DNA of 64,000 bases from Ginglymostoma cirratum (GCA_024137785.1 JAHRHZ010000070.1:6102575-6166574), one strand, 5' to 3'. Shown: positions 1 to 64,000, numbered from the stretch's first letter. The notes: a model not told the origin generated them from the letters alone. Made by a program: numbers and translations.

Positions 1-485
1 AGGAGGAATGTTATTTAAATATAAAAGATCCTAAGGGCACTTGACTGGGCAGATGCTGAAGGGATGTTTTCTCATGGGAGGGCCTAGAACTAGGGACATA
101 GTGTTTTAAAAATAAGGGGGAGTCAATACAGCGTGGAGCTAGGAACACAGGTCAGGCAGCATCAAGGGAGCAGGAGAGTTGACGGTTCAGATTGGACCCT
201 TTTGTCAGGACATTTAAAAGTAAGGCGTTACCCATATAGAAGGGAGATGAAGAGAATTTATTTCTGAGGGCAAGGAGTTTTGAACACTTCTCCAGAGGGT
301 GCTGGAAGCAAAACCAATGAATATTTTCAAGACAGATAGATAGATTCTTAACTGCAGATTCCCTCCCGAGTTATTACAGGTAGGACAGAAGGTGGAGTTA
401 TGGGCACAATCCAATTAGCCATGATGTTATTGACTAGTTGAACAGACTTGAGGGGTGACTGGCCTCCTCCTAATTTGTTTGCATG
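1..485 (+). mobile_element. CR1 3' fragment interrupted at ~122-212 by a single Penelope-terminus arm
   Basis: ctagaactagggacatagt...agggagatgaagagaatttatttc and tail ggcctcctcct. The insert caggcagcatcaagggagcaggagagttgacg resembles the mini-element arms. Confidence 0.65.
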
Positions 486-2342
486 TTAGCCTTCTTATGT
501 TGGTTAATAGTCATTGTTAATGCCATGTCGAGGATCCAATGATTCTGCATTTTGCAACCTGTCCTGCCTGATTTTTGACCTGTGATCTACCCTGCAAACT
601 CTTCTTTCCAGTGGAATTGCTCAAGATTAAGTCTGTAAATTATTTCATAATGACAGGAATGTTAAATACTTAAGCACCTACAATTATTCAGATATTACCG
701 GCTATTCAGGTAAAGCTGTGTGGGTTGACTTTATCAAATTTTGGTAAACGGAACCTTCACTCATTCGGGTTATTCATGCAGAAACCTTTTAAAAATAGTC
801 AATGCGTTGGTAATGGTTTTTATTAGAGGCCCTGCAGCATTGCAGTTTGTTCAAAAATGTTGGTTTCACTTCCCTATTATGTACAATTTCCTAATATCAT
901 TGGTGGAATATGTCAGATTTAATTTATCTATGCCATGTATCATTTAAGCTGTTTGATGTAGTATCATCTTTGCTGTTGTCAAAGAATAGAACAAAGGACA
1001 GCAATCTCGCTCTACCAGAATGAGTCACGGTTGTAGTTCTGTCTATTTCATGATTATGCGTTGAATGTTTTCTGTATGTGACCGAACATGACACATTACT
1101 GTAGGATGTTGTTTACTGGAATGCTGAGCAGTTTTACTTTTAAGCTTTGCCTCAAAGGGTCTAATGATGTGTTGCTGCTACTACACAGCAATTTGGCATT
1201 AAATATAGCATCTGTTGTCCGCCGTGTTGCTATATCTTTCAATTATTTCTTTTGTCCATTTTAACTTCAATCTGTAATATCTTATAGCTGTCTGTATTAG
1301 ATTTCATCTGCAGGCTTTTTTAAACTTTCATCTTAACTTTTTTTTATATAGATGCCCAGTCAATTTCTGAGACAACTGCCCCTAGTTTATTATCATCAAT
1401 GATGAGTTTGTTTTGAATTTTTGAATTTAGATCACTGCAATCAATCAGAAATCTTTAAATTCCCAGCTTGAATTTGTAGAGCACTGATGAGTTACCTTCT
1501 CAACCCAAGTGTGGACTGTCTTCTGTGAACAAACATCATTTTCTTTCCACAGCTTGCTTCTAACACACGTTGTTTTGGAACATGAATTGTAACTACTTTT
1601 TAGCTTTTGATCAACTACATTTATTAAAGGAAATTTAAATGCATTGCGTGACGTGACTTTCCACCATTAGGATATCAGAGTCTCAAGTCATTAATGTGGT
1701 TTATCTTGCAAGATGTTCACTTTCCCTGGCCAATTTGATTGTTATTTACAGTCTTGTATGTGTTTCCTCCTAATACTCAATTCCATAGTTTAGCAGATAC
1801 TGATAAAGGCCAAAAGGTCTGTATTTACCTGGCTTAATGATTCTCAGAAGGAAATAAATAAATTTGTTTTAGATCAGTAATATTTTTCCAGTATTAAATG
1901 GCGTCTTCGTAATGATTGTCTGCACTTCTCAAGTGTCATCTCTAAACAGCCTTGATGCTCTGGAATACAAAACTTTTCATCCTAGAAGTTTGTTCATGTG
2001 TAGGCTTGGCTAGGTTGGTTGGTTGTTGAAGCTGGCGAATCTGTCAATGCAGGACACTTTATTCTTCCCATCTCTAATGAATGAGTATATTAACTCTGCT
2101 CTGCTCGTCATCTTATTTCAGTCTATTGGTTTTGACTTCTAAAGGTTTCATCTTCTCCCTGCTTACTACTTGTAATGCTGCAAACATTCTTTTTTTTCTC
2201 TTTAGTTTTAGCCGTATTTCACACTTCAGTTTTTGCCCTCCTGTTCACCTATAAAAAGCTAGGATAAAATGAAGTGATTGATTGAAAGTGAAAAGTTCAG
2301 ACCTTGGGCTATAAAGATCAATGCTTCAATGCCATTAAGTAA

Positions 2343-2567
<225 letters not shown>

Positions 2568-2641
2568 TGAGAAAGATTGAATTCAAATCTCTTGTGCGCA
2601 AGGAATTTTCAAAAAAAGTTGCACTTTCCGTTCTTTACTAG

Positions 2642-2764
<123 letters not shown>

Positions 2765-2989
2765 TAAGTTCTTCTCTTAAAATCATGTGCCTTTTAAATT
2801 ATATCATTAAAAAGCACTGAAATTAGTTAAAAATGCTATCTTCAAAGCAGACTTTGGTTCTGCGACGGTTAACAGTTGATCCACAACTTATTTCTTCCAT
2901 GCATGTTGGCTTTGTCATTTTTAGTAATGTTACTGATTTCCTGAGTTATGTATTAGTACTTACAATTTATGGCACTGAAAAATAATAAT

Positions 2990-4100
2990 AGTTGAGGTTC
3001 CAGTACTGATTCCTTTGGTGAACTCATTACATCCTGTCAACCTGAAAAAGACCCATTTGCACCTGCTATCTGCTTTCTTTTAGCTAGCTACTTTTCTATC
3101 CATATCAATGTGCTACCCCTTTATTTCCTGCAACAACCTTTGTGGTACCTAATCAAATGCCTCTGGAAATCTGAATGTAGTACATTCATCGGTTCCCCTT
3201 AAACTGCATGATGTGTTACCCCTTCAAAAAAAAGTTCCAAGATTGGCCAGGCATGTTTTCCCTTTTACAAAACTATGTTGACTCTACCTGATTTACCTGA
3301 ACTTATCTAAGTGGTCTGTTATAACTTTAATAATTTCTAAAATTTTCCCTATGACAGATGTTAAGCTAATTGGTTTGTAGTTTCTTGCTTTCTGTCTCCC
3401 TTTGTTTTGAATAAAGGAGTTGCATTTGTTATCTTTCAAACTGACGGGACTTATTGTGAATTAACGATGGGATTGTTCGCACCTGCATTACCAACAATTG
3501 TGATTTCACCATGAAATCATTTATGAATCATATCTCATTGCACAAAACCAGGTCTAGTAAAGCCTACTGTCCTGTTGGCTCCAGAACATGCTGTTGTAAG
3601 CAACTGTCCTGAAAGTATCCTATGAACTCCTCACCTAGGCTGCCTTTTGTCAAGCTAACTTTTCTAGTTGAAGGGTAGATTAAAATCTCCCATGATTTAT
3701 AGCTGTGCCTTTCTGATAAGGTCTCTTTATTTTCTCCTTTATAAGCCACCCATTATTGGTTACTGTTAGGTTACCTGTATATCAATCCCACAAGTTACTC
3801 TTAACTCTATCATTTCTCATCTCTTCTCAAACTGCACATCTGGATTCTTGAAAGTCGGTCATCACTAACTACCCAAGGCACCCCTCCCTCTTTTTCTACC
3901 TTCATGCCCTTCCTAAACGTCCAGTATTCTTCAAGATTCAGGTCTTGACCCGCGTCATCTTGCACCCATGTGCTTATTCATTGTGCTTATTCATTTCTAC
4001 TTGTGTTTTTTCAGTTCATCTGTTTTGTTTTGAATGTTATGTGCATTCGGATTTAGAGCCTTTAGCTTTGTTCTTTTTTTTATAAATTTAATGTTATTTT
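2990..4100 (-). mobile_element. Degraded CR1 fragments
   Basis: Reverse-complement RT-like segments (tcaaatgcctctggaaatc, ccttttacaaaactatgttgact, aagctaattggtttgtagtt). Boundaries approximate. Confidence 0.6.
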
Positions 4101-5219
4101 TTGGTTTACTCTTAGATTTGTGAACTATATTTCATTCTAGATCAGTCTGTTCATAATTTTTTTTTATTCACTCAAGCAATGTGGACATCACTGGCTGGCC
4201 AGCAATTTCATTGCCTGTCCCTGGTTGCCCTTGAGAAGGTGCTAGTGAGCTGCTTTTATGAAACACTGCACTCCATCTTCTGTAGGTTGACCCACTGTTT
4301 GGACTTGTGTTTATTCTTTGATTTACTGTATGTTCCCAAGTTTGATCCTTTGCCCCCTTTTTTAAATTTAAAATCCTCTCTGTCTCCCTGGTTGTGTGGT
4401 CAGCAAGAACACAGTTACACTGGTACAGATCCCATTTTGCACCAGTACCGATGCCAATGTGCCACTGACTGTTTTCAACATCTCCTTTACCTATTTTTAA
4501 CCCATGCATTCATTTATCTTATTAGCACATTACTTCTCTTCCTCCACGTGAATGGCAGTCTGTACCATGGTGCTTGGATAGTTCATTCATCCTCCCTGCA
4601 TTCTGTGCTCTCATCCGTACTGGGAGCTTGACCCTCATGCCTACTATATATGGGCACTGACTGAGGCTCCCCCATAGCTCAGTTTGGATCCCAGTGCCTG
4701 CCTTGTTCACAGTCACCATCCCTCCTGTGCCTGACCACGGACAAATTTGATGTAATTACGTTGAAGGCTGTGACTGCCTCCAAAATCATTCTCCCAGTAA
4801 CACCTCCCTCCCTGGTGTGTTGCAGTATCTGCTCAGAGTTCTTGGCTGAAATTCCTCGAGCCTCAACTAACACTTTTTGCAGATATGTTCACTGTGGATC
4901 ACTCCAGCGCCCTCCAGCCCGCATATACTACAGCACCAACACATTGCCTGTCCAGCCATCTCAACTCTATTCAATTAATTAATTTAGGTGTTAAATATTT
5001 TACATGAACTTCCAAACTTTACTGTTCAGCTGTAATATTGTCTGTTGATTTAAACTGCTTAGGCAATCAAGAGATATGGAAGAATTGCCAATCACTGACC
5101 TGCTATTTTGTTTTAATCGAGGTGGTTCTTCTAAAATTTTCAAGTGCAGGAATATTTTCAAATTCAGCACTTTAATTATAATGACTAAGTCACATATATG
5201 ACATCAAGCTTTAACCTGC

Positions 5220-6070
5220 AACTACTTCCCTCCATTTCTTTCTTGCCTCTGATTCATCCTGCTGCTTGTCAGATATCCAGAATTGATGAACAGAACTAAC
5301 TCCAACTAAATATTTGGAAAGTTGAAGCCTCAATCTGGTCCCAAGCCATCAACTATTTCTTTCACCCTGGCTACTGTCTAAAGCTTATCCACCTCATTTT
5401 CAGCATTGCCATGCATTTTCCCTTGAGTTGAGTTTCCATTTCCTCTTCCATCATTAAATGGATTCCACCTCTGTTTAAATTTATAAATGAGAGTTTCAGC
5501 TGCTTATGTCTTTATTAACTCTAACCATGACAACTCCAAAGCTCTCATAACTGGTGTTGTACTTTGCACCCGTTAAATTTGAGTATCCACAGCTCTGCTA
5601 CCCATGCCTTAACAGTTACCAAATCCTGTTCACCCATCCTCCATATGCTTACTAACTTACACTGGTTCCTTGTTTGGCAGCGGCTCAATTTTAAAAGTTT
5701 CTTTGATTTAAGTCCTGAACCACCACTACTACCCCTCCCCCCACCAGCCCATCACCTTGGCCCCCTCTTTACCTATAATCTCCTACAGCCATGGGATCTC
5801 TGTTCTCCTCCAGTTCTAGCCTCTTAATTAATTTTCTTCAATTATTGTTCCTGTATCTAGCTGTTTAGATATCAATCCTAGAATCTCCTCCCTACATCTA
5901 TTCAACTCTATCTCTCATTCCTTCTTGTGAGATGGTCCTTAAGTCTCGGCTCTTTGACTAAGTATTTGATTACCTCTCCTATTGTGGTGTGGTTTTAAAT
6001 CTCTTTTGGCTAAAGCTTCTATGAATGATAATGGACATTAAATGTTTCATATAAATGCAACATATTCCAA
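5220..6070 (+). mobile_element. Degraded L2-clade LINE 3' region
   Basis: cacccatcctccatatgcttactaacttacactggttcc (HITP.L..LHWL-like) and L2-type tail catataaatgcaa. Approximate. Confidence 0.55.
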
Positions 6071-6105
6071 GTAAAGTAGGCTAAACACAAGTCAAAGTAC
6101 TGTGA

Positions 6106-6294
<189 letters not shown>

Positions 6295-6438
6295 TGATCT
6301 GTTTCTAGGAATACATGTGTTACTTGTTTCTATGTGCTTTACCCATCTCAGTTGAATTCTCAGAATTAATTTGATCTACTGTTTGTAATAAAGTTGAACC
6401 GTTTCTTTCAGATAAATTCTCTTATTTGTCTCTTCTAG

Positions 6439-6862
<424 letters not shown>

Positions 6863-7207
6863 TGAAGATGATGCTAAATTATCTAGCTTGTGAGACGCGC
6901 GTTCTAATGAATGTGGTTGATGTAAAAGTTACAAGTCAGTAATCTACATTATAAGCAAATTGATAAGCCAGTTTTGCTGATCCTTGTTATATTTGTGATT
7001 TTACAATGTAATTTTAGTGGCTATTTGTAAGTTTTTGTTTCACTGTGCACATCCTGATTGTGAGATATTTAGAGAATTCCTTATTTTGTAGCTCAATAAA
7101 TAGTCTAAAGATGGTTCATGAAGCACATGCACTGAGGCTTTGGAGTAGATCTGTAGCTCGGGTTGTGGGTGTTGAGCTTGGTTGGCTCGCCGAGCTGGAT
7201 TGTTGTT

Positions 7208-7251
7208 CCACAGACGTTTCGTTACCGTGCTTGGTAACATCCTCAGTGCAG
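7208..7251 (-). ncRNA. Minimal type I hammerhead ribozyme motif (mirror copy)
   Basis: Exact reverse complement of 9015-9058. Confidence 0.8.
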
Positions 7252-9014
7252 CCTCTGATGAAGCGTCGGTGTGTTTTCCTGCCTGGTTTTTAAACTCTGG
7301 GGTCCGTTGCGATGGATTGCCTCACTTCTGGGTTTCCTCCAAAGTGCAATCATATATGGGGTCGTGTTCAATGTGTTTATTAATAGCATGCTTTGTGGAG
7401 TGCCATGCTTCCAGGAATTCTTGTTCTTGTCTCTGCCTAGCCTGTCCCAGGATCTTGGTGTTGTCCCAGTCGAAGTCGTGGTTCTCCTTGTCCATGTGGA
7501 TTGAGATGAGTGAGTAGTGGTCGTGTCTTTTTGTAGCCAGTTGGTGTTCATGTACTCCTGTTGTTAGTTTCCTTCCTGTTTGTCCGATGTAGTGTTTCTC
7601 GCAGTCTCTGCATGGGATCTTGTAGATGACATTGGTCCTGTCCATGGTTGGGAGTGGATCTTTAGTTCGGGTCAGCACTTGTCGTGGGGTTGATGTGGGC
7701 TTGCGTACCACTCTGATTCCCAGTGGTCGTAAAAGTCTTGTGGTGAGCTCTGACGTGTCCTGATGTAGGGCAGTGTGATGAGTGTGTCAGGGCATGTAGA
7801 ATCTTTCTGATGCTGTTCCCATAGGCATCTCCTGACCCAGTTCTTTGGATATCCATTATCCTTGAACACTTGGAAGAGGTATTCCTCCTCCCCATGGCGT
7901 AGTTCTATGTTGCTGCAGTGTGTTGTTGCCCTTTTAAATAGTTTTGGCACGCAGCTTCGTTTGTGTGTGTTGGGATGGTTACTTTACGTTTAATGATGAC
8001 AAATGTGATGCAAAGACTGGAAAGGACGGCCCTTCCACTAATCCAACCTAAACCATGGATACGCTACGTAGATGACACCTTTGTCATCATTAAACGGACC
8101 AAACTAGAAGAGAGACACAAACTCATAAACAGCACCCTCACCAGAATAAGATTCACCAGGGAGGAGGAGAAGAACAAACAACTCCCATTCCTGAACGTCA
8201 TGGTAGAGCACAAGACAAATGGGGAACTGCAAACGAAAGTACACCGAAAAGCCACACACACGGACCAGGTATTGAACTTCAATCGTAACCATCCCAAACA
8301 CACAAACGAAGTTGCGTGCCAAAACTATTTAAAAGGGCAACAACACACTGCAGCAACATAGAACTACGCCATGGGGAGGAGGAATACCTCTTCCAAGTGT
8401 TCAAGGATAATGGATATCCAAAGAACTGGGTCAGGAGATGCCTATGGGAACAGCATCAGAAAGATTCTACATGTCCTGACACACTCATCACACTGCCCTA
8501 CATCAGGACACGTCAGAGCTCACCACAAGACTTCTACGACCACTGGGAATCAGAGTGGTACGCAAGCCCACATCAACCCCACGACAAGTGCTGACCCGAA
8601 CTAAAGATCCACTCCCCACCATGGACAGGACCAATGTCATCTACAAGATCCCCTGCAGAGACTGCGAGAAACACTACATCGGACAAACAGGAAGGAAACT
8701 AACAACAGGAGTACATGAACACCAACTGGCTACAAGAAGACACGACCAATACTCTCTCATCTCAACCCACGTGGACAAGGAGAACCACAACTTCGACTGG
8801 GACAACACCAAGATCCTGGGACAGGCTAGGCAGAGACAAGCACAAGAATTCCTGGAAGCATGGCACTCCACGAAGCATGCTATTAGTAAACATGTTGAAC
8901 ACGACCCCATATATGATTGCACTTTGGAGGAAACCCAGAAGTGAGGCAATCCATCGCAACAGACCCCAGAGTTTAAAAACCAGGCAGGAAAACACACCGA
9001 CGCTTCATCAGAGG

Positions 9015-9058
9015 CTGCACTGAGGATGTTACCAAGCACGGTAACGAAACGTCTGTGG
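9015..9058 (+). ncRNA. Minimal type I hammerhead ribozyme motif in the Penelope 3' terminal repeat
   Basis: ctgca-CTGAGGA-t-GTTACC-aagcac-GGTAAC-GAAAC-GTC-tgtgg: intact core, 6-bp stem II, palindromic ACGT in place of stem III, and a wobble-rich stem I. Confidence 0.8.
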
Positions 9059-9382
9059 AACAACAATCCAGCTCAGCGAGCCAACCAACCTCAACACATG
9101 CGCTGAGTATTCCGTATGTTGGGTTTTCATAAAAGTAAGTGTAAACTTAGGAAGTGAAGTATTTCAAATTGATCGATCTTTGCACCTAAGTTTGGAGAAA
9201 GACTGGAACTCAAAATTTGGAGCATTTTCTTTTATTTCAAATTTCACCAAACTCGAGCACTTTGATTACTTTCCTGTTGAGATGATTTAACTTTGAATCA
9301 ACATTCTGCAATTTTTAAATATAAAATAATATATTATGTGAAGGAAGGACCGATATGTTCAAGGTGCGTTTCTTTTTTCCAG

Positions 9383-9462
9383 AATGTAGCGATTCCAGTG
9401 AAAATGCCAATACCAGTAAAATCTAGTGAAGTTGCTGCTAAAAAGTCTCAACCAAGGGCAAG
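9383..9462 (+). CDS. AAK1: AAK1-like exon (NVAIPVKMPIPVKSSEVAAKKSQPRA)
   Basis: tttttccag|AAT ... GCAAG|gtagac, 80 bp. Resembles recalled human [27 protein letters not shown]. Confidence 0.88.
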
Positions 9463-9650
9463 GTAGACTGGTCATTGCATTGTCTCGCTAAATTTGAGTT
9501 TTGTTCCGTTGTAAAGTATTAATTAAAGGTAAATTTCCTGATGCCTTTCAAATTATAGTCCAGACTTGCGTATTCCAGTTTTGGGGGGGAAAATGTCGCC
9601 TTTTCCAAGTTGATACTTATAAATTCACTGTTCATAAAAACCTTCTATAG

Positions 9651-9886
9651 GCTTACAGACCCAGTACCGACTACAGAGACCTCAATAGCACCTCGCCAAA
9701 GGCCAAAAGCTGGCCAGTCAACTCCATCTTCAAGCATTCTGACGATTCAGCCTGCTATGACTCCAAGGAAGAGATCTACTACACAGTTGGCCCCTCAACC
9801 CCCAGCTGTGGAGTTGGCCCCTCAACCCCCAGCTGTGGAGTTGGCCCCTCAACCCCCAGCTGCGCAGTTGGCTCCTCAACCATCAG
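9651..9886 (+). CDS. AAK1: AAK1-like exon ([22 protein letters not shown]...TPRKR plus LAPQPPAVE repeats)
   Basis: ctatag|G ... CATCAG|gtatgt, 236 bp. Conserved [13 protein letters not shown] motif. Confidence 0.92.
9784..9886 (+). repeat. Coding 27-bp tandem repeat, three full units and one partial
   Basis: (c/g)agttggcccctcaacccccagctg(t/c)g at 9784, 9811 and 9838; diverged partial copy at 9865. Confidence 0.95.
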
Positions 9887-10379
9887 GTATGTATTTATGT
9901 TCATAGCTGTATAATCTCTGAAAGTATTTTTAAAATTTAAATTCACTTGTTCACAGATAATTCCTTTCTTGTCTCTTGTCCACAAATTAGCATTGTTGCT
10001 GGCAATATGTTTAAGGGTGGGGGAAGTTTTCAACAGTTTTTAGTGGCATTGAACTAAGAGTTTAAAACAAATGTTACTCGGTGTTTCCTCAAGCCTAGGT
10101 GATGTCTGAAATATTGGTCTCCTTTTGAAATATAAGCCAATTTCTGTCTGCCTGCCTTGTTGTTTAGAACAAAATATTAACAGGACATGATACACATGGT
10201 TTCTGGGGTGATTATTCAGAAGTGCCTAGCTTGAATCATTTTTCAAGGGCCTGTTTCTTCGAATAATGCTGCTGGGTAGTGTGTCAACATGTTAAGAACA
10301 GCAACTATGAGCTAGCTGAGAATTGATTTTAAGAAGTATTTTTAAAAATATTTTTAAAAAGACGATCTAGTGGCTACTC

Positions 10380-11670
10380 ATTGACATGGGAAATAGAGGA
10401 ACGTTTGCATAGCCATACAAGAATTATGGAACAGTTATAATGAGGAATATAAATAATACTGATATAGTCTGGACACAAGTTGAAAGGGTAGAAAAGGGCA
10501 AGAGATTCTAGATTGTCTTAAGGAGAATTTTGTACATCAAAGTATGTTTTCAGTCCAGTAAGCAATGAGGTATTGCTAGATTTGGTTCAGAAATGAGATG
10601 GGTCAGGTGGATCAGGTGCCACTTTGGGACCACTTAGATCACAGTGATTGTAGCATTATTAGACTTTTGTTTCAATGGAAAAAGACGACGAGCAATCCTG
10701 AATAAAATAATTAACTTATTAACTTCAAGAAGGTGAGAACAGAGGTATATCTGAGATCGGCAGATAAAACTGAAACAGAAGTATTGTGAACTGCTAGGAA
10801 AATGGTGAAAAGCCATTATAGACAGGCTAGTGGAATGGAAGGATGCAGCACACTCTGAAATGTGTCATTGCTCAGAAGATTGAGAGGCAGTTGAGATGCG
10901 GGAATAGTTTTAAGCGAGCTGCAGCAGTATAGGGACCTCGGGATTTCTGTGGACAAATTATGGAACGGGGCAGAACGTGTTGAAAAAGCAGCTAATAAAT
11001 CATTATGTCCTTGGGCTTTATGGAAAAGGCCATACGGTACGAAATGGGGAAACTATTACAAGAAGAATAAAATGCTGGCTGAGCCTAAACTTGCCAAAAC
11101 TGGCCACCATGCTTTAACACAGGTATTGAAGCTTTAGAGAGAATGCAGAAAAAAAAAATATTTGGAGCTGAGATCACAACCAGCTTAACCATCATTTTTA
11201 TTGAAATGTGGATCAGGCTGGAATGGCCAACATCTGTTCCTGTGCCCTGGTGGAATATTTCCAGGAATGAGGCGGGGTTCAGCTACTCTAATAGATTGAA
11301 GATCCTGGGATTGATCTCCTTGAAGAAGAAAGAATTAAGGTTCGTAAATAAAAAGCTGCTTCTATTGGCTGAAGTGATCAAGGACCAGAGGACAACAAAA
11401 AGCACCTTTCTTAGGCAAAAAAAGGCAACAATAGTTTCAGTGGCTTGAGGAAGATAAATCTTTTTACGGTGAATAGTTAGGATCTGTGATGCACTGCTTG
11501 AATGTTTGGTAGAGCAGACTGAATCATGATTTCCAGAAGGAACTTGGATGATTAACTGAAGAAAAAGACCCTGCATGGCTAAGGGCAAAACGGGCAGGGA
11601 AAAAAATGTGGTGAGCTGATTTACAGAGAGCTGGCACAGACATGACTAGCCAAATGGCCTCTCCTTTAGC
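10380..11670 (+). mobile_element. Degraded CR1 fragments
   Basis: EN/RT-like decayed sequence and tail gactagccaaatggcctctcct. Approximate. Confidence 0.6.
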
Positions 11671-12013
11671 TAATTGACTTTTAGTTTTTAAGCCTTTACA
11701 GTAGATTGACTGACTACACTTCACTGAGAACTCGACTGGTGCAATTGCAGACAATTTAAAGCTGGGATGAAGATTTATCAATTTAAAGAATTCAGATACA
11801 ATTCAAAATGTCAGTAACAGTTACGTTCAAAACATTGTTTTGAATCTCAGTTGCATAAGAAATTGGATTTACAATATAATTCACACCTCTGAGACTAGCC
11901 CGGAGCTATTCGGCTGACATTGACTCTATTCCAATGGAGCCCAGGACCGAAAAGGATGCCTATTGTGTGGAGATGGAGTGGAAATCTCAAAATCAACTGG
12001 GTATTGTTATTTG

Positions 12014-12241
12014 AGATAAAAGGTACTGCAGATGATGGAGAATCCGAGATAACAAGGTGTGGGGCTGGATGAACACAGCAGGCCAAGCAGCATCATAGAG
12101 CAGGAAAGCTTGACGTTTCAGGCCTAGACCCTTCATCAGAATGCAGGGTCTGAAGAAGGGTCTAGGCCTGATATGTCAAGCTTTCCTGCTCCTATGATGC
12201 TGCTTGGCCTGCTGTGTTCATCCAGCCCCACACCTTGTTAT
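12014..12241. mobile_element. Short palindromic non-autonomous Penelope-derived element with hammerhead motifs
   Basis: ~95-bp inverted arms around ~12141-12148. Perfect 17-bp target duplication CTGGGTATTGTTATTTG at 11997-12013 and 12242-12258. Sequence matches the terminus of the Penelope element at 59395. Confidence 0.88.
12109..12141 (-). ncRNA. Minimal hammerhead ribozyme motif
   Basis: Minus strand reads tt-CTGATGA-agggtctaggcct-GAAAC-GTC-aa. The + arm copy is degenerate (GATATGTC). Confidence 0.6.
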
Positions 12242-13996
12242 CTGGGTATTGTTATTTGTTCAGCTAGCACTGCATTTTCCAGTCTCTGACTCGTGCAGTA
12301 GTAACCCTTTGCAATCCTGACAAGTCACACACTCAAATTAACTAAGCAGCCTTCATCTGTTTGAAACCTGAATTGATAGATCTCTGAAAGACGTTCATTA
12401 TAATCTTAACTATGTTGCTGCCATATCAGAGAACCTAAAGAACTGAGAACTTAAACTTTCTATTCTTTGTAGTAATATAACTTGCAGATCAGAAATTATA
12501 ATGCATGTAGAAGAATACTGGCTATAAAAGGCAAATGTGATACGTGACACGGCTTCACCTATACTTCAGAATGCAAAAGTCATTGATTTTGCACTGCCAG
12601 AGGGGACCAAAGTTGGAAAAAGAATGGAAGATACAATGCTGCCTTACCTGCAGTGCAATCTGCACCCCCTTTGAACGTGGTTTCACCGCACGTTGTGGGG
12701 TCAGAGAATGAGAAATGCGACGTTACGTGAAACTCTGAATTTTAAGATATTGAGGTACCTCAAGTTGCCAGTTTTATGAATTTATTTGTTCAGACGTACC
12801 TATTAATAATTTAGTGCTGGGAGATATGAAAGTTCAATTTTCAAACCCACCTAGCTTTCAAAAATAATATTCTGAGATACTTAACTTATGCCCTGAGGTT
12901 CCAACAGTAAATCTTTAGGCCCTCCACTTCCAGTGCAACAAGTAGTAGTATTGGTCTGTGTTAACTATACATTTTAGGAACTGTGACATCTGGTAGGACA
13001 AGTAAAAAAAAACTTCGATGCGTTGTGACTTTGCACCAACATTCCTGTTCACTGCTCACATCTATCTTGATACTCCAGTTGATCCTTCCTTTGTGAGTAC
13101 CCCGTGCAGCTGTATTATGCTTTAAAAACTGGTCCCATTTTACCCTGGAAACTGTGACAGTCAGAGTTATATTGAGACCCGAGATCATCATTCTGGAAGC
13201 ATTGTCAGATTCAAATGTACATATCCAGAGCCACACAAAGCCAATTCCAAGAGGACTTTTGTGCCAGTTGGAAAATGGGTTGATGTGAGAGCTACATCAA
13301 TGCTGGGATTTCTACATTATTTATAACGTGAGTTGGATCAGTAACCGAATACATCCACAAATTTATTTTAGCTTATTGATTTTTATTCTCTGCTATGTCA
13401 AAGAGGGCTAAAACTCAACATGTCAATACCATATATAATTGCAGCTCTATTATCTACCATAATAGCTGGTCACTACCTGTAGATAATAATTGTGAATTCT
13501 AAACCACTTATGATGCAAAGAATTATCTTATCTGAACATCTTGGAAGTTTAATAGCCATGGGTTTTCATTTTGAAGCTTGGATATTGTTAGAAAAAAAAT
13601 TGCTGTCAGCTGGATTCCCATTGGTCCTTTGGATTTTAAGTCTTGAAGGCATCTTAACCCAAAGCTTACAATCAGGACTGCTGACATAATTAAATCATCA
13701 GTTTTTCAATGTCAAGGTAATGACTGCTGATTCAAAGAACCAGTATCAGAAATATTCAAGGAAAGAGCAGTTGTAAGTCAACTGAATTATGTGTACCAAG
13801 ACTCTGGCCGATAAGAAATTCTTGCGTGTAATTGACGAATCCCCTTTATTAAAAATTGTACATATCCAGACTCTGCAGTGCACAGGTCCCACTCATGACT
13901 TTTAGGCTGAATGATAAAAAAAAATTTGCATTTCAAATCTGTGAGCGAAACAGTGATCGCAGCATGTTAAACATCTTGAATTCTTCATCTGGACAG

Positions 13997-14181
13997 GAGT
14001 TCCAGCTGCACGTAGTGGACGCATTGCTCAATTACTTGGCCAGCAAGCACTCGTTCAGCCAGTACAACCTCAACTGCATCTGCAACTGAAGCCACAGCCA
14101 CAACTTTTACTTCAACAGCAGTATTTGCTGCACCAACATCAAGCATATTTCCAGCAACAGCAAATACTTCAGACTGCGCAG
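13997..14181 (+). CDS. AAK1: AAK1-like Gln/Pro-rich exon (VPAARSGRIAQLLGQQALVQPVQPQ...AYFQQQQILQTAQ)
   Basis: ggacag|GA ... GCGCAG|gtaatg, 185 bp. Open Gln-rich frame that links the phase-1 upstream donor to the phase-0 downstream acceptor. The acceptor position is less certain than the donor. Confidence 0.78.
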
Positions 14182-14559
14182 GTAATGCTCAATTTCATGT
14201 AAAACTCTACTTTTGTGATGGAATGGGAGGGAAAAATACAAAAGTAGTTGGGTGCAATGTAAGTAGTCCATCATTAGGTACTCAATTCTTCATTGATTCC
14301 TCAACCATGAGGAGCACATGGATATTTGGCTTCAATATTGAGATGATCATATCGGCTACCTCTGCCATTTCCCCTTATTTACCTAGCCACCAAGCAATGG
14401 TTCTTGAACAGTTTGCCCTGAACTTGCATTATTCTTTTTTTCTTGTATTTCCCTGTTTTCCCTCTCTAAGCACATCTTGTCTAAGAGACCCACCTCCTCC
14501 TTTGATTTCTGTTTTCACTAAACAGCTAACCTTCCAGATTCCCTTATTATTTTACTTGA

Positions 14560-15380
14560 ACTGATATCTCTTGAGGTACTGCCCACCCGTCTTCTGAATC
14601 TGCCATCATTGTTTCTGTCCTCAAAATGTCAACTTTTAACCTCTTCTCCTTTTGCAAACAACTGCTCCATCTCCAACCTCCCTTTCCTCACCAAAGTTCA
14701 TGAATGTTGACTCCCAGTTCTTTTCTCACCTATCTAGAACTTCATGTTTGAATCCCTCCATTCAGGTTTTGGCCTTGTCATAGTCAAGAAACTGCTTATC
14801 AAAGTCTCACATACACCTTACCTGATTCTTTTAAAGGTAAAACTCGCCTTGGCCTGCTTACAGCCCTTTGAATGGTTGAGTTGACCTCCCCTCCCCTTGC
14901 TACCAGGCTAGACTTCCTATGAAGCTCTCCCTTGCCCTGGTTTCTCTCCTAAATCCTGTTGAGCCCTCTTTGAATCCATCTTGTGAAACCCACTTCTGCT
15001 GTTTCACACAGCATTCCTGTCGTCATTGACTAGATTGGCTTTGATTTTGAAATTCTCGTTCAAATCCCTCCATAATCTCACTCCTCCCTATCACTGGAAC
15101 CTTTTTTGACATTACTACCCTCCAATTTATTTCACTGAAGCATTGGACTCTTGAACACTATCGATTTTACTGTGGAGATCCTTCTCTAAATCTCTTCTCC
15201 CTTTCCCACATTCCTCCTTTAGAATACTTCATAAAACACCCACCTCTGAACAAGCTCACGGTCATCTGTCCTGATTTCTCCCTATGTGGATTGGTCTGAA
15301 ATGCTTTGTAATGTTCTTGTGTGCCATCTTAGGATGTTGTATTAACTCAAAGGTGCTGTATAATTATAGGCTGCTCTTGG
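14560..15380 (+). mobile_element. Degraded L2-clade LINE
   Basis: ccatctccaacctcccctttcctcaccaaagtt (PISNLPFLxK) and tttgaatccctccattcaggtttt (FE.LQSGF-like). Confidence 0.6.
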
Positions 15381-15599
15381 TGGCCCATTCACTTACAATA
15401 ATTTCATTAAAAGCTCTAACTCATTTTCTGTCGTCAGATTTAATTAAACTTTTTATATTTATCCTTTGACAATGAGTTTTTTTTTGAGGCAACAATGCTT
15501 TGAGCTATCCTATTCCCAGGTATGCCCACACAGGTGACTAATCAGTATAAAATCCTTGGATTTTCTTTTTAACTTATTGCTACTACTTCTACCATTATA

Positions 15600-16200
15600 G
15601 AATTATTACAGCACAAGAGGAGGCCATTTGACCCATGCTTAGAGTTTGTGCTGCTCTTTTAGAACAATCCATTCAGTTCTTTTTCTCTGTCTCTAGCCCT
15701 GCAAGCTTATTTCACTCAAGTGCCTGTTTCGTTTCATTTTGAAATCTTTGCCTCTGCTTCCACTACTTTTGTATGCATTGAATTCCAGGTTGCAACCACT
15801 CTCCAGGTTTATTTTAAAGAAACATGCTGTTCATACCGAAACCTTGAATCCATGTATGTTTGTTCTTGGGCCATCAGCCAATCAGAACAGTTTTCTTTTC
15901 TCCACCATATCTAAACCTACCATAATCTTGTATACCTGTATCAAATATATACTTAATCTTCTTTACTTCAGAGAGAACAATCCCACTTTCAGTGACCTAA
16001 CCTTGTAGTTAAATTCTCTAAGCCCTCGAATCATTGTGGTAAATCTCTTCTGCACTCTTTTGGGGGCCTTCACATCCTTCCAAAAGCATGGTGGCCAAAA
16101 CTAGATGTAATAGTCGAGGTGTCCCAACCAGACTTTTACAAAAGTACAGCATAATTTCTGGCTTTCGTACCCAGTATTTCTGTACATGACCCTCAACTAT
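15600..16200 (-). mobile_element. CR1 3' fragment
   Basis: acagcacaagaggaggccatttgaccc tail; minus-strand LYFCKSLV-like RT C-terminus. Confidence 0.65.
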
Positions 16201-17934
16201 CAATGGACTAGTCAACTTCTTTAAATGATGATCCCCTTCAAAACTCATACCTTGCAAAATTTGGTTTGATGACTTAATTTGCTGTAGTTAATTCTGCTGA
16301 TCTTCTCCAGTGCTTTAGTTCCTATGTTCGCAGTGCTGGACTCATGCCCTTTCTTGGAATTTCAAGATCACTTCATATGACTGTTTGGTCAGTGCAACAT
16401 TTTTCTTGGAAACTATGTATTTTCTTTAAACTTGAATCCCATCATATTGTGACTGAAAGTTTTTTGCTGCAATGAATCCTTCAGTTAGCATCTATCTCAG
16501 TTGAAGCCTATGTTGATAATGCTAGTGGAAGGAGGTAATTATGTATGATAATTTAAAATATTTTGTATTTATCATTCTGCAAGCAGTAAGTGCTGAGTCT
16601 ATGCTTATATCAAAAAGAAATTTATGCAACAAGTGGAAGCCTTCAGAGCCATCATTGATGGCAATGACACTCGTTTCACCTTCTAGCTAGTTTATGAAGT
16701 GCAGATTTAGTCCCTTTGACCTAATCTACAAACAGAGACTTGTACTTATGAGACTAGAGAAGTTTGGTGTTGGGGCAAAGTAAGTTGCCCAATTAGGGGT
16801 TAGGCTGTGCATCACCTCTATCTTCAAACATGATCAAGTGCCAATGTTGATATCACTACTCCGGTCTTGAAGGAATATGATGGTGTTTCGTTTTCTGTAG
16901 GCAGAATAATGCCAAACGTGCATTGCTGGACCAATGTGGTGTATTTTTTGGTAGCAGCCAACATGTTAGCTGATATTTTGTCTGTCTGAGTTGCTGTGTT
17001 GGCTGAAAACCTCAAGCAAATAGGCAGCAGCAGTTACTTGTGATTTTCAAATGAACACGCTAAATATGTATGCAAGTTACAGGTTTGGATCTTGTGTCAA
17101 TAAGCTGAATAGCACATCTGATACTTGTTTCATCAGCTGAGTGTTCACCAAGGAGACTTGAACCTAGATGTGTGGAGTCAGCCACTAATCACCTTCCAAA
17201 AAAAAATGTTCTTGAGGGATCACTATCAAGAGCATGTAGGCACACTGTCGGACCATTTGAGTTGTGTTAAGCTGCTAAATAAAGAGCGTGTCTAATGCTC
17301 CTTTGATATAGAGTCTATACATTTGGCATTGATGGTTTCTCTGCCTTAAATAAATTGGAAATGTTGATTGTGACAGTGGAATTCCCATGTTGAGTTAACA
17401 TACATGCCAGTGACTGGATTTGCTTGAAGTTATATAAATTGTCATTGCCAGTTAGTTTAACAGAAATACAGATAATGGTTTTTTCCCCCCAAAACAGGTT
17501 TTTGGTGAGGTTCTTTAGGATTTAAGGTAACTGCGCATTTATTTTTAATGTTTTCATCTCTTGGGAGGGGCTAATTCCTTAAACAATCTTCTGTTTTATC
17601 GGATTATTCAGAACTTCAATTTAGCTGCTGGCTTTTGTTCTCTCTCGTTAGGTTTATTTTTCCGGGTGTGCTGATAACATTCAGAATGTCATTATCCGAG
17701 CTCTTTGGTGTTATCACTTAAAGATGATCTGGTTTATTTGTGTTCTGTTATAATATCAAAGAATTCCTCCACACAGCAAGATATACACTGTGGAATGGAA
17801 CGGTGCCTTTTTAAGGTGGCAGGAAATTCTTTTCATCCAATCCTTACTGTGAAATCTTCAAATATTTCTGCTCCACTTCGTTTCAAAGGGTCCTGGTCTG
17901 CTTATGTACAGAAACAAATGTCCATCCATAACCC

Positions 17935-20050
17935 CGTAAGACATAGGAGCAGAAATAGGGCATTCAGCACGTTGAGTCTACTCTGTCATACAGTGAGATC
18001 TTGTAGTTTTCAATGAGTACTGCTGTCATCTAAACACGAGTAATATAAGCCCACCTGCTCAAAAAAGAAATCCCTTCATACTTGGAATAAACCTAATGAC
18101 CTCTTTCTGGATAGTCTCCAATGCCAGTATATCTTATCTTAGGGGGAGCAGAACTATTCAGAGTATTCCTGTTGTGGCCTGACTGATGCCTTGTTTAGTT
18201 TTAGCAAGATCTCTGGCATTTTGTACTCCATTCCCTTTGAAATAAAGGCCAGCAGTCCATTTCCTTCCTGTTGCCCGCTGAACTTGAAAATTAACGTTTT
18301 GTGATTCATGCCAAATCCTTCTGTGCTGTAGCTTTCTGCAGTCTTTCCCTATTTTAAATAATATTCAGCTCCTCTATCCTTCCTGCCAAAATGCATAATC
18401 TCATTTTTGCTACATTATGGTCTATCTGACACTTTTTTGCCCACTCAATCTGTCTATATCCCTCTGTAGAGTCTTTGTGTCAACCTCACTATTTGCCTTC
18501 CCACCTATTTTTGTCATTCACAAACCTGGCAAGAGTACGTTTACTTCCATCGTCTAAGTCAATAATGTACGCTAACTAATTGTGACCCCAGCACTGCTTC
18601 CTGTGGCACTCCACTAGTTTCAGGTTGCCGTCTTGAAAATGCCCCCATTATCTGAACTCTGACTTCTATTTATGTTAATGTATTATTGCCATAGCCAAGA
18701 ACTCTGAATCTATTAAGTGGACTTATGTGCGTACTGTATTGAAAGCCTTTGGATATGCAAATATATTACATCTGGTTCCCTTTCGTGAAGCCTCGCTGAC
18801 TCTACATCATTTCTGATAGACTTTATACTTGTCTTTTTTTAATCTCTCTCTTTGAATAGGAGCATTACATTGGCAACTTTTCAATCCTGTAAGATCTTTC
18901 CAGAAACTAAGGATTCTTTGAACATAGCGACGAGTGCATCTGCTCACTCTGTAGCCACTTTCATTGGAATCCTGGGATGCTTATCAGTGTTTAGCACCAT
19001 TAGTTTCACTACTGCCTGTTCTCTCATGATAGTTATTTTATTTAGTTCACCTCTTCCCCCTTTACCCTTTGATTATTTAGTGTCTGTAGAATGCTGTTAC
19101 AGTCTTGCACCATGAAAACTAAAGCAGAGTATTTATTCAACAACTTCTCTACTATTTCCTGTGCTCCCCATTATTATTTACTCAGTCATCATCTCTACGG
19201 AACCTGTGTTCACTTTGGCTGCCCCCCCCTTCCTTAAAATGTATTAAAGCAATGTCTTACCGTCCATTTTTGTAGTGCTTGCTAGTTTGCCCTGAGCTTA
19301 TTTTCTTTCTGTTTATATTTTTGGTCATCTTTTGATGGTATTTAAAATTTTCTCAATCTTCTGGTTTATCGCTAATCTTTGCCTCATAGTACATTTTTCT
19401 TTCACTTTGATACTATCCTTAACTTCTTTGGTTAAACATGATTGGTTTATCTCCTTATCCTCCGTCTGACTGAGAATTATCTTTGCTATGAGTCATTAAT
19501 TATTTTCTTAAATGTCTTGTCAATGTTCCGCAGCTATTTTTACTGCTAAATTCCTTTCCCAGTCATCTCCATTCTCATTCCTATGTAATTATCATTAATT
19601 AAGTTTTAGCACAGTTGTTTCTGACCCAGGTTTCTCACTGTCAAATTGAATGCTAATTTCCTCCATGTTATAGTCCCTGTTCCTAAGGGGATCTTCTATT
19701 GAGTTCATTTATTCAACCTGTCTCATTACATGTTACCAGATCCAAATAGCCTTATCCCTGGATGGATCTAGGAAACTGTACCAAAAAGACTTTCTGAATT
19801 CTTCCTTGTAGGTACCTCTGCCGTCTTGATTTCTTCCACTCCTTGCAAGTTTAAATGTATCAAGGTTATCATACTGCCATTCTTTTTTACATGCAGTCTT
19901 TATCTCCTGATTTGCTCTGTTCTACAGAGCATCTATGTTTAGATGGCCTATGGATTACTATCAGCATCTTCTGCCCCATGTTATATCTTTCTTCCACTCC
20001 TATGGTTTCTACATCGTCCAGTCAGATTATTTCTTGGTATTGTACTTATT
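17935..20050 (-). mobile_element. Degraded CR1 LINE
   Basis: taagacataggagcagaaatagggcattcagc tail followed by decayed RT and EN sequence. Confidence 0.7.
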
Positions 20051-20059
20051 CCATATTGT

Positions 20060-20278
20060 GGGGAGCTGAGTTGGCTGGATTGATGGGTTTTTGATGCCGA
20101 ATATAGCCAACAGCATGGGTTCAATTCCCAGATCAGCTAATGGTACACTGAAGGACTCCTTCTCAACCTCTCCCCTTGCCTGAAGCATGGTGACCCTCAG
20201 GTTAAACCGTCACCAGTTGCCTCTCTAATGAGAGAGCAGCCCTGTGGAGCGTTAAGACGATGGCAACTTTACTTTATT
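20060..20278 (+). mobile_element. tRNA-derived SINE-like element (non-HE1 family)
   Basis: A-box-like agctgagttggc, B-box-like gggttcaattccc, and (ACTTT)n tail. Confidence 0.5.
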
Positions 20279-20849
20279 TCATCTTGTATTAATGAAGCTA
20301 TTCCATCACCCCTCCTGTGTGTCCTTTTGAAAAGTCATTACTGTTGATGTTGCATGACACCATATAAGTTTGAGTAATAGTTGATTTCATGTAAAAGTAT
20401 AACCTCAACCTCTGTCAAAAAATCTAAGATCTTTCCACTTGCCACTGAAGCCAAACTTTCTTGTTGCAAACCTACTGATTTGAACACAACTGTTCAGTTC
20501 CATGTGTTGCCTGTTTCTACATGCTGTCAAGGTTCCCATCTCACTGGCAGTTTCTGCATTCCCACTAATCCCTTCCTTTAATACGATAGTGCAGTATCAA
20601 GAAGGAACAACAGTCACATCGCTCAGTTTAAACGTTGTCAGTCAAGTTGTTAGAATTGCAGAGCAAACAATTAGTTGTGACGCAAGTAAAGAATTTGAGC
20701 CATCAGAGAAAGTTAAAGAATGGGCAAGTTCTCTACACAACCAAGGCAGATATTCAAAAATAAATATGTAACAGTAGAAAGCCTAACGTGAGCACAGTTG
20801 CAAAATTGTTTCAAAAGACAAAATTGACAGAATGGCCACTGACCTGTCC

Positions 20850-21455
20850 TTGTAGCCATAGTATTTAGATGTTCAGTCAAATTGTGTTTCTGGTCAATGG
20901 CAACCCACACAATGGTGATAGGAAGGAATTCGGCAATAGTCAGAAGCTGGGAATATTATCTTGGGTAATACTTCCTGACTGTCCAAAGTCTGTCTGACCA
21001 CCTGCAAGGTACAAGTAAGGAGTGTGATTTAAATAGTCCCTGCTTGTCTGAATCTGCGCACTTCTAAGGTACATTGAAGAATTTGGGCCATCCAGGACAA
21101 AGCAACTGATTGGCACCCTGTCAACCATGTGGAAAACGTACATTAGCAACTTACTGAGTCTCCTTCAATAACACATTGCAGACTCGTGACCTCTGTCACT
21201 AGATGACGAGCAAATGGGACCACCACCACTCATAAATTCTCCTGAAAGTCTCCCACCATCCTGACTTTCAACAATGTAGCTTTTCCTTCATGGTGGCTGT
21301 CAAAATCTTGCAGTTCACTCCCTAACAACACTATAGGTTTATTTCATGGTCCATAATAATTCATGGACGGCTCGCAATCACCAACTTGAGGAAAATTTTA
21401 AGGATAGGCTGTATGCTGGACTCGAAGTGATGCTCAATCCTAAAAACAAATTATA
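20850..21455 (+). mobile_element. LINE 3' fragment (CR1/L2-superclade family; related copies at ~4165, 28540-30250, 40190-40920, 41095, 45240)
   Basis: catccaggacaaagcaactgattggcaccc...tcaaaatcttgcagttcactccctaacaacact, shared with the other copies. Confidence 0.6.
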
Positions 21456-22039
21456 AAAAGTATATAGCCCATTTATATTTTGCACTGTTGTTTCAACTCA
21501 ATGTTGACTGATTAAATTCAGTGCCCTAAAGTGAGTGATGGTTATTTAATAACAGATTGACCTGAATAATATGAACTTGGGGCACACACCAGCCTGTAAA
21601 TTAGCACCCAGGTCAAAAAAGCAAATCCCTTGCTGTGCCTACAGATTTTGCCTCTGAGGCCAGTTTAAGATGAAACATTACAAAGAGCTTGTGACATATC
21701 AACTTAATAATGCAAAGTGAGAAACAGGCTGAATATAGAGAGTTGAGTATTGTCAAAAAAAAATTACAAAAACTTCCGATTCAACTCTCAGCTAAAATTA
21801 AATACAAGAGACTCATTAAACATAGAAATAATAAAAGGGCAGGAAGAGCAGATCTGAGCCAATTGTTAACTTAAGAAAAGATATATCAGGAAAAGAGCAT
21901 GTACAAGATACTAAATGTGAATGAAAGCAAAACATTGCAGATTCTAAAAATCTGAAACAACCAGAAAGTGAGAGAGAAGCTCAGCAGGTCTGGTGGCATC
22001 TGGAAAGAGGAACAGAATTAACGTTTTGAGTTTGAGTTA

Positions 22040-22462
22040 TAAGGAGAGGCTGGATAGGCTGGGACTTTTATTCACTGGAGCGTAGGAATTTGAGAAGTGA
22101 CCTTCTAGAGGTTAATAAAGTACTGATGGTTATAGATAAGGTGAATGGCAAATGTCTCTTCCCTAGGGTGGGGAATTTCAAGACTAGGCGGCATATCTTT
22201 AAGGTGAGAGGAGAAAGATTTAAAGATGTGAGGAGCTTTTTTTTCCTGCACAGAATGGTTTGTGTCTGGAATGAACTTAGAGAGGACGTGGTGGATGTGG
22301 GTACAGTTACATTTAAAAGACATTTAGACAAGTGCGTGAATAAGAAGTGTTTGGAGGGATATGGGACAAGTGCAGCCAGGTGGGACTAGTATAGTTTGGG
22401 ATCATGGTCGGGATAGACTGGTTCACCTGAAGGGTCTGATTCCGTGCTGTATGACTCTCGTA
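22040..22462 (+). mobile_element. CR1 3' end
   Basis: ORF 22090-22389 (LFPRVGNFKTRRHIFKVRGERF...VWNEL); tail gctgtatgactct. Confidence 0.85.
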
Positions 22463-23883
22463 TGACTAGTCATTTACAAGACACTATATAGCAGTGCTAA
22501 AAATCAAGAGGTCTGGATAATGTATCTTTCACGTTGACTTGTTAGGATCTCGAGCGCACTGCCCTGGATGATGATGGCAATGGATTCAAAGGGAATTGGA
22601 CAAGCACCTGGCTGGCATAAAATTTGCATGGCTGCCTGGGTATAGTTGGGGTTGGGATTTGTTAAATTGTTGCAGAGGGTAGCATGGATATGGTGAACCC
22701 AAATAAGCATGTGAGCTCTAACCTCTGTGGTTCTATGTAAATGGGTATCTGTTCATTGGGTATTTTCCTCCATGCAGTTGCAATAATGAAAAGGAGGAAT
22801 CCTGAGAAAGGCTAGTTATAAGAATGGTGATCGTCTAAGAAGTAACTCTAAAGATGGATAATTTAATTAAGTTTTAATCGAGAGCTATTGAATGAAGCAG
22901 AAAATCAATCTGCATCAACAAGTGTGCTGCTTTTGAATCTTGTCCCTGCTGATTTAATGCAGTTAAATTTCAAAAGTAACTTTTGATCTGATATTAGTTT
23001 GAAAGTAGGCCTGCTGTTTAGCATGAACTTTTGTAAAGTTCATATCTCTTCATTTTTCTGTATTTTTTTGCAACAAAGGATTGAGAAAGGAATTGTTGCA
23101 TGTTTTCAAAAAGTGAGTTACGAAATTCCTAAATTGTGTTTATACTGCATTGCTGAAACAGTGGGGGAGGCTATTTGTAGTTGGGCTGGCAACAGCTACT
23201 ACTGATTGGTTTGTAGGGTTGTGACTAGTTGTGGATGACCGTGGGCATCAGCCTGAGCAGCAACTGTCTGCTTGGCTCCTGGGTAGCTAAACAGCTTGTG
23301 GTTGTTAACAATACAGGTAGAAGTCTTTAGAATCGTGCAAAAGGCTGATGGTGTGTCTTTGTCTTCAGTAAAATACCTAAAGCCTGAAGAAGGCTGATTT
23401 TATTTTCTTTCACCTGATGCTGTGGCCTTTATAACCAGTAACCAAGAGAATTTGCAGTTAGTGTATTTAATAACCTGCTCCCCTAATGAAGATGAAAGAA
23501 CCTGGGGAAAAGAGATTATGCAACTGAGTGTTCTGACAAATAAAAGGATCATCTCAATGAGCTTTGTAAACTAAACTGGGACAGTTGAACTGTTTCCCCA
23601 GTGTTATTCTCCTCCATGCATAACAACAATTTTTTTTTTGTTTACCTGTTTGTGTATGTCTGTAGGGGAGTTTTACAAGGGAATTGTAGTTGTAACTCAT
23701 AGGTAGACAGATATAATCTGTCAACATATAACTGCGGTTCGAATCTATTTGTTTGTAATAAATAGTAGTCCCTGTTAAGTACAAAAAGCTGGTCCATGTT
23801 TTCTTTTCACCTGTGTCTATCTGACCAGTAAATTGGGGGTCAGGGTAAACTGTAGGCAGTTGAAAAGACAGTTGGTGAAGAAG

Positions 23884-24169
23884 ACAGCACGGTGGTTCAA
23901 TGGTTAACACTGCTGCCTCAGTGTCAGGGACCTGGGTTCAATTTCCCTCTGGGGCAACTGTCTCTGTATGGAGTTTGAACATTCTCTTCTTGTCTGCGTG
24001 GGTTTCCTCCCACCGTCCAAAGATATGCAGGCTAGATGGATTGCCCGTGCTAAATTGCCCATAGTGTTCATGTGTACGTTAGGTGGGTTTGGGGAATGGG
24101 TCTGGCCCTGAGGGTCAGAGTAAACTTATTAGGCCGAAGGGCCTGTTTCCACACTGTAGAGACTCTATG
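23884..24169 (+). mobile_element. HE1-type tRNA-derived SINE
   Basis: A box (ggtggttcaatggtta), B box (gggttcaatttcc), central tgcgtgggtttcctcc, CR1-like tail ggcctgtttccacactgta. Confidence 0.85.
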
Positions 24170-25281
24170 GAAGGTTTTGCAACTCAATTACTAGTTAACC
24201 AGTTAGTTATTTGCGAGCAAGAGAAAGATACTCCGTCCTAAAGAGATGCTTCCCTAGCAGGCTCTGTTCTCTGAAGACTGTGAAATTCTGGGAGCCAGGA
24301 AATACAGCTAGGCGTTAAGGCTCAGAAAAGGCCCTGGGATCAGTGGGATTTCAGTCCCGTTGAGAGTGTGGTGAAGGAAATCTACAAGCAGTATTTGCTC
24401 TGGTGCAACTGTGAATCCCAAGAGCTGTACCAGCTCGATGAAGTTGGTTGTCTGGAAGTTGGAAATGTCTGTGTTGGAATACAATTTCCAGAATTGAGGG
24501 GAGTGCACTCCCAGAAAAGGAGAGTGAACAACCAGCACGGAATCATTTTTGAGGTAATTAATGATGGAGTGGCTTTTGAGGGAATTCCAGAACTAGGTCA
24601 CAGAAAGAGAAAATACAAGGATCCCTTGTAAAATTTTTAAGATTTGACAACCCACAGTCTCACTTTATTTTGGATGTTGGTGGGTGGTATGCTGTTGAGA
24701 AATCTATGATCTGATTTAGCCACATTAGCTATTTGATATATTTTGTGGAATTCAACCATGGTTTGTACGTTACCCACGTTTACCTCTGGCTAATTCTGGA
24801 GTGAGAATATAAGTTGTATATGTATTGTAGATTGTGCCACTGTTCTAACTTTGTGCAGTAAAGTGTATTAGTATTTGTTCCAAATTTTGGAATCTTGTGA
24901 CTTTATCCTTTTCGTGAGCATCAGGATATTTGCATTTTTGGGGACTCCTTTGTTTTAAAAAATGTTGTAGGCCCCAAACTGGATCATAACAAAGGTGGTG
25001 TGTGGGCTGAGATCATAAAATCCATACTTAACAATTTCATACAAGTATCATATGGACTGTAGTAGTCTAAGGGTGGTTTTTCATCACCGCCTGGGGGCAA
25101 TTATGGATGGGTCTTAAATGTAGTTTCTCCAGCATGTCTGTCTGCGTGGATAGGAAATTGTAGCTGTGAGTCAAACCACAGTGAGCTCTACATTGTGAAT
25201 AGTGAATGAAAACAATTGAAGAATCTTGTTGTCAACATGTTTCATGATAGCTGAAATTCCATTTATTTTCTAAACCTACAG

Positions 25282-25443
25282 CACTACCAAGTGATACAGC
25301 AGGCCCAGAAGCAGATGATGCAGAATTGCTATCTTCAGCAGCAGTACGCAACAGCCTTGCAGCAGCAAGCAACTTTGCGGCACATGATGGCACAAGCGTC
25401 CGTTCAGCAGATGGCTGTACAGCAGCAGCAGCAACAAGCTCTG
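25282..25443 (+). CDS. AAK1: AAK1-like Gln-rich exon (HYQVIQQAQKQMMQNCYLQQQYATALQQQ...QQQQQQAL)
   Basis: cctacag|CAC ... GCTCTG|gtaaga, 162 bp, phase 0-0. Resembles recalled AAK1 QQQLMQNFYQQQ...LATALHQQQ. Confidence 0.85.
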
Positions 25444-26894
25444 GTAAGAACTTTAAAATACTGTTATTTAATTCGTGTTTTTTTAACTTAAACTTTGTGT
25501 ACATAACTGCATCTTGTCGAACCAATAGAATTTGAAAATTTGAGCACTTGGTCCCATTTATAAATGTGATGTTCAACAATGGTAACTTAATCTACACAGC
25601 ATTTCTGAAATACAAAACTGTTCCATGCTATTTAGTGTGATGATCAGAAATAAATGGAGTGATACTGGGAAGGCTAAAAATTAGTGGCTTGTTTTAAGGA
25701 TCGTATAGGAGAGAAAAATAAAAGTTGGAGGTCTGAGGAGGAGCATCCAGAAGATAGGGTCTAAATGGTCAGTGACAGTTGGAGGAAAGGGAATAGTCAG
25801 AGGAATAATGTGTTTAGGAATGGTTGAGGACAAAGATAATGGGTGAATGTGAATTGGTTTTGCTTATAGCTGGTGTGGCTGGCATTTATTACCAAGCCCA
25901 AGTTTTCCTGAATGGTTAGCGGGTTGTCATGGTATACTGTTAATTGAATTTCATGTAACTGATGCATGCTAGGTCAATCAGAGGAATGTTCACAGCCGAC
26001 TACGTTGATGTAGGACTGGAGTAATGTCAGCTGGTTCCTTTAAAGGTCACTGAGATTTTAGGACAGCCACACAGTCTCATATTGGCTCCATGCCTTTGTT
26101 TCCAGATTTTTTTTATTTCATGACATTCAGATTCTCAAGTTCAGCCATAGTAAGGTTTGAATGTGTGATCTCTGAATTATTGGCCTCGTTGTCCATTACT
26201 AGACCAATATTGTGTCCGTCCTACATTTAACATACCCATTGATCTAGAGGAATGTTAGTCCAAGGGCTGACTTCCATTGATATCAGCAGAATGGCTGCTC
26301 TGATACATATGACACTTTGACCTAGGTTCTGCTGATCTACAATTAATCTAGAATGTGCTTCCTCGTGGACATAAGGTGTGTTAATGATAGTGGCAACCAA
26401 CAGGTAATTCCCCTAGGATTGTCGCATTACAAAATAGATAGCACGATGTTAGATGAGCTAAAGTTTATGAAAGGTGATGAAAAGGGACGCTGTTTACTCC
26501 ATAGAGTATATTTGCATAGTTTTGTCTCTTTTAGGTATCTGAAAGATATGAATACAGTCCTAATTGAGGGTAGGTGGAAGAGAAGGGAGCAGTATAGCAA
26601 AGTTGGATTTAATTAGACTGACGGAGGGGATATTTGGTCAAAAACTCATCTTTTGGATCAAGTAAGATACTGGATTGCCAAATAATCTGTTTTACCTTGA
26701 GACCGTGGCTATACATGGAATCTGTGGCAAGGTAAAAAATTTGCATTTGATTCTCAAGATAATATCTTGAATCTTCCCAGCTAGTACAGTTGTAGATTAT
26801 CAAAGACTGAATATTTGGCAAACAGCCTTAAAGGATGTAGGCACTAGTAGGGGGTTTACAAGAGGTGAAGAGGAAGCAGAATTGGGTGCCATCA

Positions 26895-27418
26895 CGGTAA
26901 CTCCTGGTTTTAGAGGTTGCAGAACAGGGACTGCTTGTATTGATGAGGTTATGGCTGCAGTGGCAGCATTGTGGTATGCCCAGAGGGGGCCTCCTGGTGT
27001 CATCGAGGCAACAGCGGAGCCAGGGACTCCTGGTTGTGGTTGCGATAGGTCCAGAGCTGGGGATTCCTAGTTACTGGTGAGGCAGTGGCAGCAGAATTGG
27101 GAACTCCTGGTTGCAGGGCAAGTATGGGTTCAGCAAGGGACCAGGCATTGGTGTAGCAACATTGGTGGGCCGAGCAGCGAAGAGATAACCTCTAAAGAGA
27201 GGGGGCTTTGTTGATGGGTGTGGCGTAGGTTGTGGTGACGCCCTGGAGGAGGGGTTTGAGCACAGGTGTCATTAGTGAGTCAGCTCAGGACTCCCTTTCA
27301 GTTACATCTTTTTATTCCTTCTATTCTTAAACTATTCAAAATGGTGCTGAATTGTGGCAACGGTTGAAACTTTTCATTTATTGAACAGTACAGTAAAATA
27401 CAATCATTCAATTCAATT
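26895..27418 (+). mobile_element. Unclassified GC-rich retroposed insertion with internal degenerate repeats
   Basis: Interrupts a minus-strand L2. Flanked by a CATCA duplication. Repeated (G/A)ACTCCTGGTT motif and an (ATTCA)n tail. Confidence 0.5.
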
Positions 27419-27779
27419 CATCAGTACATACATGAAGACCTGACTCCACATGTATGGATGTTGTGCGCAAGGAAGGCTTGTGAATAAGGAATGGTTGAGG
27501 GTGAAGATGAGATCCTTTGAGGTAATGGTATGGGGGTGGGGACTTCAATAGAAATGATCATTGAAGGTCTTTTGGTAATACTTATCTAATTGCAGATGAA
27601 ATTAACTGAGAGCAGTACTGCTCGGCTGGGCGGTAAATACATGCATTGGTTAAGGATGCTGTAATTGACCATTATCAAAGCTACAGAGGGTGAGAAAGAA
27701 TAATGCACTATTATGAAAGTCTCAGGATGTTACTTGTATTTGTTTTAGGGTTATTTATCAGGGCCAAGTGTCAAATATG

Positions 27780-28190
27780 ATTCAGTGTGTACCACCATTT
27801 TCCCGGGTCACAATCGAGTCCCATTCCTTGTCATGAGCGCAAAAATCTACACTGACGTTTTGGAGCAGTACTGAACGAGTGCTGCTTTGTTGTCTTTTGA
27901 TGAAACAGTAAACTCAAGCCCATCTGCCAATTGGGTGGCTGTAAAAGCTTCTGTAGAAATTTTTCAAATAAAGCAAGAGGAATATTCTTGGTATCCAGGT
28001 CTAAATTTAACATCAATTGACATCATAAAAAATTTGCTGTCTGTTCATAATCACATTGCTGTTTGTGGGAGCTTGCTGTGCACATTTGGCTGTTATGTTT
28101 CTGATGTTACAGTAGTGGCTACACTTCAGAAGTACTTCATTGGCTGTAAAATATTTTGAGACTTAATGATTGTGAAACATGAATGCAGAT
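27780..28190 (+). mobile_element. Deu-domain SINE (SacSINE1/AmnSINE1-like), degraded
   Basis: gcagtactgaacgagtgctgc, gctgtttgtgggagcttgctgtgcac and acacttcagaagtacttcattggctgtaaa resemble the recalled DeuSINE consensus. Confidence 0.6.
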
Positions 28191-28920
28191 GTTAGAAAAT
28201 TTAAATTACAGGGAGGGTGAGCAATGATTTGGGAGAAGACAACAGTTTTAATGGAGAAGAAAGGTGATGGTGGAATTAAGTGGTGATTGGCAAGAAAGCA
28301 GATTGAGGGTTGTGTTTGAGGAGTGGATGACTACTCTAGTTTGAGAAGGAGATAGGATACCTATCTGATCAGTTCAATTTTGTATGCTTCACATTTAGTA
28401 TGTTAGCTATCTAAAGCCTTCTAACCTGTCTGTGGACTCCAATTAGTCTGAGATTACTTCATGGATTTAAATAGCAGCATTCACTTCATAATTAATCAAT
28501 TAAATTAGTGCTACTTACTCATACAAAGTTTCTTTAAAATTTATTCATGGAATGTAGGTGTTCCTATTTGGGCCAGTATTTATTGCTCATTCCTAGTTGC
28601 TCTTGAGAAGGTGGTGAACTGCCTTCTTGAACCCTTGTGATCCATTTAACGTTAAGGCGGGAGTTCCAGGATTTTGACCCAGTGGCACTGAAGGAACAGG
28701 AGTACATTTGGAAATGAGGGTGGTGTGAGAGACTTGGAAGCGGACTTACGGGTTATGGTGTTCCCATGTGTCTGCTGCCCTTGCCCTTCTGGATGGTGGA
28801 TTTGGAAGCTGCTGGGTAAGGAGCCTTGGTGAGTGGTTGCAGTGCATTTTGTAGATGGCACATAGCACTTCAATTGTACGTGGGTGGTACCAATCAAGCG
28901 AGCTGCTTTGTCCTGGATGG

Positions 28921-29277
28921 TTTCTTTATTTTCTTTCATTCACAGAATGAGGGCGTTGATGACTAGGCCAGCATTTATTGCCCATCCCTAATTACGCAGT
29001 TAAGAGCCAACCACATTGCTGTGGGTCTGGCGTCACATGTAGGCCGGACCAGGATGGCAGTTTCCTTCCCTAAAGGACATTAGTGAACCAGATGGGCTTT
29101 TCCTGACAATCGACAATGGATTCATGGTCATCACCACTAGATTCCTAAGTCCAGATATTTATGAATTTGAATTCCACCATCTGCTGTAGCGGGATTCAAA
29201 CTCAGGTCCCCAGAACACTATCTGGATCTCTGGATTAACAGTCTAACGATAATACCACTAGGCCGTTGCCTCCCCTT
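28921..29277 (-). mobile_element. tRNA-derived SINE sharing its 3' tail with the host LINE family
   Basis: Minus strand begins ggggaggcaacggcctagtggtatta (A box), has B box gagtttgaatccc, and ends in tail gggatgggcaataaatgctggcc. An older copy lies at ~25870-26220. Confidence 0.72.
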
Positions 29278-29729
29278 GAGGCAAGGTTCTTGAGCATTGT
29301 TCGAACTGCACTCATCCAGGCAAGTGGGGAGTAATTCATCATGCTCCTAATTTGCACCTTGTAGATGGTGGGCAGGCTCTCGGGAGTCGGGAGGTGAGTT
29401 ACATGCTACAGGATTCCCAGAGTCCAAACAGCTCTTGTAGTCACATTGTTTATATGGCTAGCTCATTCAGTTTCTGTTCAGTGGTAATCCCTAAGATGTC
29501 GATCATAGAGATTTAGTAACAGAAATACCATTGAATGTCAAAGGATGTTTGATAGATTGTCTTTTGTGTCAGATGGTCATCGGCCGGCACTTGTATGGCG
29601 CAGGTATTACTTGCTGCTAGTCGGCCCAAACCTGGATATTGTCCAGGCCTTGCTGTACTTGGACACAGCCTGCTTCAATATCTGAGGAGCTTTGCACAAT
29701 TATCAATGTTTAGCATCTTTCAGTGAATA

Positions 29730-30098
29730 GGATGGCATAGTGGCTTAGTGGTTAGCACTGCTGCCTCTCAGCACCAGGGACCCGGGTTCAATTTCAGCCT
29801 CAGGTGACTGTATGGAGTTTGCACATTCTCCCCATGTCTGCGAGGGTTTCCTCCGGGCACTCTGGTTTCCTCCCACAGTCTAAAGATATGCAGGTTATCT
29901 GGATTGACCATGCTAAATTGCCTATGGTGCCCAGGGATGTGTAGGTTAGGTGGATTAGCCGTGGGAAATGCAGGGTTACAGGAATAGGATGGCGGGGGAG
30001 GTGAGTCTGGGTGGGATGTTTTTCAGAGAATCGGTGTAGACTTGTCAAGTCAAATGGCCTGTTTCCACACTGTAGGTATTCTATGGATTCTATTCTGT
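29730..30098 (+). mobile_element. HE1-type SINE, full length
   Basis: tggcttagtggttagcactgctgcctc...gggttcaattt...ggcctgtttccacactgtaggtattctat; inserted in an older LINE. Confidence 0.9.
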
Positions 30099-32304
30099 TT
30101 TATGAATATCCCCATTTCTAACCTTGAGATGAAGGGAAGGTTATTGATAAAGCAACTAGTGACGTTTAGGCAGAGGATACTTTTTCCCTGTGGAACACTT
30201 ATTGAGATCGTCTGCTTTGGAATGTAGGAATGGACCACACGCTCCTCCTTATACAAGTTGTAAAAGCTTGAGTAACGTTCCGTGGTCACTTCGATTTACT
30301 GAAATGCTGGTGTCATGGAGCAGCACTTTGACATTTCTGGTCAGTGGTCTTTATCAGAAAGGCCAGTGACTTGAAACCTTAATGCACATTTTCTCTCCAC
30401 AGAAGCTGCCTGAACCTGAGGATTTTTGTGTTTTCTGTTTTTGTTTCAGATTTACACCTTCTGCAGTAATTTTGTTTTGCCAAATGTTAACATTTACCAG
30501 ATTCATTTGTGCACTTTCTTTCATTTAGTCCTGAATATAAACGTATCTTATTTCGGCAAGCCTAAGTCAACCATTGCTTTAAGCTTGACTGTTTGCCTTA
30601 AAGTAGTTGTGAATGTGGTTACTTGTGTACTTGGAATTGTTCAAGTGCTGCCCAATCATATAATCATATTTAACAACCAAAGTTTTATTTTGTGTTTTAC
30701 AATATAACCTGGTTCGATATTGTATGCATTGCAAACAACCGGAAGAGCATGTATTTGATTCATTAGCTAGTTCTGGGATGTATGGCCTACATACCTGACA
30801 TTGCATGAATTTCAGTGGAATGTACAGAATTGCTGAACCATGTGGTAGAGTGTTTGTTAGAACCATACTTGATTAACCCAAGTTTACAAAACTGAAAATA
30901 AAACTACAGTCGTGTGATTCCACAATTGGGCAGCACTTGCTGGACAATCCTTATTGTGTAATTTTAGTTAAACTAAAAACCAATTTAAGATAATCATTCT
31001 CACTTGTAGTTGGATTAATATATGCTTATTCGCAATAACTTGCGTTCATATTCAGGAACCTATTTTCTGCAAATGAAAAGTATATTTTCCAGCTTTGCAC
31101 CTTTTCCCAAAAACATGGAGATCCAATAGTCTTCTGATGATCTGTCCATGGTAACTTTATGATCACTCTGTTGATTTGAAAGCAGTTTAGCACCCCGATT
31201 TCTTCTGTAGTATCAATTGTCATGATCTACTTGGTAAAGTGCATTGATAGTCAGGTCCCACTACTCTTGGGGTCATCACAAAAGTTAAAAGTTTAATCAA
31301 ATGACTCAAAGTCCCTTATTTTCTTGTATGTTAAGTTCAGGCTAATAGGAGACAGAGGTTTCTGTAAATATTATTTATTACAAAGAAATCAGTTTTAACC
31401 AAAGGCAAACAAATATATCAATACAACTCTACTAGATGAAACTCTAACCTGTTATAAACATCTGCGCAGACATAAAGGCAGACAGCAGAACAAATGAATG
31501 TGGATATTATGGATGGAGAAAAAAAGTACTGGGCAAATACAGTTCAATAGCATTAGTTCACAGGATTCAGTGAGGCATACTTCTGCATCGCCAGGTTCTG
31601 ATTCTTTATAATTTTCTTCAATTCCTCACTGCTGGCATATGGCAATTGGCACTCTAACTGTTCAGTTTTTCAGTCACTGATTAGAGGCAGCAGCTTAGAG
31701 CAAATGGTGGATGAGAATAATTAGCTATCTTCCAAGTTAAATTGAAACCAACACGGTAAATTACCCAAGCTTTTGTAACTTGGACAGGGAGGAGTGTGGT
31801 GCACATTCCTGCATTCCAAACCATACTATCTCAGTTTCAGCAAATCTCTGCGGGTGTTCCTCAGAGGAATGTCCTCTGCCTGAATATCACCTGTTGCTTT
31901 ATCAATGACATCTCCTTCCATTGAGAATGAGGTCATTTCTCTGTTGCAGTCTGGAAGCATCTGCCTTTGTCTTATTCACAACTCTGGCTTATGGGAAGAT
32001 GAACTATCCAAGTTGCTGCCATGTTGGTGAATCCGGACCTCCCCAACTGGTCTGATTGCACAGACTAATCAGCAGTCTGGCTCTGGGCGAAGCTTACTTT
32101 GTGCACACATCCGTGATATCATGGCATCGTAATCATAGCACCAACAGTATAAACAGAACCCATGGCTTCCAGCAACTTGCTTTTAAAAGTGCAACAACTC
32201 CTACAGTCTTTGATTTTTGGTCCATAATCCAAACTGAAGAAAAATAAGAAGACCAATCTTTACAAAATTATTGTAATTATTTGAAATTCGGCATTTTTGC
32301 ATTT

Positions 32305-32920
32305 AGAGTCATAGAGATGTACAGCACGGAAACAGACCCTTCTGTCCAACTCGTCCGTGCCAACCAGATATCCCAAATTGATCTAGTCCCACTTGCCAGC
32401 ATTTGGCCCATACCCCTCTGAACCCTTCCTATTCAGTTACCTATCCAGATGCCCTTTAAACGTTGTAATTGTACCAGCCTCCTCCACTTCTGGCAGCTCA
32501 TTCCATCCATGCACCTCCCTCTACATGAAAATGCTGCCCCTTAGGTCCCTTCTAAATCTTTTCCTCTCTCTCCTTAAACCTATGCCCTTTAGCTTTGGAC
32601 TTCCCTACCATGGGGAAAAGACTTAGACTATTCACCCTTTCAATGCACCTCATGATTTTATAAACTTCTATAAGGTCACCCCTCAGCCTCTGATACTGCA
32701 GGGAAAATAGCCCTTGCCTATTTGGCCTTTCCCTAAAGCTCAAACCCTCCAACCCTGGCAACCTCCTTGTGAATCTTTTCTGAACTCTTTCAAGCTTCGC
32801 AACATCTTCCCTATGTCAGGGTGATCAGAATTGAACACTATTCCAAAAATGGCCTAACCAATGAACTGCCCAGCCGCAATGTGACCTCCCAACTCCTATT
32901 TTCAATGCACTGATCAGGCA
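32305..32920 (-). mobile_element. CR1 3' end
   Basis: agagtcatagagatgtacagcacggaaacagacc tail; ORF LRGDLIEVYKIMR. Confidence 0.88.
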
Positions 32921-35710
32921 ATGTGTTTCTATATATTTAAACAATATCTCCAGTGTAAACTTGCTGCCAGATAATTTGTGTAATAGCTCCACCCAGTGGT
33001 AGCAAATACAATAGAGTTTCCAGCAGATGCAAGAAGCTGTTGACCTGAAACGCACATTGCCACTTAGAGATATTGCCCTCTCTGATCTTTAGTTTTTCCC
33101 ATTCTCAAGATTTTTTTGGCTCCTATATATGGTTTTAAAATTAGCATTTTGTTTCTGATCTTTAGTATCAGTATTAGTTTTAACCTTAGATGAATGCTTA
33201 ACAACTCTTAATGTGACAATTACCTTACATGAATGCTTTTCTCTTTGCAAAGTTTGAGCTTTGATGATATCCCATTTGTCCTAATTTAACATACTAATTC
33301 CAGTAGATTTGCGGTATTAACCAGTCTGCTAACCCAGGTAATATAAACTAATTAAATCTTTTGTCATGCTTCCATTCTTATTTTTCTTTTAAGCCTCCTT
33401 CTGATGACAAATTGAAAACCAGTCATCAAGAGATTTGCAGTAAATTGGTTGGGGATAGTTTTTCCTTCACAACATTTATGATTAAAGTTTGAAGTGAACA
33501 CCTTGGAGAGTAGTTGTTTTCTGTCCATTGTCACATGTTCCAACACGCTGTCGTTGTTTAATTCGAAGTCTTTTGTTACACTTTCACCAGATTTCATTGA
33601 CAACTTGTTCATTGTATGCACGGCAACAGTAATCCAAATAATGAACGGATCTGAAGTTTTTTTATTTTTTTCACTGCCATTGCACCTTAATGACACAATT
33701 TAGGTGAAGCATTTGTTCAAAACTTAACGTGAATCAGAGGTACCTTTATACTACAGTTGATGTAATTGTCCATTACTTGATGTATTTTTGTTGCTGCATG
33801 TCTTGATTCCCAAGTAGTCATGTACTGAATTGCAAAACCTAAAAATGTACGACCGAATGTTAAAATTTTATGAAGAGACAAATTAGATTTTAGAATGTCT
33901 TGTCAAATTTAAAATGGATCATAAGTTTACACTGTCAATGTGCTGCAATCTTATTTTCTTAAAATGGTTTTAAAGTCTGAGTTCCAACAATTTGACTGTG
34001 CAACAGCCGTTACCTGTGGTGGAGGATCATTTGATTATTTGTCATCTTCTAATAACTTAATCTACAAAATACTTGCAGGTCATCTAAAAGTTTACAACCC
34101 AGACTTGAATCTAAATATTTTGGTCCTCAAGATCAATGCATATAGGTCATTCGGTATTAAAATACAAAAGAATACAAAAAAAATTGAAACTGATTGTAGT
34201 GCAATTTAGAGAATTTGAATTCTTTCTGCTGTTTTGGGAATTAATTCCAACCTAGGTTAATTGCTCATAAAACATAATTTTTCCCAGGGTAATTTTAGGA
34301 TAATGTTTTGTACTTGGAAACATGTGGTGTGTTGTTCCCTGAGAGTAACTTCGTAGAACTGCAAACTGAAATATTATCATATCAGGAAAGTTGTTCTTAT
34401 TTATTTTCTTGTATGACGTTGTAAGGATATAATGCCTCAACCAGTGATCTGCAGCCTTCGCCTTTGGAGTCATGTGACCTCTCAACATCTCACTTATGGC
34501 TCCCAACCTTTTTCGGTTGGATCACATTAACATGAGAAATCCTGTAAAAAAACAAGTGAAGAAAAGTAAGAATGAGTTTTTTATGGTGGGATGAAAGTCT
34601 AATTGTGCTGCATTTCAAATATCTTAACAAAAAAATACGTAATTCTGCTCTAAGCAAACCTGTTCAAGTGGTATGGCTACATCAATATTAAATATGATGC
34701 CTTTGGTTTGAGGAGCAAGCTTTATGATATTAACCATTTTGACCAATGTATAGCTGCTGCTTGTACTATTTGAGGCAGTTTTTTGAATCGTGAGTAGAAA
34801 TAGCTAAAATTAATTGAAGTGAATTTAAAACTAGTTTAAAAGATGACTTTCTTGACCAAAAGGTTTTTTAAAAAAGTGGGGGTTAAAGTTGGGTCAACTT
34901 AAATTTGTTTTTCTATGAATATGTCAGTTCAATGCAAGTATCTTTTATATGTGAATTATACATTTTGTCAGGGACAATTGGGAATTTGCTAAATATTTTG
35001 TTTATAGATGTTGGTTATATTTCTTTCTGTCATGTGCCTCTTAGTGGATTTTTACCATGGTAAATTATTTTTAAATTACTCAAGTAACAAAAGACAGCTT
35101 GACCTAAACATTGCTGCCTTGAGTTGTATCTCTATTGTTCACCAGCAGCTTTTGTCTCCTAGTAATTATTGTAAAGCAACCTTAACCTTGCTACACATTT
35201 CATGACTTGTTAAGTTAATAAATGAAGATTTTGGAACAGAGTGCAGCAAGTGATATACCACAAAAGTAATCAAGCTTAATATACCACAGTGAAATATAAG
35301 ACGCTTATATCTTTAAGTTCCTTTTCTCCTATTCCATAGTGTGAAATTCTGTTCCTTCTGTCTCGTGCGGTCCTTTTGTCTGGTTTGTATATGTAATGTT
35401 GTTAGTGCAAAGCTATTTAGCATCAAAGATTGAATATGAAGCTTAGTATATTTTTTAGAAATTGGAATTCTTAAGAGAAATTAAAACGTGCAGATTCTAA
35501 TGTCCAACTTTTTATTTGCTGATATCTTTAGATTCCCTCAAACTAGATTTAAGATTCAGGTGGTGGCATCACCTAACCAGAACTGACTACACCTCCCCAA
35601 CAATTGTGAAATACTTCCACATTTAGGTTTCCTTCACTTTTTTACTTTGTATACAAGTAAATTGAGCCAGTGAAAATGAATGCACACAAAATATAATTCC
35701 TTTTGTACAG

Positions 35711-35940
35711 TTACAGGCACATATGCAGCAAAAACTTCAAGCTCAACAAGTTCAGCCCCAATCCCAACAGACAGCCAAGCTATTATCATTAACGCCACCA
35801 TCTTCACCAAAGGTGCAGCGAGCAGGCCACCGGAGAATCGTCAGTGATGTCCCATTCAGCAGTATATTTGGAGTCCCTGCCAGTCGTTCCTCTCAACAAC
35901 TGGCAGCAGCTGCGGCAGAAGCAAATCTTTATAAATCAAA
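35711..35940 (+). CDS. AAK1: AAK1-like exon (LQAHMQQK...[51 protein letters not shown])
   Basis: ttgtacag|TTA ... TCAAA|gtgagt, 230 bp. LTPPSSPK and GHRRIxSD motifs characteristic of AAK1. A second in-frame CAG lies 6 nt downstream of the acceptor. Confidence 0.92.
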
Positions 35941-36399
35941 GTGAGTTCAACACAGCACGATTACTGAGTTAGGTAGCACTTTGACATTTTACTCAATAGA
36001 AAGGAAGGATCATTACTTCCTATTTAAAATTGCCCATTCCAACATTATTTAACAGTTAAATAATGGACTTTTAAATTTCCATTGCTGATGTTGGCATACA
36101 ACAAAATGCCATCTCTTTCCATAGTCTATTCTTCTATTTTTCTACCATTATAACTTGCATTGAGAGAGGGGAGGATCAAATTTTCCATGTAGGTACTAAC
36201 TTAGGAAGGAGGTGGTTCTGCGTAGTAGAAGGAGGTAGGTACTAATTTAAAAAGTAGGACTTCAGTGGTCAAAATGTTTAGATTAATACCCGAACCAGCT
36301 GCAAATAGGCAAGAGGAAAATCAAATTAGGGAAATTACCCAAAGACTGGTGTGGCAGAATAGGTTTCTGTTTGTGGTTTGCTGATGCAAGTACTAGGGA

Positions 36400-37480
36400 A
36401 TATGGAAAATTAATAGGGACCTGACTGTTAAAGGGTACGGGATACTTAGAAAGGATAGCTAGGATTGAAAAAGTGAAGGGGAGACTCAGTTAGTTAATTA
36501 AGGTGTTAGTATAACAGCTGACCCATGTACAGGAACAGTGATGTAGAAACAGTAGAAATGTGGATTGATTAAAGGCATGAAGTCACTTGTACAGCAATTG
36601 GGAGCAGTGTACAGGCCCCCAAACGGTATCTGCACTGTAACGTGGAGCATGAAGGAAGAAGTAATAAGAGCTTGACAGAAAGGCATGCGGATGATTGTGG
36701 GAAATTTTGATCTAATATCATCTGGTAAAGTCAGATGGACAAAAGTAGCCCAGATGACTTCATGGAATGTTTTCAGGATGAATTTGTAGAACATCATATT
36801 CTGGAACTGACCAGAATGTAGTCTATACTAGCCCTGGTATTGTGCCACAAGATGTGTTTGATTAATTAATGATCTTATCGTGAAGACACCCCATGGTGGT
36901 AGCAACTGTAATATGATTTGAATTTTACATTCAGTTTACTGGAAGGAAGATTAGGTCTGGGGCACTTTCTTTTAAATTTGGAAAGGATATTGAAGCATAT
37001 GGGCCACTTTTTAAAATCAAGGGTTGCCCACTTAAAACTGAGATTAGCCAGATTTTTTTTCTGAGCTTTGAGTGTCTGTTAACTTTTTTTCTGAAAATAT
37101 GTGTAAATCTTGATTCAGAGATAGTAGGAACTGCTAATGCTGGAGAATCTGAGGTAACAAGGTGTAGAGCTGGATGAACACAGCAGTCCGAGCAGGAAAG
37201 CTGACATTTCAGGTCAGGACCCTTCTTCATTTTCTGAAGAAGGGTCCAGACCTGAAATGTCACTTTCCTGCTCCTCTGATGCTGCTTGGCCTGCTGTGTT
37301 CATCCAGCTCTACACCTTGTTATCTCAGTAGAACTCTTGATTTTTTTTTATGCAGAGTTAGATTTTTATTAAGCAAGGAGGTGGTAGGCAGGAAAGAGGT
37401 TTTGAAGTTGCAAACAGATCTTATTGAATAGCGGAGCAGGCTCAAAGAACTTAATGGCCTACTCCTGCTCTTTGTTCACC
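36400..37480 (+). mobile_element. CR1 fragments (EN region and 3' end) hosting the second palindromic element
   Basis: gtgtacaggcccccaaac (VYRPP), gattgtgggaaattttgat, tail aatggcctactcctgctc. Confidence 0.6.
37117..37327. mobile_element. Second copy of the short palindromic Penelope-derived element
   Basis: Same arms (aacaaggtgtagagctggatgaacacagcag ... ctgctgtgttcatccagctctacaccttgtta). + strand CTGAAGA-agggtccagacct-GAAAT-GTC at 37234-37261. Degenerate TSD containing TCTTGATT. Confidence 0.85.
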
Positions 37481-37562
37481 TGTATTTAGAATTAAAAAAG
37501 GTTCCTGTGCATACAGTCTTAAGTGGGAAATCTACAGTTTTGTTGCGCAATTTTTATTTATG

Positions 37563-37959
37563 TAGAATCCCTTTAGTCTGGAAACAGGCCATTCAGCCCA
37601 ACAAGTCCACACTGACTCTCCGACGAACAATGTACACAGATTCGCGCGGCCCCCCCCCCCCCCCCCAAAGTCCCTGTAACCCTGCATTTCCCATGGTTAA
37701 TCCACCTAATCTACATGTCCCTGGACACTATGGGCAATTTAGCATGGCCAATCCAGCTAACCTGCACATCTTTGGTTTGTCATGTGATTTTTGACCATCT
37801 TTGGACTGTGGAAGGAAACCGGAGCACCTGGCAGAAACACACTCGGACATGGGAAGAATGTGCAAACTCCACACAGACAGTCACCCGAGACTGGAATTGA
37901 ACCCAGGTCCCTGGTGCTGTGAGGGAAACAGTGCTAACCACTGAGCTGCCATGCCACCC
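37563..37959 (-). mobile_element. HE1-type SINE, full length
   Basis: Reverse complement of the 29730 copy, with a small internal duplication near 37770-37805. Confidence 0.9.
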
Positions 37960-38246
37960 AAATATTGTTATTTTGTTCCTTGTAGAGTAAGAGCAGTTTA
38001 GATTATTTTGAATTATATTATGGAAATAGAACTTTTTTTCTAGATTTATGTAGCAAATGATTTATAAGTAAGATTGCTTTGGATGAAGCCGACGATTCTG
38101 CTGACTTTCTAGGACTGTGCCGCTTTAACCACGTTCCAACTTTAAGTCAAATATTTCTCCATTCTGCAACTTATCTCCATTTGCAAGATGTACGTTGATT
38201 CTGTCTGCTGTTTCAAATGTTTTACTTTTGACCAATTCCAATTTAG

Positions 38247-38404
38247 GTCAGCCTCTACAAGTCCTGCAGGATCACCCAAAGCCTCGGAGCAGAACATTTA
38301 TAATCCACCAGATCTCTCTGTTTGGAATCCTTTTGGAGATGACAATTTTTCCAATTTAACAGCAGAAGACCTTTTAAATAAAGAGTTTGCTGAGCTTCAA
38401 GATG
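38247..38404 (+). CDS. AAK1: AAK1-like exon (SASTSPAGSPKASEQNIYNPPDLSVWNPFGDDNFSNLTAEDLLNKEFAELQD)
   Basis: atttag|G ... GATG|gtgagt, 158 bp. Contains the WNPF (WxxF-acidic/NPF) AP-2/EH-binding motif conserved in NAKs. Confidence 0.92.
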
Positions 38405-39064
38405 GTGAGTGTTTTGAGGACTTACGTGGTGTGCTGTGCTCACTTTTCGTGAGTAGTTCCATGTGACATTGTTCCCTATCCTCCTGCATACCACTTGGGC
38501 TAAGCATATGCAATTAATAGAGTGATTCACAAGAATAGCAGTGTATTTTGGATGTATGCAGGCATTAAACATAGGGTTGTGCGCTGCAAGCTTCATTCAT
38601 ACTATAACTTGTCTACACTGTGGACAAAGCTGTGGAGTTTATTCCTGTTCTTTAGAGATTTGTCTAGTTCGAAAAAGGTTTGAAATATTAGTCATTCAGA
38701 GTATGTGGGGTTTATTCTTGTTGCTGAGACAAGACTGGTTTCTGGATTAAGCTTTTTTCATTTGACAATCAGACCCGGAAAGTATTGCTAAAAGTGCATG
38801 TCTAGACTCGATTTGAGAAGCTAAAAATAAGTTATTGTTAAACCAGCAAATTCTAAGTTCCTAATGTAAACCTGCATATGCTCCAGTAGGTTGAGGTTCA
38901 GTTAAGTCAGCAATGTGGTGGGAACAGGCAATGGCTAATGATCACCTGAGTGAATGTTACCAATAAACTCACTGAAATACCCCACTATCCTCTTGTCTTA
39001 GAGAAAAAAAATCTGAAGGTAATTCCCCATTAACTAATAGTTTTCTTTAAAACTATTCTGACAG

Positions 39065-39181
39065 ATAAAACTGCGGAACTGGAGAAAATGCCCACTGCAA
39101 ATTTGCTTCCAACATTTCCCCCCAGCATGACTCCACCCCAAACAGATTTATTTGGGGCTTCACCTTTTGTATCTGGAACAG
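39065..39181 (+). CDS. AAK1: AAK1-like C-terminal exon (DKTAELEKMPTANLLPTFPPSMTPPQTDLFGASPFVSGT)
   Basis: ctgacag|AT ... ACAG|gtttgt, 117 bp, phase 1-1, open frame. Resembles recalled human ...[23 protein letters not shown]. Confidence 0.78.
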
Positions 39182-39531
39182 GTTTGTATTAGGATTTGTG
39201 TAATCTATCAGCAGCTGTGGACTCCTGGTAATTTTGCTACCATGATTGATCACAAATCAGTATTTTTCTGACAGTCATTTAATACAACACTTAGCATTGT
39301 TTTGAATTTTCAGTATGCAATAGAAGTGAACCTGTTTGATAGAAAATAATTAAGGGAGTCCTCTGATCCATTGATGCAAGCAAAGTCTCTTTTTAATTTG
39401 GCTTATACTTTAAATTTAGTCACTAATATACAGCTCACCTAATTATTATTATTATTATGCATAAAATTCTTTCTATTACTTTCTCATACTGTTTTTTTTC
39501 TTCCAACTACTCTCCTTTTACATTTCCTAAG

Positions 39532-39627
39532 AAGTTAAAATATCTATGGAAGCTTCATTTCTAGAATTTAGCTCATCAGCTGCTATTTCTGGTCCTTTTA
39601 TACATGTACCACTATCTGACTTCCCAG
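39532..39627 (+). CDS. AAK1: AAK1-like C-terminal exon (EVKISMEASFLEFSSSAAISGPFIHVPLSDFP)
   Basis: Long pyrimidine tract and taag|AA (NAGNAG) acceptor, strong CCAG|gtaaga donor, 96 bp, phase 1-1. The end resembles recalled SVSDPFIPLQVPDAP. Confidence 0.72.
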
Positions 39628-39869
39628 GTAAGAATGAATAAATAATGAGTCTTAGTGTTTTGGTCTCTTGAGGATTATCACAGTGAATGAGGGCAGGGCA
39701 GAAGAACAAGTTTCCCACAATTAATTCTTCTGATTTGAATTCTGCCTTAGTAATTTTTATTTACTTTGAAAAGTATACATTAAGAATGTCTCTTACGCGT
39801 GATCTTGTGCAAAACTTAAAAGATGAGTGTAATTGTTGAACCAGTAAAACAGGTATGTGTGTAGGTGTA

Positions 39870-40045
39870 TAAAATAAAAACAAAGTTCAGGAGAAACTAA
39901 GCAGGTCTGACCACTTGAGTTCAAGAAAAGCCATATTCTACTCCAAATGTTAACTGTTTCTCTCTCCAAAGTTGCTTCCAGATCTGAATTTTTCTAGCAT
40001 TTTGTTTATATTTCAGATTTCCAGCAGTGTTTTGCTTTTATTTTG
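39870..40045. mobile_element. Old MER6-like/Penelope-terminus-derived partial palindrome (related remnants at ~21925-22035 and ~30310-30480)
   Basis: aaaacaaagttcaggagaaactaagcaggtctg is loosely complementary to cagatctgaatttttctagcattttgttt; tail tttcagatttccagcag...ttttgctttt. Confidence 0.5.
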
Positions 40046-42492
40046 CTTGTTATTTTCTGGAATTAGTGTTATAGTACATAGGGAAAAGAATTGTTTACAG
40101 TTTATCAAAATAAAAATCAAGTTATAATTAAATCCACTATAATTTTATTCCAATGCTGCCTGACCAGATTTTAAAAAGAATCCTTTGAGTGCAGTCCGCT
40201 TCTAATAGCGCGAACGCTTCAGCCGGAAGTATTGAGTGGATGACCCATCATCACCTCTTCTAGAGATCCCAAACATTACACCTGCCAATTCAAAAGACTA
40301 TGGGACCTGACCGTATTCTGGTAATGGTACAATGTGAAAAATTGCCCAGGTATGCCCTGTGTGCAAAAAGCAGCGCAAATCTAAACCTGCCACTTACTGT
40401 CCCATCATTCCACTATCGGATAATCAGAAAGGTAATGGAAGATGTCATCAACAGTGCTGTCAAGTAGCCCTTGCTTAGCAATAACCTGCTCACTACTGCT
40501 GAATTTGTGTTCTGCCTGGTATCTCAATTCCTGACTGCATTGTAGGCTTGGTTCAAATGTGGACAAGAGAACTGAACTCCCAAAGGGAAGGTGGGAGGTG
40601 AAAGTGACTGCCCTTGACATCGGTGCAGCATTTGACCAAGTTTAGCATCAAGGAGCTCTTGCCAGACTTGAGCCACTGGGAATCGGGGTGAGAGGGGACT
40701 GGCCACAGGATGAAGTCATACACAGCATTAAGGAGGATGGTTGTGGCTATTAGAATTTCAGTCATCCCAGTTCTAGGACACTGCTGTTTGAGTTTGTAAG
40801 GGTAGTGTCCTAGCCCCAACATCTTCTGCTTCACCAACTACTTTCCCTCTTTTATATAAGGTCAGAGATGGGCAGGTTCACTGTTGATTGTGGTTGTTCA
40901 GTACCATTTACAGCTCCTCATGCTAAAGTCTGTGTCCGTTAGAAAGACTTCATTTTGGACTAAGCCTCTTTTTCCTTAAAAATAATTTACCCCGACATCA
41001 TCCAATACACTTTTAAACCAGTGTTTCCCAACTAATATGCACAGGTTACAAGTTTACAGAAAGATCCTGACACTAGATTCCAAAATGAAGGTCTTTTTCA
41101 TTCGTGGGATGGCTGGCTGGGGAGGCATTTACTGCTCATCCATAATTGTCCTTGAGAAGGCAGTGGTGAGCTGCCTTTTTGAATCAGTGCAGTCCATTTG
41201 GTGTAGGTATACCCACAATACCGTTAGAGAGGCTGTTACAAGATTTTGATCCAACAAGAAGTAGGAAGAAGTAGATGGCACGTGGGCAGTCATGTGATAA
41301 CAAATGAACATAGTTACAATGTAGGGGATGTCTTTGACTATATTTCCGAAGGTGAAATAAACATTTTTGTTTAATTTTGCTGCTGTCAAACAGTTGACCT
41401 GTTGATTTGTTTTGGAAATGGTAAGGACAACTTCTGCTTTGTTTCTTAAGATCTAATTAGAAAGTGAGATTCACTAAAATGGAATGTATGATTAAAAATT
41501 ATTCAAAATATCTAAATAATCCATTCCATTTGTATGATTGCATGCAAAGTAATGTGTTGGATTATGGACTGTAGGTAGAACTGCAAAATGTTGAGAAAAT
41601 TTTGATGTTTGTGTATCCAAAATATCCTTTGTTTCCAAAGTGCTGTTGGTGTTTCATATGCTTGCAAATTTGTCTCCGTTGCTGCTGGAGTAGAATTATT
41701 TGTTGTATGCATCCAGAAATTATTATTCCTACATCAATCATAATAGTTCATATTGGTAGACTATTTAGCTGATTAGCTGTTGCTTCTGAGCCCAGTTCTT
41801 TTCCATAGATTACTACTTTCAAATAGTAAATATTTCACCCAATCAGGAATCTGAATCCTCATCAATATCCAGCTCGGGGTTTTTAGATCATATTGCAGCA
41901 CCCTTACCATTAACAGATGAGTAAATGCTAGCACAGCAGTAATGGAACCCAAAGATTTTCTGTCTGTGATTGCTAATCACAAAATATACTGGCATGAGCC
42001 ATCAGGTCAGCTGCTGTTTCAACAGGCCTGGGACCTATATGACTAGCCTTAAAATGAAATCTTCCTTTGAATGACTGGACTTAGAATGTCCATTAATTTC
42101 TTCCATCGTAAATGGACTGTCATTCCCATTGTTGTTTGTATTTTTGAAATTATTTTTTAAAAATTGAATTAACATGGTGATTATCAATGGAGAATGCTTG
42201 TTCTTATGTTTTGCTTTTTGTTCTAGTGCAAAATATCAAATGTACTGGAATCCATTCACTTGAGACAAATTTCACAAAGAATAAAACTTAACAAGGGTCA
42301 CCTCAAAGAAAATTGAATTGACTAGATATGATTTACACTTTGAATATTTTTTAAAAAAACACTTTTTAAGGAAACACTTGCACTGCATGTTCTATAGAAT
42401 GGATTTTGCTGTATTTTTGCTCACTTTTCTGTCCTGCAACCTCTTTGTGTCATTATGTTCTTTCTTCTGCTATTCCTATTGCACCTTCTCAG

Positions 42493-42597
42493 GTAACTGT
42501 GCTGGGGATGACTCACTTTCACATTCCAGCATCCTTACTCCTGCTTCAGCTGACAGCATTGACCCTTTTACCCCTACTGTATCTTCTAAACAGACTG
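42493..42597 (+). CDS. AAK1: AAK1-like C-terminal exon (GNCAGDDSLSHSSILTPASADSIDPFTPTVSSKQT)
   Basis: cttctcag|GT ... ACTG|gtaaga, 105 bp, phase 1-1. DPF motif; resembles recalled DSLTGEDSLLDCSLL. Confidence 0.8.
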
Positions 42598-43034
42598 GTA
42601 AGATGAGATGGCAGATGATTTTATTTTGTATGAATGTTGCTTATTCTGAAACCGAGGAGACATCAATTTCTAGTTAATATGAAAAAGCATACAAAAACAA
42701 AATCGTAAACGTTTAATTGGTTGTAATTGGTAAGTACTGTAGAGTATTTATTTTATTGTGAAAATTCTGCACTGGTGTAAGGTAAAACCCCGCACAATTT
42801 AACAACTTTCCATATTACTGAAAGGCTGTCGAGTGTTGTATTTGTCAGGGAATTCGCTGGCAGAATTGTGGCTCATTATAGGCCCCATGTATTAAGAATA
42901 ATTTTAACAAGACAATGTAAATTCATTGAAGTGTGCCATTCTCTCCCACTCTTGCTACTTTCATTCCAAATTGTGTAACTCTGTTTTCCCTACTTGATCA
43001 TGTCTGTCCTTTGCATTCTTTTTGCCTTTTTCAG

Positions 43035-43073
43035 CACGTCATCTGTCAACAACTCATGATTCCAAATCTGATG
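43035..43073 (+). CDS. Possible 39-bp micro-exon (RHLSTTHDSKSD)
   Basis: Strong pyrimidine tract and tttcag acceptor. A weak G|gtgtga donor keeps phase 1-1 before the terminal exon. No recognisable homology. Confidence 0.3.
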
Positions 43074-43166
43074 GTGTGAGTGCAATTAGGAATGTAGTTC
43101 ACAAAAATCCAGTTGTGCATGATGCTTACAAATAACCTAGTAAAGTGATATTTTTTACTTTTCTAG

Positions 43167-43261
43167 GTGGTCATTCAAAGAACCGCAGTGGGAGTTCAGA
43201 GAACAGTCTTCCTGGTCTAGCTAGGTCTTTTCTGCTTGTGGATCAGCTTATAGACCTTTAA
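43167..43261 (+). CDS. AAK1: AAK1 canonical terminal coding exon ([30 protein letters not shown])
   Basis: ttctag|GT acceptor; TAA at 43259-43261. Very close to the recalled AAK1 C-terminus [31 protein letters not shown] (clathrin-box-like LIDL), which supports AAK1 over BMP2K. Confidence 0.93.
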
Positions 43262-45974
43262 TGACCCTGCCATTAACCTATCTGCATATTACTTACCTGC
43301 ACCCTTGAGTAGAAACCCCATTCCAAAGAAAGCATGGTAAAATCAAAATACCTCAGTTGAATGCCACGCCTACCAAGACATGATTGTAACAAGATGCAAT
43401 GGAGATTCTACTAAAAATTAAATGACTATTCATCAAGGCCTTCCTTCACCTTGTACCTGCCTGTGTGCCGTTCATATGCATATACCAGAAAACTGCTTGG
43501 ATATCCCATCACCTTTTAAAACCTCTTCCTACCTTCCTGTCTTGTGTTGTAACGTTTTTTTAGCAGGAACTTTGGCTCAATATACCTCAGCATTTTTGTG
43601 CATTGTATGATAAAAGTGTGCATAGCTACAATATTCTTTAGTTGCGCAAAGTGATTAGTTAATTTGAAACTGCAGTACTGAATACCGTTTGTCTTTGAAT
43701 TTAATTTTATAGCTTGGAACGTTGTAAACTAACAGTGCCTGGATTCTACTACTTGCAGTTGTAGTGGCATTGAGGACTGATATTAACTCGCATGATACTT
43801 AACTACGTACTGATGTGAAAACATGCAGCTTATTTTGCACTGCTTTATTACTTTGCCTTTGTTTGCAATGCATTAGTATGTTCTTCAGTTAATTGGTCAC
43901 TTTTGCTCTCAAGTATTTTGTAAATGTACTTTTTTTCCCCTGCTAACATTGTTCTAACCTCATTACCTGAATGTCAATAACAGAATTTCAATTATTTGTT
44001 ATTAATTTGTTATTTTGAATTTCAACTTGAATAACCTGTTTTAACTTGATGTACAGCCATACAAATGAAATGTCATCTAGTCACGTGGGGCTAAGTAGTA
44101 TTGAGTGCAATACGTTCGATGCTGCACACAAGTAATCTTCCATAACATGATTTTAAAAGTTGCTTTTTATTTGCAGGAGGTTCTTTATTTTTGACTAGAG
44201 AGTAAAACAACCATTGTCGATGGTCTAAAAATGTATATGTGTTACACACACATTTGTCTAACTCTATCTTTCCTACATGTTCTAAACCACATGAGGATTT
44301 TGAGGTTTCATATAGATTGAATTAGTCCCCAAAATCTATTGCACAACTCTTGGGAGTAAAAGAGAAAGAAATCATTTCTATTTAATTCAGTTTAGAATTT
44401 GGCTCTCAATTTAGTCAGTTAGACTTCAAACAATCATATTTTCAATGACTGTTTTTGTAGGATTATTAATCAAAGTAGCTATAATGAATACCGAAATAGA
44501 AGCTTAGTTATTGAATGATGGCTGGTGTGGATCTGAAATAGGTGATGAGCTTTTACAAAAGGTGACTCAGGTAACTTTGCTAGATAAATGTAGATTAGAT
44601 AAATGAAACAGCAGTAAAGTTACAACTTCCAGGTTAGCTGTAAATATTTCAAATAGGGTGAAGATAATGATGGAGAAGTCATCTTCCTGATGTCTTATGT
44701 CTAATATGAGGACTGTTACTAGATGTCTCAATGTGCAATGTTGACTATTTAATAAATCACTTGGTTTAACAGGGTTTTTAAGAATATAAAGCTTTGCACT
44801 ATATTTTTCATTGTGATTAAATCTCAGGATAGATCCTGCTTCCCTGTTTATCAAGTAGCTATTTCTGGTGGGTGTGAGCCTAAAGTATGATGCAGTGTTT
44901 CTGCACTTGTTATTTTGAATATATTCCCACTAGGCTAGTGTTGAATGACTGACTGCAACAAATGGATGACTAAAATGTGATTATTTAAAACACATACATG
45001 CTGCAAATAAATTTGAAAACATTTTCACATTTACATGAAATAATGCTTTTCTGGTTTATTAATTTTGTATGTCTGCACCATGCTATTAGTTTACTGCGGA
45101 AGTGTTCATTAGAGCGTCGTGCTTTGCAAGAACAAGGGGGAGTCTAAGTTACGACTCTATGCTGAGAATATTGAACTACGACATTGCAAATGCAGTCAAA
45201 TTTCAGGGAGAATATCTTAGCTTTTTATATTTTAAAAAAAAGTCTCTGGATATGAACATCAGTGATACCAGCATTCATTGCCGTTCCCTACTTGCACTTC
45301 AGAGGTGATCCTGAGCTGCCGCTTTGAACTACAGCATCTTCGGTGAAGACAATAAGTGTTATTAAGGAGGGAGTTGCAGGATTTTAATTCAATGGTAGTG
45401 AACAAATGGTGATGTATTTCCAAGTAAGAATGGTTTGTGACTTCAGGAAGCAAATTAGATGTGATGTTCTCTCTTGCTGTTTTGCCACCACCTGGGTGGC
45501 AAGGTTGTTGGTTTAAGAAATACTTTTGGAGAAACAATTTTGTAGTACTTCGTAACTTTCTGGAGCATTTGTAATTACAGTGAATTATTCAACATAGTAT
45601 TTCATGATTTGTAAAATTCATATTAGAATCAGGATTGGTATCAATTTTAAAAATGTTGTCGATATTAGGCAACTTTATAAATTGATAAGATGACTCAGGA
45701 AATCAAATTACAGTTGTTTATTTTATACTCCTGTTTGGAGACCTAGTCTTATCATGGAAATGTGTAAATTTCTCTCTGGTAGGTTACAAAATAGCTTCAA
45801 GCTTAATCTACATTGTTGCAACATCTGTCTCACATTACTTGCTTCCCCCCCCACCACCACCACCACCACCACACAATCTCTCTCACTCTCACACACACGC
45901 ACACCTGGCTCTAGTTTGCTGATAATGCAGCTCCTATACCTTTACCCTGTCGTCGTGTTTTTTTGGTTCTCATT

Positions 45975-48900
45975 TAGTACAGTACAGTACAGGAACAGGC
46001 CCTTCAGCGCATGATGTTGTGTTGAACATGACACCAAATTAAACTAATCCCTTCTGCATGCCCATGGCCCATATCCCTTCATTCCTTGTTTAGTCGTGTG
46101 CCTATCTAAAAGCCCCTTAAATGTTCCCATCATATCTGCCTCCACCACTACTCTTAGTAGCATGTTCCAGACACCTGCCAAACTTGTGCCCCATATCTCC
46201 TTTAAACTTACCCCTCCTCACCTTAAATGCATGCCGTCTAGTATCAGAAGTTTAAATTCAGGGTTGACAGTCAGAATCTTTTTCCCAATCAATGCCTCTC
46301 ATAATTTTATAAACTTGTTTCAAGTCTCCCCTCGGTCTCCACCACTCCAGAGAAAACAACCCCAGTTTGTCCAGCCTCTCCTCATAACTCATACCCTGTA
46401 ATCCAGGCCACATGCTGGTAAACCTCTTCTGTACCGTCTCCAAAACTGCCACATCCTGTAACGTGGTGACCAAAATTGAACGCAATACTCGAAGTGTGGC
46501 CTCACCAAAATTTTATAAAGCTTTTTTCCTGGCTCTTGTACTCAGTGTCCTGATCAATAAAAGCAAGCATGCCATACACCACCTTTTCCACCTTATCTAC
46601 TTGTTGGCCACTTTCGGGGAGCTTTGGACTAGGACCCCAAGATTCCTCTGTACATCAGTGCTGTTAAGGGTTCTGCCATTAACTCTATATTTTCCCTTAA
46701 TATTTGATCCTCTAAAGTTCAACAGCTCACACTTGCCTGGATTAAACTCCATCTGCCACTTCTCTGCCCATTTCTGCAACTAATCTAAATCCACTGTATC
46801 TTTGACAACCTTCTACACTATCCACAATTCCCCTGATCTTTGTGGCATCTGCAAACTTACTAACCCACCCATGTATGTTTTCATGCAAGTCGTTTATGTA
46901 AATCACAAGCAACAAGCACAGATCCCTGCAGAACGCTACTAGTCACGGACCTCCAGCCAGAAAAACACCTTTCCACCCCTACCCTCTGACTTGTATGGGC
47001 AAACCAATTCTGAATCCAAACACCCAAGTCCCTGTGGATCCCATGCATCTTGATCTTCTCGATGAGCCCACCATGAGGGACCTTGTTGAAAGCCTTACTA
47101 AAATCCATGTAAACAACATCCACTGCTCTACCGTCATCGATCACCCTCATTGCCTCCTCAAAAAAAAAATCAATCGAGTTAGTAAGATGTGACCTGCCCT
47201 GCACAAAGCCATGCTGCCTGTCCCTAATTAGGCCATGCTTTTCCAAATGCATGTAAATTGTATCCCCAAGAAACCTCTCCAGTAGCTTCCCAATCACCGA
47301 TGTGAGACTCACCTGCCTGTAATTTCCCAGATTATCTTTATTTGCCGTCTTGAATAGAGGAACAGCATCAGCGACCTGTCAGTCCTCAGGGACCTGTCCG
47401 GTGACTAGAGAGGATGCAAAGATCTTGGTCAAGACCCCAGCAATCTCCTTGCCTCGCTCAATAACCTCTGGTAGATCCCATCCGCCACTGGGGACTTACC
47501 CACCTTAATGCTTTTCAAGAGACCCAACACCACTTCTTTCTTGACCTCAAAATGCCATAGCATATTAGCATGTCCCGCACTATCCTGTATGTCCCTCTTG
47601 GTGAATACCAACGCAAAGTACTCATTTAGGATCTTGCCCATAGCCTCTGCCTACAAGCAGAATGTCACTGCATTATCCTTGCCTGGGCCTACATTCTCCC
47701 TTATTATTGTCTTGCTTTTAACATATGTATAAAATGCCTTGGGATTCTCTTTAACCCTACTTGCCAAGGACATTTCATCATCCTTCCTTGCTCTCCTAAT
47801 TTCCTGCTTGAATTCTTTTTTGCTTTCTTTATATTCTTCATGGGCCCTGTCCAATTTTAGCTTTCCAAACCTTACATGTGCTTCCTTTTTCTTTTTGACT
47901 AAATTCGCAACCTCCCTCATCATCCAAAGGTCACATGCCTTGCTATCCTTACAGATCTGTTCCTTAATATCCCGGTGACTGTTAGGGGTGGCGCTATAAT
48001 ATAATCCCATTAGAATGATTGCACCTTTCATATTTTTGAGCTCTACCCAAATTGCCTCAGTGAATGAGCCCTCCAGTATGTCCTTTGATTAGTAATGCAA
48101 CTCTTCCACCTCCCTCTCTATCTCATGTAAAACATCAGAACACTGACATGTCGAGCAGCCATTCGTGTCCCCCTCTCAACCAGGTCTCTAATGGCTACAA
48201 CATCGTAATCTCCTGTATTGATCCAGGCTCTAAGTCCATCTGCCTTACCCATAATACTCCTTACATTGAAATAAACAAACTTCAGCCCATCTGTCCCATT
48301 GTGTTCATTAACCTGTCCCCGTCTGTCTGTCCTTTCAGAATCACTGGTTATAACATCAACCTTCCCTTCAATTCCTCCACTAGCTGACCTGACGCTCTGG
48401 TTCCCAACCCCCGCCACTCTAGTTTAAACCCTCCCAAGTAGCACTAGCAAACCTCCTTGTGAGGATATTGGTTCCTATCCAGTTTAGGCGCAACCCGTCA
48501 CTTCTAAACAGGTCACCCCCACTCCAGAAGAGGTCCCAATGATCCAAGAACCTGAAACCCTGTCCTCTGCGCCAATTCCTTAGCCATGCATTCTTCTGAC
48601 TGCTTTCCTATTTCTACACTTGCTACTACGTGGCACTGGGAGTAATCAAGAGATTACACCCTTTAATGTCTTGCTGTTTAACTGACTGCTTAGCTCCCTG
48701 AATCCCTGGTGCAAGGCATCATTCCTCACTTTGCCCATATCATTGGTATCATTGGTACCATCATGTACCATGAGCTTTAACTCATCACCCTCCCCTTTCA
48801 AGATGTCCTGCAGCCATTCAGTGACATCCCTGACCCTGGCAGAAGGGAGGCAACCCACCATCCAGGAGTCATGTCTCGGCCACGGAAGTGGCTGTCTCTA

Positions 48901-49050
48901 TCACTATTGCTATTCCTTTCATCTTCCTTCCCTCCCTGTGCAGCCAAGCTGCTTGCAGTACTCCAAAGTATCTGCACCCTCATCAGCCTCCAAAATGGAG
49001 TATAGGTTAGTGAGTGGGAGCCCAGGGGACTCCTGTAGTACCTGCCTGCT
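45975..49050 (-). mobile_element. Degraded near-full-length CR1 LINE (ORF1 esterase, APE endonuclease and RT fragments)
   Basis: Fragments CLPSARVRDV/GTND, LKFVYFNVRSI, QHGFVQGRS, MDFSKAFNKVPH, WAEKWQMEFNPGKC; many frameshifts. Confidence 0.88.
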
Positions 49051-49055
49051 CTTTC

Positions 49056-49320
49056 ATGGAGTCCGTACAGTGTGAAAACAGGCCATTCAGCCCAGCAAGT
49101 CCACACCGCCCGCCCGAAGACCATCCCATCCAAACCCATTCCCCTACCCCTGCATTTTCCCATGTCTAACCCACCTAACCTAAACATCCCTAGGCACTAC
49201 GGGCAATGTAGCATGGCCTATCCACCGACCCTGTACATCTTTAGACTGTGGAAGGAAACTGGAGCACCTGGAGGAAACCCACACAGACAGTCGCCCAAGG
49301 GTGGATTTGAACCCCGGTCC
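49056..49320 (-). mobile_element. HE1-type SINE, truncated
   Basis: gtacagtgtgaaaacaggccattcagccc...ggatttgaaccccggtcc. Confidence 0.8.
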
Positions 49321-49989
49321 AAGTTATTGTCTCACCAGTGCAAATTTAGGATGACTTAATCTGTATGAAGATGTCTGTGTATCTTGCGAATAATGATTTC
49401 GCCTAACTGCCACTTGCCAGTGCATCTCTGAAAAGAATGTCTTCACTGAACCTCCGATAACGCTGGGAGTCAACAGTAAATTTATAGGATTTCAAATTTT
49501 CCGAAATGAACTCATTTCCTTTATATATCTGTTGTGGAAAATTCCTGTTACATTCAATGGTCATTGAGGTCTAAGCATAGAAAAAGGCCCTTCAGCCCAT
49601 CGACTGTGCCAGTCCAAAACAAACACCTAGTTATTGTAATCCTGTTTTCCAGCATTTGGCCCATAGCCTTGGCAACTGCACATCTAAATGCTACTTCGAC
49701 CTTATGAAGGTTTCTGTCGCCACCACCCCTGCAAGCAGAGAGGTCCAGATTCCCACCACCTTCTTTCCATACCTTCTAAATCTTCTGTCCTAAATCTATT
49801 GATCCTTCCACCAAGGGGAAAAGTTTATTTCTTGTCTACTTATCTATGCCCCTCATTATTTTATACATCTCAATTATGTAGCTGCTGAGTCTCCTCTACT
49901 GTATGGCCAGTAATATCAGTCTGTCCAATACTTCTTCATAAATCAAACTCTTCAGCCAAGGCAACATGCTGGTACAACTCCTCTGCGAA

Positions 49990-50732
49990 CTATACGGTAA
50001 ATGGAAAAGCCCTGGGGAAAATTGATGCACAGAGAGATCTGGGTGTTCAGGTTCATTGCACCCTGAAGGTGGCAACGCAGGTCGATAGAGTGGTCAAGAA
50101 GGCATACGGCATGCTTTCTTTCATCAGACCGGGTATTGAATACAAGAGTTGGCAGGTCATGTTACAGTTGTATAGGACTTTGGTTCGACCACATTTGGAA
50201 TACTGCGTACAGTTCTGGTCGCCACATTACCAAAAGGATGTGGATGCTTTGGAGAGGGTGCAGGGGAGATTCACCAGGATGTTGCCTGGCATGGAGGGCA
50301 CTAGCTATGAAGAGAGGTTGAGTAGATTAGGGTTATTTACATTAGAGAGACTGAGGTTGAAGGGGGGCCCTGATTGAGGTGTACAAAATCATGAGAGGTA
50401 TAGACAGGGTGGATAGCAAGAAGCTTTTTCCCAGAGTGAGGGACTCAATTACTGGGGGTCACGATTTCAAGGTGAGAGGGGAAAAGTTTAAGGGAGATAT
50501 GCATGGAAAGTTCTCTGCGCAGAGGGTGGTGGGTGCCTGGAAGGCATTGCCAGTGGGGGTGGTAGAGGCGGGCACGATAGCATCATTTAAGATGTATCTA
50601 GACAGATACATGAATGGGCAGGGAGCAGAGGGATACAGATCCTTGGAAAATAGGCGACAGGTTTAGATAGAGGATCTGGATCGGCGCAGGCTTGGAGGGC
50701 CGAAGGGCCTGTTCCTGTGCTGTAATTTTCTT
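49990..50732 (+). mobile_element. Young 5'-truncated CR1 LINE 3' end, nested in an older CR1
   Basis: ORFs LYRTLVRPHLEYCVQFWSP and YKIMRGIDRV; 3' UTR ggccgaagggcctgttcctgtgctgt. Confidence 0.9.
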
Positions 50733-50907
50733 TGCACAGGACAACATGCAAAGAACAATCAAAACCCTCCTATACTTTGGATTCTAAAATGGCCACAATA
50801 CCCTAGCTATGGTCTAGCCAACATTTTATTCAGTTCCAACATAGCCTCCTGCTCATAAACTCTGTGCCTCAGCTTATGGCAAGTATCCCATATATCAACA
50901 TAATCGC

Positions 50908-51531
50908 TGTGACAATGCTGTGACTTTAAAAAGTTATTTTGTTCTTTTTTTTGAGGTTTTAAGGCGAAGGTGATAAGTCTACCAGAGAGACTAGGGTACA
51001 CAGTTTGAGAGGTCTTTGTTCCAACCTTTCTTTCAAAAGAAAACCATGGATGTGTGTGGCTAGCTCTCTGACCAGGATTTCTAGTTTTTACTTGTTTAGG
51101 TTTAGCTTTAAGCAGAAGCTGTTGGGGTCTGAATAGAGTTGGAAGCTTCAGTGAATGTCTCCTGGCTGCTACTGTCTATGAATTTTCTCTGTTTTTTTAC
51201 CCCTTCCTGGATGGGAGAACCCCTGTATGTGAGAATCTGTCTGAATTTTCCTTTGTGCCAAGGGCTGTGTTTATGTTACTATATTGGAATTAGTAATAGG
51301 TACTGTGTCTATTATTCTGTTAAGTTTTCCAGGAGGGTTGAATTATACTAAATTCCTCTTTAGTTATATTTTAACCACGGTGTTTAAATAAATTGTGTTT
51401 TGCTTAGTAGAGTAGTTTGATCAGTCGTATTGCATCTAGAACAGGCACTTTATATTTGCCTTTAAAAATAAAAAACAATAGGGTGTAGGCTACCTTAAAA
51501 TATCTTGAAGGGTCTGGTCTGGTCCATAACA
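50908..51531 (+). mobile_element. Solo LTR (probably Gypsy-type), 624 bp
   Basis: TGTGA...TAACA termini, near-4-bp TSD (TCGC/CCGC), internal AATAAA; interrupts a CR1. Confidence 0.65.
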
Positions 51532-52342
51532 CCGCTTTATCTGTCCCACTACCATAAGGGGCCATTGGACCTGCACACTAAGGTACCCTGATCCTCAGTA
51601 CTTCTCAGAGTCCTACTGTTATCGTGTATTCCCTTGCCTTGTTTGTCCTGCCTAGGTGCATCGCCTTACTTAACTAGATTGAATTCCACTTGCCAACAAA
51701 CAATCCATCTGAACAGCCTGTCTATATCCTCCTGTAATTTAAGGGTGTTGTCACTAGTTAGCACCCCACTAATCTTCATGTAATCCACAAATTTACTGAT
51801 TAACCCTCCTACGTTCAAGTCTAAATCATTTCTTATGTATTATTTCCACGTGGTTTTATGTTTGTGATATTGATATTTACCTGATTTGATTTCAAAAACT
51901 GAAATCATTATATTTTGTGCCATTCTGGTAGTTGTAGTCTTAATAGATTTGAAAGTATATTTAGTTTTTAAATCAAATCTGTTGACTACTTGCAGTAATC
52001 TAGAACATGGGCACAGTCTCAGAACAAGGGATTGGATTAGCTAATCTTTCCGATGCAGATCTAACTGAAAAACAAACATAATTTGTAGATGAAGTCTGCA
52101 CTTTCCAGTGACAGATGTTCTCAATGGTCAGGTCATGAGAATGTTAAGCTGTTCTATTACAGCCGTATCACTAGTATGAGAAAGAATTGAGGAAATTAAG
52201 TATTATGGACTAGTGTCATTCAGTTTAATCCAATGCCATTTTGACCACTGCATCTGAAAGAAATTTTGGGGGTAGTATGTTGGTTGAGTTGAAAAACTCT
52301 TGTTAGAAGGCTGTCAGTTTAGCATAACCTTTGGATTGATAC

Positions 52343-52572
52343 TGAAATACCTCCAACAGAGGCTGGTATCCCATCACCAGGTCACCTTTTATTTACATGT
52401 GGAAAGTTCTCGACACTGATGCAGCTCCCTCAGAGCCAGCTCTGAGTGTCAGGATGTCTGACACTTCTGTTTTTACCTGACATCAGGGCTCCCTGATTGG
52501 GGTTGTTAATCTGATCCAGTCAGGGAACTCATTCTATGAGGCCCTCCGGCTGACCTTGTTACAGTCACTACA
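52343..52572 (-). mobile_element. Short solo LTR, 230 bp
   Basis: TG...CA termini with a perfect 5-bp TSD GATAC; TTTATT (minus-strand AATAAA) near 52390. Confidence 0.7.
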
Positions 52573-53347
52573 GATACTGCAGAGTGGCACTGCTTCATCA
52601 GAGATGCTATCCATGAGATGAAAAGCTAAAATTGAGGCTTTCTATACTTGTTCCTTGAATAACAATATTGTCCTAGCTGAGACAGAGTACATTGAGACTG
52701 TACTACTGCTCAGAAAATTAGAGGAGATCTTATTGAAAGAAACAATACTCTAACTGGATGTAACAGGTATACATTGGAAAGTTGTTTCCCCAGCTTGAGA
52801 ATCTAGGACAAGGCATAAAATCAGGAAAAGGAACTGATGATTTAGGACTGAGATGAAGAGAAATTCATTTAGTCAAAGATTTATAATTTTTGCATGCTCC
52901 ATTTTTAAAGGTGAAATAAATTATTGGGGAATCAAGAAGTGGATGGGGCAGGAAGGACAGTAGAGTTGAGGCCAAAGATCAATTATATTTGATTCTCATC
53001 TTCATAAATGGAAGATGTTAAACTTTCTAAATCACATTGCAAAGAACAGTGGAAAGTTTTGGTGGCCTACTTGTGATTTCTGTCTCAACCAGTCACTGAA
53101 AGCAGAGTGACCATTCATCTGCAACAGTTAATAGATTTAGACTAGTGATTCACATTCCAGGAGGCTCAATAAATTGATGTTTGGGACCCCAAAATTGCCC
53201 TGTATTGCAAAATTATTGTGTCTGCTTCTACATAAAATGTATAGAAGGCAAAAATTATCCTATGATGTGATGTTTGCAGTTCTCATCTATACTGTCATTT
53301 GAAGTATTATCTTTGTTAGATACCCCAAATTATTGAATACTGATTGT

Positions 53348-55670
53348 TAGAACATAGAACATTACAGCGCAGTACAGGCTATTCGGCCCTCGATGTTGCG
53401 CCAACCTGTGAAACCAATCTGAAGCTCATCTAATCTACACTATTCCATTATCATCCATATGTTTATCCCATGACCATTTAAATGCCCTTAAAGTTGGCGA
53501 GTCTACAACTGTTGCAGGCAGGGCATTCCACGCCCTTACTACTCTCTGAGTAAAGAATCTACCTCTGACATCTGTCCTATATCTATCACCCCTCAATTTA
53601 AAGCTATGTCCCCTTGTGCTAGCCGTCACCATCTGAGGAAAAAGGCTCTCACTGTCCACCCTATCTAATCCTCTGATCATCTTGTATGTCTCTATTAAGT
53701 CACCTCTTAACCTTCTTCTCTCTAATGAAAACAGCCTCTTGTCCCTCGGCCTTTCCTCATAAGACCCTCCCTCCATACCAGGCAACATCCTGGTAAATCT
53801 CCTCTGCACCCTTTCCAATGCTTCCACATCCTTCCTATAATATGGCGACCAGAACTGTACGCAATACTCCAAGTGCGGCCGCACCAGAGTTTTGTACAGC
53901 TGCAATGTGACCTCACGGCTCTGAAACCCAATCCCTCTACCAATAAAACCTAACACAATGTACACCTTCTTAACAACCCTAACAACCTGGGTGGTAACTG
54001 TCAGGGATCTATGCACATGGACACAGAGATCTCTCTGCTCATCCACACTACCAAGAATCTGACCATTAGCCCTGTACTCTGTATTCCTGTTACTCCTTCC
54101 AAAGTGAATCACCTCACACTTTTCCGCATTAAACTCCATTTGCCACCTCTCAGCCCAGCTCTGCAGCTTATCTATGTCCCTCTGTTACCTGCAACATCCT
54201 TCCGCACTATCCACAACTCCACCGACTTTAGTGTCATCCGCAAATTTACTAACCAGTCCTTCTACGCCCTCATCCAGGTTATTTATAAAAATGACAAACA
54301 GCAGTGGCCCCAAAACAGATCCTTGCGGTACACCACTAGTAACTGAACTCCAGGATGAATGTTTCCCATCAACCACCACCCTCTGTCTTTTTCCAGCTAG
54401 CCAATTTCTGATCCAAACTGCTAAATCACCCTCAATCCCATGCCTCCGAATTTTCTGCAATAGCCTACCATGGGGAACCTTATCAAATGCTTTACTGAAA
54501 TCCATATACACCACATCAACCGCTTTACCCTCATCCACCAGTTTGGTCACCTTCTCAAAGAACTCAATAAGGTTTGTGAGGCACGACCTACCCTTCACAA
54601 AACCGTGTTGACTATCCCTAATCAAATTATTCCTTTCTAGATGATTATAAATCCTATCTCTTATAATCCTTTCCAACACTTTACCCACAACCAAAGTAAG
54701 GCTCACTGGCCTATAATTACCAGGGTTGTCTCTACTCCCCTTCTTGAACAAGGGGACAACATTTGCCATACTCCAGTCTTCTGGCACTATTCCTGTAGAC
54801 AAGGACGACATAAAGATCAAAGCCAAAGGCTCTGCAATCTCCTCCCTAGCTTCCCAGAGAATCCTAGGATAAATCCCATCCAGCCCAGGGGACTTATCTA
54901 TTTTCACACTTTCCAGAATTGCTAACATCTGGCATGGGTAACAAACCAGAGATAACAACTCTGTTTGTTCTAGCTCTAAGCTTCCACCCTAGCTCCTTGT
55001 ATTTCTGCCTTACATCCCCATCCCTTTTCCTACCTATGTCATTGGTGCCTATGTGGACCATGACTTGGGGCTGCTCCCCCTCCCCCTTAAGGATCCCAAA
55101 AACACGATCCGAGACATCACGGATCTTGGCACCTGGGAGGCAACACACCAACTGTGAGTGTCTCTCGTTCCCACAGAATCTCCTATCTGTCCCCCTAACT
55201 ATGGAGTCCCCAATGACTAATGCTCTCCTCCTCTCCCCCCTTCCCTTCTGAGCAACAGGGACAGACTCTGTGCCAGAGACCTGTACCCCATGGCTTGGCC
55301 CTGGTAAGTCTCCCCCCCCGCCCCCCCCCCCCAACAGTATCCAGAACAGTATATTTGTTATTGAGGGGAACAGCCACAGGGGATCCCTGCACTGTCTGCC
55401 TGTTCCCTTTCTGCCCCCTGACTGTAACCCATCTACCTTTTTCCTGTACCTGAGGTGTGACTACCTCCCTGTAACTCCCCTCAATTACCCCTTCAGCTTC
55501 CCGAATGATCCGAAGTTCATTCAGCTCCAGCTTCAGTTCCCTAACGCGGTTTCCGAGGAGCTGGAGTTGGGTGCACTTCCTGCAGATGAAGTCATTGGGG
55601 ACACTAGTGGTGACCCTTACCTCCCACATTCTACAGGAGGAGCATGCAACTGCCCTAACATCCATTCTGA
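53348..55670 (-). mobile_element. Young CR1 LINE with internal deletion (ORF1 esterase joined to RT; endonuclease missing)
   Basis: ORF1 Cys-rich N-terminus (CSSCRMWE...CRKC) and SGNH esterase motifs (LVIGDSIVRG, CLPGA, VHIGTND). RT motifs [40 protein letters not shown]. 3' tail (GTTCTAT)n. Confidence 0.93.
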
Positions 55671-55769
55671 ATTCCCAGCAGACTATTTGAAAAAAAGTGC
55701 TATTAGTGACATTCTCCTAATTTTTGCTTTGATTACCTGATTTTTTTTTCAACATCTTAACCACTGAAC

Positions 55770-58760
55770 AGTCCCTCTCCTGGAGTTGTAATCCACAAAG
55801 TTTCTATCTCAGAGATGAGAAATAAATGAATATGACATTACAGCAATTTGGCAAACATGGTTTGCAGGGATCCCAAGACTGGAAACTCCCTATTCAAGTG
55901 TATTCAACAAAATTCAGTTTGAGGGAGAGCAACTCAGCCTTCAAATAAGGGCAATTACAGAATTATGAAGAAGGATTTAAAGTGGGCAGGCAAAAGAGAC
56001 AGAAGGGCAAGCCAGTGGATGAACAGCAGAAGACATTCAAGCACATATTTCATCTGGAAGATAGGCAAAAGTGTACAGAAAGTGGAACAGTTTTGTAAAT
56101 AAAGGAGAGCATCAGTGGTGCTGAGTAGTGATATCGATGCATTAGATTGTGATGTGGAATCAGTTCTGGTGGAAATGAGGAATAGCGAGGGCAAGAGGTC
56201 ATGGGTGGTAGTCCTGTATAACTCCCTGAAGAGTTAACCCGATGTAGAAATAATAGATATGTGTAAAAGGCATTACAATTGCCATGGGTGATTTTAATCT
56301 GCATATTGACTGGATAAAGCAGGTCGGCAGGGGTAACATGGAAGACTGATTGCATCGGGGATTGTTCCTCAGAGCAGTACATTGCAGAACCTATCCAGGA
56401 GTGGGCTGTTTTAGATCTAGTAAAAGGTAATCTATAATGTGGTAGATGTATAAGAGATCTAGTAGTTAAAGATCCTTTAGGGAAGGGTGATCACACGTGG
56501 TAGAATTTCAAATTCTGTTTGAAGGAGAGGAGCTCTGTTTTAAATCTCTGTCCTCGACTTGCATCTGTACTTGGTCTTATTTATATCCGACAAATGAATA
56601 AAATTATTCCCACCGTTCCTTGCCTCCCCTCACATATCTAGTTACATACAAAATGGCAGGAAAATAGCGTTGGGGAATATCGGATATGCCATGATCTCGT
56701 TGCATGGTGGAGCAGACTCGATGGGCTCAATGGCCTACTTCTGCTCTTATGTCTTATGAAGTAAGATATAGCAAAAGCTGACTGTGAAAGTGGATTGAAG
56801 AGCAAGTCATTTGGTGAGCAGTGATAGAAATTTTAACAGATATTTCATCATGCTCAGCAAAAGTACTGACAAAAAAGGACTGGATGAGAAGGATGTGGTT
56901 AACAAAGACCGGCTAACAGAGAAGAGTACTAAATCCAAAACAGTAAAGACTGATGGCACACCAGAGGATTGGGATTTTTCAAGGAACTAGCAGCAGGTGG
57001 CTGAAAAGCTTAGAAAAAGGGGAAGAAAATTGAGTTTGAAAGCAAATTGACAAGAAATATAACAAATAGCAAGAACCTAGATGGGTAAGTTTTTTTTATT
57101 AAAAAGAAGCTAAAGTGATTGTGGGACTCTTGGATGAAACTGGAATTAATAACGTGGGGCAGGGAAACAGCAGATAAACCAATACTTTGCATAAGCCTCA
57201 TGGTTGAAGACACTAAATATTTGAACAGCAAGATGCTACTAAGTGGAAAAATCTTGTCACAAGTTACAAACTATTTGACAATATAATGGAACTGAAGGCA
57301 GACTGATGGCTTGCCTCCAAAGATTTTGTCAGAAGTGGTTGCAGAGATAGTAGAGGCATTGTTCAAAATATTACAGAATTTTCTGCATTCAAGGTTTGGA
57401 AAATCAATACTGTGATGCCCTGTTCAAAAGGGAGGGGGATAGAAAGCAGGAAGCCATAGGCCAATTATCCTTAACACCTGTTAGTGGCTAAGAATCCGCT
57501 ATTCTGGAAAAAATAGTGGGAATGTTTAAAACACTTAAACCAATCAGAGTCAACAGAGCATAGTCCTGTTTGACAAATTTTCCAGAGTTTTTGGAGGATA
57601 TGGCAAATAGAGTTGACAAAGGGCAACAGGGTAGGTGGTGTATATTTGGATTTTCAGAAGATTTGATGAGGCGTCACATTAAAGATCGTTTATTGCACAA
57701 AAGTTTGCAGTTTTGAAGTTTACGTATTAGTATGCATTGAGGATTGGTGAACACCTAGAAGACTGAGGATCCGGAATAATGGATCTTTTTCTGATTGGAA
57801 AGATGTAGTTAGTGGAGTGTCACAAGGAACAGTCCTAGGGCCTCAATTATTGACCATCTATATTCACAGTTATGGAGGATGGGACAGAATCTAATGTATC
57901 AAAATTAACTGCTGACATAAAATAGATGGGAAGGCATGTTGTGCTGAGGGCAGTAAGAATCTGCAAGGGAATATAGATAGGTTGAATGGGCAAAAACTTG
58001 ACATATGACGTTTAATGTATGAAAGTTTTAAGTTCAAGCACTTTGTTAGGAAGAATCAAAGGCAGACTATTGTTTAACTTAAGAAACACTCCAACGAAAA
58101 GAGCAGCACTAGGGATCTGGGTCTTGTATATTAAACACAAAAGCTGGTGCAACAAGTAATTAAGGAGGCAAATGAAATTTTTGGGCTTTATTGCTAGGGG
58201 ATTGCAGGTTATAAATAGGGAAGTCTTGTTAGAACTGTACAGGGTTTTGGTAGAATTGCACCAAGGGTACTGTGTACAGTTTTCTTAAACACTGACTAAA
58301 ATATACACAAGTTCAAATGTGATTCACAAGGTTGATACATGGGCTGAAGGTTGACATTGAGAATGGCTAAATGGATTAGGCCTTTATTCGTTAGAGGTCA
58401 GATGGTGATCTTATTGAAATATACAAGATTCTGAGCTTGACAAGGTAGGCAGTGAGAAGATGATTTCAGTAGTGAGGGAGTCTCATACTAGGGGACATAG
58501 TTGCAGAATAAGGGGAAATCATTTAAAATAAATGCAAAAGAATCGCTTTTCCGGAGAGGCTAGGGAATGTCTGGAACTGTCTACCCAGAGAGTTGTAAAG
58601 TCTATATCACTGAAAGTATTTCAAGAAAATGTAGATTTTTTTTATGTAACGTTGAGGAATTGAGAGCTAAGAGGAGATGAGGCCTGAGGAATGCCTTACC
58701 TAATATGGGGACGGGCTTGAGAGGTCGAATGGCCAACTTCTGCTCCTATTTCTTAGGTTC
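55770..58760 (+). mobile_element. Old degraded CR1 LINE
   Basis: Recognisable decayed EN and RT segments (tatttggattttcagaag, agtggagtgtcacaaggaacagtcctagggcctcaa) and CR1 tail aatggccaacttctgctcctatttctta. Boundaries approximate. Confidence 0.75.
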
Positions 58761-59105
58761 GTTTGTATCCTTTATCAGTCATTTTGCTGAAGGACCTACA
58801 TTTCATGCGTTTCCAGCTACCTACTGAAGTTGCTGAATGTGAAAAAGGAATAGCTGAAGCTACTTAAAGGTGACCACAATGCCGTCTTTCATAATGTGGG
58901 TTGAGCTCTTTTCTCTAGAGCCTGGAGCCCGTGTCAGTTGTTTAGTCCGAAGTAATGCTTTCAAAAGCTAATTTTGATCTTGTTCACTTTGCTGCCAAGA
59001 CTCTGAAATGGCAATCTGGCTGAGTATAGAATGATTGGATGATTCTAATCTGACCTATTATTCTGAGGAACAAATCTGAGCAACTGATTGTCAAATGAAT
59101 CTCTT

Positions 59106-59335
59106 CATAGAATCCCTACAGTGTAGAAGCTGCCAATTCAGCCTATTGTGTCCACACTGACCCCCGAGTGTCCCAGTCAGACCCACCCTCTACCCTGTCC
59201 TTGTAACCCTGCATTTCCCATGGCTAACCCATCTAACCTACACATCCCTGGACATTATGGGCAATTCAGCACAACTAGTCCACCTAATTTGCACATCTTT
59301 GGACTGTGGGAGGAAACTCGAGCACCCAGAGGAGA
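59106..59335 (-). mobile_element. HE1-type SINE, 5'-truncated
   Basis: catagaatccctacagtgtagaagc...tttggactgtgggaggaaactcgagcacccagagga. Confidence 0.82.
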
Positions 59336-59399
59336 CTCTTACTAGAGGAGACTCTTACTAGAGGAGACTCTTACTAGAGGAGACTCTTACTAGAGGAGA
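59328..59399. repeat. Perfect 16-bp tandem repeat, 4.5 copies
   Basis: (AGAGGAGACTCTTACT)4 followed by AGAGGAGA. Confidence 0.95.
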
Positions 59400-60595
59400 T
59401 AGTAGTAACTGCCGATGCAGTTAACAAGGTGTAGAGCTGGACGAACACAGCAGGCCAGGCAGCATCAGAGGAGCAGGAAAGCTGCCAGTTTGGATCTGGA
59501 CCCTTCTTCAGAAATGGGGGAGGGGGAGGGGGACTCATAAATAGAGAGAGGGGGAGGTGATGATGGAAGGTGGATAAAGGAGCAGATAGGTGGAGAGAAG
59601 ACAGACAGGTTAAGGAGGCAGGGATGAGGCTAGTATGTAGGAAGTGGGGGTGGGGGTTGGTCAGTGAGGTGGAAGGAGCGGACAGGTGGGAGAAAAGACG
59701 GACAAGTCAAGTAGGTCGGGACGAGCTGGGCTGGTCTTGGGATGAGTTTGGTGGTGGGAAGATTTTGAAGCTTGTGAAGTCCACATTGAAACCATTGAGC
59801 TGCAGGGTTCCCAAGCGGAATGAGGTGCTGTTCCTCCAGCCTTCGGTGGCATCGGTGTGGCACTGGAGGAGGCCCAGGATGGACATGTCGTCCAAGGAGT
59901 GGGAAGGGGAGTTGAAGTGGTTCACAACTGGGAGGTGCAGTCATTTGTCACGAACCGAGCATAGGTGTTCCACAAAGCGGTCTCCAAGCCTCCGCTTGGT
60001 TTCTCCGATGTAGAGGAGGCCACATCGGGAAGAGTGGATACAATATACCACATTAGCAGATGTGCAGGTGAATATTTGTTTAATGTGGAAGGTTTTTTTG
60101 GGCCTGGGATGGTGGTGAGGGGTGAGGGGGGTGGTGTAAGGGCAGGTGTAGCACTTCCTGCGGTTGTAGGGAAAAGTGCCGGGGCAGGGGGGCTAGTGGG
60201 GAGTGTGGAGCGGACAAGGGAGTCACAGACAGGGTGGTCCCTCCGGAAGGCAGATAAGGGTGGGGAGGGGAAAATGTCCTTGGTAGTGGGGTTAAATTGC
60301 AGATGGCGGAAGTGGCGGAGGATGATGTGTTGAATCCGGAGGTTGGTGGGGTGATACGTGAGGATGAGGGGAATTCTGTCTTTGTTGTTATTACGGGGAG
60401 GGGGTGTGAGGGATGAGGTGCCGGAAACACGAGAGATGTGGTTGAGGGCACTTTCGACCACTGTGGAGCGGAAATTGCGGTCCTTGAAAAACTCATCCTG
60501 GGAGCAGATGCGTCGGAGGCGAAGGAATTGGGAATAGGGGATGGCATTTTTGCAGGAAGGTGTATTCTAGGAAGCTGTGGGAGTCGGTAGGCTTA
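59395..60595 (-). mobile_element. Penelope-like element (Neptune-type), 5'-truncated and frameshifted
   Basis: Minus-strand peptides RIPLILTYHP, Cys linker FPYNRRKCYTCPY, GIY-YIG FTCTSANVVYCIHSSRCGLLYIGETKRR and HFNSPSHS...LGTLQ. Its terminus matches the palindromic mini-elements; the hammerhead is degenerate. Confidence 0.88.
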
Positions 60596-61079
60596 GTTTG
60601 GTAGAAAACTTGTATGAATGAGACCTCCTTTTGAGTTTTTTTAAAAAAATCAATGAATCAAATCTTTGTTCATCTTGGGAAGTTTAGAGCCGGCACTTTT
60701 TATGTCTTGCAAGAAATGAATAAATAGTTTAATATGCACTCCTCCTGCCTCAATGAATCGATAGGCCTTTCATTTTAAAATGTAATTATGTCACGTGGTT
60801 TCTGCTGGGTTTGGCTAACTTTTATTGATGTGAATAAATTGAATTTTGAGAATCATAGACTCTTAAATTTATTCAATTTTTTTAAATAAATTGCAATTAA
60901 TGTGAAAGATTGTGTTTTGCATTCCCTTGGTAACCCTATAGCTGTATTTTCTTTAGTGAGTAGAAGCAGCATATAGATTTACTGCAACTTATCTTCCTTA
61001 TACCTGAATTTATTATGTGCAGCTCCTTCAATCTATCACATGTCCATCTCCCAACTTCCAATCTATGGTTATATTTCAG

Positions 61080-62275
61080 GCTATGAAAATATTATGTCTG
61101 TGAATCTGATAAAGCACAGTACCCTGCCTACTGTTTTGGGATGCACGTCACAGGATGGAATAGAACGGACTTGTGGAGACATGGTACATTTTATGGGACG
61201 TTGTTTATCAGCACCAATTACTGAGGAACACTCGAGTGATCTCACCCCCTCTACGGGAACTTTACACAGCAGTGACGAGGAAGGTAAAAGTGATGAGAAA
61301 ATGATCAAACTGGAAGACATGGAGAGTTCCATACCTATTCTTGCAGATTCAAAACTAGATTCTAATCTGGAATTAAGGAAGAATTGCTACCTGAACCTAC
61401 TTGACCAATCTGAGGATGAAGAGGAGTATCCTACCTACCACATTTCTACAGAAGCTGACCGTGAGCTCCGTAAAATAGGGCTTCCGGATTCTACTTGCAA
61501 CATGCAAGACTTCATTATCTTGAAAGATTTCACTCGGGGTGGTTTGGAAACTAATGCTCTACCTTTTGCAACTGATGACTTACGATCAGATGTTCATAGT
61601 GAGACTGGTGAGGACACGGATGTATTTAAAAAAGCACCATTTGTACCTAAGAATAATGATGAAGTTGGAAAAGACGAATCCCAGATTTTCATAAATGCGC
61701 CATTCAGAAGCAAAACACTGTCAACTGGCCCTGGCACATGCTCACAGTTTGTTCCTTCAGTGCAAACAGATATATTTGATTATCCTCCTTTTGAAGAAAT
61801 TCCTGCTAAAATTGAAAGCTCCTCTGTAGAAACATGCTTATTAAGTGCAAGTACAAATGCTGCAGAGGAACTTGTGCATTCACCTAGGGAAGGAATGATA
61901 TGCAAGACCAGTAATGTGGCACACAAAGGTGAACTACATGGGGAACAGCAAGAGTTGTTGCTGGGTGAACCTTTAGAAGCCACTAATCTTTTAAAGTTGC
62001 AAAAACCTGAATTGTTTTCACATGTCCATTCTGTATTAAATCCTTTTAGTCAAAATTGCTATTTTGAACATTTAGCCTGTGATAATGAAGGAAGTAGAAA
62101 TTACCAAAACCAGGCTTTGAGAGGTTTGGGACAGGTACATTCAGATGGGAAAGTTGATCTGGAGCAGCCTGCACATCCGGATTCTTCCCAAAATATGGAC
62201 AATGATGACCCATTTTCTGCTGCACCATTCCCAGGGAAGGCCTGTGCAAACACTGAAACAAGTGGCTCAAAGTAG
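61080..62275 (+). CDS. AAK1: Alternative large terminal exon of the AAK1-like gene (~398 aa acidic, BMP2K-C-terminus-like tail)
   Basis: Longest ORF in the window and not repeat-like. atttcag|GC phase-1 acceptor is compatible with upstream phase-1 donors. Repeated DVFKKAPF/IFINAPF/DIFDYPPF/DDPFSAAPF motifs, plus HSSDEE and LLDQSEDEEE. Confidence 0.8.
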
Positions 62276-62457
62276 GCTGTATGAATTAGTACCCTTCAGA
62301 TTTTTTTTTTTTTTTTTTTTTGTAAGCTTGCATTGAATGTGGAAAACAAATTTGGGGAGATTTTTGAACAGACTTTATGAAGAGCATGAATTAAAACCTG
62401 ACTATCACTGTACAGGTTTATATGTATAGAATATATATTTCTTTACTATTTAATTCC

Positions 62458-62463
62458 AATAAA
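62458..62463 (+). promoter_or_regulatory. Candidate polyadenylation signal for the long isoform
   Basis: AATAAA about 180 nt after the TAG at 62275, in an AT-rich 3' UTR. Confidence 0.5.
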
Positions 62464-63449
62464 TCTTTGCAATAGGAATGGAGAAATACCAGAATTGCTG
62501 ATTTCATGGCCAGGAAGACTATTCAACCCATTTTGTTGATGCTAACTTTCTGGAAAAGCTAGTGACTGGGGCACATTCCTCTGTGTTTTCTCCCATATGC
62601 TCAATTTACGAACTTATTTACTTCCCTCGTGCAAGTTCTTTCACATTCCATTTTAAGCATACTTGCAGGTAGGGCATTTCATAAAAAAAATTACTCTCTC
62701 CCTTTGTTCTTTTAATAGTGATCTTCAATATTTTTCCACCACATCTCCAACTTTTTAAAATTTAATTTACTGATAATTGATCACTTGCTTCCACCTCTAA
62801 CATTAACTGTCTCTGCCAATATTTTAGCCATTCTGCCAAAACCTTCACACATGCCTAAAGCAGTGCTCTGTTAGCCGGCCTTTCATCCAGTGTTCTGCAA
62901 AAAACTTTAGCTAATCTGTAACTCTGCCACCAGTACTCTATGCTATGCAGCTATCATCACTGTCCTAGTTGACTCTGGTCTCCTCATGCCTTAAACATCA
63001 GAATTTTCCTCTTTAAATCCATTCATCACCTAAATGCCCATCAAGCTTGCCATTCTTTGAAGTCTAGCCTTTTCCCCAAACCACTGAACTACTCACAAAA
63101 ACCTACTACTTGGCTGAGCTTCTCATCTTCACCTTTTGGCTTATTTATTGGTGACACATCTGTGGGGCACATTAGATCATTTGTTTTCCCCCCTTCTGAA
63201 GGTGCAATGTAGAGAGGATAAAAAAGAACATGCCTGTCTATTATGGGACAATTATACCTGGTAACACCACACCTGTGACAACTTCTAATACCAAAGGTTT
63301 AATATTTTAGACTGGAGCCTAGACTGGTTCCCCGACTTGCCTCGGCATTCTAGGATGCGTGCTATTAGGGTCAAATGCTCTTTCTATTGAATTACACTCT
63401 TAATTTTATAGCCAGTAACCTTATCCAAGTCCTTTCTACTTACTTGACA

Positions 63450-64000
63450 GAAAAAAACCCACTAGTTTGTAATAACACCATTAACAAAGTAGAGCATTCC
63501 AAATTCATTCACGTAAATGTTATCCAATAAAATTTGACACAGCCTCAAGGAGGTAGTTTTAAAAGAGCTAGGTAAGGTGGAATATTTTAGGGAGGATATT
63601 CCAGAGTTCAAGGGCATGGTAGCCGAGACATGGCTGCCAATAGTGGGGTGTTTAAAACTGGGCATGATCAAGAGGCCAGAATTGAGAATTTTGAGGTGGG
63701 CAGAGATTAGACACAAGGAGAAGTGAGGGCATGGAGAAATTTGAAAACAAGGGTGTGGTTAAAAACGGAGCAGTTGCCTAACTAGAAGCTTACCTGGGCC
63801 AGTAAACAGAGTTATGGATAAATGTAATTTGGTGCAAGTAGGGATATGGGTAGCAGAATTTGGGAGAACCAAAATGATGGAGAGTGGAATGTGAGCAAAG
63901 AAATAGAATGTTTAAATAGCTTTAGACTTAGCAAATGGAGTTGTTTCTGGCAGTGTGCAATAAGGTGATTTGTTTGTTCTGTGGTACGATGTTCGTCTTG
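63450..64000 (-). mobile_element. Degraded L2-clade LINE 3' region
   Basis: Minus-strand PTIGSHVSATMPLNSGISSLK-like L2 C-terminal peptide remnants. Confidence 0.5.

Follow-up and report, generated by a model that had tools for sequence, protein, structure and literature searches.

The two arms of a dead Penelope/Poseidon element, inserted head to head in an intron of a Ginglymostoma cirratum kinase gene, have most of their derived changes in common, and part of these changes recur in other copies of the same family along the contig. We attribute this sharing to non-allelic gene conversion after insertion, between the arms of one copy and among copies lying within about 2 Mb of each other, a reading to which sequence comparison leads us to give a probability of roughly two in three. 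The hairpin insertion itself is of an ordinary, known kind; the new part is the family-wide distance curve in the megabase range. Positions below refer to the window, the whole stretch of 64,000 nucleotides that was analyzed; the genome probed amounts to 4.36 Gb, and one assembly underlies all results.

The insertion sits in an intron of an AAK1/BMP2K-type kinase gene (6773-9382, 2,610 bp, in agreement with the 2.6 kb given in the initial annotation). The exon at 6439-6571 (plus strand), supported by PDB matches and by a spliced contig joint, is most similar to AAK1 (E=2e-23, 83 bits) and BMP2K (80.6 bits), scores too close to tell the two paralogs apart. An X1 contig is spliced from 6571 to 6669 with GT..AG borders, across the intron upstream of exon 6669-6772 (plus strand). 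The latter exon, known from contigs and sequence reading, lies 5' of the insertion-bearing intron, and the exon on its 3' side (9383-9462, plus strand) was read in the sequence from splice signals and an open frame. A Pro/Gln-rich exon of the same gene contains an in-frame 27-bp tandem repeat in about four copies (9785-9892). Elsewhere in the window, two pairs of old dispersed repeats, 67-72% alike, occupy 46352-47498 and 53727-54896, and 50024-50435 and 53632-54043, respectively. An Rfam search of the window yielded only chance hairpin matches, at 12047-12242.

In self-BLAST, the left arm (7169-7982, minus strand), a frameshifted, 5'-truncated copy with RT thumb, GIY-YIG, and a hammerhead-like end, is identical to the right arm (9097-8285) at 794 of 814 positions; the arms are thus 97.5% reverse complements, with 19 substitutions and one gap, as near-perfect as the initial annotation had them. 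The sum of 16266 given there for the mirrored ORF and ribozyme coordinates holds at the outer ends, whereas the inner ends sum to 16267 owing to a 1-bp indel. The right arm (8285-9097, plus strand; self-BLAST and family alignment) carries the endonuclease motif VIY..YIG at 8636-8683 and terminates without a tail, its final CAC being microhomologous to the TSD. The one-sided Penelope tail, identified by family comparison, belongs to the left arm only (7137-7168, minus strand). Two frameshifts, a 1-bp deletion at 8507 and a 1-bp insertion at 8915, are common to both arms. The whole unit is bounded by one 13-bp TSD, whose left copy CACATGCACTGAG (7124-7136) and right copy CACATGCGCTGAG (9095-9107) proved identical at 12 of 13 positions when compared. 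Element sequence overlaps both TSD ends, with CAC at 9095-9097 and CTGAG (CTAAG in the family) at 7132-7136, the last five nucleotides of the left copy. The proposal of a single insertion event with one TSD is borne out, and the inverted layout is typical of the class.

The arms are separated by 302 nt. The RT spacer of about 300 bp described earlier is right in its length and in its unpaired forward RT segment (8008-8284, plus strand, with YVDD at 8065-8076), but its first part, at the centre junction, is an inverted 21-nt RT piece (7987-8007, minus strand), which according to self-BLAST copies 8076-8096. The pattern of this junction has one match genome-wide at up to two mismatches. A minimal hammerhead-like core, GCA-CTGAGGA-stem-GAAAC-GTC-TGT, was recognized by eye at 9017-9056 (plus strand; mirror 7210-7249, minus strand), Rfam giving no hammerhead match in the window at E<=1; within the host pre-mRNA, this core would be sequestered in the predicted duplex.

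X1 contigs with zero differences span 6743-7168 and 7954-8035. The second of them crosses the end of the arm (7982-7987), having at least 31 letters on either side of it, and extends just 28 letters past the joint 8007/8008. Since the contigs match the window at the left boundary and at the centre, a fold-back artefact of the assembly, a possibility raised in the initial annotation, is unlikely. Contigs inside the arm are dominated by other copies of the family. In the X5 and X12 runs, which come from a related organism whose flank differs from the window by 13 substitutions and four gaps in 653 nt, contigs reach 23 nt into the element past the TSD. This suggests that the insertion is older than the split from that organism, the 23-nt entry falling below the bar of 31 letters.

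The assignment to Penelope-like elements, made earlier from the window, agrees with the RT and GIY-YIG regions, with the family layout, and with published descriptions. Pfam returned no matches on the window fragments. In a full-length family copy (L050), to which these fragments are about 92% identical in DNA, the 514-aa frame matches RVT_1 above the cut-off (E=1.5e-12) and GIY-YIG below the Pfam cut-off (E=0.41), with VIY..YIG and the following R, H, and E residues visible. The RT-EN linker of this copy is without Cys, and its EN has CRDC and then H..H; according to the part of PMC8557442 consulted, Neptune and Nematis are marked by a Zn-finger-like Cys motif between RT and EN, and CxxC..H..H lies within EN. 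The first 78 nt of the copy recur at the end of the unit as a terminal redundancy (pLTR). A pattern for the minimal hammerhead core matches both focal arms and 130 of the 217 arms scored in the family, and two family-state probes have 202 and 594 exact matches genome-wide.

Family loci were gathered by searches, not by a census. The head-to-head layout with both 3' ends in view, already published for Penelope elements (in the parts seen of PMC3846280 and PMC8557442), occurs at 78 of 145 non-redundant loci, and exactly one arm is tailed in 75 of these 78 inverted pairs. TSDs were found in 57 of the 75 one-tail pairs (median 13 bp, range 10-18), the focal locus standing outside these automatically scored cases. 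Microhomology averages 1.47 nt where the tail is absent and 0.81 nt where it is present, compared with an unsimulated chance figure of about 0.35. The copy at C40:4,348,500 was excluded from the counts as a segmental duplicate: L110 and L111 (G000:C40:4,341,400 and 4,348,500), spaced by 7 kb, are 99% alike including their flanks. At another locus (L054, G000:C14:28,132,688-28,133,300 and 28,135,694-28,136,306), a 607-bp inverted pair 2.4 kb apart is 100% identical and misses the usual 3' end on one side; it is a recent inverted duplication, a case of full conversion, or an assembly artefact.

Compared with 28 other copies, the focal arms have 33 derived changes in common, against 13 and 7 private ones. 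Each arm differs from the family majority by 4.7-5.3%, and the unpaired spacer by 5.4% (15 of 277), most of the arm divergence from the majority being common to both arms. Because the arms are about 5% diverged and mostly in the same way, their near-identity is not proof of youth. A 28-mer bearing the deletion matches the focal arms only, genome-wide at up to two mismatches. Among the candidates scored (40 of 8,140 and 40 of 5,199), the most similar other copies reach 91-94%.

The same phenomenon is seen throughout the family. Among the 78 pairs, the fraction of rare non-CpG changes that is common to the arms correlates with arm length (rho 0.65), being 0.04 below 200 bp, 0.11 at 200-500 bp, 0.25 at 500-800 bp, and 0.45 above 800 bp; the focal locus ranks second, with 0.76. 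Total divergence is about constant (2.1-2.7%) across these length classes. The dependence on arm length is also present inside one and the same 180-nt region (0 of 38 versus 14 of 130 rare changes, p=0.04). Sites common to the arms, 104 versus about 12 expected by parallel mutation in 35 pairs, form tracts (230 runs versus 283 expected in 29 loci); the focal locus alone gives p=0.012 for all sites and p=0.11 for rare sites only. The pooled runs test was made on substitutions, with deletion columns left out. No clear gradient of sharing from the hairpin centre was seen.

The spectrum of the common changes is neutral (61 nonsynonymous, 19 synonymous, and 5 stops, the neutral synonymous share being 0.28). 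Mismatches between TSD copies, found at 13 of 116 sites in high-sharing loci versus 8 of 144 and 28 of 371, show that these loci are not younger. GC bias is weak, with 69 W>S versus 60 S>W changes among near-shared alleles and 1,494 versus 1,567 overall. Copying from ADAR-edited RNA was considered as a source of the common changes and rejected, the 22:8 ratio of A>G to T>C being no excess over the base ratio of 382:146.

Sharing extends to other loci. An independent insertion 965 kb from the focal one (G000:C70:7,074,210-7,075,120) has a different TSD and centre, and its left arm contains 11 of 15 focal derived alleles inside the tract 8360-8580 (plus strand; mirror 7686-7906), compared with 3 of 17 scorable ones outside it; it lacks the focal 1-bp deletion. 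Other alleles are common to the two right arms, and one is common to the two left arms; the allele pattern among the four arms is reticulate. A 25-mer with two of the alleles is present in three arms in the 4.36 Gb, the focal pair and the 965-kb copy, versus 202 matches of the family state, and a one-allele probe has 12 matches, five of them on the focal contig within 1.9 Mb.

Over the family, the number of rare alleles in common per kb is 5.7 for loci less than 0.1 Mb apart (10 pairs), 2.7 at 0.1-0.5 Mb (8 pairs), 1.7 at 0.5-1.3 Mb (16 pairs), 1.4 at 1.3-2.5 Mb (27 pairs), 0.34 at 2.5-5 Mb (30 pairs), and 0.24 beyond 5 Mb (163 pairs), the background between loci on different contigs being 0.27 (8,628 pairs). 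The curve uses one piece per locus and 137 of the 145 loci, eight loci picked by their alleles being left out; near pairs were chosen by position from the family-state probes. Under label permutation, the observed value of 2.95 (66 pairs) compares with a mean of 0.47 and a maximum of 1.04 in 5,000 rounds. Between loci, too, the common alleles form tracts (125 runs versus 148, p=0.0004, in 13 near pairs with at least four alleles in common, using the best arm pair per locus pair). Of 71 two-arm cases, 50 show them on a single arm, and one locus pair uses all four arm pairings. The 5' part, for which fewer donors exist, has 2-3 times more sharing. For instance, two copies 411 kb apart (L168, C22:7,104,700-7,106,700, and L140, C22:7,516,200-7,518,700) are 98.1% identical (1170/1193) in the 5' part and 94.3% (667/707) in the 3' part; the highly similar 5' part is bordered by an internal deletion, and both parts are of full age, with derived sites at 36 of 1,135 and 15 of 603 positions, respectively.

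Of the centre junctions, 1 in 107 is clearly common between loci. L131 (G000:C17:29,450,113) and L075/L188 (C17:30,726,566), 1.28 Mb apart, have the same junction although their TSDs differ and their tails are on opposite arms; the junction occurs in no other real copy genome-wide; a third match to the pattern (L191) was discarded as being without family sequence. A second similarity between junctions, of 85%, involves different contigs. Three loci on different contigs (L166, C13:55.08 Mb; L099, C22:21.42 Mb; L148, C9:28.56 Mb) have six to nine rare alleles in common and probably represent an older subfamily. The insertions themselves are not significantly clustered: among 86 loci, 11 pairs lie within 1 Mb versus 10.7 expected, and three lie within 100 kb versus 1.1 (p=0.10).

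A second, Neptune-like Penelope family served as a control (55 placed and 29 background loci; five divergent loci were dropped, and the conclusion is the same with them in). It is 10-30 times denser than the Penelope/Poseidon family, with 6,681 exact 28-mer matches versus 202-594, and somewhat younger (3.5% versus 4.4% from the majority). Sharing per kb in the same distance bins is 0.21, 0.11, 0.13, 0.16, 0.16, and 0.12 versus a background of 0.10; the excess is at most 0.1 per kb, so the effect does not extend generally to repeats of similar age. An excess of this size is expected if a fixed number of events is split among local donors. If contact in the host were simply the limit, the rates of the two families should be similar, and more sharing would be expected in the second one; only a model of donor dilution would fit. 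The near-flat curve therefore means that the effect is either diluted by donors or specific to the Penelope/Poseidon family. Short palindromic stubs of the second family are present in the window at 148-208, 12013-12248, 37118-37330, and 59396-59514, and it also has later inserts inside copies of the first family, such as that of 2.35 kb at G000:C17:30,723,736-30,726,092.

These observations can be put into the following history. At insertion, the endonuclease would have cut both strands 13 nt apart, consistent with published work, and reverse transcription would have started from both DNA ends, at two neighboring sites of the RNA, leaving one tailed and one tail-less arm with short microhomology at both ends. 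Such two-end priming is likely because cleavage and extension of both strands and two adjacent initiation sites have been described (in the part of PMC11167929 consulted). The truncated products were presumably then joined at a centre unique to the locus. Later breaks in family copies would be repaired by homologous recombination, the template being either the opposite arm or a copy lying in cis no more than about 2 Mb away. Such conversion appears to need long homology, as almost none is detected between arms shorter than 200 bp, and competition among many donors likely dilutes it. In the host pre-mRNA, the arms are predicted to form a duplex of about 810 bp, which is likely edited as a by-product. 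The breaks could come from the element's own endonuclease, from cruciforms, or from a meiotic hotspot. The derived changes lie in tracts, do not follow a tree, and depend on homology length and on distance, as conversion implies. That the exchange came after the insertion is suggested indirectly, by the age of the TSDs and by the full-age 3' parts.

A tentative possibility is that machinery specific to the element rewrites its neighbors, the endonuclease cutting existing copies, or cDNA or chromatin-tethered RNA acting locally, so that exchanging neighborhoods arise, each about one chromatin domain in size (up to about 2 Mb).

Sharing could also have been inherited at birth. If RT copied chromatin-tethered transcripts of dead neighbors with template switching, daughters landing within about 2 Mb would receive neutral mutations on both arms. 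Such local retrotransposition would account for the family specificity and the scaling with 1/density, for the neutral common changes, and for the centre junction found twice 1.28 Mb apart, a case that conversion and local copying at insertion both explain; moreover, introns are retained in Penelope-like elements, for which unspliced RNA may serve (PMC3846280 and PMC8557442, as far as seen). We nevertheless consider it unlikely: sharing occurs in tracts, is mostly one-armed, and in one pair takes all four arm pairings; neither the probes nor the scored candidates (40 of 8,140 and 40 of 5,199) provided a whole-length source for the focal arms; TSDs are not younger; insertions are not significantly clustered; and arm length matters within the same 180-nt region.

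Alternatively, a new copy might have taken only its 3' ends from active RNA, its free cDNA ends invading nearby copies and their extension on DNA importing the 5' part or the centre of a neighbor. The richer sharing in 5' parts, the common junction with swapped tails, and the internal deletion that bounds the highly similar part of the 411-kb pair would suit this scheme, and donor dilution would follow from the lack of an allelic template at that time. Completion of this kind is improbable, however. High-sharing pairs should then have 3' parts and TSDs that are young, against 15 of 603 versus 36 of 1,135 derived sites and TSDs of no lesser age, and the scheme leaves unexplained the arm-to-arm tracts of changes that are later and private to the locus, the deletion at 8507 among them.

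The likeness of the arms might instead reflect a function of the hairpin, which the initial annotation saw as a candidate influence on splicing or a source of endo-siRNA for the kinase gene. RNA folding, suggested there as a check, predicts a duplex at -1724 kcal/mol in the intron of a gene with a spliced X1 contig; it has 809 mirror pairs, up to 236 of them in unbroken succession. In the available part of PMC5625713, Penelope is the one massively hyper-edited LINE besides CR1 in a lizard, and the elephant-shark brain has about 200,000 editing sites. A regulatory role is very unlikely: the stem lies 286 nt from the 3' splice site (the earlier figure of about 290 nt to exon 9383 was accurate), its distance to the 5' splice site is about 400 nt, the common changes are neutral, and arm likeness is explained without selection. 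Further, because dozens of sampled copies have an equal layout (that of the 78/145 loci), the focal copy is not singled out as regulatory. Finally, although co-polishing can affect near-identical arms with only 300 bp between them and the sample did contain one segmental duplicate (removed) and the 100% identical 607-bp inverted pair on C14, an assembly or polishing artefact behind the fold-back or the common alleles is highly improbable, since the TSD, tail asymmetry, and unique centre suit a real insertion, independent contigs agree at the left boundary and centre, read-level errors would presumably not reach over 1-2 Mb, and the denser second family lacks such a signal in the same assembly.

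In its structure, the element resembles the EN+ Penelope/Poseidon elements of Arkhipova 2013 (PMC3846280) and Craig 2021 (PMC8557442), which, in the parts consulted, have RT followed by a C-terminal GIY-YIG without a Cys linker, head-to-head inversion, a one-sided tail of 30-40 bp, and a TSD of 10-18 bp; a hammerhead-like end is a further, putative likeness. The part of Frangieh 2024 (PMC11167929) consulted reports that both strands are cut in vitro and that initiation takes place at two adjacent sites, which suits the one-tail rule, counted here (75/78); it places initiation at non-homologous sites, whereas here short microhomology with the target is found at both ends. Exchange between arms or neighbors is absent from the examined parts of these three papers.

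In its exchange, the family is comparable to neighboring Alu copies (Aleshin & Zhi 2010, via partial views of PMC8230782 and PMC6598467), in which an excess of non-diagnostic sharing falls with distance; the range there is about 10 kb, whereas the excess seen here is still present at 1.3-2.5 Mb and varies with the length of homology. Conversion between LTRs of the human Y chromosome (Trombetta 2016, PMC4921805, seen in part) likewise has tracts of tens to hundreds of bp, preference for cis donors, and element-specific rates, one listed donor being about 1.1 Mb away, and sex-chromosome palindromes also convert from arm to arm. The Y LTRs are single cases and the palindromes exceed 10 kb, in contrast to the family-wide curve, sub-kb arms, and negative second family described here. 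Cohesin-driven homology search (PMC12701822, partial text) operates at about the megabase range in cis, with ectopic donors at +441 and +563 kb used; that work concerns engineered breaks in mammalian cell lines, and its link to the present genome is ours. The literature searched, supplements and most subscription papers aside, contained no family-wide curve for megabase-range conversion among retrotransposon or Penelope copies.

For the dating of insertions, this means that identity between arms or between copies would give too young an age, the focal arms being 2.4% apart and each about 5% from the majority. Conversion that keeps the arms alike would also prolong intronic dsRNA without selection. 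The curve of about 2 Mb reaches some hundredfold past the Alu figure and matches the megabase homology search seen in cell lines (PMC12701822, in the part available), and sparse repeat families could gauge the range of homology search in the vertebrate germ line. The contrast with the denser family offers a sharp test of donor dilution versus Penelope-specific activity. If element-specific machinery is at work, these copies would represent a natural long-term record of the range of germ-line homology search and a way for a retrotransposon to spread or edit locally.
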